Origin: Acholeplasmataceae bacterium
Lineage (GTDB): Bacteria > Bacillota_I > Bacilli_A > Acholeplasmatales > Acholeplasmataceae
NCBI GenBank assembly: GCA_963675245.1
Contig: OY775910.1
Span: forward strand, 1,280,001-1,344,000
Direction: 5' to 3'
Length of the DNA stretch: 64,000 nt
This document shows positions 1 to 64,000 of this stretch, one piece after another (position 1 is the first letter of the stretch; every line of letters starts with the position of its first letter). Made by a program: the position numbers and the translations under genes. A model generated the notes under the pieces. The model was not told the DNA's origin. It worked only from the letters and a program-made list of their open reading frames with translations, and did no database searches.

Positions 1-117
1 GATTTAGAAAAAAGAATGAATGTCAGTATATGTACCATATATTGGTATAGTCATGCTAATGATTGCATTCATTCTTATAATTAAGGCGCCAAAATAAAGT
101 AAAAAAAGGATATATTT

Positions 118-480
118 ATGAAAGATTCTTACGATAAGGATCCATTTGCAGAATATGATAAATATTGGGATGATCTTGATAAAAAAGAAGAACTGAGTAA
201 TCGGAAACGTAAGAAAGATTTCCACTTCAAGCAAACACCATCTCAGACGAATCGTCATGAAAATGATATTAATAAAAAAGCAGTTAGTATTTTTATAGGT
301 GTGTTTTTTCTATTTATGTTTGGGAGTGTTTTAATTCCTATCATCATTAATTTTACATCATCACCATTTGATTCGTATCCAGGTATGGGGATGAATATTT
401 CTGTATTTGCACCTTTCTTTGGTTTTATCTTTTTTATCATGATTATTGGCTTTATCATCAAGGCATCAAAAAAAGATTAA
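118..480 (+). CDS. Small hypothetical membrane protein (2 C-terminal TM helices), paralog of 1229..1543
   Basis: ORF with AAGGA RBS; N-terminus MKDSYDKDPFAEYDKYWDDLDK shared with 1229..1543; two hydrophobic segments. Confidence 0.85.
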   Translation: MKDSYDKDPFAEYDKYWDDLDKKEELSNRKRKKDFHFKQTPSQTNRHENDINKKAVSIFIGVFFLFMFGSVLIPIIINFTSSPFDSYPGMGMNISVFAPFFGFIFFIMIIGFIIKASKKD

Positions 481-491
481 AGGAATAGTCT

Positions 492-755
492 ATGAAAGAT
501 GAAGATAAAAAAAGTGATTCACATGAGCATTATATAAGGGCTGGATTAAGTAAGAGTACTAAGTTCATTATTGGTATGTGTGTTATCATCGTTATCGTGT
601 ATATTGCATTACCCATTATTTTAAATGCCGTCTATGGTAATTTCTTTCCTCTTATTAGAGGGATAACCCTAATATTCGCACTTGCAGGTCCAACACTATT
701 TTTAATATTTATAGTTGTGATGATTGTGAACGCCATCAAAAAAATCAGGAAATAA
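492..755 (+). CDS. Small hypothetical membrane protein (2 TM)
   Basis: AAGGA RBS; charged N-terminus, two hydrophobic helices, Lys-rich C-terminus. Confidence 0.75.
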   Translation: MKDEDKKSDSHEHYIRAGLSKSTKFIIGMCVIIVIVYIALPIILNAVYGNFFPLIRGITLIFALAGPTLFLIFIVVMIVNAIKKIRK

Positions 756-929
756 GAATTTTAATCTATAAAAAAACAACATATTTGATGCGTATGAATT
801 ATAAAAAAAAGTAAAAAAGTAAACAAAATTTGATGTATTAAAATAATATATATAAATAGAAGCGCTATCATAGAAGCTTTTATTGATAAACCTGATTAAT
901 TATGTCAATTGTGTTATGAAAAAAATCAT

Positions 930-958
930 TTGACAAACACCCTAATCGTGAGTATAAC
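930..958 (+). promoter_or_regulatory. SigA-type promoter
   Basis: TTGACA (930-935), 17-nt spacer, TATAAC (953-958). Confidence 0.8.
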
Positions 959-964
959 ATGTAT

Positions 965-1190
965 TGGGGCATTAAAACATAACTGAGTATTTAGAACAAA
1001 TCATGAGTTAGCAGAAATGATTCATCTTATTGAAATGTGGTCCTACGATATATCATTACTAGTCTTGTTATTTCGATATGTTTAGGTATATTTACAGATA
1101 TTGAATTTTACTCGTCTGTTCGTGAAAACTATGTCTACCGTTGATTATAGGACAAATCACATTTAACCGTACTTATTATGTTTATAATCA
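965..1190 (+). ncRNA. Candidate structured RNA or 5' leader of unknown family
   Basis: Nested long-range helices 975-989/1170-1183, 1033-1039/1158-1164, 1040-1045/1148-1153, 1083-1090/1130-1137, with several G-U pairs on the + strand; directly follows the promoter. Confidence 0.5.
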
Positions 1191-1228
1191 TAAAAATTTT
1201 TAAAACAGATGATTAAATAGGAGTTGCC

Positions 1229-1543
1229 ATGAAAGATTCTTTTGATAAAGACCCATTTGCTGAATATGATAAATATTGGGATGATCTAGATAAACAAGAA
1301 GACAAGGTCAAAGAGAAAAATAAAAGGGATTATGCATTTAATGATGTTGAAGCTCCCGATAATCTTGATCGAACATCTACTGGCAAAAAAGCAGGCATTT
1401 CATTTGGTTTCATCGGTATTGGTTTAGCCTTCACTATGGCATATATATTCATCGATAGTTCAAATACAGTCTTCACACCAGTAATAGGCATCATTATTTT
1501 CGGTATTATTATGTCAGCAATTAATAAAAATAAAAACAGGTAA
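1229..1543 (+). CDS. Small hypothetical membrane protein (2 TM), paralog of 118..480
   Basis: AGGAG RBS; N-terminus MKDSFDKDPFAEYDKYWDDLDK; two TM segments. Confidence 0.85.
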   Translation: MKDSFDKDPFAEYDKYWDDLDKQEDKVKEKNKRDYAFNDVEAPDNLDRTSTGKKAGISFGFIGIGLAFTMAYIFIDSSNTVFTPVIGIIIFGIIMSAINKNKNR

Positions 1544-1558
1544 TTTAGGTGATACAAC

Positions 1559-2992
1559 GTGGGAAAACAAAGTAAATTGGTTGAAAATATAACATCAAGA
1601 GATCAAAATTTTGCACAATGGTATACAGACCTATGTTTAAAAGCAGAGTTGATGGACTATTCAGATGTCAAAGGGTTCATTATTTATCGCCCATATGGCT
1701 ATGCAATTTGGGAAAATATTCAACGCTATTTAGACAAAGCATTTAAAAAGACAGGTCATGAAAATGTGTACATGCCTTTAGTGATTCCAGAATCATTGTT
1801 TCAAAAGGAAAAGGATCATGTTGAAGGATTTGCACCAGAAACAGCGATGATAACAACAACAGGTGTTGAAGATTTAACAGAACGTTTGATTATTAGACCT
1901 ACATCTGAAACATTATTCTGTACACATTATGCTAAAATCGTAAATTCTTATCGAGATCTCCCTAAAAAATATAATCAATGGTGTTCAGTCGTAAGATGGG
2001 AAAAGACGACTCGTCCTTTTTTGCGTGGTAAAGAATTTTTATGGCAAGAAGGACATACCGTTCATCAAACTGAACAAGAAGCAAGAGAAGAAACATTAGG
2101 CATGTTAGATATCTATGAGAAAATGGGTAAAGATCTTTTAGCAATTCCATTTGTTACAGGTAGAAAGACTGAAAAAGAAAAATTCGCTGGTGCCATTGAT
2201 ACATATTCAATTGAAGCATTGATGCATGATGGCCAAGCATTACAATCTGGGACAACCCATTATTTTGGTCAAGAATTCGCGAAAGCATTTGACATCACAT
2301 TTACAGATGATAAAAACGAACTTCAACATGTTTATCAAACATCTTGGGGTGTTTCAACACGTTTGATTGGTGCGGTTATTATGGTTCATGGTGATGATGA
2401 AGGACTAGTTTTACCACCATACGTTGCACCTATACAAATTGTTATTATTCCAATTCAAGATAAAAAAGAAGGCGTCATGGAACATGCAAATAACTTGTAT
2501 CAAGCATTAAATAATGCTGGATACCGTGTGTCACTTGATGATAGTAATAAATCACCAGGATGGAAATTTTCTGAAGCAGAAATGAAAGGTATCCCAGTGA
2601 GAATTGAAGTCGGTCCAAGAGATTTAAAAGAAGGTGTAGTCACATTGGTGACGCGTTATAATCGTGAAAAAGTACAAGTAGCAATCAATGATGTTGTAAC
2701 TAAGATACCACACATATTAAAAGATATTCATCACGCATTATATGATCGTGCTTTGGCACATGTTAAATCTCACACTTATGAAGCGAAAACATATGATCAA
2801 TTTAAAAATTACATTAAAGAAGGCGGATATGTCGCCATGTCAATTGCGGGTGAAGAAGCCGAATTAATGATTAAAAATGATACAACTGCTACAGCACGTG
2901 TGATTCCTTTTGATCAGAAAATGATTACGGAAACATGTCCTGTAACAGGTAAAAAAGCAACGCAAACCGTTTGGTTTGCACGTGCATATTAA
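1559..2992 (+). CDS. proS: Proline--tRNA ligase (archaeal/eukaryote-like type)
   Basis: RPTSET, NQWCSVVRWE..TRPFLR..EFLWQEGH, TSWGVSTR motifs; C-terminal FARAY; GTG start. Confidence 0.97.
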   Translation: MGKQSKLVENITSRDQNFAQWYTDLCLKAELMDYSDVKGFIIYRPYGYAIWENIQRYLDKAFKKTGHENVYMPLVIPESLFQKEKDHVEGFAPETAMITTTGVEDLTERLIIRPTSETLFCTHYAKIVNSYRDLPKKYNQWCSVVRWEKTTRPFLRGKEFLWQEGHTVHQTEQEAREETLGMLDIYEKMGKDLLAIPFVTGRKTEKEKFAGAIDTYSIEALMHDGQALQSGTTHYFGQEFAKAFDITFTDDKNELQHVYQTSWGVSTRLIGAVIMVHGDDEGLVLPPYVAPIQIVIIPIQDKKEGVMEHANNLYQALNNAGYRVSLDDSNKSPGWKFSEAEMKGIPVRIEVGPRDLKEGVVTLVTRYNREKVQVAINDVVTKIPHILKDIHHALYDRALAHVKSHTYEAKTYDQFKNYIKEGGYVAMSIAGEEAELMIKNDTTATARVIPFDQKMITETCPVTGKKATQTVWFARAY

Positions 2993-3007
2993 AGAAGAGG
3001 TGATTTT

Positions 3008-3331
3008 ATGGCAGGCTCAACTATTGTAAGAGATGCAATCGTACTTGATAAAAAGGCACGTGAACAAATTGAAGAGTTAGAAAAAGAGCGTGGACAAATC
3101 GAAGACAAACTTCAAGCAGAAGCTATGTTAATAAAAAAGCAAAATGAAGTTGATATCAATAAAAAGTTGAAAGAAGTAAAAACAAGTTATCAACAAGAAA
3201 TCAAAGCACGCGAGAAGAAAGAACTAGATACGTATAATAAGACGCTTGAAATGATTGAAAAAGCATTTGAAGAAAATCAAGATGAATGGGTAGATGCTAT
3301 TTATAAAGCCAGTATTGACCCAAAGGAGTAA
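3008..3331 (+). CDS. V/A-type ATPase peripheral stalk subunit G/H (probable)
   Basis: Charged coiled-coil protein, first gene of the V-ATPase cluster. Confidence 0.7.
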   Translation: MAGSTIVRDAIVLDKKAREQIEELEKERGQIEDKLQAEAMLIKKQNEVDINKKLKEVKTSYQQEIKAREKKELDTYNKTLEMIEKAFEENQDEWVDAIYKASIDPKE

Positions 3332-3335
3332 TTAG

Positions 3336-4370
3336 ATGAGCACTCAGGCAAATAATGCCATCGTCGCCAAAGCGAAAGCGATGTATGGTAACTTCTTGAA
3401 AACTGAAGATTATGAAGAATTGCTCAAGCAAAAAACAGTCAGTGATATCGCGGTTTTTCTAAAAAATCAACCAAATTATGCGGACATTCTGACCGATATT
3501 AAAGAAAAAACGATTCATAGAGGACATCTTGAATCTCTCATCAGAAAAAATACATTCAATCAAGTGATGCGATTAACAAGGCTTATTTTTTCAAAAGACC
3601 AAGATTTTTATGAATTGAGAATTGTCAATCAAGAGAATCAAATCATACTAGCTGTTTTAAGAACATTCATTTCAGATGAAGCAGATGAAAAGAGTGTCCT
3701 TCCCTATTTTTTCAATGAACATACGGACATTGACATGGATGTCTTGATTAAAGCAGAAACGTATGAGGATTTACTCAATGCTGTCAAAAAAACACCATAT
3801 TATGACATCTTAAAACCATTTCAAACGGATAATTTTGAGAATATTCGATATTTAGATATTGAATTTAATCTGGAAAAACATTACTATGAAGAATCATTTA
3901 AACGAATCGATAATAATTATTCTGGCAAGCTTAAAAAAGATTTAATGTCTGTTTTCCAAACAGCCATAGAACTAAAGAATATTACAAAGATTTATCGTTT
4001 AAAAAAATTCTATAATGCTGATCCAATTACCATAAAAAACGTATTGATTAAAGAACATTCAAGAATTTCTGATAGTAAAATTGATGAAATGATTGCACTA
4101 AAAGAACCTGATGATATTCTTAAGTATTTAGCAAAAAGTGAATATGCTAAATTCACAAGTGATCAAGATTACATTTATATTGAGTATTATGCGGGTCGTA
4201 TCAAATATGAATTAGCTAAAAAGTTTATGTATTTTTCACAAGAAGTACCATTAATTTATCAGTCATTTATTACCTTATCAGAAATTGAAGTTGAAAATAT
4301 TACAAATATCATTGAAGGAATTAGATATCAAGTTCACGAGAGTGAAATAAGACAAATGATAATTTATTAG
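3336..4370 (+). CDS. ntpC: V/A-type ATPase subunit C (AC39 family)
   Basis: AKAKAMYG..L N-terminus, EIEVENITNIIEGIRY C-terminus; operon position. Confidence 0.9.
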   Translation: MSTQANNAIVAKAKAMYGNFLKTEDYEELLKQKTVSDIAVFLKNQPNYADILTDIKEKTIHRGHLESLIRKNTFNQVMRLTRLIFSKDQDFYELRIVNQENQIILAVLRTFISDEADEKSVLPYFFNEHTDIDMDVLIKAETYEDLLNAVKKTPYYDILKPFQTDNFENIRYLDIEFNLEKHYYEESFKRIDNNYSGKLKKDLMSVFQTAIELKNITKIYRLKKFYNADPITIKNVLIKEHSRISDSKIDEMIALKEPDDILKYLAKSEYAKFTSDQDYIYIEYYAGRIKYELAKKFMYFSQEVPLIYQSFITLSEIEVENITNIIEGIRYQVHESEIRQMIIY

Positions 4371-4381
4371 GAGTGTAGCAT

Positions 4382-6310
4382 ATGGCTATTGCCAAAATGA
4401 AATTAGTTGACATAACCGCAGATCTTGAACAATTAGACGTAGCGTTAGCTCGTTTTATTGATATTCGAGAATTTCACCCCATCCCGGCTCAACAAATCAT
4501 TGAGCGTGTTCATGGTTTGACTGCATTTGATGATGAAAATCCATGTTCTACATTACTACAAGAAATATCGGATATAGAGACGAAATATGGATTGAATTTT
4601 CCTGTTATTGATCAAGCTGAACAAGTTTATAGTTTTAATGAAATGTATGATTATCTTGAATCTGTTAAGAAAAAATTAGAAGAAGAAGAATCAAGAATTA
4701 AAGACATTGAAAATCACATTAGTGAATATCGAGATGCGCTTATTCAAGTTAAAAATATTGATAGTCTAGATTTACCTTTTGAAGACTTCTTCTCAAGTGA
4801 ATTTATTTCTATTCGTTTTGGTCGTTTACCAAATGATTCTGTTGAAAAATTGAAGTTTTTCAGATCAAAACCATTTGTGTTTAAATCTTTTACACAAGAC
4901 CAAAACAACAGTTGGTGTATGTATTTCACGACTGATGAATTTAAAAGAGAAGTTGATAATATCTTCTCATCACTATTTTTCGAACGTATTTATATTCCAG
5001 ATTTCGTACATGGTAAACCAAAAGAAGCCATGAAAGCATTAGAACTAGAAATTGAACAAGCTGAGAAGATGGTAGAAAAATATCGTAATGATATGATTGA
5101 ATTCGTGAATGGATGTTCAAACAAAATTTCATGTTTAAAAGGCGAACTTGCCTTTTTAGATCGTATTTTTGAAGCGAAGAAGTATGTTGTAGGATTAGGT
5201 GATAAGTTTCAAATTTCAGGATTTATCGAACCGAAAACAATCAAACTGATCGAAGAATTGTTCTCAGACATTTCAGATGTTGAAATTGATGTCAATGATG
5301 CTGAATCTGATAAACGAGTCACACCACCTACAAAACTAAAAAACAATTGGTTTACAAGACCATTTGGCATGTTTGTTGAAATGTATGGCCTACCAGGTTA
5401 TCATGATTTAGACCCAACACCATTCTTAGCGATTACGTACGCGATATTGTTTGGTATTATGTTTGGTGATGTTGGTCAAGGACTTGTATTAATGCTTGTT
5501 GGATGGTTATTCTGGCGATTCAAGAAGATGAAACTTGGCGCGATTGGATTTAGAATAGGGCTCTTCTCGACGTTATTCGGATTTTTGTATGGTTCGATAT
5601 TTGGATTTGAGCATCTCTTGGATCACTTTTATCATGAGACCTTAGGTATATCATTCTTGCCATTTCATGTCATGGAAGCGGATAATACGAATATCTTGCT
5701 TGTTGGAGCAATCGCGATAGGTGCAATACTTATCATTATCTCGATGATTTTGAACATCATTACGCTAATCAAAAAGAAGAAATATGTTGAACTTGCCTGT
5801 TCACATAATGGATTCCCTGGCATTATCATGTTCACATTTGTGATTGTCGCTGTAGGTTTAAATTTACTGTCAATGGCTAATCTTTTAAACACATTTACCA
5901 TTTTAGGATTAGTGGTCCTACCCATTCTATTGATCTTCTTAAAAGAACCAATTGAACGTAAGTTCCATGGTGGTAAAATGTTTCCAACTGGTTTTGTCGG
6001 ATTCTTTGTAGAAGGATTCTTTGAATTGTTCGAGATTGTCCTTTCCTACGTTACAAACACGATGAGTTTCCTTCGTGTTGGCGGTTTCGTGTTATCACAT
6101 ACCGGTATGATGATTGTCGTTCATACGCTTTCAGAAGGCATGGCAACCACAGGTTCAATCGTTACTTTAATTTTAGGTAATATATTTGTGATGGTCCTTG
6201 AAGGACTAATCGTAGGTATTCAAGTGTTACGTCTAGAGTTTTATGAAATGTTCTCACGATACTACATTGGTAATGGTGTCGCGTTTACATCTTTAAATAA
6301 TAATAAATAA
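4382..6310 (+). CDS. ntpI: V/A-type ATPase subunit I (a)
   Basis: PTKLKN, YGLPGY..LDPTP, FGIMFGDVGQG, SFLRV, LRLEFYEMFS motifs. Confidence 0.96.
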   Translation: MAIAKMKLVDITADLEQLDVALARFIDIREFHPIPAQQIIERVHGLTAFDDENPCSTLLQEISDIETKYGLNFPVIDQAEQVYSFNEMYDYLESVKKKLEEEESRIKDIENHISEYRDALIQVKNIDSLDLPFEDFFSSEFISIRFGRLPNDSVEKLKFFRSKPFVFKSFTQDQNNSWCMYFTTDEFKREVDNIFSSLFFERIYIPDFVHGKPKEAMKALELEIEQAEKMVEKYRNDMIEFVNGCSNKISCLKGELAFLDRIFEAKKYVVGLGDKFQISGFIEPKTIKLIEELFSDISDVEIDVNDAESDKRVTPPTKLKNNWFTRPFGMFVEMYGLPGYHDLDPTPFLAITYAILFGIMFGDVGQGLVLMLVGWLFWRFKKMKLGAIGFRIGLFSTLFGFLYGSIFGFEHLLDHFYHETLGISFLPFHVMEADNTNILLVGAIAIGAILIIISMILNIITLIKKKKYVELACSHNGFPGIIMFTFVIVAVGLNLLSMANLLNTFTILGLVVLPILLIFLKEPIERKFHGGKMFPTGFVGFFVEGFFELFEIVLSYVTNTMSFLRVGGFVLSHTGMMIVVHTLSEGMATTGSIVTLILGNIFVMVLEGLIVGIQVLRLEFYEMFSRYYIGNGVAFTSLNNNK

Positions 6311-6337
6311 ATAAATATCATATTGGAGGATATAAAG

Positions 6338-6784
6338 ATGCACTATTTAACAATTATTGAAGTGATTGTACCACTATTATTAGTCGTTGCTATCACACTC
6401 CCACTGATTAAAGTATTCAAGGGAAATGTAACAAGAAGAACAGCTAAACGTCGCTTAATGACACATATTGCAGGTTTCTTTACTGTTGTACTATTAGTAT
6501 TAATGATGCAACTTATCATTAATCCACGCGTTTATGGTTTTGAAGCTGACGGGACAATTATGGGTACAATCGCACAAGGCTTTGGCTTTATAGCTGCTGC
6601 GCTTGCAACCGGATTATCTGCTTTAGGAGCTGGTATCGCTGTTGCTGCTGCTGCGCCAGCTGCGATTGGTGCTTTCTCAGAAAATGAAAAGAACTTTGGT
6701 AAGTCTCTTATCTTCGTTGCTCTTGGTGAAGGGGTTGCAATCTACGGATTACTTATTTCAATCTTAATCATTGGTAACTTATAA
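6338..6784 (+). CDS. ntpK: V/A-type ATPase proteolipid subunit K (c)
   Basis: GLSALGAGIA and ALGEGVAIYG motifs; start moved to ATG 6338 after GGAGG. Confidence 0.93.
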   Translation: MHYLTIIEVIVPLLLVVAITLPLIKVFKGNVTRRTAKRRLMTHIAGFFTVVLLVLMMQLIINPRVYGFEADGTIMGTIAQGFGFIAAALATGLSALGAGIAVAAAAPAAIGAFSENEKNFGKSLIFVALGEGVAIYGLLISILIIGNL

Positions 6785-6803
6785 CCTATAAAGAAGTCTT
6801 AAT

Positions 6804-7112
6804 ATGAAATTTTTCTTAATTAGTGATAATGTGGATAGTCAGGTAGGGATGCGTCTTGTTGGTATTGAAGGCGTGGTCGTTCATGAAAAAAAACCTTTTT
6901 TGGACGCGCTTGAAAATGCCCTTGAAGACCCTACAATTGGCATTATCCTTGTGACAACAAAAGCTGTTGACCTCGCACCGAAAGTCATCTCGGAATTGAA
7001 ATTAACGTATCCGAGAAAGCTCATCGTAGAAATTCCAGACCGTCATGGTGCGGAAAACATCGGTGAAGCTATTGACAAGTACGTAAGTGAAGCCATCGGT
7101 ATTAAACTGTGA
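6804..7112 (+). CDS. V/A-type ATPase subunit F
   Basis: ISDNVDSQVGMRLVGI, EIPDRHG, EAIGIKL. Confidence 0.93.
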   Translation: MKFFLISDNVDSQVGMRLVGIEGVVVHEKKPFLDALENALEDPTIGIILVTTKAVDLAPKVISELKLTYPRKLIVEIPDRHGAENIGEAIDKYVSEAIGIKL

Positions 7113-7117
7113 GGTGA

Positions 7118-7729
7118 ATGATTATGGCATATTATACAGAAGAACAGCTTTATCGCTATTTTAATCGCTCTATTCATCATGAAACGAATAAAAAAGTAGA
7201 CGCACTTAGAAAAGAGATTGACTACTTATATGCTTCAGAAATGAAGAAAATTCGTGACGATTTAATGATAAAGAAAAGATTAGATCTCAATAAAGGCATG
7301 CGAGAACTTCAAATCGAATATCAAGACCGTATTAATCAAATCGGTGTCGGTTATGATCAAAAGCTTATAAAAGCACGTATGAAGATGGCCAATACTGTCT
7401 TTAATCGTGTCTTTGAGAAGCTCGTTGACTTTATTGAAACAAAAGCATATGAAACATATATTAAAAATAAAATCAAAACACTTGATCAATATGCAAAAGA
7501 CAAACAATCAATCATTAAAGTATCACCATATGATCATAAAATTGAAGGTTATCTTAAGAAATTAGTCAGTGAATCAGTGAAAATCGAAATTGATCCTAAC
7601 ATCAAAATTGGTGGTTTCATTGTTTCAATACCTAATCAACATATTGAAATTGACGTGACACTTGATACTAAATTAGAAGATCAAAAAGAATGGTTTTATA
7701 AAAATTCAAAACTATTCATTAGAACATAG
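7118..7729 (+). CDS. ntpE: V/A-type ATPase subunit E
   Basis: N-terminal coiled coil, IGGF..D.TL C-terminal motif; operon position. Confidence 0.85.
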   Translation: MIMAYYTEEQLYRYFNRSIHHETNKKVDALRKEIDYLYASEMKKIRDDLMIKKRLDLNKGMRELQIEYQDRINQIGVGYDQKLIKARMKMANTVFNRVFEKLVDFIETKAYETYIKNKIKTLDQYAKDKQSIIKVSPYDHKIEGYLKKLVSESVKIEIDPNIKIGGFIVSIPNQHIEIDVTLDTKLEDQKEWFYKNSKLFIRT

Positions 7730-7740
7730 GAGGCATAGAC

Positions 7741-9489
7741 ATGGAAAATGTCATTTATTCGATTAATGGACCTGTCGTTACAGTACGTAATGCTGTCGTC
7801 TTTCACATGCTTGAAAAAGTCTATGTCGGTAAAGAAAAACTTTTAGGAGAAGTTATTTCAATTTCTAAAGAAAAAACAACGATTCAGGTTTATGAATCAA
7901 CTACTGGTTTAATACCAGGTGAGCCTGTATTCGCGACCGGCGAACCTATTTCTGCATTACTTGGACCTGGCTTGTTAAAAAATATTTTTGATGGTATTGA
8001 AAGACCTTTAAAAACGATTGCGAAAGAAGCAGGCATTTATATTCCAATCGGTAGTGATGTTGAGTCACTCGACAGTGAAAAAGAATGGGACGTTGAATTA
8101 ACTGCTAAGGTTGGTGATCAACTAGATGGTGGTTCAGTTTACGGAAAAATTCAAGAAACGACTATGATTGAACATCGCTTAATCGTACCTGGAGACCAAA
8201 AAGGTAAAGTGACGTGGGTCGCTAAGTCAGGTAAGCATAAACTATATGATGTCGTTACAAAAATAGTTGATGAAAAAGGAATCGAAAGAGATTTAACTTT
8301 GGCACAAAAATGGCCAATAAAAGTACCACGCCCAGTGAAACATCGTTTAACAATTTCGACACCACTTATCTCTGGACAACGGGTTATTGATACACTATTT
8401 CCAATTGCAAAAGGTGGTACTGCTGCAGTACCAGGTGGTTTTGGTACTGGAAAAACAATGATGCAACATCAGTTCGCAAAATGGTGTGATGCGGATATTA
8501 TTGTTTATGTTGGTTGTGGTGAACGTGGTAATGAAATGACGCAAGTCTTGGAAGAGTTCTCTGAGTTGATTGATCCAAGAACAAACAAACCATTACTAGA
8601 ACGTACTGTATTAATTGCAAATACATCAAACATGCCAGTTGCTGCACGTGAAGCATCTATATATACAGGTGTTACGATTGCAGAATATTATCGTGATATG
8701 GGATATCATGTCGCTGTCATGGCTGACTCTACATCACGTTGGGCAGAAGCACTTCGTGAAATTTCTGGACGCTTGGAAGAAATGCCAGCAGAAGAAGGCT
8801 TTCCTGCCTATTTACCTTCACGTATCTCTCAGTTTTATGAACGTGCAGGGTATATGGATAACCTAAATGGTTCCACTGGTTCTGTTACTATTATTGGTGC
8901 AGTATCCCCACAAGGTGCAGATTTTTCTGAACCAGTCACTCAAAATACAAAACGTTTTGTACGTAGTTTTTGGGCACTTGATAAACAACTTGCATATGCA
9001 AGACACTATGCTGCCATTAACTGGAATCAAAGTTATTCTGACTATGTTGGTGATTTATCAAAATGGTATGATAAAAACATTGGTCCAGAATTTTTGACGA
9101 ACCGTACAAAGATTATGGCATTACTAGCAGAAGAAACAAAATTATTGGAAATCGTTAAGTTGATTGGTAGTGACGTTTTACCAGATGATCAAAAATTGGT
9201 CATTGAAATTGGTAAAGTCATTCGACAAGGTTATCTCCAACAAAATGCGTTCCACAAAGATGATACGTACGTACCTCTTAAAAAACAATTATTGATGATG
9301 AACGTCATTATTTATCTTTATGACCAAGCCAAGAGAGTCGTTTCTGAAGGTAAATCATTAGATGTCCTTTTAGAAACGGGTATGTTTGAAGAAGTCTCAA
9401 AGATGAAATATGATGTACCAAATGATGAGCTTGATAAGTTTGACGATTACTTGACCAAAATTAATCGAATTATCAAGCGTATGAAATAG
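7741..9489 (+). CDS. ntpA: V/A-type ATPase catalytic subunit A
   Basis: P-loop [39 protein letters not shown]. Confidence 0.98.
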
Positions 9490-9499
9490 GAGGGATGAT

Positions 9500-10948
9500 A
9501 TGAAACTCCAATATACAGGACTCAGTGAAATTAATGGACCATTAATCTTTTTAGATGATGTTGAAAATGTTGGTTATGAAGAAATGGTTGAAATTAAATT
9601 GCAAGATGGTACTTCACGCTTTGGTCGTGTGGTGCAAATTGATGGTAAACGTGTCGCGATACAAGTTTTTGAAGGGACACGTAATATCTCCCTTGAAAAC
9701 ACGAAGACACAATTCACTGGTCACCCCGTTGAAATGAATTTATCAAAAGAAATTTTAGGTAGAACATTTAATGGTTCCGGCCATCCAATTGATGGTTTAG
9801 GTGAAGTTTATATAGATGAGAAACAAAATATTAATGGCTCATCATTAAATCCAGTATCACGTGTTTATCCTCGTAACTTCATTCAAACAGGAGTATCTTC
9901 GATTGACGCTTTAACAACACTCATTCGTGGTCAAAAATTGCCAATCTTTTCTGGGTCTGGTATGCCACATAATGAACTCGCTGTTCAAATCGTTAAACAA
10001 GCGAAAATTGCTGATAAAAATGCTGATAATTTCTGCATTATATTCGCAGCGATGGGCGTTAAAAATGACGTTGCTGATTACTTTAAGAGACAGTTTGAAG
10101 AAGCAGGTGTTATGCACCGTGTTGTCATGTTTTTAAACTTATCAAACGAACCGATTATTGAACGTATATTAACACCTAGATTCGCATTAACAGCAGCAGA
10201 ATATCTTGCCTATAAGCATGATATGCATGTGCTAGTCATCTTAACGGATGTCACTTCGTATTGTGAAGCACTAAGAGAATTCTCATCATCAAAAGGAGAA
10301 ATTCCTGGACGTAAAGGTTTCCCTGGATATCTTTACTCTGATCTTGCATCATTATATGAAAGAGCTGGCATTGTACACAGTGCAAAAGGATCTGTCACAC
10401 AAATCCCTATTTTAACAATGCCTAATGATGATATTACCCATCCAGTACCTGACTTAACAGGTTATATTACAGAAGGACAAGTGGTTTTATCTCGTGAATT
10501 AACACAAGTGGGCATTTACCCACCTGTTGGTGTCCTACCTTCATTATCACGTTTGATGAAAGATGGGATTGGTGCTGAATATACAAGAGGTGACCACTCT
10601 GATGTCGCAAACCAATTATTCGCATCCTATGCACAAGTACAAGATGCAAGAAGTCTTGCTTCAGTTATAGGGGAAGATGAATTGTCACCTGTCGATAGAC
10701 AATATATTGAATTTGGAAAACTATTTGAAGAGCACTTCCTTAATCAAGGATTCGAAACAAATCGTGGCATGCTAGAAACACTTGACCTCGGGTGGGATTT
10801 ACTTTCAGTCTTACCAAAAGAAGAATTATCTCGTGTCGATGATAAAGTGATTGACCAATTTTATAACCATGAACGCGCTGTTGAAAGATTCCATATTATC
10901 ACGAAACCGATCATCAACCAACTAAGAGGTGAGCGAAACAGTGACTAA
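9500..10948 (+). CDS. ntpB: V/A-type ATPase subunit B
   Basis: [45 protein letters not shown]. Confidence 0.98.
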
Positions 10949-11570
10949 TCAAGTATTCCCGACGAAGGGTAATTTAATGGCACTTACAAAATCCAATAAA
11001 TTAGCCCAAAAAGGGTATGAATTGATGGATCGTAAGCGTAACATTTTAATGCGAGAAATGATGACTTTATTAGCAGATGTAAAAATGCTTCGTGAAGAAA
11101 TATCAAGCACCTTTAAACGTGCATATCAGGCACTTCAAGAGGCGAACATCACCTTAGGTATTGTAAGTGATATTGCAAAATCAATTCCGATTGACTCAGG
11201 TGTAGAAGTTGTCTATCGCTCTGTCATGGGTGTGGAAATCCCAAAAGTAAGCCATGAAGTAAAACCCGTTAAAATTTCTTATGGTATTGGTGCGACCAAT
11301 ACAAAATTTGACTATGCTTATAAAATGTTTCAAAAGGTTAGAGACTTAACAGTTAAACTTTCTGAAGTTGATAACGCGACGTATCGTTTAGCAAACGCGA
11401 TTCGTAAAGCACAAAAAAGAGCGAATGCATTACAAAATATCGTGATTCCACGTTTTAAAGCGAATATAAAATATATCACAGAAGTACTTGAAGAAAAAGA
11501 ACGTGAGCAATTCACAAGACAAAAAGTGATTAAAGAACAACAAGAAAAACGCAAGCAACTTAAACTATAA
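10941..11570 (+). CDS. ntpD: V/A-type ATPase subunit D
   Basis: [26 protein letters not shown]; likely GTG start at 10941 after GAGGTG. Confidence 0.95.
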
Positions 11571-11571
11571 T

Positions 11572-11597
11572 AAAAACGCGGCTACCCGCGTTTTTTT
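11572..11597. terminator. Bidirectional intrinsic terminator
   Basis: AAAAACGCGG-CTAC-CCGCGTTTTTTT between convergent genes. Confidence 0.85.
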
Positions 11598-12447
11598 AAT
11601 ATTTCAATGAATGTTCAATATGTTTTAAATAATCTTCAATAAATGCACGATAACTTAAGATAGCCTCTCTAAATTCATTTTTTAGAGGAATAACAAATCG
11701 TTCTTCACGTGATCTTAAATATTTTACATAAGCATGACTTAACCGATTTAATTGATCATGAAGTTTGTCTTCACCTTTTAATTTCATCATACGTCTAACA
11801 TCGACAATTAAAGCTCTAAACACCATATCATATCCTTCAATTTGACGGTGTTTCGTACGTTTTGTATCACACCATTCAGTGACATAATTGAGATAGTCAT
11901 CAAGCGCTTTTAGAGAATCTTTAATCGCATCAACAATCGTATAAGTCTTATCTTTAGTAGGATTGATAAAACCAATGTGAACATGATCTGCCAAATAGTT
12001 AAGTAGGTTTTCTTCATGTAATTCAATATAACGGTAATTGGGAGATTCAATTTGTTCTGGCATAATAAATATATATGTGTCAGTCATTAAATCATGATGA
12101 CTGAACACGACGGCATATTGTTTATCGTCCATATGTAGTGACAATAAAGCCTTACGTTTGAATTTACTTAAGTTCTGTAACATGGTTAATGTTTGAAGTT
12201 TGGTAATATGTTCTTCAATAAATTCTAAATCGTAATGATTCAAAAATAAATCAAACCAAATTTTACTTTGTAATCTGGTCCCAGCAGTATAAGCAATCTT
12301 AGTTTTCGACATTTCTTGACGCATAAAAAGATAAGGCATTCGCATTTCAAGTGCAATGTCTTTATCAAATTTATTAATCTTAAAATCTTCTAATAAGATG
12401 GCGATACATGTATAAACGTGAGATCCCCTAAATGTCATGTATTTCAT
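11596..12447 (-). CDS. Hypothetical protein
   Basis: 283-aa ORF coupled to yidD by an ATGA overlap; no family recognised with confidence. Confidence 0.8.
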   Translation of the reverse strand: MKYMTFRGSHVYTCIAILLEDFKINKFDKDIALEMRMPYLFMRQEMSKTKIAYTAGTRLQSKIWFDLFLNHYDLEFIEEHITKLQTLTMLQNLSKFKRKALLSLHMDDKQYAVVFSHHDLMTDTYIFIMPEQIESPNYRYIELHEENLLNYLADHVHIGFINPTKDKTYTIVDAIKDSLKALDDYLNYVTEWCDTKRTKHRQIEGYDMVFRALIVDVRRMMKLKGEDKLHDQLNRLSHAYVKYLRSREERFVIPLKNEFREAILSYRAFIEDYLKHIEHSLKY

Positions 12448-12704
12448 TGTTCTTTATGATCCTCTTCATGTGTGTGATGATGTTTAATTTTTTTCTCAGG
12501 AACCGGGTCATATTTAGGCTTGAATAAAGGATTGCAGGTCAGGATTCTTTTCGTCGTTAAAAAGCTCGCTTTGACAAAGTTAAAACGCTCATATGCCGTG
12601 ACGGCATATTGTGAACATGTTGGCTTATGTCTGCAATGATGGCCACTATATGGACTGATGTTTTTTTGATACCATTTAATCATTTTAATCGGTATTTTAT
12701 TCAT
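12444..12704 (-). CDS. yidD: Membrane protein insertion efficiency factor YidD
   Basis: YQKNISP..C...PTCSQYA...RILTCNPL...YDPVP. Confidence 0.93.
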   Translation of the reverse strand: MNKIPIKMIKWYQKNISPYSGHHCRHKPTCSQYAVTAYERFNFVKASFLTTKRILTCNPLFKPKYDPVPEKKIKHHHTHEEDHKEQ

Positions 12705-12839
12705 TATCTCACCAAGATTATTATATCACGAGTTCTTGTACATGGTAAATCATGTTATTTAAAGGTTTTATCTTTCAATCGAGTATGATTATGCTATAAT
12801 AGAATTATAGATAATGGAAACGATTACAGGAGGTTAGAG

Positions 12840-14897
12840 ATGAAAGAATATGCGACAAATCAAATCCGAAATATCGCCATTTTAGGCCATCAAGGATCTG
12901 GTAAAACGAGTCTTTCAGAAGCATTGTTATTTGTCAGTAGCGCCATTGACAAAAAAGGAGAAGTTGAGAAAAAAAGTACCGTCTCTGACTATATGGTTGA
13001 GGAGCAAAGCAAACAAGCAAGTTTGTCATTAAGCTTACTACCTACGGAATGGCATGATTATAAACTTAATTTCTTAGATGTGCCAGGGATTGATGAACTG
13101 GTCGGTGATTTAAATCAAGCATTAGAGGTCGTTAAGGGAGCGATCATCATGATTGATGCCAGCAAAGGCGTAGAAGTTGGCACCGAACGTGTGTGGAATC
13201 AAATTAGAAAACGTCATATTCCTACAATTTTATTCGTTAATAAAATGGATAAAGAAAACATCAAGTTTGAAGAAGTTCTTGAGCAAATTCGTGAACAACT
13301 TGGTAAAAAGGCAGTCCCATTTGCATGGCCAATTGGACATCATGACGATTTTGAAGGCTTTGTTAATGTCGTTGACATGAAAGCACGCATCTACGATGGC
13401 AATACGTGTAAAGATGCAGAAATTTGGGAAGAAAAGAAAGCAAAAGTTGAAGAGTTACACACATTGATTATTGAAAGTGTTGCAGAATCTTCAGAAGAAT
13501 TATTAGATTTATATTTATCTGGTGAAGATATTCCTACTGAGATTGTTCATAAATCTCTTAGAGAAGGTATTTTCCATGGGGAATTAACACCGGTGATTGT
13601 CGGAAGTGCTACAAAGACTATTGGTGTTGAAACATTGCTTGATTTACTAGTTGATATGTTGCCTGCACCTAATGATTTAGAACCGCTTGTTGCAAAAGAC
13701 ATCACGACTGGGGAAGAAATCAAGAGAGAAACTAAAGAATCAGAACCATTCTCAGCCTATGTTTTTAAAACAGTTGTAGACCCATTCTTAGGAACGATTA
13801 ATCTATTGAAGATTAATTCAGGTTCATTAAAAAATGGTCAAGAAGTACTTATTTCAAATAATGGTGAAACAAAGAAAATCATGAATTTATTTGAATTAAG
13901 AGGAAAACAGCAAATCGATCTTGATGTATTTCATGCAGGAGATATCGCTGCAATTGCAAAACTTGAAGGTATTGAAACAGGACAAACGTTAACCGATCCA
14001 AAACACCCTATTATGTTTGCACCTGTTGTTCAACCAACACCTGTCATTTATATTGCAGTACATCCGAAACATAAAAACGATGAAGATAAGATTTCGATGG
14101 CACTTCACCGCATTAACTTAGAAGATCCTACGTTTGAAATAAAGCGTAATAAAGAAACTGCCCAACTTCTATTAGGTGGTCAGGGTATGAATCACCTTCA
14201 TTACGTTTTAGAACGTATGAAAAATATATTTAAAGTTGAAGTGGATATTCAAGACCAAAAAATTGTTTATCGTGAAACGATTAAACGTAAAGTTGAAGCG
14301 GAAGGTAAACATAAGAAACAATCCGGTGGTGCTGGACAATTTGGTCATGTATTTATTCGTTTTGAACCAAATGATAAAGATTTTGAATTTAGTGAAGAAG
14401 TCTTTGGAGGAGCAGTACCGAGAGGTTATTTCCCTGCTGTAGAAAAAGGCTTAATAGAAACATTTGAACATGGTCCTCTGGCAGGTTTCCCTGTTATTAA
14501 TGTTAAAGCGACACTATTTGATGGATCTTACCATCCAGTAGATTCAAATGAAATCAGTTTTAAACTTGCTGCAAGTCTAGCATTTAAAAAAGCTTGTGAA
14601 ACAGCTGGTCCAACCATTCTTGAACCGATTGTTAAAGTTTTAGTAACTGTTAAAGATACGTTTGTTGGGGACGTCATGGGCGATATGAATAAACGTCGTG
14701 GTCGTGTGCTTGGCATGGGGCAAAGCGATGGTTATCAAGTTGTTGAAGCAGAAGTTCCTGAATCTGAAATTACTACATATGCTATCGACTTAAAAGCAAT
14801 GACACAAGGTAGTGGGCAATTCACGCGTGAATTCCTACGCTACGAAGAAGTTCCAGGCAACTTGATCCCTAAGATTGTAGAAGCCTACAAAGAGTAA
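12840..14897 (+). CDS. Elongation factor G-like protein (EF-G2)
   Basis: IRNIAILGHQGSGKT, NKMD, KQSGGAGQFG, GSYHPVDS; divergent switch I and DVPGI in place of DTPGH. Confidence 0.93.
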   Translation: MKEYATNQIRNIAILGHQGSGKTSLSEALLFVSSAIDKKGEVEKKSTVSDYMVEEQSKQASLSLSLLPTEWHDYKLNFLDVPGIDELVGDLNQALEVVKGAIIMIDASKGVEVGTERVWNQIRKRHIPTILFVNKMDKENIKFEEVLEQIREQLGKKAVPFAWPIGHHDDFEGFVNVVDMKARIYDGNTCKDAEIWEEKKAKVEELHTLIIESVAESSEELLDLYLSGEDIPTEIVHKSLREGIFHGELTPVIVGSATKTIGVETLLDLLVDMLPAPNDLEPLVAKDITTGEEIKRETKESEPFSAYVFKTVVDPFLGTINLLKINSGSLKNGQEVLISNNGETKKIMNLFELRGKQQIDLDVFHAGDIAAIAKLEGIETGQTLTDPKHPIMFAPVVQPTPVIYIAVHPKHKNDEDKISMALHRINLEDPTFEIKRNKETAQLLLGGQGMNHLHYVLERMKNIFKVEVDIQDQKIVYRETIKRKVEAEGKHKKQSGGAGQFGHVFIRFEPNDKDFEFSEEVFGGAVPRGYFPAVEKGLIETFEHGPLAGFPVINVKATLFDGSYHPVDSNEISFKLAASLAFKKACETAGPTILEPIVKVLVTVKDTFVGDVMGDMNKRRGRVLGMGQSDGYQVVEAEVPESEITTYAIDLKAMTQGSGQFTREFLRYEEVPGNLIPKIVEAYKE

Positions 14898-14906
14898 AAT
14901 ATGTTT

Positions 14907-14937
14907 AAGCCCTCTACAATTTTAGTGGAGGGCTTTT
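14907..14937 (+). terminator. Intrinsic terminator after EF-G2
   Basis: AAGCCCTCTAC...GTGGAGGGCTT followed by a short U tract. Confidence 0.7.
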
Positions 14938-15327
14938 ATGTACTGTGAAATCTGTCATCAAGTCATCGTAAAAAGACATACTATTCATACATTATTTAAA
15001 AATGAGATGCATCATATTTGTGATTATTGTTTTAGAAAATATCCATTAATAGTAAAAAAATCAGTATTACCAATTGAATCAGGTGTTATGTATTGGACAT
15101 CCATGATTAAAACACCAGATTATGTGTCATCCACTGCTTATATGTCTTTTATGAAACCATTTTATTTTGATTATATAAAACATAACAATAAGTGTTTGTT
15201 CTTGCATTTTGACCGCTTAAGCAGTACAATACTATCAATCTTAGATTCACTAAAGCTAGGAGATATTTATCTTCTAACGCTTTATGAAAATATAGACGAA
15301 GAAGAGGAGAACGAGTATGACATTTGA
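14938..15327 (+). CDS. Short ComF(C)-like protein, double zinc-ribbon N-terminus
   Basis: CEIC and CDYC motifs; immediately upstream of hpf, as comFC is in Bacillota; no PRTase motif. Confidence 0.6.
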   Translation: MYCEICHQVIVKRHTIHTLFKNEMHHICDYCFRKYPLIVKKSVLPIESGVMYWTSMIKTPDYVSSTAYMSFMKPFYFDYIKHNNKCLFLHFDRLSSTILSILDSLKLGDIYLLTLYENIDEEEENEYDI

Positions 15328-15868
15328 AGTATTAGGTAAAAATGGCTTTGTGCCAACCAATGCGATCAAAGCTTATGCTGAAAAAAGACTCCACAAAGTT
15401 GAGTCATTGTTTGGTAGACAAGTCGTTGATGAAATTCGTGTGATGTGTAAAGTATATAAAGATCATCACAAAGTTGAAGTCAATGTGATTGCTAAAGGTA
15501 CACTTGTAAGAGCTGAGGCCAGCGATCCTGACATGTATGCTGCAATTGATAAAGCAAATGACAAGTTGATTGCACAAATTAGAAGACATCGTGATAAACT
15601 CAAACACCACCTCGAAAAAGAAGGTATCAAAGATGCCTACAGTGAAACATTTGATGCAGAAGATTTAGAAAAAGATATTCTTGCATCACAACTGGTGAAA
15701 AATAAAAAAATCGAATTAAAACCAATGACATCAGGTGAAGCTATATCACAGATGGAATTATTGGGGCATGATTTCTTTGTCTTCTTAGACAAAGACACGA
15801 ACAAAACACACGTTGTCTATCGTCGAGATGATGGTGATTATGCAGTGATTGAAACGACGATTAACTAA
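15317..15868 (+). CDS. hpf: Ribosome hibernation promoting factor (long HPF)
   Basis: DMYAAID...KL..QIRR; C-terminal KPM...EAI.QMELLGHDFFVF..VVYRR.DG.Y. Confidence 0.96.
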   Translation: MTFEVLGKNGFVPTNAIKAYAEKRLHKVESLFGRQVVDEIRVMCKVYKDHHKVEVNVIAKGTLVRAEASDPDMYAAIDKANDKLIAQIRRHRDKLKHHLEKEGIKDAYSETFDAEDLEKDILASQLVKNKKIELKPMTSGEAISQMELLGHDFFVFLDKDTNKTHVVYRRDDGDYAVIETTIN

Positions 15869-15873
15869 AGAAT

Positions 15874-15898
15874 AAGGGAGATTTTTCTCCCTTTTTTT
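15874..15898 (+). terminator. Intrinsic terminator after hpf
   Basis: AAGGGAGA-TTTT-TCTCCCTTTTTTT. Confidence 0.85.
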
Positions 15899-16010
15899 GT
15901 AACAAATATATTTAATGAAAGAAATTGAAAGATTTCCTTGATATTTTCATAAATAGTAGTATAATAAACAATTGGCGAGGGGGAAACGTCGTTACAGGAG
16001 ATGATTATTC

Positions 16011-17300
16011 GTGCCAATAGATATATATACATTCTTATTATATTTAGCCATTACATTATTTGTCGGTTTTATATTTGGTAAATTAGCAGAACTGATTAAG
16101 ATTCCAGCCATTACAGGTTACATTGTATCAGGTGTTTTAATTGGACCTAGTGTTTTTGGTATTTTAACAGATACAAATATTGTAGCATTAGATGTCATTA
16201 CAAATTTTGTGTTAGGTATTATTGCTTATCAAATTGGTACTGAGTTATGGTTACCAAAAGTTAAGAAGAGTGGTAAATCAATCATTATTATTACTGCGAT
16301 TCAAGCTTTAGGTACGGCATTACTTGTATTTGGCGCAGTTTATCTATTAGATCCTGAACATCGTTTATGGCTCGCTTTAACCTTATCAGCGATAGCGACA
16401 GCGACTGCACCAGCACCAATTATGGTATTGGTTAAATCATTGCGCGCTAAAGGTCCTGTGACGGATACTGTGATTCCTGTTGTAGGGATTGATGATATCT
16501 TTGGTGTCATCATCTTTGGATTATTTACATCAATTGCTAGAGCTACTATTGGTGGAGGTGCACTCACCTTAGAAACGGCTTTATTAGAACCTTTAATTGA
16601 AGTGTTCTTCTCACTCTTAATTGGTGGATTATTCGGATTATTCCTTGGCTTAATCTCGAAATTCTTTGTTGTCAAATTACCAAAAAGAGAACGTTATATC
16701 ACATATTTAGTTTTCGCGTTATCATCAGTACTAACAACGGTTTATATCGCACATCATGGTTTCGCAATTGGTAGCTTTGAAGTTCATGGCTTATCCATGA
16801 TTTTAACACCTATGATGGTTGGTATGGTATTTACGAACATGATTAAAAAAGAACCATTTGAAATTCAAGGTGCTGCACTTTCGAACTTCTCTGGTCCGCT
16901 TATTATTATATTCTTCACACTTGCTGGTGCACAATTAAAACTAGATGTTTTAATTTCAGCAGGATTCATCGCGATTTTATATATCGTCTTTAGATCAATT
17001 GGAAAAATTGGTGGCTCTTATATTGGTGCTGTTGCTGCTAAATCACCGAAAGTGGTTAGAAATTGGACAGGTCCTTGTATACTGTCACAAGGTGGGGTTG
17101 AAATAGGTATGCTTGTTGCTGTATCTAGTATATTTCAAGGATATGCAGAAGAAGCATTACTCATTAAAACCGTTGTCTTAGCAGGTATCTTATTCTTTGA
17201 AATAGTTGGTCCGATTGTCTTTAAGATGTCAATTGAAAAAATTGGTGAAGCACATGTTCACCATGTGGATGCACATATCCCAATTGCAAATAAAAGCTAA
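16011..17300 (+). CDS. Cation:proton antiporter (CPA family)
   Basis: About 12 TM; PAITGYIVSGVLIGPS, ATATAPA, GIDD motifs. Confidence 0.9.
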   Translation: MPIDIYTFLLYLAITLFVGFIFGKLAELIKIPAITGYIVSGVLIGPSVFGILTDTNIVALDVITNFVLGIIAYQIGTELWLPKVKKSGKSIIIITAIQALGTALLVFGAVYLLDPEHRLWLALTLSAIATATAPAPIMVLVKSLRAKGPVTDTVIPVVGIDDIFGVIIFGLFTSIARATIGGGALTLETALLEPLIEVFFSLLIGGLFGLFLGLISKFFVVKLPKRERYITYLVFALSSVLTTVYIAHHGFAIGSFEVHGLSMILTPMMVGMVFTNMIKKEPFEIQGAALSNFSGPLIIIFFTLAGAQLKLDVLISAGFIAILYIVFRSIGKIGGSYIGAVAAKSPKVVRNWTGPCILSQGGVEIGMLVAVSSIFQGYAEEALLIKTVVLAGILFFEIVGPIVFKMSIEKIGEAHVHHVDAHIPIANKS

Positions 17301-17301
17301 T

Positions 17302-17340
17302 AAAAAAGGATGATTTTAATGAAATCATCCTTTTCTTTTT
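17302..17340. terminator. Bidirectional intrinsic terminator
   Basis: AAAAAAGGATGATTT-TAATG-AAATCATCCTTTT between convergent genes. Confidence 0.85.
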
Positions 17341-17349
17341 TAAGTTAAT

Positions 17350-17952
17350 TTATTTAGCTGCTGCAAAGTTATTAGCTACTTGATCCCAATTAACAACATT
17401 GAAGAATGCTGATACATAATCAGGACGACGATTTTGATAGTTTAAGTAATATGCATGTTCCCAAACATCTAAACCTAAGATTGGAGTACCCATTGCAAGT
17501 GGCGTATCTTGATTTGGTGTTGATGTCACAACTAAACCATCTTTTGTTGCAACTAACCAAGCCCAACCACTACCAAATCTTGTTTTAGCAGCTGTTGAGA
17601 AAGCTTCTTTAAATGCATCAAATGAACCGAATGCATCATTGATAGCAGCAGCAAGCTTCCCAGTTGGCGTTGCCCCATTGTTTACTTTTAAAATAGACCA
17701 GAATAACTTATGATTGTAAAAACCACCACCATTGTTTTGAACTGCAGTACGAATGTCTGCAGGCACTAAGCTTAAGTCAGCGAGTAGTGTTTCAAGTGGT
17801 GTATCTAATTCTGGGTGTTTTGCTAACGCATTATTAAGATTATTTGTATAACCTTGATGGTGTTTTGTATAATGAATTTCCATCGTTCTAGCATCAATAA
17901 ATGGTTCTAATGCATCATATGCATAACCTAATTTTGGTAATTCGAATGTCAT
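17350..17952 (-). CDS. sodA: Superoxide dismutase (Mn/Fe family)
   Basis: [28 protein letters not shown]. Confidence 0.97.
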
Positions 17953-18035
17953 TGTAATACCTCCTTAATTTCTAATTCAATATTACATCAATTATAAATA
18001 AAATACAATTGATTTGCACTCTCAAATTATCTTTT

Positions 18036-19595
18036 TTATAATTTAAGCCATGACTTTATTTGGGTATTGTCTATATCAATATAAATGGTTTTTTGATGTG
18101 TATAAGTGACATGATAACCAGGCATTTTAGGAATTTTCTTTAAATGTCTAATTTGTGTATAATCAACGGGAATGGATGAAGATAAAGAAAGACTAGAATG
18201 ATAAGCTGCAAGCATAGCTGCTTTACGAATAACGGCTTCACTAAGGTCATTTGTTTGTACAACTAAATGGGTACCTGGAGCATCCTTTACGTGAAACCAC
18301 ATATCGTTTTGGTTGGCGAGTTGATGTGCAATATAAGCATTTTGCTTATCGTTTTTACCAAGAATATAGGTGGCATTTTGATCAATGATTTTTGTAATGT
18401 TTGGTTGTTGTTTTTTCTTATTATTAACTGTTTTCGTTTTGATTTTATAACCAAATGGTTCAAGATCAGAAGCAAAGTCTTTTAAATCATTTCCATCACT
18501 AATGGATAAATAGGTTTGATAGGCTAAAAAGAGATTGATTAACTGTTGATTAGCCTCAATTTGTTCCTGAATGGGTCTGATGCCACGTTTCGCTTTTTGA
18601 TAGATTTGATAATAACGCTGTGCATTTTCATTTAATGTTAGCATCGGATCGAGTATGATGTCTTGATCATTAACGCTAATGGACGAATGTTTTTCAGTTA
18701 AAGGTATCATTGATTGATAAATCAAATCACCTGAATTTTTAGCTAATAATCGTTCATTATTCTGTTCTTCCTGTTGTTTTAATTGCTCATCTTTTCGACG
18801 ATATTTTAATAATTGTTTTTGTATAAATTGCTCATAAGATACTTTTGATTGCTTGACTGCTTTTTTTGGTCGATCAAATAATTGAGAAATAGTTGATTGT
18901 GTTATTTTTTCATCTTGTTCGTCAAAGATATCTGAAAAGTATACATCTTGTTTATCAACATTAACGGTTGGTTTCACTTCTAAATCAAGCGGTTTTAGGT
19001 GATGCTCAAAAAGGTAGGTTGCTGTTAATCTACTAATTCCCATATATTGAGTTGAAATATCTTTTGGGATTGTTATATTGTCATATGAAAAATGAGTAAA
19101 TGGTTTCTTATCTGAAGGAAAAAAATCAAAAGTTGCGTGGGGAAGTAGTTGTCTACCGGTGTCGAAAAACATTTTTTTATGTGTGTCAATAATCATTTGA
19201 TTACTTGTTAAGATTAAGTTAGAATACTTACCCATCGCTTCAAAAACGAGTTCTTTCTTAATCGGGCCTTCAATTAAATCATATGAAGTGAAACTTAAGA
19301 CTAAAACGCGATCGGTTTGATACTGTGTAATATGATCTAAAATGGCACCAGATAATTCTTTTTTTAATGACTGTGAAAATTGTGTATTTAATATTTCATT
19401 ATGTTTGTGTATCGATAAATAAATCGCGAAATCTTTAGGATGTACATTGATGATTAAGTGTTGTTTATCGCCATAACGATAAAAAGTAAGACCAAATAGA
19501 TGTTCATCGTGTTGAACTATCTTTTCTAATCTCGCTTTACTAAGCGTTTCATCTAACTCTTTTTGCAAATGATATAATAATAAACCATCAATCAT
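18036..19595 (-). CDS. rqcH: Ribosome quality control protein RqcH (NFACT/FbpA family)
   Basis: N-terminal DG, TDR and EAMGKYSNLIL motifs; ENAQRYY..Y.KAK; GKNDKQN..WFHVKDAPGTH. Confidence 0.92.
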   Translation of the reverse strand: MIDGLLLYHLQKELDETLSKARLEKIVQHDEHLFGLTFYRYGDKQHLIINVHPKDFAIYLSIHKHNEILNTQFSQSLKKELSGAILDHITQYQTDRVLVLSFTSYDLIEGPIKKELVFEAMGKYSNLILTSNQMIIDTHKKMFFDTGRQLLPHATFDFFPSDKKPFTHFSYDNITIPKDISTQYMGISRLTATYLFEHHLKPLDLEVKPTVNVDKQDVYFSDIFDEQDEKITQSTISQLFDRPKKAVKQSKVSYEQFIQKQLLKYRRKDEQLKQQEEQNNERLLAKNSGDLIYQSMIPLTEKHSSISVNDQDIILDPMLTLNENAQRYYQIYQKAKRGIRPIQEQIEANQQLINLFLAYQTYLSISDGNDLKDFASDLEPFGYKIKTKTVNNKKKQQPNITKIIDQNATYILGKNDKQNAYIAHQLANQNDMWFHVKDAPGTHLVVQTNDLSEAVIRKAAMLAAYHSSLSLSSSIPVDYTQIRHLKKIPKMPGYHVTYTHQKTIYIDIDNTQIKSWLKL

Positions 19596-19745
19596 GAAAA
19601 TACACCTCTACACATCATTTTAACATATGATTTGTGAATTGCCTTTCTTTCAATGAAAAGAAAGGTGTAAATGAATGCATGCTATTTACATATGTGTAAA
19701 TATAAGTTATAATAAAGGGTAAATCAAGTGTTACAGGAGGCACCG

Positions 19746-20363
19746 ATGAAGCTCAATGAACGTGGTTTATTAGTTGTCATATCAGGCCCTTCTGGCGTTG
19801 GTAAGGGAACGGTTCGTCGCGCATTATTTAATATGCCAAATCATGATCTTGTCTATTCAGTTTCGATGACAACTAGACCCCCTCGTCCAGGTGAAGTCGA
19901 TGGCGTTGACTACTATTTTGTCAGCAAAGAAACATTTTTAAAACGTATCAAAGAAGACAAGTTTTTGGAATGGGCTGAATTTGTTGGTAATTATTATGGT
20001 ACACCTCGTGATAAAGTCGATGAACAACTTGATCGCGGTAAAGAAGTGGTTTTAGAAATTGAAGTTGAAGGCGCACTTCAAGTCCGTAAACAAATGAAAG
20101 ATGCAGTGTTTATTTTCTTGGTTCCTCCAGGAAGAAAAGCATTATATGAGCGATTACTTAATCGTGGTACTGAAGATATAGATCTCGTTGAAAAACGAAT
20201 GAAAAAAGCAGATAAAGAATTCACATTAGCACACAAGTATGATTACATTGTCGTTAATGATGAAGTCAATAATGCTGCAGATCGTATCATGGCGATTATA
20301 AGAGCAGAACATGCTAAAACAGAACGTACAATTCATAATTATATGAAGATGATAGGAGAATGA
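19746..20363 (+). CDS. gmk: Guanylate kinase
   Basis: SGPSGVGKGT, TTRPPRPGEVDGVDYYF; ATG 19746 after AGGAGG. Confidence 0.97.
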   Translation: MKLNERGLLVVISGPSGVGKGTVRRALFNMPNHDLVYSVSMTTRPPRPGEVDGVDYYFVSKETFLKRIKEDKFLEWAEFVGNYYGTPRDKVDEQLDRGKEVVLEIEVEGALQVRKQMKDAVFIFLVPPGRKALYERLLNRGTEDIDLVEKRMKKADKEFTLAHKYDYIVVNDEVNNAADRIMAIIRAEHAKTERTIHNYMKMIGE

Positions 20364-20367
20364 TGTT

Positions 20368-20583
20368 ATGAACAAAAATAATGATGGTATGCGTTATCCG
20401 TCAATTGACAAATTATTAGATCGAATTGACTCAAAGTATAAACTTGTCTATGCCGCAAGTAAAGTAGCTCAAATATTAGAAGATGAAGATTTACAAGTTG
20501 AAAATGCAAAATGCGTTAAAAGCATTGGCATAGCGCTAGAAGAAATTGCAGAAGGCAGAGTTAAGATTGAATTTGAAGGATAA
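20368..20583 (+). CDS. rpoZ: RNA polymerase omega subunit
   Basis: YPSIDKLL..IDSKY.LV...ALEEI; gmk-rpoZ synteny. Confidence 0.93.
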   Translation: MNKNNDGMRYPSIDKLLDRIDSKYKLVYAASKVAQILEDEDLQVENAKCVKSIGIALEEIAEGRVKIEFEG

Positions 20584-20601
20584 AGCGAGCAATCGCTTTT
20601 T
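20582..20601 (+). terminator. Intrinsic terminator after rpoZ
   Basis: AAAGCGA-GCAA-TCGCTTTTT. Confidence 0.75.
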
Positions 20602-20658
20602 CTTTGTTTAAAGGTTGTATATGCGGTTGTGTTTGGTTACAATAAAAGTGGTGGTTAT

Positions 20659-22389
20659 ATGGCAATTAAAGATAAATTAAGCCTGTTACCGAATGAGCCT
20701 GGGTGTTATTTAATGAAAGACCGGCATGGAAAGATTATTTATGTCGGTAAAGCAAAAAAATTAAAACAACGCGTTCGCTCTTACTTTACAGGTGCTCACA
20801 ATACAAAAACAACTAGGTTAGTATCAGAAATTGATGATTTTGAGTATGTCATGACCTCATCTGAGCATGAATCACTCATTCTCGAAATGAATTTAATTAA
20901 ACAACATTCGCCTAAATATAACGTGAGACTAATGGATGATAAGACATATCCGTATATTGAACTCACGAATGAGACTTACCCTAAACTCGTTGTCGTTAGA
21001 AAGAAGAAACCTAAAGGTAGATTATTTGGACCCTTTCCTAACGTTTATGCCGCAAGAGAAACTGTTAAATTATTGAATCATATATACCCACTAAGAAAAT
21101 GTGAAACATTGCCTAAAAAGGCATGTTTATATTATCATATCGGTCAGTGTTTAGGACCTTGTATCCATCCTGAAGTTGATTACACTTTAATGACTGAAAG
21201 GATTATTCGCTTTTTAAAAGGAGACACAAAAGAAGTCTTGGGAGAATTAAAAACGAATATGGAAAAAGCAAGTCTCTTAATGAATTTTGAAAAAGCAGCT
21301 GAATATCGCGATATGATCAAAGCGATAGAACAAACAACCGAAAAACAAATGATTGATTTAAATGATGGCAAAGATAGAGATATGATCAGTTTCGCACATA
21401 ACGATGATGATGTCGCGATTCAGATCTTACTTATGCGTCAAGGTAAAATGGTTGATCAACATCAGATCGTCTTTGGTTTCGTTGGTGATATGATGAGTGC
21501 TGTTTTAAATTATATTGCGCAATATTATGAAAAGTATTTACCAGATGAATTGTTGTTTTCAGATCGTTTTACAGCATCTGATGTGATTGATATATTTGGT
21601 CAAACAGCTATCATCCCTAAAAAAGGTCAAAAAAAGAAAATGGTTGATTTAGCGACTAAGAATGCTGAATATGATCTTGAACATTATCACTTGCTTTATA
21701 GGCATCAAGAAGATCAAAGAGTTCTTGCCTTAGATGAGTTGAAAGATATTATCGGTCATCCCATTAATCATATTGATATATTTGATAATGCCCAACTCTT
21801 TGGCACAGCACCTATTTCTGCATTAGTAGTTTATAAAGATAATGGTTTTGATAAAAAAGAATATCGTAAATATCATTTAAAGACGACAAAAAATGACGAC
21901 TATCAAGCCATGAAAGAAGTCACGTATAGAAGATATCAGAAGCTTTTAATTTCAGAGGCGAAACAACCCGACCTCATCTTAATAGATGGTGGTATTGGGC
22001 ATGTACATGCTGCAGAAGAGACGATGAGCTCACTTAATTTAAATATTCCTGTTGCAGGATTAAAAAAGGATCGTCATCACCAATTAGATGCACTGGTTTA
22101 TCAAAATAAAACCATCTCCTTATCAAAACATCGAGATTTATTTAAATTATTAGTAAGTATGTCTGAAGAGGTGCATCGCTTCGCGATTACATTCCATAGA
22201 CAAACAAGATCAAGACTAGCTAATCAATCGCTTCTAGATCAAGTACCAGGAATTGGTCCCAAGACAAAACAAAAATTATTAGCTCATTTTAAGAGTCTAG
22301 ATGATATATTAATCGCGAGTGATGATGACTTAAAAGCCTGTGGTGTTAAACCATCATCAATTGAATCATTAAGAAAGGTTAAGCCATGA
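20659..22389 (+). CDS. uvrC: Excinuclease ABC subunit C
   Basis: GIY-YIG PGCYLM..IIYVGKAK, Cys cluster, PDLILIDGG, EVHRFAITFHR, HhH; ATG 20659. Confidence 0.97.
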   Translation: MAIKDKLSLLPNEPGCYLMKDRHGKIIYVGKAKKLKQRVRSYFTGAHNTKTTRLVSEIDDFEYVMTSSEHESLILEMNLIKQHSPKYNVRLMDDKTYPYIELTNETYPKLVVVRKKKPKGRLFGPFPNVYAARETVKLLNHIYPLRKCETLPKKACLYYHIGQCLGPCIHPEVDYTLMTERIIRFLKGDTKEVLGELKTNMEKASLLMNFEKAAEYRDMIKAIEQTTEKQMIDLNDGKDRDMISFAHNDDDVAIQILLMRQGKMVDQHQIVFGFVGDMMSAVLNYIAQYYEKYLPDELLFSDRFTASDVIDIFGQTAIIPKKGQKKKMVDLATKNAEYDLEHYHLLYRHQEDQRVLALDELKDIIGHPINHIDIFDNAQLFGTAPISALVVYKDNGFDKKEYRKYHLKTTKNDDYQAMKEVTYRRYQKLLISEAKQPDLILIDGGIGHVHAAEETMSSLNLNIPVAGLKKDRHHQLDALVYQNKTISLSKHRDLFKLLVSMSEEVHRFAITFHRQTRSRLANQSLLDQVPGIGPKTKQKLLAHFKSLDDILIASDDDLKACGVKPSSIESLRKVKP

Positions 22390-23213
22390 AACATATTATT
22401 CAACAAATAGATGATAAAGAACAAGTATTCTATCTCGTTATTGAAGGTAGAAAGATTGGTTTTCATCTAACAAAACGCTTAGCAAAAACATTTTGGTTAT
22501 TTTTAGATCGAGGTGTATTGGTTGATTTTGAAATTGGACCAAGAAGAAAACGAATTAATAAATCATTTGTTTATCAAGTGTCATTCTTCAGACAAATCGT
22601 GCAATTGCAGCCCTATCGTGTTTATTACGATATTGATCAATTAAGAAGAGACATGAAAGATGTTCTTGCACATCAAAAATATTATTTGTTTATTGATTTT
22701 GAAATGACGATGCCTGGTTATAAACCGAAATCTTTTATACCAGAAATCATTCAAGCGGGATATATGCTTGCACAAGCAAAGGGTGATACTATTATTGATG
22801 AAGGTTATTATGTGTTACCATTGATTGATACGACATTATCCAGAAGAACACAAAAATTCTTAAAACTTGATGAACTTCATTTTTATGAGTCAGCGATTCA
22901 CTACGATGATTTTTATGATAAATTAAAAGCCATTGTCGATGAATACCATCCTAAATTTGTTGTCTGGGGTAAAAATGATATTTCGGCGTTAAATGATTCT
23001 TATAAGCTACATCATAAGCAACCGATTACAGAAAATTCTGATTTCATTGATTTGCTTAAGCTACATAAAGATTATTTCAATTTAAAAGATGATCTTGGAT
23101 TGTTCAGAGCGTATCAAGCGTATTACAACGTAGAAGAAGATCAATGTCATGATGCACTTGATGATGCCCATGTGACCAAACAAGTGTTTGACGCATTTAT
23201 TGATTATATATAA
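22386..23213 (+). CDS. DEDDh 3'-5' exonuclease (KapD/ERI-1-like) with N-terminal extension
   Basis: FIDFEMT (Exo I), WGKND (Exo II), HDALDDA (Exo III). Confidence 0.85.
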   Translation: MKHIIQQIDDKEQVFYLVIEGRKIGFHLTKRLAKTFWLFLDRGVLVDFEIGPRRKRINKSFVYQVSFFRQIVQLQPYRVYYDIDQLRRDMKDVLAHQKYYLFIDFEMTMPGYKPKSFIPEIIQAGYMLAQAKGDTIIDEGYYVLPLIDTTLSRRTQKFLKLDELHFYESAIHYDDFYDKLKAIVDEYHPKFVVWGKNDISALNDSYKLHHKQPITENSDFIDLLKLHKDYFNLKDDLGLFRAYQAYYNVEEDQCHDALDDAHVTKQVFDAFIDYI

Positions 23214-23245
23214 AAAAACTGAGCAGAACGCTCAGTTTTATTTTT
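23212..23245. terminator. Bidirectional intrinsic terminator
   Basis: AAAACTGAGC-AGAAC-GCTCAGTTTT between convergent genes. Confidence 0.85.
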
Positions 23246-23247
23246 AA

Positions 23248-24936
23248 TTAAAATGTATTAGCATCAACAATAATTGGGATAACTAGTGGATTTCGTTGGG
23301 TCATTTTAAATATTTTTTTACCGAGTTGATCCACCACAGCTTGTTTGATGTTTTGTTCATTATAGAATTTTTTATTCAATTCCGTTTCAACGATTGTCTT
23401 CGCTTCATTGGCTAATTTATTTGTTAATTCCTCATTACCACGCATATAGATGAAACCACGTGAAATGACTGTTGGCGAGTTAATGAGTTTACGTTTCTCG
23501 CTATCGAGCGATAAAACAACAGAGAATAAACCTTCTTCAGATAACATTTTACGTTCTCTAATGACTTGAGAACCAATATCGCCAATACCCGTTCCATCAA
23601 TATAAATCTCACCTGATGGTACATCACCTGCATAGCGAATACCTTCTTTAGAGACGCCAGCCACTTGACCGTTATCCATAATTAAAATGTTGTCTGGATC
23701 AACACCTGTTTCAATAGCGAGTTGTTGATGGTGACGTAACATACGATGTTCACCATGGATTGGAATAAACAGTTTTGGACGTGTTAAACTTAAGATAAGT
23801 TTTAAATCATTTTGGGCACCATGTCCTGAAGTGTGAGTATCTGCAAGTGGTCCATGTGTAATAACATTTACATCTTGTCTAAATAGCTTATTAATCGTTC
23901 TGTTAACGCCTTCTTGATTACCTGGAATAGGTGATGATGAGAAGATGACTGTGTCTCCTGGCATCGCTTGTACTTGGCGATGTGAACCACTCGCAATTCT
24001 AGATAATGCAGCTAAAGGTTCACCTTGAGAACCGGTAACTAATAACGTAACTTCTTCAGGTTTTAACCGTTTTAATTGGTCACCAGAGACTAACGTTCCT
24101 TTTGGAATTTTAATATAACCGGTTTGTGTTCCTGCATCAATCGCTCGTTCCATAGAACGACCAAAAACAGCGATTTTTCTATGATTTAATACGGCCGCTT
24201 CAATAATTTGTTGAATCCGATACATATTAGAAGCGAAAGTCGCGATGATAATACGTCCAGTTAATCGTGAAAATAACTCATTAATTGATTTACCAATCTT
24301 AGAATCCGATTGAATGAGTTCATCACGTTCTGCATTCGTTGAATCAGAACATAAACATAACACACCTTCTGCACCAATCGCTGCAAGCTTATCAAACTCA
24401 CATGGTGGTCCAACAGGAGTTAAGTCGACTTTGAAATCACCTGTGTGGAATATAATACCTTGAGGTGTTCTAAATACAATACCAAACATATCTGGTATCG
24501 AATGGTTCATACGAATAAAGCTGACTTCTACATCTTTAAATTTGTATTTATAATAGCTCTTATATTCTTCAATTTGAGGCACTTTGACATCAGCGTGCTC
24601 CATGAATTTATATTCAATAAGATCAACTGCAATACCAGACGCATAAATTTTAGGAATCTCTACTTGTTTTAACAAATAAGGAATACTCCCAATATGGTCT
24701 TCATGGCCGTGGGTAATAAATAAGCCAACGATTCTTTCTTGATTTTGTGCTAAATATGTAAAATCAGGGATAACATAGTCAATCCCAAGTAAGTGTTCGT
24801 CAGGAAAAAGAATACCAGAGTCAACAATGAAAATCTGATCTTCAATTTCAAAAATATACATATTTTTACCTACTTCACCTAGGCCACCCAACGCAAAAAC
24901 GCCGATTTCCCCGGTTTTTAGTAAAGGGTTTTTCAT
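23248..24936 (-). CDS. rnj: Ribonuclease J
   Basis: LGGLGEVGKN, THGHEDHIG, HTGDFK, HTSGHG, PIHGE. Confidence 0.97.
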   Translation of the reverse strand: MKNPLLKTGEIGVFALGGLGEVGKNMYIFEIEDQIFIVDSGILFPDEHLLGIDYVIPDFTYLAQNQERIVGLFITHGHEDHIGSIPYLLKQVEIPKIYASGIAVDLIEYKFMEHADVKVPQIEEYKSYYKYKFKDVEVSFIRMNHSIPDMFGIVFRTPQGIIFHTGDFKVDLTPVGPPCEFDKLAAIGAEGVLCLCSDSTNAERDELIQSDSKIGKSINELFSRLTGRIIIATFASNMYRIQQIIEAAVLNHRKIAVFGRSMERAIDAGTQTGYIKIPKGTLVSGDQLKRLKPEEVTLLVTGSQGEPLAALSRIASGSHRQVQAMPGDTVIFSSSPIPGNQEGVNRTINKLFRQDVNVITHGPLADTHTSGHGAQNDLKLILSLTRPKLFIPIHGEHRMLRHHQQLAIETGVDPDNILIMDNGQVAGVSKEGIRYAGDVPSGEIYIDGTGIGDIGSQVIRERKMLSEEGLFSVVLSLDSEKRKLINSPTVISRGFIYMRGNEELTNKLANEAKTIVETELNKKFYNEQNIKQAVVDQLGKKIFKMTQRNPLVIPIIVDANTF

Positions 24937-25078
24937 GATTTAATTCCTCCGAAAACGAAAAAGTTCATTAATATTATATGATAAATAAAGCAAAAATGAT
25001 ACAGAAACACACATTTTAATTTATTATTTACGAAATAAGGGTTTCATAAACATATGTAATATGTTATGATACTAGAAA

Positions 25079-25173
25079 CCGTATATGTTTGATGTTGTTG
25101 GTTCAAACGTTTCTACACTACACCTAAGTTAGTACTACGGCACTTTTTTGATGTGCCTACTGGCACATTTTTT
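25079..25173 (+). promoter_or_regulatory. Purine (guanine) riboswitch with terminator platform
   Basis: P1 CCGTA/TACGG, P2 GTTTGA/TCAAAC, J2/3 GTTTCTAC, P3 ACTA/TAGT, discriminator C; terminator ATGTGCC-TACT-GGCACAT-U tract at 25151-25173; upstream of guaB. Confidence 0.9.
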
Positions 25174-25185
25174 ATTAAAAAATAG

Positions 25186-26640
<1,455 letters not shown>

Positions 26641-26645
26641 TTTAT

Positions 26646-28166
26646 ATGGAAAAAATAATTGTTTTAGATTTTGGATCTCAATATAATCAATTGATTGTTA
26701 GAAAAATTAGAGAATTGGGTATTTATAGTGAATTATTAAGCTATGATACACCGTTAGACGTTTTAGCATCTGATGACGTTAAAGGTATAGTTTTGTCAGG
26801 TGGTCCTAAATCTGTATTTGCACATGATGCCTATCACATTAATCAAGCGATTTATCAACTCGATAAACCGATTTTAGGTATTTGTTATGGCATGCAACTT
26901 ATGGTTAAAGATATGGGTGGACAGATTATTAGAACAGGCGAAAAAGAGTATGGTAGACAAGAGATAACTGTCTTTTCTACTGACTCTTTATTTAAAGATA
27001 CACCTACCAAACAAATTGTTTGGATGAGTCATAGTGATCGCTTAGATGAAGCACCAAAAGACTTTCATGTTTTAGCAACCTCAAAACATGTGGTTGCTGC
27101 AATTAAACATGACAAGAAAGATTGGTATGGTGTCCAATTTCATCCTGAAGTATTACATACTGATTATGGCCAATCCATGCTTAAAAATTTCTTGTTGGCT
27201 TGTGATGTCAATTTTGATTGGCAAATGGATCAATTAAGTCAAGTGTTGATTAATGATATCAGAGAGCAAGTGGGTAAAGAAAAAGTTTTAATGGCCATTT
27301 CAGGCGGTGTCGATAGTAGTGTTGCAGCTGTTTTGATACATAAAGCAATCGGTGATCAATTGAGTTGTTTCTTTATTGATCATGGTTTACTCAGAAAAGA
27401 TGAAGCTAAAGAAGTGATGGATCGCTTTGAAAAGGATTATCATATAGCTGTTGAATGTATTGATGCAAAAAATGTATTTTATGAACGATTGAAGGATGTT
27501 GTAGATCCAGAAGAAAAACGTAAAATTATTGGTAAAGCATTTATTGATACATTTGAGAAGGTTGCGAAATCACATGGTGATTATGCATTTTTAGGTCAAG
27601 GAACATTATATACGGATTTAATTGAGTCTGGTACGAAAACAGCACATACAATTAAAAGTCATCATAACGTAGGTGGTTTACCTGAACATATGCCGTTTGC
27701 TTTAGTAGAACCCTTAAACAGATTATTTAAAGATGAAGTAAGAGCGCTAGGTATAGCACTTGGTATTCAAGCATCATTTGTTTATAGACAACCTTTCCCA
27801 GGTCCAGGTTTAGCAATTCGCATTATGGGATCTATTTCGCCAGATAAAGTGCGTATCGTACAAGATACGGATGCAATTTTAAGATCGTTAATTGAAGCGC
27901 ACGGTTTAGATAAAGATATATGGCAATATTTCACCGTTTTAACAAATACAAAAACAGTCGGTGTTAAAGGTGATGAAAGAAGTTATGAATATTTACTTGT
28001 GATTAGGGCAGTCACGTCAACCGATGGTATGACAGCTGATTGGGCTAAAATCCCGTATGATGTCTTACAAGAAGCCTCAAGCAGAATGGTCAATGAAGTA
28101 GAAGGTATTAACCGTGTGGCATATGATATTACATCTAAACCTCCGGGAACGATTGAATGGGAGTAA
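26646..28166 (+). CDS. guaA: GMP synthase (glutamine-hydrolysing)
   Basis: LGICYGMQ, QFHPE, SGGVDS, KPPGTIEWE. Confidence 0.98.
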   Translation: MEKIIVLDFGSQYNQLIVRKIRELGIYSELLSYDTPLDVLASDDVKGIVLSGGPKSVFAHDAYHINQAIYQLDKPILGICYGMQLMVKDMGGQIIRTGEKEYGRQEITVFSTDSLFKDTPTKQIVWMSHSDRLDEAPKDFHVLATSKHVVAAIKHDKKDWYGVQFHPEVLHTDYGQSMLKNFLLACDVNFDWQMDQLSQVLINDIREQVGKEKVLMAISGGVDSSVAAVLIHKAIGDQLSCFFIDHGLLRKDEAKEVMDRFEKDYHIAVECIDAKNVFYERLKDVVDPEEKRKIIGKAFIDTFEKVAKSHGDYAFLGQGTLYTDLIESGTKTAHTIKSHHNVGGLPEHMPFALVEPLNRLFKDEVRALGIALGIQASFVYRQPFPGPGLAIRIMGSISPDKVRIVQDTDAILRSLIEAHGLDKDIWQYFTVLTNTKTVGVKGDERSYEYLLVIRAVTSTDGMTADWAKIPYDVLQEASSRMVNEVEGINRVAYDITSKPPGTIEWE

Positions 28167-28169
28167 GTT

Positions 28170-28946
28170 ATGTTAAACGTCGTTATTTTTGATGTTGATA
28201 ATACCATTTATGATAGTAAAAAATCTTTAGTCCCTGAAAAAACAAGACAGTTGCTCGCCGAATTATCTGCGAAAGATAACGTTATTTTAGGGTTAGCGAC
28301 AGGAAGAGGTAGAAAAAAGTTAGATATTATAGAAGATATCTTACCTTTTTTCACATTTAAGATTTTATTAAATGGTGCAGTCGTTTTAAAAGATAACGAT
28401 ATTATTTTTGATGAACCTCTTAAAACAAAAGATATCGAATTTGCTTTAGATAAAACCAAAGGACATGATCTCAATGTTGGTATGGTTGGTTTGGACGATG
28501 AAGCAGTTAACTATTGGGATGACCGAGTAGGTTATGGGATGAAAGTCATGCGTGGGATATTTCCAAAAGTTGATCCTGAATTTTATTTAAAATCAAAGAT
28601 TTATCAATTATGGATGTTTGCTGATTATGAAACAGAAATATTGGATATTGCTAAAGATATACCGGCATTTAGAGTCTATCCTTGGCATCATGGGGGTGCT
28701 GATTTTAATTATCCGCACATCAATAAATCTTTTGGTATAAAAAAAGCGTTAGAAACGCTTCCTGAATGTCAACTCATCTGTGTTGGTGATGGTTATAATG
28801 ATATAGGTATGTTAGAAATAGCGGATATTAGTATCGCGATGGAAAATTCTAGATTTGATGAGCTAAAAGAAAAAGCCGATCATATCGCACCGGCGATATC
28901 CGAAGATCAGCTTTATGATTTCTTCAAATCTATTCATCTGATTTAG
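28170..28946 (+). CDS. Cof-type HAD-IIB hydrolase
   Basis: FDVDNT, ATGR, GDGYNDIGML. Confidence 0.9.
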   Translation: MLNVVIFDVDNTIYDSKKSLVPEKTRQLLAELSAKDNVILGLATGRGRKKLDIIEDILPFFTFKILLNGAVVLKDNDIIFDEPLKTKDIEFALDKTKGHDLNVGMVGLDDEAVNYWDDRVGYGMKVMRGIFPKVDPEFYLKSKIYQLWMFADYETEILDIAKDIPAFRVYPWHHGGADFNYPHINKSFGIKKALETLPECQLICVGDGYNDIGMLEIADISIAMENSRFDELKEKADHIAPAISEDQLYDFFKSIHLI

Positions 28947-29421
28947 GTCGAATACGTTCCTGAACCATTTTAATAATTTCTTTTGGCACATATGGTGAGA
29001 TGTCCGCATGATGAACGATTAATTCTTTAATCGCTGAAGATGAGACAAAGTGATTTCTAGATGATGGGAATAAGATACATGTCTCAACACCACGATCGAT
29101 ATTTCTATTGAATTGATATAAAGCATATTCGTTTTCATAATCCTGAATATTACGTAAACCTCTAACAATAAGTTTAATGCCGTGATTTTTGGCATAACGA
29201 ACGATAAGATCATCAGAATAGGCTATCACGATGTTTTTAACATCAGTAGTCACTAGTTCAATCATTTTAATTCGTTCTTCAACTGTAAAGGTAGGCACTT
29301 TTTTATAGTTATCAGCGACGACAACATGAAGTTCATCAACCATTCTAGCAGCACGTTTGATAATATCTAAGTGTCCAATGGTAAGGGGATCAAAAGTCCC
29401 AGGATATACGGCTTTTTTCAT
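28930..29421 (-). CDS. coaD: Phosphopantetheine adenylyltransferase
   Basis: YPGTFDPLTIGHLDII, VRGLR, VSSSAIKE. Confidence 0.97.
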   Translation of the reverse strand: MKKAVYPGTFDPLTIGHLDIIKRAARMVDELHVVVADNYKKVPTFTVEERIKMIELVTTDVKNIVIAYSDDLIVRYAKNHGIKLIVRGLRNIQDYENEYALYQFNRNIDRGVETCILFPSSRNHFVSSSAIKELIVHHADISPYVPKEIIKMVQERIRPKSDE

Positions 29422-29493
29422 CTTATTACCTCATTTCACTTATAAGTATAGCAAAAAAAATATTGAAAAGATATCTAAGGAGATTAAAAAGAC

Positions 29494-29892
29494 ATGTCAA
29501 TTCATAAGAAAAACATCATTATACTGAGTCTGTTAGATGTGGCATATGTTATTTTAAGTATTAATATCGTATTATCATATTATCTAGGTGAAACAACAAG
29601 CTGGTATGCGTATATACCGTTTGCAATCATATTAATCATAGGTGCTGTTGGTTTGCTTGTTTACCGGAAGCAAACAGAAGCATTACTTCCTATTGCTAAA
29701 TGGCAATATACACTCACGAGAGTCTTAACGTTAGCCTTTTTAATTGTATATGTTGTACAAATGCTTTTAGTACCAAATCCAAGAGAATATCAAGCAAGTT
29801 TATCTATTCTGATTGCTAGTTTTTTAGGGGTGATTAGTTTAGTGTCATTAAGCTTACATATATATATCTTATGGCGTGGTCATAAGAAATAG
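29494..29892 (+). CDS. Hypothetical 4-TM membrane protein
   Basis: AAGGAG RBS; four hydrophobic segments. Confidence 0.75.
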   Translation: MSIHKKNIIILSLLDVAYVILSINIVLSYYLGETTSWYAYIPFAIILIIGAVGLLVYRKQTEALLPIAKWQYTLTRVLTLAFLIVYVVQMLLVPNPREYQASLSILIASFLGVISLVSLSLHIYILWRGHKK

Positions 29893-29935
29893 CCTTATTA
29901 TCGTGTTATAATGAAATAGAGAGAGGGGTGATTGT

Positions 29936-32086
29936 TTGCCTAAAACGATCTTTGTTTCAAACCGCTTACCGGTTACAGTACGCTATAAAAACCGTGAATT
30001 TTCATATCATGAAAGTATTGGTGGACTAGCTACAGGATTAAAAAGAGAACATGAAAAAGAAGGACTTTGGATTGGTTGGTCTGGATTATCAACTGAACGC
30101 ATGAGAAGTCATCAGAAAGAAATTTCCGAAAAATTATTTAATGCGTATCGATGTGTACCCGTGAGTTTGTCTGATAATGATGTCAAACTTTATTATGAAG
30201 GGTTTTCTAATCAAACGATATGGCCGTTATTTCATTACTTTCCAGCACTCACAAAATTTGATAGTAAAATGTGGGCACGATACAAACGTGTTAACATGAA
30301 GTTTTATGATGCACTAAAACCCTTCATTGAACAAGATAGTCTGATTTGGATTCATGATTATCAGCTAATGTTATTACCTGAGCTAGTCAGAAATGATTTT
30401 CCTAATGTTAAAATTGGCTTTTTCTTGCATATACCATTTCCATCTTCGGAAATATTTAGATTACTTATATGGAAGCATTCGATTTTAAAAGGCATCTTAG
30501 GTGCTGATTTAATTGGTTTTCACACATATGATTATGTGCGTCACTTTTTAAGTAGTGTCAGACGGATTTTAAATATTCAACATCATTATTACAATCTGCA
30601 ATATAATGATCGCAACATAGAGGTAGATGCCTATCCTATGGGTATCAATTATGATTACTTTGCAAAAGATAGAAAATTAAAGATAAATAAAGAACCATAT
30701 CGCATTATTTTATCGGTTGATCGATTAGATTATACTAAAGGTATATTAGAGCGTATAAGAGGTTATCAAACTTTCTTGACCAAATACCCAAAGTATAGAA
30801 AACAAGTTAAATTACACTTAATTGTCGCACCTTCTAGACAGAGTTTACCAACCTATGATAAGCTTAGTCGAGATATTGAACAATTGGTATCTCAAGTCAA
30901 TGGTGAATTTGGTTCCTTTGATTGGATGCCAATATGGTATTTATATCAATCATTTGATCAAGATGACTTAATCGAACGATATAAAGCCTCCGATGTATTG
31001 CTTGTAACACCACTTAGAGATGGTATGAATCTAATTGCGAAAGAGTATATTGCAGCTCATACTGACCGTTTAGGTATGCTGATATTATCCGAAACAGCGG
31101 GTGCATCAAGCGAGTTATCAGAAGCAATTATCGTTAATCCAAATGATGATAATCAAATTGCATATAGCATTAAATACGCACTTGAAATGCCAAAAAGTGA
31201 GCAAATGGCTAGAAATGACATTATGCATCAACGTTTAAAACGATATAATGTGACTTTTTGGGCAGCAGCTTTTATTGATCGGTTATCTAAAACACATGAT
31301 GAAGAAAAGAAGCGTAATAAAATTAAACCTTTAGATGAAGATAAATTATTAAATCAATATGCAACAGCAAAAAAACGTTTGATTGTCTTAGATTATGATG
31401 GTACACTCGTTGAGTTTGCTGATAATCCGATGCAAGCATATCCAACGAAACGTGTCCTAAAATTATTAAGTGATTTATCAAAAGAAGAAAAGAATGATGT
31501 TGTTATTATCTCAGGACGAGATCATGATACGCTAGAACAATGGCTAAGCAAATTAAATATTAGTTTAGTAGGTGATCATGGGCTTTGGTATAAACACCCT
31601 AACCAAGAATGGCGTCAAACGATATTAGTCCAAAGTGATTGGAAATCATCTATTATACACATCTTGGAACGTTATGTTGATAGAATGCCTGGATCATTTA
31701 TTGAGGAAAAGAAAAATTCACTTGCATTGCATTATCGCAAAGCAGAACCAGAAATGGTCGCGGTTAAATTACCTGAAATTAAAGATGCACTTTATTCCAT
31801 TAAAGGCACAAATCCGATTGCTATCCAATCTGGAAATATGGTCTTAGAAGTTAAAGATCAGCGTGTTAATAAAGGTATCGCAACCCGTTTATTTGATATC
31901 GATAGTTATGATTTTGTATTTGTAGCTGGCGATGATACGACAGATGAAGATATGTTTACCGCTTTGCCAAATGCCCATCAGTTGAAAGTAGGCTTTGGTG
32001 ATACGGTTGCGCCATCACGCGTTGAATCACCAGATCAATTAAGACATGTTTTATCAACGTTTATCAAGAAAGATAAAGGAGAATAA
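29936..32086 (+). CDS. Bifunctional trehalose-6-phosphate synthase/phosphatase (OtsA-OtsB fusion)
   Basis: GT20 motifs VSNRLP, GGLA, WIHDYQL, HIPFP, VDRLDYTKG, DGMNLIAKEY; HAD motifs LDYDGTL, SGR, NKG, GDDTTDEDMF; TTG start. Confidence 0.95.
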   Translation: MPKTIFVSNRLPVTVRYKNREFSYHESIGGLATGLKREHEKEGLWIGWSGLSTERMRSHQKEISEKLFNAYRCVPVSLSDNDVKLYYEGFSNQTIWPLFHYFPALTKFDSKMWARYKRVNMKFYDALKPFIEQDSLIWIHDYQLMLLPELVRNDFPNVKIGFFLHIPFPSSEIFRLLIWKHSILKGILGADLIGFHTYDYVRHFLSSVRRILNIQHHYYNLQYNDRNIEVDAYPMGINYDYFAKDRKLKINKEPYRIILSVDRLDYTKGILERIRGYQTFLTKYPKYRKQVKLHLIVAPSRQSLPTYDKLSRDIEQLVSQVNGEFGSFDWMPIWYLYQSFDQDDLIERYKASDVLLVTPLRDGMNLIAKEYIAAHTDRLGMLILSETAGASSELSEAIIVNPNDDNQIAYSIKYALEMPKSEQMARNDIMHQRLKRYNVTFWAAAFIDRLSKTHDEEKKRNKIKPLDEDKLLNQYATAKKRLIVLDYDGTLVEFADNPMQAYPTKRVLKLLSDLSKEEKNDVVIISGRDHDTLEQWLSKLNISLVGDHGLWYKHPNQEWRQTILVQSDWKSSIIHILERYVDRMPGSFIEEKKNSLALHYRKAEPEMVAVKLPEIKDALYSIKGTNPIAIQSGNMVLEVKDQRVNKGIATRLFDIDSYDFVFVAGDDTTDEDMFTALPNAHQLKVGFGDTVAPSRVESPDQLRHVLSTFIKKDKGE

Positions 32087-32913
32087 TGATGGCAATATTA
32101 AATGAATTCTATGTATTAGAAAATGGTGTAAAAATCCCTAAATTGGCATTTGGAACGTGGCAAATTCCTAATGGAAAAGTTGCTTATGACGCTGTCAGTG
32201 CAGCATTAAGAAATGGTTATCGGCATATCGATACAGCTGCTGCTTATCGAAATGAAGAAAGTGTTGGGAAAGCAGTTAAAGACTCCGGAATCCCTAGAGA
32301 AGACATCTTTATTACAACCAAATTAGAATCTCATATTAAAGATTACGAAGGTGCTAAAGAAGGATTCTTAAACACTTTAAAAAATTTAGACATGGATTAT
32401 GTCGATCTTTATCTTATCCATGCCCCATGGCCATGGAGTGAAATTGGAAAGAATTGTGATGAAGGTAATGTTCAAGCGTATAAAGCCATGGAAGAATTTT
32501 ATAAAGCTGGTAAGATTCGCGCCATAGGTGTATCAAATTTTTCACCCAGAGATATTGAAAATATCTTGACTCATTGTGATATTAAACCATTTGCAAATCA
32601 AATTTCTTATCATATTGAACATCATCAAGCGGAAACAGATGCTTACTGTAAAGAAAAAAATATCTTAGTAGAAGCTTATTCACCACTTGGTATTGGTAAA
32701 TTATTAACACATCCTGAAATTGTTAAGATGGCTGAAAAATATGGTAAATCACCTGCTCAAATCTGCATTAAGTATGATTTACAACATGACACCCTACCAA
32801 TTCCAAAATCAACACATGAACATCGCATCATCGAAAATGCACAATTAGATGATTTTGAAATCAGTTTAGAAGATATGGATTACTTAGATAAGTTAGATCC
32901 GGATCATCGTTAA
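32086..32913 (+). CDS. Aldo/keto reductase
   Basis: GYRHIDTAAAY.NE, DLYLIHAPWP, IGVSNF, PIPKS. Confidence 0.95.
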   Translation: MMAILNEFYVLENGVKIPKLAFGTWQIPNGKVAYDAVSAALRNGYRHIDTAAAYRNEESVGKAVKDSGIPREDIFITTKLESHIKDYEGAKEGFLNTLKNLDMDYVDLYLIHAPWPWSEIGKNCDEGNVQAYKAMEEFYKAGKIRAIGVSNFSPRDIENILTHCDIKPFANQISYHIEHHQAETDAYCKEKNILVEAYSPLGIGKLLTHPEIVKMAEKYGKSPAQICIKYDLQHDTLPIPKSTHEHRIIENAQLDDFEISLEDMDYLDKLDPDHR

Positions 32914-32940
32914 TTTGAGTTACATCATGAAATAAGTCAT

Positions 32941-32967
32941 AAAAAAAAGGAGAATAACTCTCCTTTT
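32941..32967. terminator. Bidirectional intrinsic terminator
   Basis: AAAAGGAGA-ATAAC-TCTCCTTTT between convergent genes. Confidence 0.8.
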
Positions 32968-33343
32968 ATTTTTTCATTATTTTTTGACAATCACTACAAT
33001 AACCATAAAGTGTCATGTCATGATGTGTAATTTCGAAACCATGTCTTTCTGCAACTTCCTCATTAAAATGACCTAGATGACAATCAATTGGAACCATTTT
33101 ATGGCAATTTAAACAAATCATATAATGGTGGTGCTCTTTTTTGTTGTAGTAATAATAACTGGTTTGATCAATGGTTGATTTTGAAATTAGACCAGCATCA
33201 TAAAAGGCTTCTAATGTACGATAGACGGTTGACAAGTTGATTGTATGATCGGATAAATTGGCCATAATCATATCTGCACTTTGTGGCTTTTCAGCCGATT
33301 TAAAAATATTTAAAATGGCAGTTCTTTGTTTAGTCATACGCAT
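32966..33343 (-). CDS. zur: Fur-family regulator, probably Zur
   Basis: TKQR..IL, STVYRTL, HHHYMICLNC, YGYCSDC; last gene of the metal ABC operon. Confidence 0.85.
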   Translation of the reverse strand: MRMTKQRTAILNIFKSAEKPQSADMIMANLSDHTINLSTVYRTLEAFYDAGLISKSTIDQTSYYYYNKKEHHHYMICLNCHKMVPIDCHLGHFNEEVAERHGFEITHHDMTLYGYCSDCQKIMKK

Positions 33344-33346
33344 AAT

Positions 33347-34156
33347 TTAAACCCTCCTCTTGACATTTTTCACTAGAATCGATATGAGCAATACAACTGC
33401 ATCAATCACGACAATGGTCGAACCAACTGGAATTTGCAGTGGGTGTGCTAAGAAGATGCCGACGATGGTAATTGCAAATGATACGATAATACCTGTTATT
33501 AGTGTCATTTTAAAACTCTTTGTGAATTGACTTGCAATGATTGAAGGGAATATCACAAAAGCAGAAATGAGAAGTATACCTATCATTCTGACACCTACAA
33601 CTATAAAGAATGCGGTTAATGCAGAAAGCACATATCCAAGCACTCTAACCTTAACGTTTGAGAATTTCGCATAATCGAAATCATAAGTCATCAGAAATAA
33701 TTTCCGATAAGTTAATAATATGAAAAATAGGATTAAAATCGCTGTGATAATTGATAAGATTAAATCAGCTGAAGACACGGTAAAGATATTACCAACAAGC
33801 ATTGATTCGACCGAGACATTAAATCCTGCGCCTTTTTTAATAATGATCAGACCAATTGCAAATGAGACAGCAGCAACCAACCCAATGGCTGCATCTCCAT
33901 TCATATGATTGTTTGCAGCTAAATACTTGATTAATAAAGAAACGACGATAACAAATGGCACAGCTATCCATAATGGCTGACTGAACAGAAGAATTCCCAA
34001 TGCTAATCCTGCAAAACTAACATGTGCCAAACCATCAGCAATCATCGCTTGTTGATTTAGAACTAAGAAAGGACTAAGTAGTGCAGCTGATAAGGCAAGT
34101 GTGATACCGATAATCAGCGCACGTTGGATAAAATCATATGAAAGTAGTTCAAGCAT
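33347..34156 (-). CDS. znuB: Zn/Mn ABC transporter permease
   Basis: ADGLAHVSFAG, GILLISA motifs; start moved to ATG 34156 (MLELLSYDFIQRA). Confidence 0.9.
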   Translation of the reverse strand: MLELLSYDFIQRALIIGITLALSAALLSPFLVLNQQAMIADGLAHVSFAGLALGILLFSQPLWIAVPFVIVVSLLIKYLAANNHMNGDAAIGLVAAVSFAIGLIIIKKGAGFNVSVESMLVGNIFTVSSADLILSIITAILILFFILLTYRKLFLMTYDFDYAKFSNVKVRVLGYVLSALTAFFIVVGVRMIGILLISAFVIFPSIIASQFTKSFKMTLITGIIVSFAITIVGIFLAHPLQIPVGSTIVVIDAVVLLISILVKNVKRRV

Positions 34157-34817
34157 GATGGTGACCCTCGTGTTCAAATTCATGGAAAGATTGATATGAT
34201 CCAAAATATTTAACGGTTTGGTCGACATACATCACACATGCGTCTTCCTTAATCGCATCTGTCAAGTCATGGGTGACATTGACAATCGTCATATTATTTT
34301 CATGTTGAATCTCTTTTAATAATTGATAGAACTTCTCTCTAAAGGATGGATCAAGAGCAGAAGTAGGTTCATCTAATATCAGCAAATCAGGTTCACCGAT
34401 TAACGCGCGAATTAAATAGACACGTTGCTGTTGACCACCTGAGAGGAAGATCATACTTTCATCAAATAGATCAGGAATACCCATTCTTTTTAACCAAAAT
34501 TTTATGAGTTCACATTCTTTTTTTGTAGCTTTAAGTCTTTGATGTGGAAATCCTGAATAAATCACCTCTTTAACAGTGATTGGTAATTGATTTCTTTGAC
34601 CAAGTTTTTGAGGTAAATAACCCATTTTTTTTGCATTGATATCAATTACACCAGATGTGGGCTTTAATAAACCGACGAGTGTTCTAACTAGTGTAGTTTT
34701 ACCACTCCCATTAGGACCAACAATATGCAAAAAAGAACCAGATTGAACGGTGAAATTAACATCTTTTAGTGCAGTGTATTTGCCAAAGTTAACACCAACA
34801 TGTTGATAAGTTATCAT
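34149..34817 (-). CDS. znuC: Zn/Mn ABC transporter ATPase
   Basis: GPNGSGKT, LSGGQQQR, ILDEP; His-rich tail. Confidence 0.92.
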   Translation of the reverse strand: MITYQHVGVNFGKYTALKDVNFTVQSGSFLHIVGPNGSGKTTLVRTLVGLLKPTSGVIDINAKKMGYLPQKLGQRNQLPITVKEVIYSGFPHQRLKATKKECELIKFWLKRMGIPDLFDESMIFLSGGQQQRVYLIRALIGEPDLLILDEPTSALDPSFREKFYQLLKEIQHENNMTIVNVTHDLTDAIKEDACVMYVDQTVKYFGSYQSFHEFEHEGHHHA

Positions 34818-34821
34818 AAGA

Positions 34822-35751
34822 TCATTCTCCTAGAGCAGTTTTAATATGCTCGAAATTTCTATTCATTAAATCGACGTAAGTGACATGATTGTCCCAATCT
34901 TCTTGTGATAGATTGTGATATGAATGTAATTCTAATAACGATAAATTGTAACCTTGATTAGTCAATGTTTCTTGTATAGCTAAGGCAGCAACCGGTTGTT
35001 CCAAAGCTTCAATAAATAGATAATGTGTACCTGATGATTGGACTTCATTTGAGAATGTTATACGTTCATTTGACGTAAGTACATCATCTGGTTTAAATTC
35101 TGAAAACAACGATTCAATCGTTAATCCATAGCGATTGCCAAATGGTGACATGGCATTATGCCCTGCAAAATAAATAGTTTTATTTTGGTGATTAAATTCA
35201 TCGAAATAGGATAGTATGCTTAAGTGAGTTGTCATGATCTCATCATAATACGCATCTTTATTAGCTATATAGTATGTTTCATTATAGGGATCTATTTGAA
35301 TTATAAAGTCTAAAATATAATCTAGCATATCTAGTGCAGCAAGTGGATCAACCCAATAATGAATATCTTCAGAATGTGTGTGTTCATCAGATATGATTGA
35401 AACTTCATCATCATGTTTCACAGCCTCTGACATATTAACAACAATTGTGTCTTTACCACCGATATCATCTGGATTTGATATCCATGTATCGATTTCATTA
35501 CTTGTATATAAAAATAATCTCGCATTTTCAATATGTACCATATCGACGCTAGTCGCTTCAAAACTATGGATATCTTGACCGAGAGGCACAAGCAGATTGA
35601 CCGTTAATTTATCACCTGCGATATGTGATGCTAAGTCATAATGGGTAAACATAGTAGTGACAATATCTGGCTGTACATTCAATCCCGTACAAGAAACCAA
35701 AAAGATTAAAATAATGAATGATGTTAACGAGATAAAAACTTTTTTCATCAT
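34822..35751 (-). CDS. znuA: Zn/Mn ABC transporter substrate-binding lipoprotein
   Basis: Lipobox-like LVSC, DIHSFE, EHTHSEDIHYW, GHNA; start ATG 35751 after AAGGAG. Confidence 0.9.
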   Translation of the reverse strand: MMKKVFISLTSFIILIFLVSCTGLNVQPDIVTTMFTHYDLASHIAGDKLTVNLLVPLGQDIHSFEATSVDMVHIENARLFLYTSNEIDTWISNPDDIGGKDTIVVNMSEAVKHDDEVSIISDEHTHSEDIHYWVDPLAALDMLDYILDFIIQIDPYNETYYIANKDAYYDEIMTTHLSILSYFDEFNHQNKTIYFAGHNAMSPFGNRYGLTIESLFSEFKPDDVLTSNERITFSNEVQSSGTHYLFIEALEQPVAALAIQETLTNQGYNLSLLELHSYHNLSQEDWDNHVTYVDLMNRNFEHIKTALGE

Positions 35752-35761
35752 ATACTCCTTA

Positions 35762-35821
35762 TTGCAAATGATTCGCATTTATAGTGTATCATAAAAAGTG
35801 CTATTTGCAAATGATTCGCAA
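35762..35821. promoter_or_regulatory. Two tandem Fur-family (Zur-like) operator palindromes
   Basis: TTGCAAATGATTCGCA at 35762-35777 and 35805-35820 (7-1-7 imperfect palindrome) upstream of znuA. Confidence 0.8.
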
Positions 35822-35896
35822 TATATTTGTTCTAAAAATATAATTAAAATAAATTGTCTTTTAAATGAAGTAATGATATAATATTGATGTCAACGT

Positions 35897-35925
35897 TGAG
35901 TGGGAAGCAAATTTCCACTCACTTT
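35897..35925 (+). promoter_or_regulatory. rimP leader hairpin
   Basis: TGAGTGGGAA-GCAAA-TTTCCACTCA followed by CTTTT, resembling the GAGTGGG/CCCACTC leader of Bacillota rimP-nusA operons. Confidence 0.65.
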
Positions 35926-35939
35926 TATTGAGGGAAGAT

Positions 35940-36380
35940 ATGAACTTAAAAATTTTAAAACAAAAATTAAAGCCAATTCTAAAACCTTATGGGTTAGACA
36001 TTTATAGCATACGCTTGAAAAAGGAATTTGATGAAAAAGTAGTCGAAATATTGATTGATACAGATACGATTGATGTTTTGGAACTTGAAACCATCCATCG
36101 CAAGTATCTAGAATCATTAGATGATGATGACTTAGATGATGACTGTTATTTAGAGCTCTCATCTTTAGGCTTAGAACGACCAATTGAAACACTTGATGAT
36201 GTTAAAAAAGCCGTTGGTTCTTATGTCTATGTTGAACTACCTAAATATCATGGTAATGCCACTGTAATCTCACTTGATGGTGATATAATGAAATTAGAAA
36301 TTAACGATAAAGGACGTTTACGCAAAATTGATGCCAAATGGGATCAAGCTCACAATATGAGATATGCGGTAAAGGTTTAG
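35940..36380 (+). CDS. rimP: Ribosome maturation factor RimP
   Basis: YLELSSLGLERP; first gene of the nusA operon; ATG 35940. Confidence 0.93.
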   Translation: MNLKILKQKLKPILKPYGLDIYSIRLKKEFDEKVVEILIDTDTIDVLELETIHRKYLESLDDDDLDDDCYLELSSLGLERPIETLDDVKKAVGSYVYVELPKYHGNATVISLDGDIMKLEINDKGRLRKIDAKWDQAHNMRYAVKV

Positions 36381-36389
36381 GAGGAAGAC

Positions 36390-37460
36390 ATGATTAGTAA
36401 AGAATTTTATAGAAACATTGAGGAAGTTGTTGAAGAAAGAGGACTTACAAGAGAACAGGTTCTTGATGCGTTTCAACAGGGCTTAATCGCAGGATGTAAA
36501 AAAGCGCATGATGTTCGTTCTTGTCGTGTCGAATTCAAAGAAGACAAAAATGAAATCTTAGTTTATAAACAACAGTTGGTTGTTGATGAATATAGCATGG
36601 AAGCTGATAAGAATTTCACACAAATTCTATTGCCAGATGCGAAAGAGATTAATGCACGTTCTAAAGTCGGTGATGTACTCGAACAAAAGATTGATCCAAA
36701 AGATTTCTCTTATTATGCTGTGAGAGATTTCAAGAGCAGATTGAATGAAGCATTAGTTGATTATCAAAAGAAGAATTTATATCAACACTTCAAATCGCTT
36801 GAACACGAAATGATTAACGCCCGTGTCATTGATATTGATGAATCACATTTCAGACTAGACATTGGTAAAGATTTAACAACACTTTTACCTAAAAAAGAAG
36901 CGTTGCCTAAAGATAATTTCCATGTTGGTGATCATGTTAGAGTATATGTGACAGATGTTGAAATGAAGACGAAATGGCCAAAAGTATTTGTTAGTCGTAT
37001 CCACCCATCATTGATTATTCGTCTACTCGAACTTTACATTCCTGAAATCAAAGAAGGAAAAATTGAAGTTATGGGGATTTCAAGAGATCCAGGAGATCGT
37101 TCTAAAGTAGGAGTCAGATCAAATGTAGAATCAATTGATCCTATTGGCGCATGTGTTGGTGAAAAAGGTTCAAGAATTCGCGAAATCGTCAACGCATTAA
37201 GCGGGGAAAAAATTGATTTATTCCGTTGGGCAGATAACGAGAAGGATTTAATTACAAATGCCCTTCAACCAGCTAAAGTAGAAGCTGTTACACACGTTAA
37301 TCCAAAAGAAAAGAGTGCATTAGCAATCGTGCCAGATGATCATTTATCACTTGCAATTGGTAAGTTAGGACAAAATGTTAAACTTGCTGTTCAAGCATGT
37401 GGATGGTCCATTGATATTAAATCAGTGACGATGGCACAAGGTGAAGGTATTATCTTTTAG
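36390..37460 (+). CDS. nusA: Transcription factor NusA
   Basis: S1 and KH domains; PIGACVG.KGSR, LSLAIGK.GQN. Confidence 0.97.
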   Translation: MISKEFYRNIEEVVEERGLTREQVLDAFQQGLIAGCKKAHDVRSCRVEFKEDKNEILVYKQQLVVDEYSMEADKNFTQILLPDAKEINARSKVGDVLEQKIDPKDFSYYAVRDFKSRLNEALVDYQKKNLYQHFKSLEHEMINARVIDIDESHFRLDIGKDLTTLLPKKEALPKDNFHVGDHVRVYVTDVEMKTKWPKVFVSRIHPSLIIRLLELYIPEIKEGKIEVMGISRDPGDRSKVGVRSNVESIDPIGACVGEKGSRIREIVNALSGEKIDLFRWADNEKDLITNALQPAKVEAVTHVNPKEKSALAIVPDDHLSLAIGKLGQNVKLAVQACGWSIDIKSVTMAQGEGIIF

Positions 37461-37471
37461 AAGGTGATTTT

Positions 37472-37735
37472 ATGAAAATAAAGAAAGTACCAATGCGAAC
37501 ATGTGTCGTGACACGTGAGGTTTATCCGAAAAAAGAGTTAATTAGAATAGCAGCAAACAAAGAAGGTTTTGTCTCTGTTGATTTAACGGGTAAAGCACAC
37601 GGTAGAGGTGCTTATCTCAAACTCAGTAAAGACGTCATTTTGCTTGCGAAAAAGAATAAAGCATTAGATAAAAAATTAGAAGTAGTTGTACCAGATTATA
37701 TTTATGATGAACTATTAGGGCTCGTCAATGACTAG
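37472..37735 (+). CDS. ylxR: YlxR/RnpM family protein
   Basis: PMRTCVVTRE..PKKELIRI, GRGAY. Confidence 0.93.
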   Translation: MKIKKVPMRTCVVTREVYPKKELIRIAANKEGFVSVDLTGKAHGRGAYLKLSKDVILLAKKNKALDKKLEVVVPDYIYDELLGLVND

Positions 37736-38006
37736 AAATCTTGGTCTTGCTTATCGTGCGAGAAAAATCGTGATAGGCACTGAAATGACAATTGAATCTG
37801 TTCGTAAAAATGACGTTTATCTTGTGCTAGTAGCGCATGATGCATCAGAATTAACGAAGAAAAAGATTCTTGATAAGGCAAGTTTTTACAATGTAGAAGT
37901 TAGCCAAGCATTGTCATCACAACAGCTTTCTGACGCCATCGGTAAACGAGGCGTCAAAGTGGTTGGCATAACCGACAGGGGGTTTAGCCGATTGCTGAGT
38001 CAATAA
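37728..38006 (+). CDS. ylxQ: L7Ae-family RNA-binding protein YlxQ
   Basis: LGLAYRA, DAS..TKK, LSDAIGK, ITDRGF; synteny. Confidence 0.9.
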
Positions 38007-38022
38007 AGAAGGAAGTGATTAT

Positions 38023-39867
38023 ATGCCTGCAAACAATAGGAATTATAAGAAAAAAGGCAGCAATAACAAAAACAATTCAAACCAAAGGCAAACTACACCT
38101 AAAAAACCAGTTGTAGTCAAAGAAAAAATACTTATTGTCAAACCTGATATGAGTGTTGCAGACGTTGCTGAAGGTATGGGTGTTTCAAATGCTGTTATTA
38201 TTAAAAAGTTAATGGGATTAGGTATGATGACCTCCATTAACCAAGTCATCGACCGTGATACAATCGAGCTGATTGCACTTGAGGATGGCTATAAAGTTGA
38301 AGATGAAGTCATTACAGATGTGACACGTTATGATGAAATGGAAATTTCAGATGATCCTAAAGATATGACAGGTCGTCCACCGATTGTCACCATCATGGGT
38401 CATGTTGACCATGGTAAAACAACTTTATTAGATACGATTCGTAAATCGAGAGTCGTAGAAGGCGAAGCAGGTGGTATCACACAACACATTGGTGCATACC
38501 AAGTTAAACGTGAAGGTGGCGCAATTACATTTATTGACACACCAGGGCATGCTGCATTTACTGAAATGCGTGCACGTGGTGCAAAAGTAACGGATATTGT
38601 TGTTTTAGTCGTTGCAGCTGATGATGGCGTTATGCCACAAACAATTGAAGCGATTGATCATGCGAAGGCAGCTAACGTACCAATTGTTGTTGCAGTTAAT
38701 AAGATTGATCGTATTCAAGCAAATCCAGAAAAAGTAATGACAGAATTATCAGAAAAAGGATTAGTCCCTGAAGACTGGGGTGGCGATACGCCATTTGTTA
38801 AGGTCTCAGCATTAAAAGGCACAGGTATTGATGAACTTTTAGATGTTCTTCAACTGATTAGTGAAATACATGAATATAAAGCAAATCCAAATCGACTTGC
38901 AAGAGGTACTGTTATTGAAGCAAGTCTTGATAAAGGTCGCGGACCAGTTGCAACTTTAATTGTTGAAACAGGTACATTACATGCAGGTGATTATATCGTT
39001 ATCGGTAATACATATGGTAAAATCCGTACGATGAATGATGACTTAAAACGCCGCTTTAAAAAAGCAGGACCTTCAACACCGGTAGAAGTAACTGGTTTAA
39101 ATGAAGTCCCTGAAGCGGGTGATATTTTCATGGCATTTGATGACGAAAAAGTAACGAGATCAATTGCATCTGATCGTCAGTCAAGAGCAAAAGATTCAGA
39201 AATTAGATCACGCAGTAAACAATCACTTGATAAGTTATTTGGCGATTTAGAACAAGCTGAAAAAGAACTCAATATTATCATCAAAGGTGATGTTCAAGGA
39301 TCGATTGAAGCATTAAAGGGATTATTAGAGAAGATTGATATTGATGGATTCCATGTCAATGTCGTTCGATCTTCAGTTGGTGCAATTTCAGAAAATGATG
39401 TTACATTAGCATCAGCATCAAACGCGATTATTTTAGGATTTAATGTCAGACCGATGGCCGCAGTTAAAAAGATTGCGGATCAAGAAGGTGTTGAAATTAG
39501 ACTTTATAGTATTATTTATCGTATTCAAGAAGACATTGAAGCAGCCCTTAAAGGGATGTTGGAACCTGAACTTGAAGAGTATGTCATTGGACAAGCCGAG
39601 GTACGTGACACATTTAAAGTTTCTAAAATCGGCACAATTGCAGGTTGTTATGTCACTGATGGTGTGATTAGAAGAGACTCACTTGTCCGCCTACTTCGTG
39701 AAGGTATCGTCGTTTATGAAGGTAAATTAGCTTCACTTAAACGTTTTAAAGATGACGCCAAAGAAGTTAGAACGGGTTTTGAATGTGGACTCTCAATCGA
39801 AAATTATAACGATATCAAAGTTGGTGATGTCATTGAAGCATCACAAATGCGAGAAATTGAGGTGTAA
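38023..39867 (+). CDS. infB: Translation initiation factor IF-2
   Basis: [24 protein letters not shown]. Confidence 0.98.
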
Positions 39868-39870
39868 AAC

Positions 39871-40212
39871 ATGTCAATAACAACAGAAAGACTCGCTAGT
39901 TTAATTCAAAGAGAACTAGCATCAATTGTCAATCAAGAAGTGAAAGACAAAAGTTTTGGTTACATTAATTTAACTGAAGTTAAAGTAACAAAAGATTTAT
40001 CATTTGCTACCATTTATTACACAATACTAGATGATAAAGAAGGCGTTGTAGAACGTGCTAATAAAGCATTGGATGAAGCGAACGCATCAATTCGTATGAT
40101 GCTTGCAAAACAAATCAAGCATGTTAGAAAAATTCCTGAATTAATTTTTAAGTTTGATGAGGCACTAGCTTATGGTAACCACATCGATCAAATTCTTAAA
40201 ACATTGAAGTAA
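39871..40212 (+). CDS. rbfA: Ribosome-binding factor A
   Basis: TEVKVTKDLSFA, RKIPELIFKFD; follows infB. Confidence 0.95.
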   Translation: MSITTERLASLIQRELASIVNQEVKDKSFGYINLTEVKVTKDLSFATIYYTILDDKEGVVERANKALDEANASIRMMLAKQIKHVRKIPELIFKFDEALAYGNHIDQILKTLK

Positions 40213-40229
40213 CCATTGGTTACTTTTTT
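40207..40229 (+). terminator. Intrinsic terminator after rbfA
   Basis: AAGTAACC-ATT-GGTTACTTTTTT. Confidence 0.8.
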
Positions 40230-40284
40230 GTTATTTGGCTGTAAAGAGGTTGTTATCTAGGGTATAATATAAAGTGGTGATGAT

Positions 40285-42597
40285 ATGTTTGCTAAGGTAT
40301 TAATAGATATAAAACATGAAGAAGTAAATCGGTTTTTTGACTATATCATACCTTCAGATATGATTGATGATCTTTCACGAGGTATGCGTGTCATCGTACC
40401 ATTTGGTAATCAAACACGTATGGGTTACGTGATTTCTATCATTGATCATAGTGATCAAGCAACCAAGGAAATCATTGAATTATTGGACGTCATTCCGACC
40501 ATTCAAGAAGAAACATTTGTCTTAATTGATTATTTGTTGCAAGAAACAAATGATTTATATAGTGCCATTTTTGAAACGGTTGTTCCATCTGAACTCACAA
40601 TGGATTATTTTCTAGAAATTCGCATTGTTAAGCCAGATATCATTGATAAAGATTTTTATAAAGTGTTTGACAAAAATGGTGTACTACGGTTATCTAAAAG
40701 TAATCACACCTATGATTATAAAATAAGAAAATACGTAAAGCTTAACGCATTAGAAGTTCAACCATTATGGCGTCAAAAGGCGACTGAAAAACAACTTTTT
40801 GCATATCAATTTAATACGAGACATCACTATGAAAGAATTAATCAATATCCCGAATTAGATCTGCTTTCTGATCGTCATTATCTTAAGCATGAGCTTAATG
40901 ATTTTGGTTTAACTGATGGTAAGATCAATACGCTTGTTAAACATCATGTATTGATGAAAGAGAAAGTACAAATCAATCGCGAGATTAAACATGTCTATGA
41001 ATTAAAAGATAAAAATGTCTCACTCACAAAAAAACAACAATTAGTTTACGATAATTTTGCTAATCGAAAGCATGAAGGAAAAACCTATTTACTTAAAGGT
41101 GTAACAGGATCTGGTAAAACTGAACTTTATTTGAAATGGATATTTGATGTGTTAAATGAACATAAGCAGGTACTAATCTTAGTCCCTGAAATCACGTTGA
41201 TTGCACCAATGGCACATCGATTAGAATCTGCATTTGGCAAGATTGCTATTTATCACAGTCAGTTGTCAAAAGGTGAGCGCTTTGACCAATACATGAAAGT
41301 GAAACGCGGTGAGATCAATATCGTTTTAGGCACGAGATCAGCAGTATTTCTTCCACTTGAACAACTTGGTTTAATCATCATTGATGAAGAACATGATACG
41401 TCATATGAACAATTAGAACATGTCATATACGATGCAAGAGAAGTTGCTAAGATAAGAGCTGAGTATCATCAATGTCCATTAATATTAGGAAGTGCGACAC
41501 CTTCTATATCAACCATGTATCAAGCATTGGAAGGTCCTATTCAATTACTGACACTAGATGAAAGACCATTTGATATTGAACAACCATCTCTTACATTTGT
41601 TGATATGCGTGAAGAACTAAGACAAAAAAATACATCGATGTTCTCTAAATTGTTAAAAGATAGTATACAAGATAGACTTGACAAACAAGAGCAAATTATG
41701 ATTTTATTCAATCGAAAAGGATATGCGCCATTTGTGATGTGTAGACAATGTGGTTATGTACCCACATGTCCAACATGCGGGATTTCATTAACGTATTATC
41801 AAACAAATAATCGACTAAAATGTCATTATTGTGGGTATGAAGAATCATATAGTCATACGTGTACAGAGTGTCATCAACAAACCATGAAACCTGTTGGTGT
41901 AGGTATCGAACAAGTCGAAAGAGAAATTGAAAAAATATTTCCACATGCTGATGTTATACGTATGGATGCTAATGTAACAAAAACAAAAGGATCACATGAA
42001 TTAATCTGGCATGATTTTCAAAACCAAAAAGCAGACATTTTATTAGGTACACAAATGATTGCTAAAGGGCTTGATTTTCCGAATGTCACACTTGTCGGTG
42101 TTCTGATGGCAGACTTAATGTTAAAAACACCGTCATATCGTGCGAGTGAAGATGCTTTTATGCTACTCACTCAAGTAGCTGGAAGATCAGGACGAACGAA
42201 ACATGGTGAAGTTATTATTCAAGGTTACGATTTAGCACATTTCGCCATAAAAGATGTCGAGTTAGGTTATGATACTTTTTATAAAGAAGCCCTTTATGAA
42301 CGTAAAATTAGCGGCTATGAACCATTTAATCATGTTTATCAAATACGTGCTGAAGGTTTAGGTTATTTACATACGTATCAAGTGTTATTTACATTAAAAA
42401 AGAAGTTAGAGTTATATGATGGGATAACCGTGTTAGGACCTGTCCCTGCTTATATAAAAAAGAAAGGCGATAAATTTCGCTTTGTGATGACAATTAAGTC
42501 TTCACTTGACTCAAAAGAACCAATTTTTAAAAACATGAAATTATTTAAGGAAGAATCTGTGAATTTGAGATTTTATCCTTTACCAGATTGTTTATAG
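40285..42597 (+). CDS. priA: Primosomal protein N' (PriA helicase)
   Basis: GVTGSGKTE, DEEH, four CxxC pairs, GTQMIAKGLDF, QVAGRSGR. Confidence 0.97.
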   Translation: MFAKVLIDIKHEEVNRFFDYIIPSDMIDDLSRGMRVIVPFGNQTRMGYVISIIDHSDQATKEIIELLDVIPTIQEETFVLIDYLLQETNDLYSAIFETVVPSELTMDYFLEIRIVKPDIIDKDFYKVFDKNGVLRLSKSNHTYDYKIRKYVKLNALEVQPLWRQKATEKQLFAYQFNTRHHYERINQYPELDLLSDRHYLKHELNDFGLTDGKINTLVKHHVLMKEKVQINREIKHVYELKDKNVSLTKKQQLVYDNFANRKHEGKTYLLKGVTGSGKTELYLKWIFDVLNEHKQVLILVPEITLIAPMAHRLESAFGKIAIYHSQLSKGERFDQYMKVKRGEINIVLGTRSAVFLPLEQLGLIIIDEEHDTSYEQLEHVIYDAREVAKIRAEYHQCPLILGSATPSISTMYQALEGPIQLLTLDERPFDIEQPSLTFVDMREELRQKNTSMFSKLLKDSIQDRLDKQEQIMILFNRKGYAPFVMCRQCGYVPTCPTCGISLTYYQTNNRLKCHYCGYEESYSHTCTECHQQTMKPVGVGIEQVEREIEKIFPHADVIRMDANVTKTKGSHELIWHDFQNQKADILLGTQMIAKGLDFPNVTLVGVLMADLMLKTPSYRASEDAFMLLTQVAGRSGRTKHGEVIIQGYDLAHFAIKDVELGYDTFYKEALYERKISGYEPFNHVYQIRAEGLGYLHTYQVLFTLKKKLELYDGITVLGPVPAYIKKKGDKFRFVMTIKSSLDSKEPIFKNMKLFKEESVNLRFYPLPDCL

Positions 42598-42608
42598 GGA
42601 GTGATAAG

Positions 42609-43541
42609 ATGAAAATTGTATTTATGGGTACACCTCAATTTGCACGACCCATTTTAAATATGCTTTATCAAGAACATGAGGTATTATTGGTCGTTACACA
42701 ACCTGATAAACCAGTTGGCAGAAAACGTGTATTAACACCATCCCCAATAAAAGCATTAGCAACATCATTAGGCATTCCTGTTTTTCAACCTGTTCGAATC
42801 AGAAAAGATTTTCAACCGATTCTGGATGTCGGTGCTGATCTTTTAATCACAGCTGCATATGGACAAATACTACCTCAAGATTTATTATCTGGTATTACGT
42901 CATTAAATGTACATGGTTCATTATTACCCATGTACCGAGGTGCTGCACCAATTCAATATGCCTTGTTTGATGGGTTAAAAGAAACAGGTGTCACGATTAT
43001 GGAAATGGTTTACGAAATGGATGCTGGACCGATTATTTTACAAGGAAAAGTGGATATTGATCCTTTTGATAATTTTGAAACCTTAAGTTTAAAATTAAGT
43101 ATATTAGGGGTAAACCTTCTCAGAGAAACACTATCATCATTTGACACCTATTTTGAAGCTAGAAAACCACAAGATATCAGTAAGGTGACTTTCTCTCCAT
43201 TAATCAAATATGAAGGTGAAGTGATAGACTTTAAGTGGTCCAGTGATAAAATCATCAACAGAATCAGAGGTTTATCACCAGAACCAGGGGCACACTTTTA
43301 CTATCAAGGAGACCTTTTTAAGGTCTATCAAGCCATTAAAAGTGATATAATAGATGACAAGGAAGAACCTTCAACCATCCTTTCCACTAAGAAGCGGTTA
43401 ACCATCAAGACAAGTGATGGGGCAATAGACATTTTAGAGATTCAAGCACAAGGCAAGAAGCGATTGCTGGTTAGAGACTACCTAAATGGTCAAACTACAT
43501 TTCATGTGGGTGATCAAATCAAGGAGGATAAAGATGTCTAA
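42609..43541 (+). CDS. fmt: Methionyl-tRNA formyltransferase
   Basis: MKIVFMGTP.FA, NVHGSLLP.YRGAAPIQ, MDAG; ATG 42609. Confidence 0.97.
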   Translation: MKIVFMGTPQFARPILNMLYQEHEVLLVVTQPDKPVGRKRVLTPSPIKALATSLGIPVFQPVRIRKDFQPILDVGADLLITAAYGQILPQDLLSGITSLNVHGSLLPMYRGAAPIQYALFDGLKETGVTIMEMVYEMDAGPIILQGKVDIDPFDNFETLSLKLSILGVNLLRETLSSFDTYFEARKPQDISKVTFSPLIKYEGEVIDFKWSSDKIINRIRGLSPEPGAHFYYQGDLFKVYQAIKSDIIDDKEEPSTILSTKKRLTIKTSDGAIDILEIQAQGKKRLLVRDYLNGQTTFHVGDQIKEDKDV

Positions 43542-44094
43542 AAAGAAAATCATTTATACGAGAAGTGAAATGTTAGAGTTTAATAAGGCGATTTTAGCAA
43601 AGCGTGGTGTCACAATTGAAGAGATTGCAGTCATTTGTTATCAACAGCAATCAAAATATAGTGATGGTGTCACTATGAAATTATGTATCGATTCAGTTGA
43701 AAAAATCTTAACATTACGTGATATATTTCATCATGTTCAACTCGCTTGTGAAATTGACCGTCTAGCAGAAGAACATGCATTTCAAGGACCTATTCAAGAT
43801 ATTATTCTTGAAGACTTAGGTTTATTTGGTATTGATGAAACGATGGGTTTAGATGTATCTGGTTTATATGGTACAATTGGTCAAACCAACTTTGGCGATA
43901 TTGATGTCAATAAACATGGTATCGTTAAGACCTTAAATGATTTAGGAAAAGAACCTGATAAATGTCATACATTCTTAGATGATATCGTTGGTGCGATTGC
44001 TGCAGCAGCATCGACAAGAGTTGCACAGGTGTTAAATGAAGATTTAGCACATGAAGTAGAAGGTATAGAACGTTTTACAATATTTGATTTATAA
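43534..44094 (+). CDS. Phosphatidylglycerophosphatase A family (YutG-like)
   Basis: RGVTIEEIA, LFGIDE, YGTIGQTNFG.ID..K.G, HTFLDDIVGAIAAAA; ATG 43534. Confidence 0.85.
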   Translation: MSKKKIIYTRSEMLEFNKAILAKRGVTIEEIAVICYQQQSKYSDGVTMKLCIDSVEKILTLRDIFHHVQLACEIDRLAEEHAFQGPIQDIILEDLGLFGIDETMGLDVSGLYGTIGQTNFGDIDVNKHGIVKTLNDLGKEPDKCHTFLDDIVGAIAAAASTRVAQVLNEDLAHEVEGIERFTIFDL

Positions 44095-44106
44095 GGATGA
44101 TGCACT

Positions 44107-45429
44107 GTGGAATCTGACAACAAGAAAAAACAACGTTTGAGTTTAAGTAAACTTGGTAGAGATCTCTTTGCCAGGTTTTTTGGCTTTGAGCAAGGTATAG
44201 ATATCACAGATGATGTAGCCGTTTTATATCGAAAAAATGTCGTCATTAAGAATATTGTCTTTATCTCTAATTTAATGTATTCAGTCATCTTATTTACCTT
44301 ATCATTAGCAACACCATCGATGACAAATTGGATTATTACTGTGATGGTGTTTCCAATTACGTATGCAGTCAATAATATGCTAAATAAGCTCATAAATCTT
44401 GATATTAAAGATAAAACAAAACAACAGGTTGCTATGTATGTATCATCGTTATATATATTCTTTTCAGCGGTCTTGATTTACGCGCGATTATATACGATTC
44501 CTTATTATGAAACAGCTGGCTATATATTAGTTTTTTATGCTGTCGTTGTTATTTCACTTTATCAGATCACAAAAGTATTATCAGGTAGTTTTATCGGACT
44601 ATTAGGTATTCTTACATTTATTCATTTATTTTGGACATATAACCTACCTGATTTAGCAGAAGGTATGGGATTTTTCGAGTTTATTAACGCGTTTTTCACA
44701 TCAGATACATTTGATGGTATATTTCAAGATATTTTATTAAGAACAATTTTATTTATCTTATTTTATTTTGTTGTTTACGCGATTGTATCTATGGGACAAT
44801 ACATGCAAGACCAACGTAAACTAGAGCTCATAAAAAGACGTCAAGTGCAAAACGATTATGCACATATTGTTGGGGATTTATTCAGTGTCGTTTTCTCAAG
44901 TTCTTACAGTTTGATGGATCGCAGACACGCTTCAATGGTACAACAAATGGCGGAACGTCTTGCGGGTTATAGCGGATTGAATCACGAACAGGCACAACGC
45001 ATGAATGCTTATGCGATGGTTCATTTACAATATCAAGAAATTAAAAATTTGCTCGATGATCGTGGTGATTTTGATGAACAATCCTATGAGCGCTTAAAAG
45101 AGAAAACTGAGCTTGGTTCAAAAATTGCAAGACGCATGCAACTGGCACAAAAATGTGAAGATATTGCAAGAGCTTATATTGAAGATACGACCTCAGAAAA
45201 GTTCTTAAAAGATATGTTGGTGATTCAACCAGAACTTGAAGCACAAGTCATTTTACTAAGTGATTTATATATTACGTTGCGTACAGTTAAACCATATAAA
45301 AGACCATATCCTCATAAGGATGTACTAAAAGCTTTTAGAGGAGAATTAGGAAACTTTTTTGATTACGATTTAAAAGAACGGTTTTTGAAGTTTAATGATG
45401 AGTTTAATGAGATGTTTAACAACTTCTAA
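44107..45429 (+). CDS. Multi-TM membrane protein with a degenerate HD-GYP-like C-terminal domain
   Basis: About 6 TM, then RRHASMV...A..LA, ILLSDLY..L...KPYKRPY, FD..L...F; HD replaced by HL. Confidence 0.65.
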   Translation: MESDNKKKQRLSLSKLGRDLFARFFGFEQGIDITDDVAVLYRKNVVIKNIVFISNLMYSVILFTLSLATPSMTNWIITVMVFPITYAVNNMLNKLINLDIKDKTKQQVAMYVSSLYIFFSAVLIYARLYTIPYYETAGYILVFYAVVVISLYQITKVLSGSFIGLLGILTFIHLFWTYNLPDLAEGMGFFEFINAFFTSDTFDGIFQDILLRTILFILFYFVVYAIVSMGQYMQDQRKLELIKRRQVQNDYAHIVGDLFSVVFSSSYSLMDRRHASMVQQMAERLAGYSGLNHEQAQRMNAYAMVHLQYQEIKNLLDDRGDFDEQSYERLKEKTELGSKIARRMQLAQKCEDIARAYIEDTTSEKFLKDMLVIQPELEAQVILLSDLYITLRTVKPYKRPYPHKDVLKAFRGELGNFFDYDLKERFLKFNDEFNEMFNNF

Positions 45430-45433
45430 TCAG

Positions 45434-45462
45434 TTGACAAATCTCGACTTTTACGCTATTAT
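45434..45462 (+). promoter_or_regulatory. SigA-type promoter for metK
   Basis: TTGACA, 17-nt spacer, TATTAT. Confidence 0.8.
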
Positions 45463-45485
45463 GATAAGGCATTACAATTTAATCT

Positions 45486-45615
45486 CTTTATTCAGAGCTA
45501 CACAGGCGGAGTGACCATTGACGTAGCAGCAACCTATTTAATTAGGTGCTTATCACCAGGGGTTTAGCCCATCAATAAGGAAAACGATGACGCTTTTCCT
45601 TGGAAGGCGTTTTTT
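45486..45615 (+). promoter_or_regulatory. SAM-I-like riboswitch with terminator
   Basis: P1 TTTATT/AATAAG, CAGAG, P2 CTAC/GTAG, CAGCAACC...GGTGC, P4 GGG/CCC, possible pseudoknot GTGA/TCAC; terminator at 45590-45615; upstream of metK. Confidence 0.85.
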
Positions 45616-45633
45616 ATTAGAGGAGGACAAGAT

Positions 45634-46782
45634 ATGTATCAATTATTTACAAGTGAATCTGTTACAGAAGGACATCCTGATAAAGTCGCTGATTATATCT
45701 CAGATAGTATACTTGATGCTTGTTTAAAAGAAGATCCAAATGCGCGTGTTGCAATTGAAACAGCCGTGACAACGCACTATTGTTTGATTTTTGGAGAAAT
45801 TTCTACGACAGCGAATGTAGATTACGAAAAAATCATTAGAAAATCTGTCGAGGAAATTGGATATACAAAACCAGAATATGGCTATGATGCTAGTCAATTA
45901 GAAATAGATATTAGAGTCAAAGAACAGTCTCCAGATATCGCTTTAGGTGTTAATAAAAGTGACACGAAAGATTTAGGTGCTGGCGATCAAGGATTCGTAT
46001 TTGGTTATGCCGTCAATGAAACAGACACATTTATGCCACTCCCTATTTATTTAGCGCATAGATTGGCAGAAAGATTAGCTTATGTTAGAAAACATGACAT
46101 CATTGAAGGGTTAAGACCAGATGGTAAAACACAAGTAACAGTGGCTTACGATGAACATGGAAAACCGGCTTTTATCCATACGATTGTCTTATCGACACAA
46201 CACGATCCATCATGGACACAAGAAGCATTGCATGCCGCTATTAATGAACGTGTGATTGTACCTGTTATGAAAGATTATGATTTGGGAGATACATTCATTC
46301 GTATTAATCCAACCGGTAGATTTGTTAAAGGTGGTCCAGATGGTGATGCAGGATTAACTGGTAGAAAGATTATCGTTGATACGTATGGTGGATATGCGAG
46401 ACATGGTGGTGGTGCTTTCTCAGGAAAAGACGCAACGAAAGTCGATCGATCTGCTGCGTATATGGCAAGATATATTGCTAAAAATATAGTCGCTTCAGGG
46501 ATTGCAGATCGCTGTGAAATTCAAATTGCATATGCCATTGGTATTCCTGATCCAGTCTCTCTTTATATTGATACATTTGGAACCCAAAAAGCACCGATTG
46601 AGGAAATCTATGATGTTGTTAGAAGACATTTTAAATTAACGCCTTCAGGTATTATTAAATCACTCGATTTAAATCATCCAATTTATAATAAAACCTCTAG
46701 TTATGGCCATTTTGGTAAAGATAATGATAGTTTTTCATGGGAAAAATTAGATAAAATTGCTTTATTTAAAAAATTATATTAG
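45634..46782 (+). CDS. metK: S-adenosylmethionine synthetase
   Basis: [28 protein letters not shown]. Confidence 0.98.
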
Positions 46783-46803
46783 AATAACTCTAGGTGATGA
46801 AAA

Positions 46804-47715
46804 ATGGCAGATCGTTTAGAAAAACTTGAAGCGCAAAGATTAGCAGTTGTATCAGAAACAAAAATCGACTATCGTAATGGCAGTTTTGGCTTTATTGGTA
46901 TTGTACTTGGTGTCATTTTGATGCTAGCGATACCGTCCATTCAGATTGTTTCATTTATCCTGATTGGTGGCGGTATTTTAGTGGTCGCTGTTTTCTACGG
47001 CAAAGCTGGTGCAAAAATATCAAGATTAAAAGCTGAACTTAAGTTTAAATTAGTCACAACACTTTTAGAAGAAGAATTTGAAGGTGTCTCTTACGATCCT
47101 CATGGAAAAATTCCAATTGGACATATTATGAGTACCAAAACTGTTAAAAGTCCTGACCGCTACTATGGTGAGGATTATATGAAAGGTATTTACAAAGGTG
47201 TAAAATTTCAAGTATCTGATGTAGATTTAAAAGAGCGTCATGTGCATCGGGATTCTAAAGGGAATACTCATGTCACCTATGAAACATACTTTAAAGGTCG
47301 TTGGTACATTTATCAATTCGAACGTAATTTCCGTAAAGAATTGAAGATCTTAGAAGCAAGAGCTCCTTTATTTGCCAATCAGAATCTCGTTAAAGTTGAA
47401 ACAGAATCAATTGCCTTTAACAAGAAATTTAGTATTTACGCTTCTGATTTAGAATTTGGCTTTTACCATATTACACCAAGTATGATTGAAAAATTATTGA
47501 CGATGGAAAGTATGCATCGTGGCTCAATTCTTTATTGTTTTAGACATGATGAATTACATATTGGTGTTAATGATCGAAGAAATTATATGGAAATCTCATA
47601 TAAAACACCGATTACAAGAGAAACATTAAGTAGTTTATTGGATCAAATTGAATTAATTCCAGCAATCGTTAACGAATTTAGACTAGATAGTTCTAAATTT
47701 AAAAATACGCTCTAA
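46804..47715 (+). CDS. DUF3137-like membrane protein
   Basis: 2 N-terminal TM, EDY..G, F.GRW, ES..FN..F..Y..D; paired with lemA. Confidence 0.75.
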   Translation: MADRLEKLEAQRLAVVSETKIDYRNGSFGFIGIVLGVILMLAIPSIQIVSFILIGGGILVVAVFYGKAGAKISRLKAELKFKLVTTLLEEEFEGVSYDPHGKIPIGHIMSTKTVKSPDRYYGEDYMKGIYKGVKFQVSDVDLKERHVHRDSKGNTHVTYETYFKGRWYIYQFERNFRKELKILEARAPLFANQNLVKVETESIAFNKKFSIYASDLEFGFYHITPSMIEKLLTMESMHRGSILYCFRHDELHIGVNDRRNYMEISYKTPITRETLSSLLDQIELIPAIVNEFRLDSSKFKNTL

Positions 47716-47735
47716 AATATGAGGAGGAAATAAAT

Positions 47736-48296
47736 ATGGAACCGTGGTTAATTGCTATAATTGTTGTAGGTGTCATCGCATTTATGCTTATTAGTTGGAT
47801 CATTTCAACGACAAATGCTTTTAGACGCATGACTGTTAAAATTGATGAGTCTGAATCAAGCATTGATGTTGCTTTAACAAAGCGTTTTGATTTACTTAAC
47901 AAATTGTTTTCAGCAACAAAAGGCTACATGAAGCATGAAAAAGAAACATTAACGCAAGTTGTTGGTATGAGACAACCTGCACATGCAGCACCGATTGCTG
48001 ACAAACAAAAGTTTGCTGATGAAGTGACAAAAGGATTACAAGCGATCAATGTGGTTGTTGAACAATACCCTGATCTCAAAGCAAATACATCCGTGAATAA
48101 ACTCATGGACGGCTCAATGGAAGTAGAAGAAAACCTACAAGCAGCAAGACGTGTTTATAACGCTAATGTATCTTATTATAACCAACGTGTTGTTGTCTTC
48201 CCATCTAATATTATTGCTAGATGGAGAGGATTTAAAGAACGTGATTTCTTTGAAGCAGAAGAAATTAAGCGACAAGACGTTAAATTTGATTTCTAA
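47736..48296 (+). CDS. lemA: LemA family protein
   Basis: IDVALTKRFDL, YMKHEKETL, EQYPDLKAN, ARRVYN, FPSNIIA. Confidence 0.95.
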   Translation: MEPWLIAIIVVGVIAFMLISWIISTTNAFRRMTVKIDESESSIDVALTKRFDLLNKLFSATKGYMKHEKETLTQVVGMRQPAHAAPIADKQKFADEVTKGLQAINVVVEQYPDLKANTSVNKLMDGSMEVEENLQAARRVYNANVSYYNQRVVVFPSNIIARWRGFKERDFFEAEEIKRQDVKFDF

Positions 48297-48313
48297 TCTA
48301 GAACTCATCCTAT

Positions 48314-48341
48314 GAAATCCTCGTTTTATCGGGGATTTTTT
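48314..48341 (+). terminator. Intrinsic terminator after lemA
   Basis: AAATCCTCG...CGGGGATTTTTT. Confidence 0.75.
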
Positions 48342-48444
48342 ATTTGGTTTTGTGAATTATGTAAAATCGCCTTAATGGTTGAAAAACCTTGTAAAAGGTG
48401 CTCTATTATAGTAATATAATAGAGAACGAAAAGGAAGTGTATCT

Positions 48445-50922
48445 ATGTTTAAAAAGTGGTTTGACCCAGGCAGAAAAATACTACAAAGAGCCGAAAAAAT
48501 AGCTGATCAAGTCTTTAAACTAGAAGATCAAATGACAGCATTATCCGATCAGGATTTAAAAGCAAAAACAGATGAGTTTAAAAACCGCTATCAAAATGGT
48601 GAAACGTTAGAAGACTTAATGGTTGAAGCGTTCGCCGTTGTTAGAGAAGCATCTAGGCGTGTCACAAAATTATTTCCATACTACGTCCAAGTTTGTGGGG
48701 CGGTTGCTATATTTGAAGGTAATATTGCAGAAATGAAAACCGGTGAAGGTAAAACGTTAACTGCAGTTATGCCTGCTTATTTGCAAGCGATTAATGGTCA
48801 AGGTGTTCATATCGTTACCGTCAATGAATACTTGGCTAGTCGTGAAGTAGAAGGAGATATCGGTGAACTGTTTAGATTTTTAGGTTTAACCGTTGGTCTA
48901 AATGTCCGTGAACTCACTCCTGAACAAAAACGTGACGCTTATGATTGTGATATTATGTATTCTACGAACTCTGAATTAGGGTTCGATTATTTGCGTGATC
49001 ACATGGTTTTATATGCGAAAGACATGGTTTCTCAAAGAGGGCTCAATTACGCGATTATTGATGAAGTTGACTCGATTTTGATTGATGAGGCAAGAACACC
49101 ACTTATTATTTCAGGTGGTTCTAAAAATAATCAAAATCTTTATCAAAGTGCGGATCGATTTGCAAAATCTATTCGGGATGAAGATTATGAAATCGATATT
49201 GAAGCGAAGACGATTGCGTTAACACCTTCTGGTATTGAGAAAGCAGAAAAGATTTTCCAAATTGATAATTTATATGATTTGAAATATGTTTCATTGGTTC
49301 ACCATATAAACAATGCGTTAAGAGCAAACTATATCATGTTTAGAGATAAAGATTATATGGTTCAAGACGATGAAGTTTTAATCATTGACCAATTTACAGG
49401 TCGTGTTTTACGAGGAAGACAATTTTCTGAAGGGCTTCACCAAGCGTTAGAAGCTAAGGAAAATGTAAAGGTTAAGCGTGAAACGGTTACTGTTGCTACG
49501 ATTACATACCAAAACTTCTTTAGAATGTATAAAAAACTAGCTGGTATGACTGGTACTGCGAAAACTGAAGAAGAAGAATTCAGAGAAATCTATAATATGG
49601 ACGTTGTTGAAGTGCCAACAAATGCACCTATTATTCGTTTGGATGAACCAGATTATTTATATGCACATCTAGATGACAAATATAAGGCGATTGTTGATGA
49701 AGTAGAAGAACGCTATCAAAAAGGTCAACCTATTTTGTTAGGTACGATTGCTGTTGAAACATCAGAGCACATATCATTTTTATTAAAACAACGTCGAATT
49801 CCACATGAAGTTTTAAATGCGAAAAATCATGCGAGAGAAGCTGAAATTGTTGCTAAAGCCGGATTAAAAGGATCTGTAACGATTGCGACAAACATGGCTG
49901 GTCGTGGGACCGATATTAAACTTGGAGAAGGTGTTGTAGAATTAGGCGGTTTAGCGGTTATTGGTAGTGAACGTCATGAATCAAGACGTATTGATAATCA
50001 GTTAAGAGGTCGTTCTGGTCGTCAAGGAGATCCAGGGTATTCTAGATTTTACATTTCTGCAGAAGATGAATTACTCATTCGTTTCGGTGGTGAAACATTT
50101 AAAAACCGTGTCGAATTTTTAGAACGAATGAATAAATCTACAGGACAACCACTCGCTTCAAAGATATTTACAAGATTTGTTACTGGTGCACAAAAACGTA
50201 TTGAAGGTAATAACTACGATACACGTAAAAATGTCTTGAAATATGATGATGTCATTCGTCGTCAACGTGAAATTATCTATCAAGAACGTCGCGATGTCAT
50301 TACACTTGAAACCATTGAGCCACAAGTAAGACAAATGCTTCAAACAAGCTTAACAGCGCAAGTTAAACAGTTTTTCCATTATTCTGGTAAAAATAAACTT
50401 AATATTGATTTTGATGCGTTACTCACTTATTTCAATGGAAATATCTTCCCTGCAGCGACATTCACAAGAGAAGACATTGAAAATCACGAAACAGATGATA
50501 TCGTTGAACATATCGTTGGAACAGGTATGGCAGAACTTGATCGCAAAAAAGCAAGTGTGCCAGAGTCGATTTATAACGAATTTTTAAAAGTGGTTATGTT
50601 ACGTGTGATAGACACATATTGGATGCGTAATATTGATGAAATGAGTGAATTAAGACAAGCGGTTAGACTTCAGAGTTATGGTCAACAAAACCCACTCGTC
50701 ATCTATCAACAAGAAGGTTTACGTAAATTCAATGAAATGATTGAAAACATTTCAAAAGATATTTGTAGATATGCAATTCGTGCGCAAATCAACTACAATG
50801 TCGAACGTGAAGCGGTCGTTAAAAATACACAAACCAATCAAGGACAAGAAGCTGTTTCAAACAAAAAGAGAAAGCCGAAAGTAAGAAAAAATAGAGGTCA
50901 ACGGAGTCATCCGTGGAGGTAA
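48445..50922 (+). CDS. secA: Preprotein translocase SecA
   Basis: EMKTGEGKT, DEVDSILIDEARTP, ATNMAGRGTDI, QLRGRSGRQGDPG. Confidence 0.98.
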   Translation: MFKKWFDPGRKILQRAEKIADQVFKLEDQMTALSDQDLKAKTDEFKNRYQNGETLEDLMVEAFAVVREASRRVTKLFPYYVQVCGAVAIFEGNIAEMKTGEGKTLTAVMPAYLQAINGQGVHIVTVNEYLASREVEGDIGELFRFLGLTVGLNVRELTPEQKRDAYDCDIMYSTNSELGFDYLRDHMVLYAKDMVSQRGLNYAIIDEVDSILIDEARTPLIISGGSKNNQNLYQSADRFAKSIRDEDYEIDIEAKTIALTPSGIEKAEKIFQIDNLYDLKYVSLVHHINNALRANYIMFRDKDYMVQDDEVLIIDQFTGRVLRGRQFSEGLHQALEAKENVKVKRETVTVATITYQNFFRMYKKLAGMTGTAKTEEEEFREIYNMDVVEVPTNAPIIRLDEPDYLYAHLDDKYKAIVDEVEERYQKGQPILLGTIAVETSEHISFLLKQRRIPHEVLNAKNHAREAEIVAKAGLKGSVTIATNMAGRGTDIKLGEGVVELGGLAVIGSERHESRRIDNQLRGRSGRQGDPGYSRFYISAEDELLIRFGGETFKNRVEFLERMNKSTGQPLASKIFTRFVTGAQKRIEGNNYDTRKNVLKYDDVIRRQREIIYQERRDVITLETIEPQVRQMLQTSLTAQVKQFFHYSGKNKLNIDFDALLTYFNGNIFPAATFTREDIENHETDDIVEHIVGTGMAELDRKKASVPESIYNEFLKVVMLRVIDTYWMRNIDEMSELRQAVRLQSYGQQNPLVIYQQEGLRKFNEMIENISKDICRYAIRAQINYNVEREAVVKNTQTNQGQEAVSNKKRKPKVRKNRGQRSHPWR

Positions 50923-50931
50923 ATATTTCCA

Positions 50932-52029
50932 TTGGAAAGATATGATATTAATAAACAATTAGCTTCATTTAAAGAACGAATTGCTGACTTAAAAAAAGCG
51001 ATTCAACCAGAAGCTAAGGAAGAACAATATAAGTCGTTAAATGATTTGATGCAACAGCCAAGTTTTTGGCAACATCAAGAAGAAGCTAAAAAGACGACAA
51101 AAGAAGCCACAAGAATCCGTTCAGCGCTAGACCGTTTTGAACGGATTACTTTAGCATATCACAACTTAATTGACTGGTTTGAGATATCAGAAGAAGACAC
51201 TGAAGAGTGGGTAATTTTAGAATCTGATATCGGAAAACTTGAAAAAGATCTTAAAGACTTTGAAATAGAAACATTATTAAGTGGTCCATATGATGACCAT
51301 GATGCCATTATAGAATTGCATCCAGGTGCAGGTGGTACAGAGTCTCAAGATTGGACAGATATGCTTTATAGAATGTACACTCGATTTGCACAACGTCGTG
51401 GTTTTAAGGTTGATGTTTTAGATTATCAATCAGGTGATGAAGCAGGTATTAAAAGCGTTGTGATGCGCATTAAAGGGCCATATGCTTATGGGTATTTAAA
51501 GGCTGAAAAAGGTGTTCATCGATTAGTCAGAATCAGTCCATTCGATTCAAATGCAAGAAGACATACATCGTTTGCATCATTAGATGTTATGCCTGAATTT
51601 GATGATGATATTCAAATTGATATCAAAGATGAAGATATTAAAATTGATGTTTATCGTTCAAGTGGTGCAGGTGGACAATCAGTTAATACGACAGATTCTG
51701 CCGTACGTATCACACATTTGGCATCAGGCATTGTTGTCACATGTCAAAATGAACGAAGTCAAATCAAAAATAGAGAGACTGCTTTATCTATGTTAAAGAC
51801 AAAGCTTATGCAAGAAGAAGTGAAAAAACAGGAAGAAAACTTAAGAAGTATCAAAGGTGAACAAAAAGATATTGCATGGGGTTCACAAATTAGATCATAT
51901 GTATTCCATCCTTATCAAATGGTCAAAGACCATCGAACTAACTATGAAGTAGGTCAAGTTGATCAAGTGATGGATGGTGATTTAGATGGTTTTATTAATG
52001 CTTATTTGAAAGAGTTTAGTCACGCTTAA
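50932..52029 (+). CDS. prfB: Peptide chain release factor 2 (single uninterrupted ORF)
   Basis: SPF motif, GGQ motif; TTG start. Confidence 0.96.
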   Translation: MERYDINKQLASFKERIADLKKAIQPEAKEEQYKSLNDLMQQPSFWQHQEEAKKTTKEATRIRSALDRFERITLAYHNLIDWFEISEEDTEEWVILESDIGKLEKDLKDFEIETLLSGPYDDHDAIIELHPGAGGTESQDWTDMLYRMYTRFAQRRGFKVDVLDYQSGDEAGIKSVVMRIKGPYAYGYLKAEKGVHRLVRISPFDSNARRHTSFASLDVMPEFDDDIQIDIKDEDIKIDVYRSSGAGGQSVNTTDSAVRITHLASGIVVTCQNERSQIKNRETALSMLKTKLMQEEVKKQEENLRSIKGEQKDIAWGSQIRSYVFHPYQMVKDHRTNYEVGQVDQVMDGDLDGFINAYLKEFSHA

Positions 52030-52042
52030 TTGATAAAGGAGA

Positions 52043-53554
52043 ATGGTCATGGGTAATAAAAAACTCGCAATTTTATTTTTTCTATCAGTTTTATTAGCCT
52101 TTTTTTCCGGCTATTTTTCATCAACAGTGATTGAAAATCAATCGTCTATTTATAGTTCAGAAGCATTTACCTCAATCACTGATGAATTAGAACAATACTA
52201 TTATTACGAGATTGATGATGAAGAAATAAGCCGTGCGTTTATCGCATCCTTAGAAGCGATCATTAATCAGTATGCCATTGATAATGATGATCCATATACG
52301 AGGTTAAATGTAATACCCACAAGTATTACACCTTCAGATGCAGAGTCATTTGTCGGATTAGGCATATCATTTACGTTTAATGAAAATCATGAATTAGTCA
52401 TTTATGATGTGATGAACGAAAGTTCTGTGTTTGGCGTCATTTATCCAAATGATCGTATTATAGGTATGATATTTAATAGTGAACGATTGATGTTTGCTGA
52501 TGTCACAGAAGATGACGTCGTGGATTATATGTCAGGTGTTAAAGATGAAATTAAGTCATTAATTGTTGTTAATCCTGATAACGAAGAAGTGATCGTTGAA
52601 GCTACATATCAACGTATTGAAACACCAACAGCTTATACGAATCTTGATGTCAACACTGAAGATATTGCTTATATAAAAATCACTGAATTTTCTGCTTATG
52701 AACAACATGTGACAGCAGGAACTTCTCAAGTGTTTAGTAGTCTTTTATTAGACTTAGAAGATTCAATATTGACAGATGATACAAAAACGTTAATCATTGA
52801 CTTAAGAGATAATCCTGGTGGTTCATTATCAGCATTAAATAATATAGATTCTAATCAACCAGCAGGCATTACACAACAATTACTAACCAACGATCCTGCA
52901 AATCCAATTTTTACCATGACGGATAATGATGGTGTTGTGACTGAATTTTTTGGACGTTTAAGCAATCCTAAAGACTATGATATTAAACTATTAGTGAATG
53001 GTCATTCTGCTAGTGCTGCTGAAGTTTTAGCCGCTACACTAATGGATGCTGGTTATTCACTTTATGGTGAAGAAACGTATGGCAAAGGTGTTTATCAAAA
53101 CACGGTCTATTTACAAAATATTTCTAATTCAATATATGATTTCTACTTAACTTATACAGAAGGTACTTGGGAATATGGTTCATCATTGAACGTGATGGAT
53201 ACACCATTAACTGTTAATGCACTTGAACAAACAGACTTGTATACGATGGAAATGCCAGTTTATACTGGAGAAATAGCATTTGATCAAGTTTCTGAAGGCT
53301 TAGCAGTCTATCAGCAATTCTTAAATCTATATTTTGATTATCAAGGTGAAGATTTGATTCGTACGGATGGCTACTTTGATTTAAACACAGAAACAGCTAT
53401 CACACAGTTTCAAACCGATATGAATATTACAGTTACCGGCATATTAGATTTAGACACTTCCCATGCAGTTTATGATTACTTTAAAGCAGTTCGTAGTGAT
53501 GCAAACTATGATTTACAACTTCAAACACTGATTCAATTAATCGAAGGAGCATAA
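52043..53554 (+). CDS. ctpA: S41 C-terminal processing peptidase with PDZ-like and PG-binding-like domains
   Basis: N-terminal TM, DPYT, IDLRDNPGG, SASAAE, TYGKG; C-terminal DGYFD..TE.AI..FQ.......TG.LD..T. Confidence 0.88.
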   Translation: MVMGNKKLAILFFLSVLLAFFSGYFSSTVIENQSSIYSSEAFTSITDELEQYYYYEIDDEEISRAFIASLEAIINQYAIDNDDPYTRLNVIPTSITPSDAESFVGLGISFTFNENHELVIYDVMNESSVFGVIYPNDRIIGMIFNSERLMFADVTEDDVVDYMSGVKDEIKSLIVVNPDNEEVIVEATYQRIETPTAYTNLDVNTEDIAYIKITEFSAYEQHVTAGTSQVFSSLLLDLEDSILTDDTKTLIIDLRDNPGGSLSALNNIDSNQPAGITQQLLTNDPANPIFTMTDNDGVVTEFFGRLSNPKDYDIKLLVNGHSASAAEVLAATLMDAGYSLYGEETYGKGVYQNTVYLQNISNSIYDFYLTYTEGTWEYGSSLNVMDTPLTVNALEQTDLYTMEMPVYTGEIAFDQVSEGLAVYQQFLNLYFDYQGEDLIRTDGYFDLNTETAITQFQTDMNITVTGILDLDTSHAVYDYFKAVRSDANYDLQLQTLIQLIEGA

Positions 53555-53556
53555 TC

Positions 53557-54309
53557 ATGATCATTGAGTCGATTAAGAAACGAAAAGGTGACTTAATCGT
53601 AACATTTGAAGATGGGTCATCCATGCTAGTTGAATATGATATTTACTTAAAGTATCATTTGACACCTTCTTTAGCCATGGATGATAATATATTTAAGGAA
53701 ATGCAGGAAGAAAATGCATTTCTTTTCTTTAAGCGTCTCGCCTTAAAACGTTTAGCAAGAATGATGACTGCATTCGAATTATATACATATTTGATCGAGA
53801 AAGGTGCTCATAAAGGGATTGCTAACCAAATTGTATATGATTTTAAAACGAAGAAATATCTTGATGATGATACCTATGCAGCATGGTACATCAGTTCAAA
53901 ATCTTTGATCGAAGGACCACGGATGATTACCGATAAACTCAAACAAAAAGGTGTCTCTGATGACTTGATCAACAAGCATCTCAATCTCATTAATGAAAGA
54001 GATTGCTTAACAAAAAGTATCGCTAAGAAAATTAAAGGTAAGACCAATCAAAATAGACAACAACTTAAACTAAAATTAAAGCGTTACTATATGCAAAAAG
54101 GATTTAGTCTAGATATTGTGTCTGCCTGTGTAAATGAAGCTGTTTCACACATGAAAATTGATGAATCCTCGTTACTTAAAAAAGATCTTGAAAAGCTGAT
54201 TAAAAAATCAAAAGAGGATATTAATAAACAAAAAATAATTGAAAAATTATATCGAAAAGGATATCGATATGATGATATCAAACATGCAATCGAGGCGATT
54301 GATATATGA
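53557..54309 (+). CDS. recX: RecX family regulator
   Basis: YLDDDTYA, GPRMI..KLKQKGV, QKGF and LYRKGY repeats. Confidence 0.88.
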   Translation: MIIESIKKRKGDLIVTFEDGSSMLVEYDIYLKYHLTPSLAMDDNIFKEMQEENAFLFFKRLALKRLARMMTAFELYTYLIEKGAHKGIANQIVYDFKTKKYLDDDTYAAWYISSKSLIEGPRMITDKLKQKGVSDDLINKHLNLINERDCLTKSIAKKIKGKTNQNRQQLKLKLKRYYMQKGFSLDIVSACVNEAVSHMKIDESSLLKKDLEKLIKKSKEDINKQKIIEKLYRKGYRYDDIKHAIEAIDI

Positions 54310-55766
54310 TTTTATGGAAAAACGGTATACTTCATTCACTCGAAAATGAATATGATGTTTACCATCAAATGACAACTCATCAAGGGGTAATAGTTGCTTT
54401 TGATGATGACATTGATATATCTAATATTGATGAAGTTATTGACTTAGGTGGTGCACATTTATATCCAGGATTTGTTGATAGCCATCTGCATCTGATGGGC
54501 TATGGAAGGAAGCTATTTAGACCTAACTTAAATGGACTAAAAGTGAAAGAAGATATTTATAATATCATCCAAAATCATCCTGATCATCAGATTTTTGAAG
54601 GATATGAAGGGATTGACGTGACGAAGCATGATTTAGATCGTTTATTTAGTCATAGGTTGATTGTATTAAGACATAAGGATTACCATTCAGCTACTGTGAG
54701 TAGTGCTGTTTTAAAAGGTCTTGGATTTGAAAGTGATACAGGGATCTTAACTGAAGATAAAGCAACCAAAGCAATGATGACATTTGGACAAGTCACAAAC
54801 GATGATTTGAAAGCGATGTTTCATAGAGCTCTTCAATCCTTATACGCTTTTGGTGTAACAGGTGGTCACTCTGATGACTTAGCTTATTTTAATGGTTTTT
54901 ATGATACATTAAACGCGATGAAGCATGTTTTGAAAGATCATCCATTTCGAACACATTTGCTTATGCATCATGAGATTCTTGATGACTATATTCAGTCACA
55001 ATTTACTTTTTTAGATCAATCTGACTATTTACAATTAGGTGCGATAAAAATCTTTTATGATGGCACATTCTCATCAAAAACTGCTCTCGTATCAAAACCT
55101 TATGTCGATAAGACGTATGGTATAAGAATTTTTAAACCACTTGATTTAGAACGTTTGATTCAAAAAATTAGATTGCATCAATTGCCGATAGCAATTCATG
55201 TTATCGGTGATCAAGCATTGTCAGAAGTGTTTGATTTATTTGAAAAATACCCCGTTAAAAAAGGCTTGCATGATCGCATCATTCATGCTTCTTTATGGCA
55301 AGATAAGGATTTTGAAAGAGCAAAGAGATTATCCCTTATTTTTGATATTCAGCCACAATTTTTATCATCAGATATACCTGCAATACTTGATGTCTTTAAT
55401 GATCGACCAAAATCGTTATATAGATGGCGAAGTATGCTTGAAAAAGGTTTAATTATTTGTGGTGGATCAGATGCACCCGTAGAAATACCTAACCCCTTAC
55501 TTGGCATGTATGATGCAATCTATCGAGAAGCTGGAAAAGAAGTATATGATAAAAGTGAATGTCTATCGCGTTATGAAGCCTTAAAACTATATACGACTTA
55601 TGCGAATATACCGACTTATAAAACAAATAGAGGACAACTAAAAAAAGGTTATATTGCTGATTTTACCGTGCTAAAGGAAGATGTCTTAAACATCACTAAA
55701 TCACGCTTTAAAGATAACAAGGTTTTATTCACTATCATCAACGAGAAGATCGTCTTTAAACGATAA
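54306..55766 (+). CDS. Amidohydrolase family 3 (YtcJ-like)
   Basis: PGFVDSHLH, KIFYDG, HVIGD, RIIHAS, GSDAPVE. Confidence 0.92.
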   Translation: MILWKNGILHSLENEYDVYHQMTTHQGVIVAFDDDIDISNIDEVIDLGGAHLYPGFVDSHLHLMGYGRKLFRPNLNGLKVKEDIYNIIQNHPDHQIFEGYEGIDVTKHDLDRLFSHRLIVLRHKDYHSATVSSAVLKGLGFESDTGILTEDKATKAMMTFGQVTNDDLKAMFHRALQSLYAFGVTGGHSDDLAYFNGFYDTLNAMKHVLKDHPFRTHLLMHHEILDDYIQSQFTFLDQSDYLQLGAIKIFYDGTFSSKTALVSKPYVDKTYGIRIFKPLDLERLIQKIRLHQLPIAIHVIGDQALSEVFDLFEKYPVKKGLHDRIIHASLWQDKDFERAKRLSLIFDIQPQFLSSDIPAILDVFNDRPKSLYRWRSMLEKGLIICGGSDAPVEIPNPLLGMYDAIYREAGKEVYDKSECLSRYEALKLYTTYANIPTYKTNRGQLKKGYIADFTVLKEDVLNITKSRFKDNKVLFTIINEKIVFKR

Positions 55767-55837
55767 TGTAAATGCCTTGAATCAAACCTCTGCTTTTTGT
55801 ACAATAATAATGTAGTGAAAAGGCATAGAGGTGTATT

Positions 55838-56482
55838 ATGACAGTAGAGTTTTATTTAGATTATTTGTGTCCAAAGTGTTATATACAACATAAAGTATTA
55901 GAAGACTTAGTTGATGAAAAACAACTTGCTGCAGATGATATCATTTATCGTAGTTATGAAATGGTGAATCATGAGCAATTTGATCAAAATTTGTCTTTTA
56001 TTGATTTTATTGCGAAATATAAGCATCTGCCTCATGAAGAGGTTATTGCATTTTTAAATGAAAGACAGATAGAAATTAGATTATTTCCAATCCATAATGT
56101 CCATAAAATGGCACATCTTGCTAAAAAAGAGAACAAATCCTTTTTATATAGCAAAGCAGTTTTTAAGGCAATCTATGAAGATCACTTTGATTTATCAGAT
56201 GTTGAGAAACTCAAAGAATTAGCATTAAATGTTGGATTACCTAGCACGTTGGTAGATGAAGTATTAACGACCGATAAATTTTCAAATGCTGTCATTTCAA
56301 ATAAAGAAAATGCACTATTAAAAGGTGTTTCTGATCTCCCTTTTATTCGTATTAATAAGCATGTTAAATTAAAGGGATTATCCGATGAATATGATATTAT
56401 CGCAGCGATGAACAGAGAAAGATTGGGCGATAAAGAGTATTGTGTCGGTGATAATTGTGATCGACACTTAAAAATCAGTTAA
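55838..56482 (+). CDS. DsbA/FrnE family thiol oxidoreductase
   Basis: DYLCPKCY, GV..LPF, C-terminal CVGDNC. Confidence 0.85.
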   Translation: MTVEFYLDYLCPKCYIQHKVLEDLVDEKQLAADDIIYRSYEMVNHEQFDQNLSFIDFIAKYKHLPHEEVIAFLNERQIEIRLFPIHNVHKMAHLAKKENKSFLYSKAVFKAIYEDHFDLSDVEKLKELALNVGLPSTLVDEVLTTDKFSNAVISNKENALLKGVSDLPFIRINKHVKLKGLSDEYDIIAAMNRERLGDKEYCVGDNCDRHLKIS

Positions 56483-56506
56483 ACTTCCATTTATGGAAGT
56501 TTTTTT
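56481..56506 (+). terminator. Intrinsic terminator after the DsbA-family gene
   Basis: AAACTTCCAT-TT-ATGGAAGTTTTTTT. Confidence 0.85.
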
Positions 56507-56686
56507 ATTTCATTGATATAATGAAAATAGATTTTAATAGGAAAAATTGTGTGATTTCATTGATTTAAGGGGTCTTTACCGCTAAATTGGTGAATATACA
56601 TGGAAAATAAGCTATAAGCATGGTAAAATAATAGGTGATATTAAGCCTTTTTTTATTATATAAAAAAAACATAAAGGAGCGTATTC

Positions 56687-58066
56687 ATGGCACACTTGTT
56701 TGACACAATACCATCTACATTTTTTAGCCTACTCGCTTCTCCAAATAGACATGTATATGTCGATTGCATATTTATTATTTATCGAGCAATCGATAGTATT
56801 GAAGATGCTTTTCAAGGGGATCGTGATTTTATCGTCGGTAAATTAATTGATTATTTCGATGATCATGCTTCCGATGAATTTGAGGATGTAGAGGAAGAAG
56901 AACTAGCACATACTAGTCGTCAAAAAGCAAACCATGTTATTTCTGTACTCAAGAAGCATGGATGGCTCGGTGAAGAAGAATTAGGGGATTACCGTACATC
57001 GTTAAACTTATTTGATTATTCTATTAGAATTATTGATTTACTCGAAAAAATTGAAATAAAATCACAACCAGAATATACGGGTGAAATATTTGCGGTTTAT
57101 TCACTTTTAGCATCATTTACGATTGAAGAGGGCATTGGCGTGCTTGAGCAAGCAGCGATTAAGACCGAAGATATCATGCGTAAATTAAAAGCGTTAAAAG
57201 CGAACATATACCGCTTTTACTATGATATAACAAAGAAACATAAACGTGAAGATTTACAAGCATTACTTGAAAAATTACTTGTAGAATATAAACAAAACTT
57301 TTTTGATTCAGCTTATTATAATTTGAAAACAACCGACAGTTTATCACGCTATAAAAGAGGCATTTTAGAGTCTGTCAATAATATCATCAACAATGAAGAA
57401 ATTATGGATATGCTTGCTCAAAGTGTGATGCAGATTAAACATTTAGAAGATTACAATGATGGTTATCAATATGTTGAAGACCAATTAAGATCCATTTCTA
57501 ATAATTTTAGTGCACTAGAATATCTAATTTTAGCGATTGATAGAAAAAACGAACAGTATGTTAGTGCAGCTGCATCAAAAATTTTATTTTTCACTAATCA
57601 ATCTGATGACATTGAAGGAATATTTAATCGCTTGTTTAGAATCATACTATCGAAAGCTGATGTTGATTATTCGATGATTTTCAGATTGGTACAAACAAAA
57701 AATTTAGATACTGAATCACTCTATAATCAAAGACGTGCTAGACAAGAAACGGTACCTGATGAAATTAATTATGACGAGAACATGATTTCTGAGGCATTTC
57801 GAAACCAAAAGATTAAAGCTTTACTTAAAAATAATATTTATGGCAAAAAAGAAATTGATCGCTATGTGCTCTCACTATTAAGAGAAAGTGAAACGGTAGA
57901 AGCTGGTAGTATTCAATTAGACACACAAGAAGATTTCGTGAAACTCATTTTAATTTTCTTATACTCGAAATCTGTGGGTATGCACTATAATATCGAACTT
58001 ACTGGAAAAGTGGTAACGAATCAGCATATCAGTTTCCAAAACTTTGTGATTAAGGGGTTGAATTGA
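56687..58066 (+). CDS. jetA: Wadjet JetA/MksF-like kleisin (DUF5716-like)
   Basis: LF..IP..FFSLLASPNR..Y N-terminus, L...GWL winged helix; first gene of a three-gene unit ending in an SMC ATPase. Confidence 0.8.
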   Translation: MAHLFDTIPSTFFSLLASPNRHVYVDCIFIIYRAIDSIEDAFQGDRDFIVGKLIDYFDDHASDEFEDVEEEELAHTSRQKANHVISVLKKHGWLGEEELGDYRTSLNLFDYSIRIIDLLEKIEIKSQPEYTGEIFAVYSLLASFTIEEGIGVLEQAAIKTEDIMRKLKALKANIYRFYYDITKKHKREDLQALLEKLLVEYKQNFFDSAYYNLKTTDSLSRYKRGILESVNNIINNEEIMDMLAQSVMQIKHLEDYNDGYQYVEDQLRSISNNFSALEYLILAIDRKNEQYVSAAASKILFFTNQSDDIEGIFNRLFRIILSKADVDYSMIFRLVQTKNLDTESLYNQRRARQETVPDEINYDENMISEAFRNQKIKALLKNNIYGKKEIDRYVLSLLRESETVEAGSIQLDTQEDFVKLILIFLYSKSVGMHYNIELTGKVVTNQHISFQNFVIKGLN

Positions 58067-58707
58067 TGAATAAGACGCAAGCAATGAAACAACTAAATGA
58101 AAATTACATGTTGTTAAAAGAGGGCGAAAAAAACAATTTTTCAAGAATTGTAAATAAGTTATTTCAAGTGAATTTCATCACCAAGAAAAAACCAGGTGAA
58201 TCAAATGATTATCGGTTTATCTTAGCGTGGAAAGAAATTTTTGAAGCTTTTTTCGCACTCACTGATTTTCAACTAAATATTCATCGTGAAGATGAAGTTG
58301 TATATATTGCTAATGAGCAAGTATTCAATCATATGAGACTTAAAAAATCTGAAAGTATTATCATTTTGGTATTACGTATTTTATATCAACGTAAAAAAGA
58401 TTTTGTGACATTAGATGAAAATGTTGAAATATATCTACACGAAATTCATTCAGAATTAATGCGTGTCGGTTACCTTGACAATAAGCGCATTACCAAAGAT
58501 AAATTAAAACCAGCCTTATCGTTTTTAAGAGGCTATAATATTATTGATTATATCGATCGTGGATTGCATGATGATGCAAGAATCAAAATTTATCCAACGA
58601 TTTTATATGTCACTAATTTAGAAGGTATTAAAGAAGTCATTGATAGGTTTGAAGATTATACATCTGAAGGAGGTCCTGTAAGCGATGAAGAAACTGACGA
58701 AGATTAA
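58066..58707 (+). CDS. jetB: Wadjet JetB/MksE-like KITE subunit (DUF4194-like)
   Basis: ES..ILVLR.LY, L..YNII, I.IYPTI; TGATG overlap with jetA. Confidence 0.8.
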   Translation: MNKTQAMKQLNENYMLLKEGEKNNFSRIVNKLFQVNFITKKKPGESNDYRFILAWKEIFEAFFALTDFQLNIHREDEVVYIANEQVFNHMRLKKSESIIILVLRILYQRKKDFVTLDENVEIYLHEIHSELMRVGYLDNKRITKDKLKPALSFLRGYNIIDYIDRGLHDDARIKIYPTILYVTNLEGIKEVIDRFEDYTSEGGPVSDEETDED

Positions 58708-61700
58708 ATTAGTCAATTGGCACCTCTTTACAAATCAGACGATCGATATTAGAGATAATGCACTTATCTCAGGTGAAAATGGATCTGGTAAATCAACCTT
58801 ACTTGACGCGATGCAATATCTGCTTGTTGGTGGGCGCTCAGGTGCGAAGTTTAATATTGCTGCAACAGATGATGCAAGACGTACATTAGAAGGTTATGTC
58901 CGTGGCCGTATTGGTGCTGAAAATAAAGAATATTTAAGAAATGGTGATGTGATTACACATATTGCGCTAGAATTTTTTGATGAACAATCGAAACAATATT
59001 CTGTGATTGGTTCTATTCTTGAGTTACCTAAAAGCGGACAACTAAAAGAAAGACTATATTTACTTGAAAATGTGTCTATCCATGATAGCCTCTATCTTGA
59101 GAAAAAATATCCAAGAGATTATAAGAGCATCAAAGGCTACCTAAAAGATTTAGATATCGATTTTAAACCTTTTGATACGCAAAAGAAATACCGTGAAGCG
59201 CTTGCTCATTTCTTTGGTATGGACGCCACTAAGTATGCGAAAATATTACCAAAAGCTTTAGCGTTTAGATCGATCGATTTACAACAGTTTGTCTTTGAAT
59301 TTTTATTAGACGATGATCCGATTGACATTCAATCACTCAAAAATAATGTTGCACAATTGAAACGTGTTGAAGCTCAAATTCAATTTGATAAAGAAAAATT
59401 AACAAAGTTAGATGCTTTATCAGAGCTTGGTGAAGATATCGTTCATAACAAGCAACAAAAAGATATTAATACGCTCATAGATCAACTCAATTGGATTGAA
59501 AAACGTGAAGCGTTTATTAAAGAAAATGAATCAAAACTCACACATATTGGCAAGCAACTTGACTACTTAAGAGAAGCAAAGCAACAAATCGATGATCAAA
59601 TTGATGAGAATGATATTGCTATTTTAAATTTAGAACGTGCTAAAAGCGATTCAGATTTATCGAGAACATTGTCTTCTTATCAGGATGCATTAAAGAAGAA
59701 AGGTCAAGAATTTGACCAACAAAAAGAAATATTATCACAAGTTAAACAAATGCTTGCAAAAGAATTTACAACGATGAAAGAACTCACGAATATCGTACCG
59801 AATGCAGCGATTAAAGCATTTGTTCAATATTATCAAACAGCGATGGACAACATTGATCATGAAGAGATCTCTAATCATTTAGAGATCATTAGTGGCGAAG
59901 TCTCTTCACTTCTTCAAGCCTATCATACTGAACGCAACAAAGTTGAACAAGATAAAACAGAATTATCAGAAAAGATACGTGAGTCACAACAGCGTTTAGG
60001 ACAATTGAAAAAACATGTTAAGACATACCCATTTCATGTCCAAAAACTAATGACAGCACTTAATGATGGTCTCTCAAACATGTATCAAAAAGAAGTTAAT
60101 GTCCAACCTCTATGTGAATTACTAGAAGTTAATGATGAAACATGGCGTAATGCACTTGAAGGTTATTTAGGAGGACAACGTTTTGATATTATTGTTGACC
60201 CATCATATTTTAACGATGCATTAGACATTTACGATCAAGTAAAAGTTGAACAAAAGATTTATGGTGTTGGTTTAGTAAACACACAAAACCTTTCTGAATA
60301 TAGTGAAGTAAGTGCAAATAGCTTAGCAGCGAAACTTGATACAGACCACCGTTATGCAAGACTATATGCCAATATGTTATTAAATGGCGTTACCACGGTA
60401 GAAAATGTTCAAGATTTAAAGAAATATAGACGTGCAGTAACACGTACTTGTATGACGTATGGTAATTATACAGCTAGACAAATAAATCCAAGAAATTATG
60501 AAGTGCCTTTCATTGGTCTAAGAGCAACTAATATTCAACAAGAACAAGAAAGTAAACTTTTAGAGCGCTTAGAAGCACAAATGAACACACTATATGATTT
60601 ATCTGACATGCAAACATCCGTCGTTCGCTTATTAAATCAATCAAAGAGTGCACAATTATTACACCAAGGACAAATTCGCTATTTTGATTTAATCAAACAA
60701 ACGAGAAGAGAATACACACAAATTGAAGATAGTGTGGCATCGTTAGCTAAAGATCAGAGTTTGAAACAATTGGATAAACAACTGGATGCGGCTAAAATCA
60801 TTAGACGAGATTTAAGACTTCAATCTGATCAACTTGTTGGAAAGATTGCTACACAACGTGAAGATCGTCAAAAAGTCATGGACCGTATTGAAGATGTTCA
60901 AGAAAAACTAGATGATTTTATGCAACAACAAAAAAATCTTGCTCAAAAACACCCAGAAAAATTATCGATTGCAAATACACAGTATTATGCCTTAAAAAAT
61001 AGATATAAACAAGATCATGATAAGATTACCAATTATCTTTCAGAATCAACGGCAGCGATTCAATCACAAATTATTAAAGGTGAAGCGAATCTTGCTACGC
61101 AAATGAAAGATTACAATCTTTCCTATCATTTCGGTGCAGAACCGACATTAGAAGGTTTAGTGACATATGAACAAGAAGCCAACAAGATTAGAAATAATAA
61201 TCTTGTTCATTATGAGTTTGAAGCAACTGAACTTAGACGAAATTCGGAAATTGGATTTAAAGAAGAGTTTGTTGGTAAGCTTCGTGCATCTATTGAAAAT
61301 GCGCAACAACAAATCGCTGAACTTAACTTTGCTTTAACGGATAAAACATTTGGTAGTGACTCATATCAATTAACTTATAAAGCCTCAGATCATCCTGATT
61401 ACAAGCTTTATTATGATATTATTATGCATACGCAGGCGATCGAAAAGCATACACTATTCACAGAAGGTTTATCAAAACGTAAAGAAACAATTTTAACAGA
61501 ATTATTTGAAAAGATCGCATCGAATGATCCTGAGTATGATAATTTAACATATAAGTTTTTGGATTATAGAAATTATATGTCTTATGACATAGAAGTCACG
61601 AATATCAATGGTAATAAATCACTCTTCTCCAAAGTATCTAAAGAAAAGAGTGGTGGTGAAACTCAAGTACCATTCTATATCGTTATTGCTGCATCTTTCC

Positions 61701-61960
61701 AACAACTATTAACTAAAAACAGAAGAATTGACTCGGGTTGCATCGTTTTATTCGATGAAGCATTCAATAATATGGATGAATCAAGAATTGATGCCATGAT
61801 GAAATTCTATAACAGCTTATCAATTCAACTGTTGATTGCTGTACCACCACAACGTGTATCAAACATTATTAATTATGTGAATACAAGTTTAGTCATTGTT
61901 AAAGACAATGATTACGCAATTGTAGAAACATTTAATGATAACAGATTGATTGGATTTTAA
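58685..61960 (+). CDS. jetC: Wadjet JetC/MksB-like SMC-family ATPase
   Basis: LVNWH, Walker A GENGSGKST, long coiled coils, FLDYRNY, signature KSGGETQ, Walker B LFDEAFNNMD. Confidence 0.9.
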   Translation: MKKLTKIKLVNWHLFTNQTIDIRDNALISGENGSGKSTLLDAMQYLLVGGRSGAKFNIAATDDARRTLEGYVRGRIGAENKEYLRNGDVITHIALEFFDEQSKQYSVIGSILELPKSGQLKERLYLLENVSIHDSLYLEKKYPRDYKSIKGYLKDLDIDFKPFDTQKKYREALAHFFGMDATKYAKILPKALAFRSIDLQQFVFEFLLDDDPIDIQSLKNNVAQLKRVEAQIQFDKEKLTKLDALSELGEDIVHNKQQKDINTLIDQLNWIEKREAFIKENESKLTHIGKQLDYLREAKQQIDDQIDENDIAILNLERAKSDSDLSRTLSSYQDALKKKGQEFDQQKEILSQVKQMLAKEFTTMKELTNIVPNAAIKAFVQYYQTAMDNIDHEEISNHLEIISGEVSSLLQAYHTERNKVEQDKTELSEKIRESQQRLGQLKKHVKTYPFHVQKLMTALNDGLSNMYQKEVNVQPLCELLEVNDETWRNALEGYLGGQRFDIIVDPSYFNDALDIYDQVKVEQKIYGVGLVNTQNLSEYSEVSANSLAAKLDTDHRYARLYANMLLNGVTTVENVQDLKKYRRAVTRTCMTYGNYTARQINPRNYEVPFIGLRATNIQQEQESKLLERLEAQMNTLYDLSDMQTSVVRLLNQSKSAQLLHQGQIRYFDLIKQTRREYTQIEDSVASLAKDQSLKQLDKQLDAAKIIRRDLRLQSDQLVGKIATQREDRQKVMDRIEDVQEKLDDFMQQQKNLAQKHPEKLSIANTQYYALKNRYKQDHDKITNYLSESTAAIQSQIIKGEANLATQMKDYNLSYHFGAEPTLEGLVTYEQEANKIRNNNLVHYEFEATELRRNSEIGFKEEFVGKLRASIENAQQQIAELNFALTDKTFGSDSYQLTYKASDHPDYKLYYDIIMHTQAIEKHTLFTEGLSKRKETILTELFEKIASNDPEYDNLTYKFLDYRNYMSYDIEVTNINGNKSLFSKVSKEKSGGETQVPFYIVIAASFQQLLTKNRRIDSGCIVLFDEAFNNMDESRIDAMMKFYNSLSIQLLIAVPPQRVSNIINYVNTSLVIVKDNDYAIVETFNDNRLIGF

Positions 61961-61971
61961 CAGGAGGACAT

Positions 61972-63291
61972 ATGAAATCAATGACATCAGGTAAACTTGC
62001 ATCACTTGCCGTTAGTGCAAGTCAAAAACCAGTACAACAAGCGTTAAAGCGTGTGCTTTATGCCAATGATATTCAGACGGCTATTCAAAAACAAGAACGC
62101 ATTCCAGCCAATCAGTTTGTGTTTTCAAATGAGATTAAAACATTACCGGTAGCAAACCAAAAAGCAAGCGGTCGTTGTTGGATCTTTGCAGGTCTAAATG
62201 TCCTGCGTGAATTAGTCGCAAATAAATATCAATTAACGTCCTTTGAATTCTCACAAAACTATACAGCTTTTTATGACAAACTCGAAAAAATTAATTACTT
62301 TATTGAATCCATTGATGATTTTTTAGAAGTTGATCAAGATGACAGAACCTTGCAACACATTTTAAAAAATGGTATTCAAGATGGTGGTCAATGGGATATG
62401 TTCGTAAGTCTTATAGAAAAATATGGGGTTGTTCCTAAAGCATATATGGAAGAGACGGTCTCATCTTCAAAAACAAGACCTATGAATCAGATCATTAATT
62501 TTAAGTTAAGACAATATGCTGCTAATGCGAGAAAGCTACATAAAGAAAGAAAATCATTAGACGTATTAAAAGAGAAAACACTCGATGAACTTTATACATT
62601 TTTAGTGACAGCATTTGGTGAACCACCAAGCGTCTTTGATTTCAATTATGTGAATAAAAATAATGAATATCAAGTGATTAAAAATTTAACACCTCAAAGC
62701 TTTTATAAAGAGGCAGTTGGTCTTGATTTAAATCATTACGTTTCCGTGATAAATGCACCAACAAACGATAAACCTTATATGCATTCATACACGGTTTCAT
62801 ATTTAGGTAATGTTGTTGGTGGTAAAGACATTAAATATTTAAATGTTGATATGAAACGATTAAAATCACTAGTCATTGCGCAATTAGATGCAAAAGAAGT
62901 GGTATGGTTTGGATCAGATGTTGGACGCTATGGTGATCGTACACTAGGTGTGTGGGATTCAGAGTATTATGATGATACATTACTCGGTATGGATATGAGT
63001 ATGAGTAAAGAAGATCAGTTAGATTATGCGCAAAGCTTAATGACACACGCGATGGTGATTACAGGTGTTCATTTAGATGACAATCAACCTGTTCGTTTTA
63101 AGATTCAAAATAGTTGGGGAGATACAACAGGCAATAAAGGTTACTATTTGGCATCTGATGCTTGGTTTGATCAATTTGTTTATCAAGCAGTCATTCATAA
63201 GAAATATTTATCTAAAGAAGAATTAATAGCATTTGAAGAAGAACCTAAGGTCTTAAAACCATGGGATCCAATGGGTGCTTTAGCCGACTAA
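61972..63291 (+). CDS. pepC: Aminopeptidase C / bleomycin hydrolase (peptidase C1B)
   Basis: NQKASGRCW, DGGQWDM, THAM, QNSWG, PWDPMGALA. Confidence 0.96.
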   Translation: MKSMTSGKLASLAVSASQKPVQQALKRVLYANDIQTAIQKQERIPANQFVFSNEIKTLPVANQKASGRCWIFAGLNVLRELVANKYQLTSFEFSQNYTAFYDKLEKINYFIESIDDFLEVDQDDRTLQHILKNGIQDGGQWDMFVSLIEKYGVVPKAYMEETVSSSKTRPMNQIINFKLRQYAANARKLHKERKSLDVLKEKTLDELYTFLVTAFGEPPSVFDFNYVNKNNEYQVIKNLTPQSFYKEAVGLDLNHYVSVINAPTNDKPYMHSYTVSYLGNVVGGKDIKYLNVDMKRLKSLVIAQLDAKEVVWFGSDVGRYGDRTLGVWDSEYYDDTLLGMDMSMSKEDQLDYAQSLMTHAMVITGVHLDDNQPVRFKIQNSWGDTTGNKGYYLASDAWFDQFVYQAVIHKKYLSKEELIAFEEEPKVLKPWDPMGALAD

Positions 63292-63300
63292 AAAAAGTAG

Positions 63301-63330
63301 AGCCTAATCGTCGAATTAGGCTTTTCTTTT
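63301..63330 (+). terminator. Intrinsic terminator after pepC
   Basis: AGCCTAAT-CGTCGA-ATTAGGCT followed by TTTCTTTT. Confidence 0.8.
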
Positions 63331-63364
63331 GTGTCAATGGCTGTTATAATAAGTTTGCCAAATA

Positions 63365-63441
63365 CGGGACGTGGCGCAGCTTGGTAGCGCACTTGCATGG
63401 GGTGCAAGGGGTCGCAAGTTCAAATCTTGTCGTCCCGACCA
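63365..63441 (+). tRNA. tRNA-Pro (anticodon GGG), CCA encoded
   Basis: Cloverleaf: acceptor CGGGACG/CGTCCCG-ACCA, D arm GCGC/GCGC, anticodon stem CTTGC/GCAAG with loop ATGGGGT, T loop TTCAAAT; extended -10 TGTTATAAT upstream. Confidence 0.95.
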
Positions 63442-63449
63442 TTAAAATC

Positions 63450-63475
63450 AAGAGACATAAGTCTCTTTTCTTTTT
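63450..63475 (+). terminator. Terminator after tRNA-Pro
   Basis: AAGAGAC-ATAA-GTCTCTTTTCTTTTT. Confidence 0.75.
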
Positions 63476-63518
63476 CTAGAGTCTTTAATCGTGCTAAAAT
63501 AAGGGAGAAGGAGATGAT

Positions 63519-64000
63519 ATGATGTCTTTATATGATTTTGAAATCAAACGCAATGATGGCGCATTAACATCGCTTAATGACTATAAGGGAAAAGTGTTGC
63601 TTATTGTTAATACAGCAACACACTGTGGATTCACACCACAATATGAAGGATTGGAACATCTTTATCAAACATATCATGATCAAGGTTTTGAAGTTTTAGA
63701 TTTTCCAAGTAACCAATTCGCAAAACAAGCACCTGAATCTGACGAAGAAATTAATACGATATGTGAACTTACTTATCATACGACATTTCCAAGATTTGCT
63801 AAAATCGATGTGAATGGTAAACATGAAGATCCATTATTTTCATATTTAAAAAAACATAGTCCAGTCGAACTAAATGCACAATTAAAAAAAGAGAAAAAAC
63901 TATCAAAGTTATTGTTTGGAGAACGCATCAAATGGAATTTTACGAAGTTTTTAGTCAATCAACAAGGTGATGTTGTAGCAAGGTTTTCACCTCAAGTGAA
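63519..64000 (+). CDS. Glutathione peroxidase family protein (3'-partial, absent from the ORF track)
   Basis: Manual translation: GKVLLIVNTATHCGFTPQYEGL, FPSNQF, IKWNFTKFLV; catalytic Cys is TGT; AAGGAG RBS; runs off the window. Confidence 0.93.
   Translation, partial: MMSLYDFEIKRNDGALTSLNDYKGKVLLIVNTATHCGFTPQYEGLEHLYQTYHDQGFEVLDFPSNQFAKQAPESDEEINTICELTYHTTFPRFAKIDVNGKHEDPLFSYLKKHSPVELNAQLKKEKKLSKLLFGERIKWNFTKFLVNQQGDVVARFSPQV

Follow-up and report, generated by a model that had tools for sequence, protein, structure and literature searches.

The locus carries four genes on the forward strand of the window, the whole 64,000-nucleotide stretch of Acholeplasmataceae DNA that was analysed. They are jetA (56687–58066; MukF/MksF-type kleisin, 459 aa), jetB (58066–58707; MukE/MksE-type KITE subunit with DUF4194, 214 aa), jetC (58685–61960; MukB/MksB-type SMC ATPase, 1091 aa) and pepC (61972–63291; cysteine peptidase of the aminopeptidase C/bleomycin-hydrolase family, 439 aa). 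The jetA TGA and the jetB ATG have one base in common to form TGATG at 58064–58068, and the list of open reading frames places the jetB start a codon further upstream, at a TTG (58063). The jetB TAA (58705–58707) lies beyond the jetC ATG (58685), giving an overlap of 23 nt. After the jetC TAA (61958–61960), a gap of 11 nt holds AGGAGG at 61963–61968 and leads to the pepC ATG at 61972.

An intrinsic-terminator-like hairpin with a 9-bp stem and a T-run (56481–56502, forward strand) appears to end the upstream dsbA-family gene and separate it from the operon. Another with a 10-bp stem and a T-run (63299–63324, forward strand) appears to end the jetABC-pepC unit. Ten such sites turned up in the scan, compared with 3.0 ± 2.0 in shuffled sequence. 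The promoter-like site at 56601–56629 on the forward strand (TGGAAA, 17 nt, TAAAAT, with TG preceding the −10) is a consensus match only, as the region has 37 of its kind where chance alone would give 39.6. Between it and jetA lies an AAGGAG ribosome-binding site (RBS; 56674–56679, forward strand). Judged from the short gap, its own RBS and the single terminator after it, pepC is probably cotranscribed with jetABC.

The operon is surrounded by genes for an S41 peptidase, RecX, an amidohydrolase, DsbA, tRNA-Pro and glutathione peroxidase, with no mobile-element gene among them. No JetD or TOPRIM reading frame flanks jetABC-pepC. The GC content is 0.30–0.34 at the locus and 0.31–0.36 in the flanks. 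An earlier reading of the letters alone, hereafter the sequence-only reading, had described the overlapping genes, the closely following pepC with its RBS, the two terminators and a setting free of mobile genes and of any clear compositional break. All of these were seen again. Its mention of the Acholeplasmatales also agrees with the relatives that carry names.

The encoded proteins

The best HMM models for jetABC are those of type I Wadjet (JetA1, JetB1 and JetC1). JetA matches Pfam PF18982 (DUF5716) at 7.6e-83 over model positions 10–432 of 434, and PADLOC JetA1 at 1.3e-98. JetB matches Pfam DUF4194 at 3.2e-24 and PADLOC JetB1 at 4.9e-65. JetC covers positions 1–1089 of the 1097 in PADLOC JetC1 (E=0, 1063.6 bits) and also matches Pfam SbcC_Walker_B (2.7e-25) and AAA_29 (4e-20). 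NCBIfam has no model naming these operons, and JetC stays far below the cut-offs of its MukB equivalog NF003422 (28.9 versus 699 bits) and its full-length SMC model TIGR02168 (28.3 versus 567 bits).

The ATPase motifs of JetC are intact as claimed before, with Walker A GENGSGKS at 30–37, the signature SGGE at 989–992 and Walker B at D1024/E1025. Against the PDB, a JetC profile of 24 sequences matched the JetC of 8AS8/8BFN/8Q72 at 1.4e-49, whereas the single sequence found only a MukB head and no JetC chain. JetC retains the larynx Phe (F925), the equivalent of which docks JetD in the E. coli JET complex. Against the nearest species, dN is 0.069 for jetC, 0.075 for jetB and 0.117 for pepC, dS being saturated (>1.3) so that dN/dS ratios are rough.

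PepC matches Pfam PF03051 (Peptidase_C1_2) at 1.4e-160 with 535 bits over model positions 2–438 of 438, and the aminopeptidase C 4K7C over its full length at 3e-132. The predicted catalytic residues Q63, C69, H359 and N380 agree with the Gln/Cys/His/Asn set noticed previously. It is an ordinary full-length aminopeptidase C with no extra domain and no match to any PADLOC family. The fold, the four catalytic residues and the GALA tail are common to the aminopeptidase C/bleomycin hydrolase family (4K7C, 1CB5 and 1GCB). Apart from one added C-terminal Asp (GALAD), nothing sets it off from aminopeptidase C.

Searches for JetD and for other SMC complexes

The genome is closed and 99.96% complete, and JetD is absent from all of it in six independent searches. 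Pfam JetD_C and DUF3322 gave no match at E<=1, two JetD proteins of relatives used as queries gave none at E<=10, and across all 6198 frames a local JetD HMM reached at most 12.5 bits versus 239 bits for the positive control. One 12-bit match to PADLOC JetD1, far from the locus, is a GlgC-type nucleotidyltransferase. Nor was JetD found in any of the other genomes of the genus searched (8/8). Thus the operon does lack JetD, as the sequence-only reading had it, and its suggestion of a JetD encoded elsewhere is contradicted. Without JetD, JetABC is unable to cleave DNA.

The same genome has no match for the SMC hinge, ScpA, ScpB or ParB_N, and TIGR02168 reaches at most 12 bits in it against the 567-bit cut-off. 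ScpA was found in 0/61 relatives. Four of these 61 gave SMC_hinge matches, which are the small hinge inside jetC and not a separate SMC. The control search missed the ScpA of Thermus, Deinococcus and Bacteroides, so the absence of Smc-ScpAB is concluded from the joint negatives for ScpA, ScpB, the hinge and TIGR02168. A check for canonical smc-scpA-scpB, proposed earlier, thus came out negative, and JetABC is the only SMC complex of the genome because no Smc, ScpA, ScpB or ParB was found.

In a sample of the class, the presence and absence of SMC and of ScpA follow one shared family-by-family pattern. JetA occurs in 38/87 genomes of the SMC-less families versus 13/112 of the SMC-bearing ones. 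Several families without SMC and ScpA have little or no JetA (0/8 in f14, 0/13 in f19, 0/12 in f21, 1/22 in f4 and 4/16 in f12), and JetA is gone from 9/23 genomes of the genus g2. Hence, survival without a recognised SMC complex seems possible and JetABC need not be essential.

Inheritance of the operon

JetC is present in 49/61 relatives and its identity within the family declines smoothly from 91% to 43%. JetA is present in 167/201 sampled genomes of the order, including genomes of 0.4–0.9 Mb (11/11 in genus g15 and 14/23 in g2), versus 20/201 for JetD_C. The dsbA-jetABC synteny is retained across genera and other surroundings are family-specific: sepF comes right after jetC at 8/8 loci of f2, the order padR-jetABC-rsmE is seen at 3/3 of f22 and glgC/glgD at 3/4 of f12. 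In Acholeplasmataceae (f1), the neighbours are ptsI, pepC and genes for a DEAD-box helicase, trigger factor or RNase J. Throughout, the JetD-less core operon keeps to housekeeping contexts, and its inheritance is vertical in both the family and the order. It tracks taxonomy and does not have the patchy, horizontally transferred distribution of defence genes.

The nuclease-bearing form is found in addition to the core operon. At least two JetA matches occur in 16 of the 20 JetD-positive genomes, and one of the relatives (G035) has the core jetABC-pepC locus plus a separate jetABCD locus. Near-identical JetD-linked copies are found in different families (G337c47 in f27 and G048c38 in f2).

In the JetC tree, the 16 JetD-less copies of Acholeplasmataceae fall together in a single clade (SH-aLRT 99), grouped with JetD-linked copies. 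The sister families have a JetD-less clade of their own, and the two are separate whether the tree is built with LG+G4 or with the LG+C20 mixture model. Enforcing one JetD-less clade costs 161.6 lnL (AU p 1e-42, for a grouping defined after tree inspection). The nesting of the Acholeplasmataceae clade among JetABCD, apart from the other JetD-less clade, points to repeated domestication of JetABC.

Proposed role and known systems

The reading that we favour, and consider likely, is that jetABC was once a type I Wadjet, lost JetD and now persists as a housekeeping chromosome condensin. The operon would encode a complete MukBEF-like SMC motor of the JetA kleisin, the JetB KITE dimer and the JetC ATPase. 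Its ancestor would be the plasmid-restriction system JetABCD, and after the loss of the nuclease it would have been retained for housekeeping as the sole SMC complex. In the absence of an ordinary SMC condensin, this motor probably organises the chromosome. Loaded onto it, JetABC most likely compacts and individualises the chromosome by ATP-driven loop extrusion like MukBEF in enterobacteria and MksBEF in Pseudomonas, both the chromosomal extrusion and the condensin role being inferred. The missing Smc, ScpA, ScpB and ParB and the vertical inheritance in the family and the order support the same proposal, made in the sequence-only reading for a wall-less bacterium, of a domesticated nuclease-free condensin.

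The more exciting idea of that reading was an SMC sensor with a protease effector, PepC taking the place of JetD. The 11-nt gap, the separate RBS and the one terminator closing the unit fit it, and so does the adjacency of pepC to jetC in 16/32 JetC-positive genomes of the family, even in the deep branch G012 with a JetC only 42% identical. Yet the adjacency is not conserved: among the other 16, nine have no pepC, three have it elsewhere, two have ptsI in between, one has it 6.6 kb off and one reaches a contig end. The two genes also occur independently, as the sister family f4 has PepC in 8/8 genomes with JetC in 1/8, whereas f2, f3 and f5 have JetC in 16/16 without an orthologous PepC (one 35% paralogue). 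Moreover, jetABC of A. laidlawii, A. oculi, A. equifetale and A. granularum has no pepC in the 3 kb downstream, and PepC shows neither a PADLOC match nor an added domain. The protease-effector idea is thus almost certainly wrong, and the more modest suggestion that PepC is an incidental passenger holds well. PepC would be an ordinary cytoplasmic aminopeptidase that shares the transcript through inherited gene order, linked to jetABC by that order and not by function. Scarcely credible is a decaying Wadjet remnant, left by a recent loss of JetD or with its cognate jetD elsewhere: the lack of a jetD adjoining jetC is its sole support, and against it stand three full-length genes with intact motifs, conservation across the family, dN of jetC and jetB below that of pepC, and no JetD found in this genome or in the congeners searched.

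An immune or dual-function JetABC without JetD, which we hold to be unlikely while giving it some weight, would use complete loop extrusion to identify small circular DNA, which it would then neutralise or hand on. The uncut DNA might be compacted or silenced, as proposed for Smc5/6, or a nuclease encoded elsewhere and lacking homology to JetD might dock on the larynx Phe of JetC. The operon is unmistakably a type I Wadjet nested among JetABCD, and the docking Phe is kept in 16/16 of the JetD-less Acholeplasmataceae copies versus its loss from 15/31 of the other JetD-less copies. Passive inactivation and "dual function machines" are both raised in the accessible text of Liu et al. 2022. However, the vertical inheritance, the housekeeping surroundings and the retention in the 0.4–0.9 Mb genomes are unlike patchy defence genes, a true JetABCD where present is an additional copy next to the core operon, and jetC is not followed by any fourth gene conserved across the family. 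The Phe belongs to a head-proximal motif that is strongly conserved, and its role may be structural. Its retention could also come from a recent JetD loss or a partner not yet recognised.

As to how the condensin arose, it is an evenly balanced possibility that the proposed JetABCD-to-MukBEF transition was replayed in the Acholeplasmataceae ancestor, independently and at a comparatively recent time. The ancestral lineage would already have lost Smc-ScpAB and ParB, with the sister families running an older JetD-less JetABC. A bona fide type I Wadjet of the Acholeplasmataceae ancestor would then have shed its nuclease to become the only chromosome-folding SMC motor. Being near JetABCD in sequence and having the docking Phe, this JetABC may still be able to activate JetD in trans.

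The switch resembles the one proposed from Wadjet to MukBEF and is seen much nearer its defence-system relatives. With the domesticated operon and true JetABCD side by side in relatives, the lineage is a useful natural test of the hypothesis that a defence system became a condensin. If the replay is true, such a switch could be put to a direct test in organisms that can be cultured, A. laidlawii and its relatives. In annotation, the defence finders will call these operons incomplete Wadjet, whereas jetABC in the Acholeplasma-group genomes are probably core chromosome-maintenance genes.

The JetD-less operon type is already known as FEB, and the replacement of Smc-ScpAB in this lineage appears not to have been discussed before. 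Data S1 of Bürmann et al. 2025 (PMC7617805), in its accessible text, lists several "Tenericutes bacterium" assemblies as having FEB operons, does not contain the words Acholeplasma and Phytoplasma and offers no analysis of these lineages. The searchable literature, the tables of Petrushenko et al. 2011 (PMC3179180) being outside its scope, yielded no discussion of the replacement of Smc-ScpAB by JetABC here, no such report of systems lacking JetD or MksG or of MksB as sole condensin, and nothing relevant for Acholeplasma or phytoplasma. No mention was found in the accessible part of the Cavalier-Smith paper. A paper on Ca. P. solani has a "Smc-like" protein, which is an orthologue of a membrane protein. 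As far as their accessible texts go, Liu 2022 and a review (PMC10586767) propose from structure alone that MukBEF derives from a JetABCD-like ancestor, and hold the two kinds of motor interchangeable.

Among the known systems, type I Wadjet or JetABCD (MksBEFG, EptABCD; the E. coli GF4-3 JET of 8AS8/8BFN/8Q72) shares the jetA-jetB-jetC order with this operon. Unlike it, this operon lacks JetD (DUF3322 and JetD_C), which normally comes right after jetC, and is vertical in a housekeeping context. MksBEF without MksG, as in P. aeruginosa MksBEF and the FEB operons of Data S1, is likewise a three-gene kleisin-KITE-SMC operon without a nuclease, and in P. aeruginosa it contributes to chromosome organisation according to the accessible text, but the operon here stands alone across the whole family and order. 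MukBEF of the enterobacteria belongs to the Wadjet/Mks group, has no nuclease and is the sole SMC complex in a lineage without Smc-ScpAB, and the same applies to JetABC here. The enterobacteria are also not known to have ParB, which was likewise not found in this genome. The differences from MukBEF are that JetC has 1091 aa versus 1482 aa for the MukB chains and scores far below the cut-off of NF003422, and that its divergence from JetABCD is much smaller, the sequence being plainly Wadjet-I-like.

The operon and the SMC content of its genome

Four closely packed genes lie on the + strand of the window, namely jetA (56687-58066), jetB (58066-58707), jetC (58685-61960) and pepC (61972-63291), with terminator-like hairpins on the 5′ side (56481-56502) and the 3′ side (63299-63324) of the unit. 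The encoded kleisin, KITE protein and SMC ATPase are assigned to type I Wadjet (JetABCD) over their whole lengths by Pfam and PADLOC (JetA1 at 1.3e-98, JetB1 at 4.9e-65 and JetC1 at E=0 with 1063.6 bits), and pepC encodes a full-length aminopeptidase C (4K7C, 3e-132). JetC has the Walker A (GENGSGKS at 30), signature (SGGE at 989) and Walker B (D1024/E1025) motifs, and the PepC residues Q63, C69, H359 and N380 are present. The jetA/jetB junction is TGATG, jetB runs 23 nt into jetC, and the 11-nt gap between jetC and pepC contains AGGAGG. The sequence-only reading of a jetABC operon followed by pepC and lacking the Toprim nuclease gene jetD is thus real, with its genes, motifs, hairpins and junctions all recovered.

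The flanks are housekeeping genes for an S41 peptidase, RecX, an amidohydrolase, DsbA, tRNA-Pro and glutathione peroxidase, and no GC break was seen between the locus and its flanks in the window. The S41 (C-terminal processing) peptidase (52043-53554) carries a PG_binding_1 peptidoglycan-binding domain, which is odd for a group regarded as wall-less.

The genome of the window is a single closed contig of 1,626,300 bp (99.96 % complete), and JetD was sought across all of it in six ways. Pfam JetD_C and DUF3322 gave no match at E<=1, and two JetD proteins of relatives gave none at E<=10. The sole match to the best PADLOC JetD1 model, at 12 bits, is a GlgC-type nucleotidyltransferase. A local HMM from 11 JetD proteins detected no JetD in any of the 6198 stop-to-stop frames of at least 50 aa; its top score was 12.5 bits at a 69-aa frame, and a JetD fragment kept out of the model as a control scored 239 bits. 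The idea that the nuclease is encoded elsewhere in this genome found no backing from any of the six routes.

Profile searches found no SMC hinge, ScpA or ScpB in this genome, an unexpected result, and TIGR02168 for full-length SMC peaked at 12 bits, its cut-off being 567. No SMC complex other than JetABC is therefore detectable there, and the canonical smc-scpA-scpB set that the sequence-only reading suggested looking for is missing. ParB/parS is the usual loading system for Smc, and no ParB_N domain occurs anywhere in the closed genome, which is thus without ParB as well as without Smc-ScpAB. The SMC, ScpA, ScpB and ParB searches were positive in control genomes, B. subtilis and L. lactis among them.

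Distribution of jetABC, JetD and Smc-ScpAB

The named relatives by JetC are Acholeplasmataceae, the closest being a MAG of this family at 91 % identity, followed by cultured isolates labelled Mycoplasmatota or Tenericutes at 73–75 % and by A. laidlawii, A. oculi, A. equifetale and A. granularum at 56–58 %. JetC is present in 49 of 61 relatives (the window's own genome included), and its identity declines smoothly from 91 % to 43 % within the family, with values of about 30 % elsewhere in the order. ScpA was found in none of the 61, and JetD_C exceeded its cut-off in six. The only four 'SMC_hinge' matches among them (23–25 bits) sit within jetC itself and represent no separate SMC.

Across 201 genomes of the order, JetA occurs in 167 and JetD_C in 20. 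JetA is found in 75/85 Acholeplasmataceae and, among the order's other families, in 83/86 of f2, 5/5 of f3, 2/2 of f5 and 1/22 of f4. It is retained even in genomes of 0.4–0.9 Mb (11/11 in genus g15 and 14/23 in g2).

In the class sample of 200 scored genomes, ScpA (109) and SMC (111) match in presence and absence family by family. Both are missing in twelve families (87 genomes), except one partial SMC match in family f22. The families with in-frame TGA codons in the matches, which suggest genetic code 4 as in mycoplasmas, retain both. JetA is found in 38/87 genomes of the SMC-less families versus 13/112 of the SMC-bearing ones. The fit to the SMC loss is imperfect, as families f14 (JetA 0/8), f19 (0/13), f21 (0/12), f4 (1/22) and most of f12 (4/16) have neither. 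No SbcC_Walker_B-type protein was found in three test genomes (G039, G216 and G221). Lineages of this type may be devoid of any recognisable SMC complex, or theirs may be highly divergent.

In the JetD-positive genomes, JetD lies mostly in a second, separate jetABCD locus besides the core operon. At least two JetA matches occur in 16 of these 20, a count inflated by split matches, and in genome G035 the jetABC-pepC and jetABCD loci are on different contigs. G050 is another relative with a jetABCD. The JetC proteins of full jetABCD loci are near-identical between G337 contig 47 (L133, family f27) and G048 contig 38 (L150, family f2), with branch lengths of 0.08 and 0.04. A true Wadjet appears, as this likeness indicates, to have moved horizontally between these two lineages recently. 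Such near-identity across families is the behaviour expected of mobile defence genes and the opposite of that of the JetD-less copies.

Family f9, SMC- and ScpA-bearing with larger genomes, has a JetD-less jetABC besides Smc-ScpAB and often jetABCD too (L145, L146 and L158). These JetD-less f9 copies are the closest out-of-order relatives of the window's JetC, at 39 % identity.

Neighbours of jetABC and the position of pepC

In the JetD-less operons, the gene 3′ of jetC is never jetD but an ordinary gene that differs from lineage to lineage. In the Acholeplasmataceae it is pepC, ptsI or a gene for a DEAD-box helicase, trigger factor, RNase J or PfkB kinase; the jetABC-pepC order is also found in isolates (L088, L124 and L084). 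In several genera dsbA is located on the 5′ side of jetABC. Family f22 has padR-jetABC-rsmE in 3/3 loci and f12 has glgC/glgD neighbours in 3/4. In all eight JetD-less f2 loci examined (L047-L051 and L154-L156), the cell-division gene sepF comes immediately after jetC or overlaps its end, a conserved arrangement that ties the SMC operon to the division machinery. In f27, an ORF of 149–157 aa without Pfam match follows jetC in 3/3 JetD-less loci (L130:3213-3662, L131:6852-7316 and L132:372-845) and is a possible lineage-specific accessory gene.

The start of ptsI (PTS enzyme I) lies a few bases from the jetC stop or, as is often the case, overlaps it in several Acholeplasmataceae genera (L034, L036-L039, L042 and L109), A. 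laidlawii included. The ptsI-like gene of G018 (L042) has a much lower score and is possibly degenerate. At the A. laidlawii locus, an IS66-family transposase gene (L109:8318-9244) lies about 330 bp 3′ of ptsI.

Two roles had been proposed for pepC, one as the protease effector of an SMC sensor and the other as an incidental passenger of the operon. The former fails on gene order, the ground that the sequence-only reading itself set for refuting it, since adjacency is not conserved across the family's 32 genomes with JetC (that of the window among them): pepC is directly 3′ of jetC in 16, separated from it by ptsI in two, 6.6 kb away in one, elsewhere in three, hidden by contig ends in one and not found in nine. 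PepC occurs in 32 of the 61 relatives and matches no PADLOC model. The passenger role is borne out by the same counts and by the sister family f4, where PepC is in 8/8 genomes and JetC in 1/8; in f2, f3 and f5, JetC is in 16/16 genomes and orthologous PepC in none. The linkage is also present in the deep branch G012, so judging from these gene orders it is probably an old arrangement of the family that has been freely broken. To the nearest species, dN is lower for jetC (0.069) and jetB (0.075) than for pepC (0.117), while the dN/dS ratios of about 0.05 are rough because dS is saturated.

JetC phylogeny and kinship with nuclease-free condensins

The 59 proteins of the JetC tree, 12 JetD-linked and the other 47 encoded in JetD-less operons, were chosen non-exhaustively from the fetched loci. 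The 16 JetD-less Acholeplasmataceae copies form a single clade (SH-aLRT 99), which groups with JetD-linked copies of the same order and a JetD-less pair from f9. The other half holds the JetD-less copies of f2, f3, f5, f22, f28, f12, f27 and f29, every family being monophyletic. LG+G4 and the LG+C20+F+G4 mixture model gave the same result. Mapping the JetD label onto the tree takes three changes. Forcing 40 JetD-less copies (those of f1, the Acholeplasmataceae, and of f2, f3, f5, f12, f22 and f27-f29, with f7 left out and the group named after the tree was seen) into one clade is worse by 161.6 log-likelihood units (AU p 1e-42).

On our reading, loss of the nuclease and domestication of the motor would have happened on more than one occasion, the event in the Acholeplasmataceae being the more recent and starting from a true type I JetABCD. 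As the tree is unrooted, JetD loss is preferred over gain from plausibility only.

In the E. coli JET structure, as described in the preprint, a pocket of JetD takes F919 of the JetC 'larynx', and F919 mutation abolishes restriction (bioRxiv 10.1101/2023.11.03.565488). A 24-sequence JetC profile aligned the E. coli JetC chain (8AS8 and others) at 1.4e-49, and the sole Phe near this position in the window's JetC is F925, in the 'LF' of HTLFTEG, where the local alignment is only moderately reliable. With this same reliability, the docking column is Phe in 11/12 JetD-linked versus 32/47 JetD-less copies. Among the latter, it is Phe in all 16 Acholeplasmataceae copies, Asp in all f12 and f27 copies and L, I, M, N, V or Y in eight others. 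The pattern fits a JetD loss that is older in the second clade than in the Acholeplasmataceae. The full retention in the Acholeplasmataceae also leaves room for a Phe kept for a structural role or for an unknown JetC partner.

We consider it most likely, with reasonable confidence, that the JetD-less type I Wadjet operon serves as the condensin of this lineage; pepC is a passenger. In our literature search, with Petrushenko 2011 outside its scope, nothing was found on a loss and replacement of Smc-ScpAB in the Acholeplasma group. The catalogue of Wadjet-group operons by Bürmann et al. 2025 covers about 257,000 genomes, and its authors state that several members are without MksG/JetD. Their main text does not mention these lineages, and 'Acholeplasma' and 'Phytoplasma' are absent from the accessible supplement text. 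In their Data S1, several assemblies named 'Tenericutes bacterium' are listed with 'FEB' operons, and strain MO-XQ with an 'FEBG' operon. MO-XQ additionally carries a JetD-less core copy with 74 % identity to that of the window.

What makes the case notable is its evolutionary background, with Smc-ScpAB replaced across the whole order, jetABC kept in minimal genomes, and an origin from a real JetABCD that appears comparatively recent, in culturable organisms. MukBEF is described as a nuclease-free member of the Wadjet/Mks group, and MksBEF without MksG is described as working in chromosome management in P. aeruginosa. The JetD-less jetABC of the window belongs with these nuclease-free Muk/Mks condensins, a known kind.
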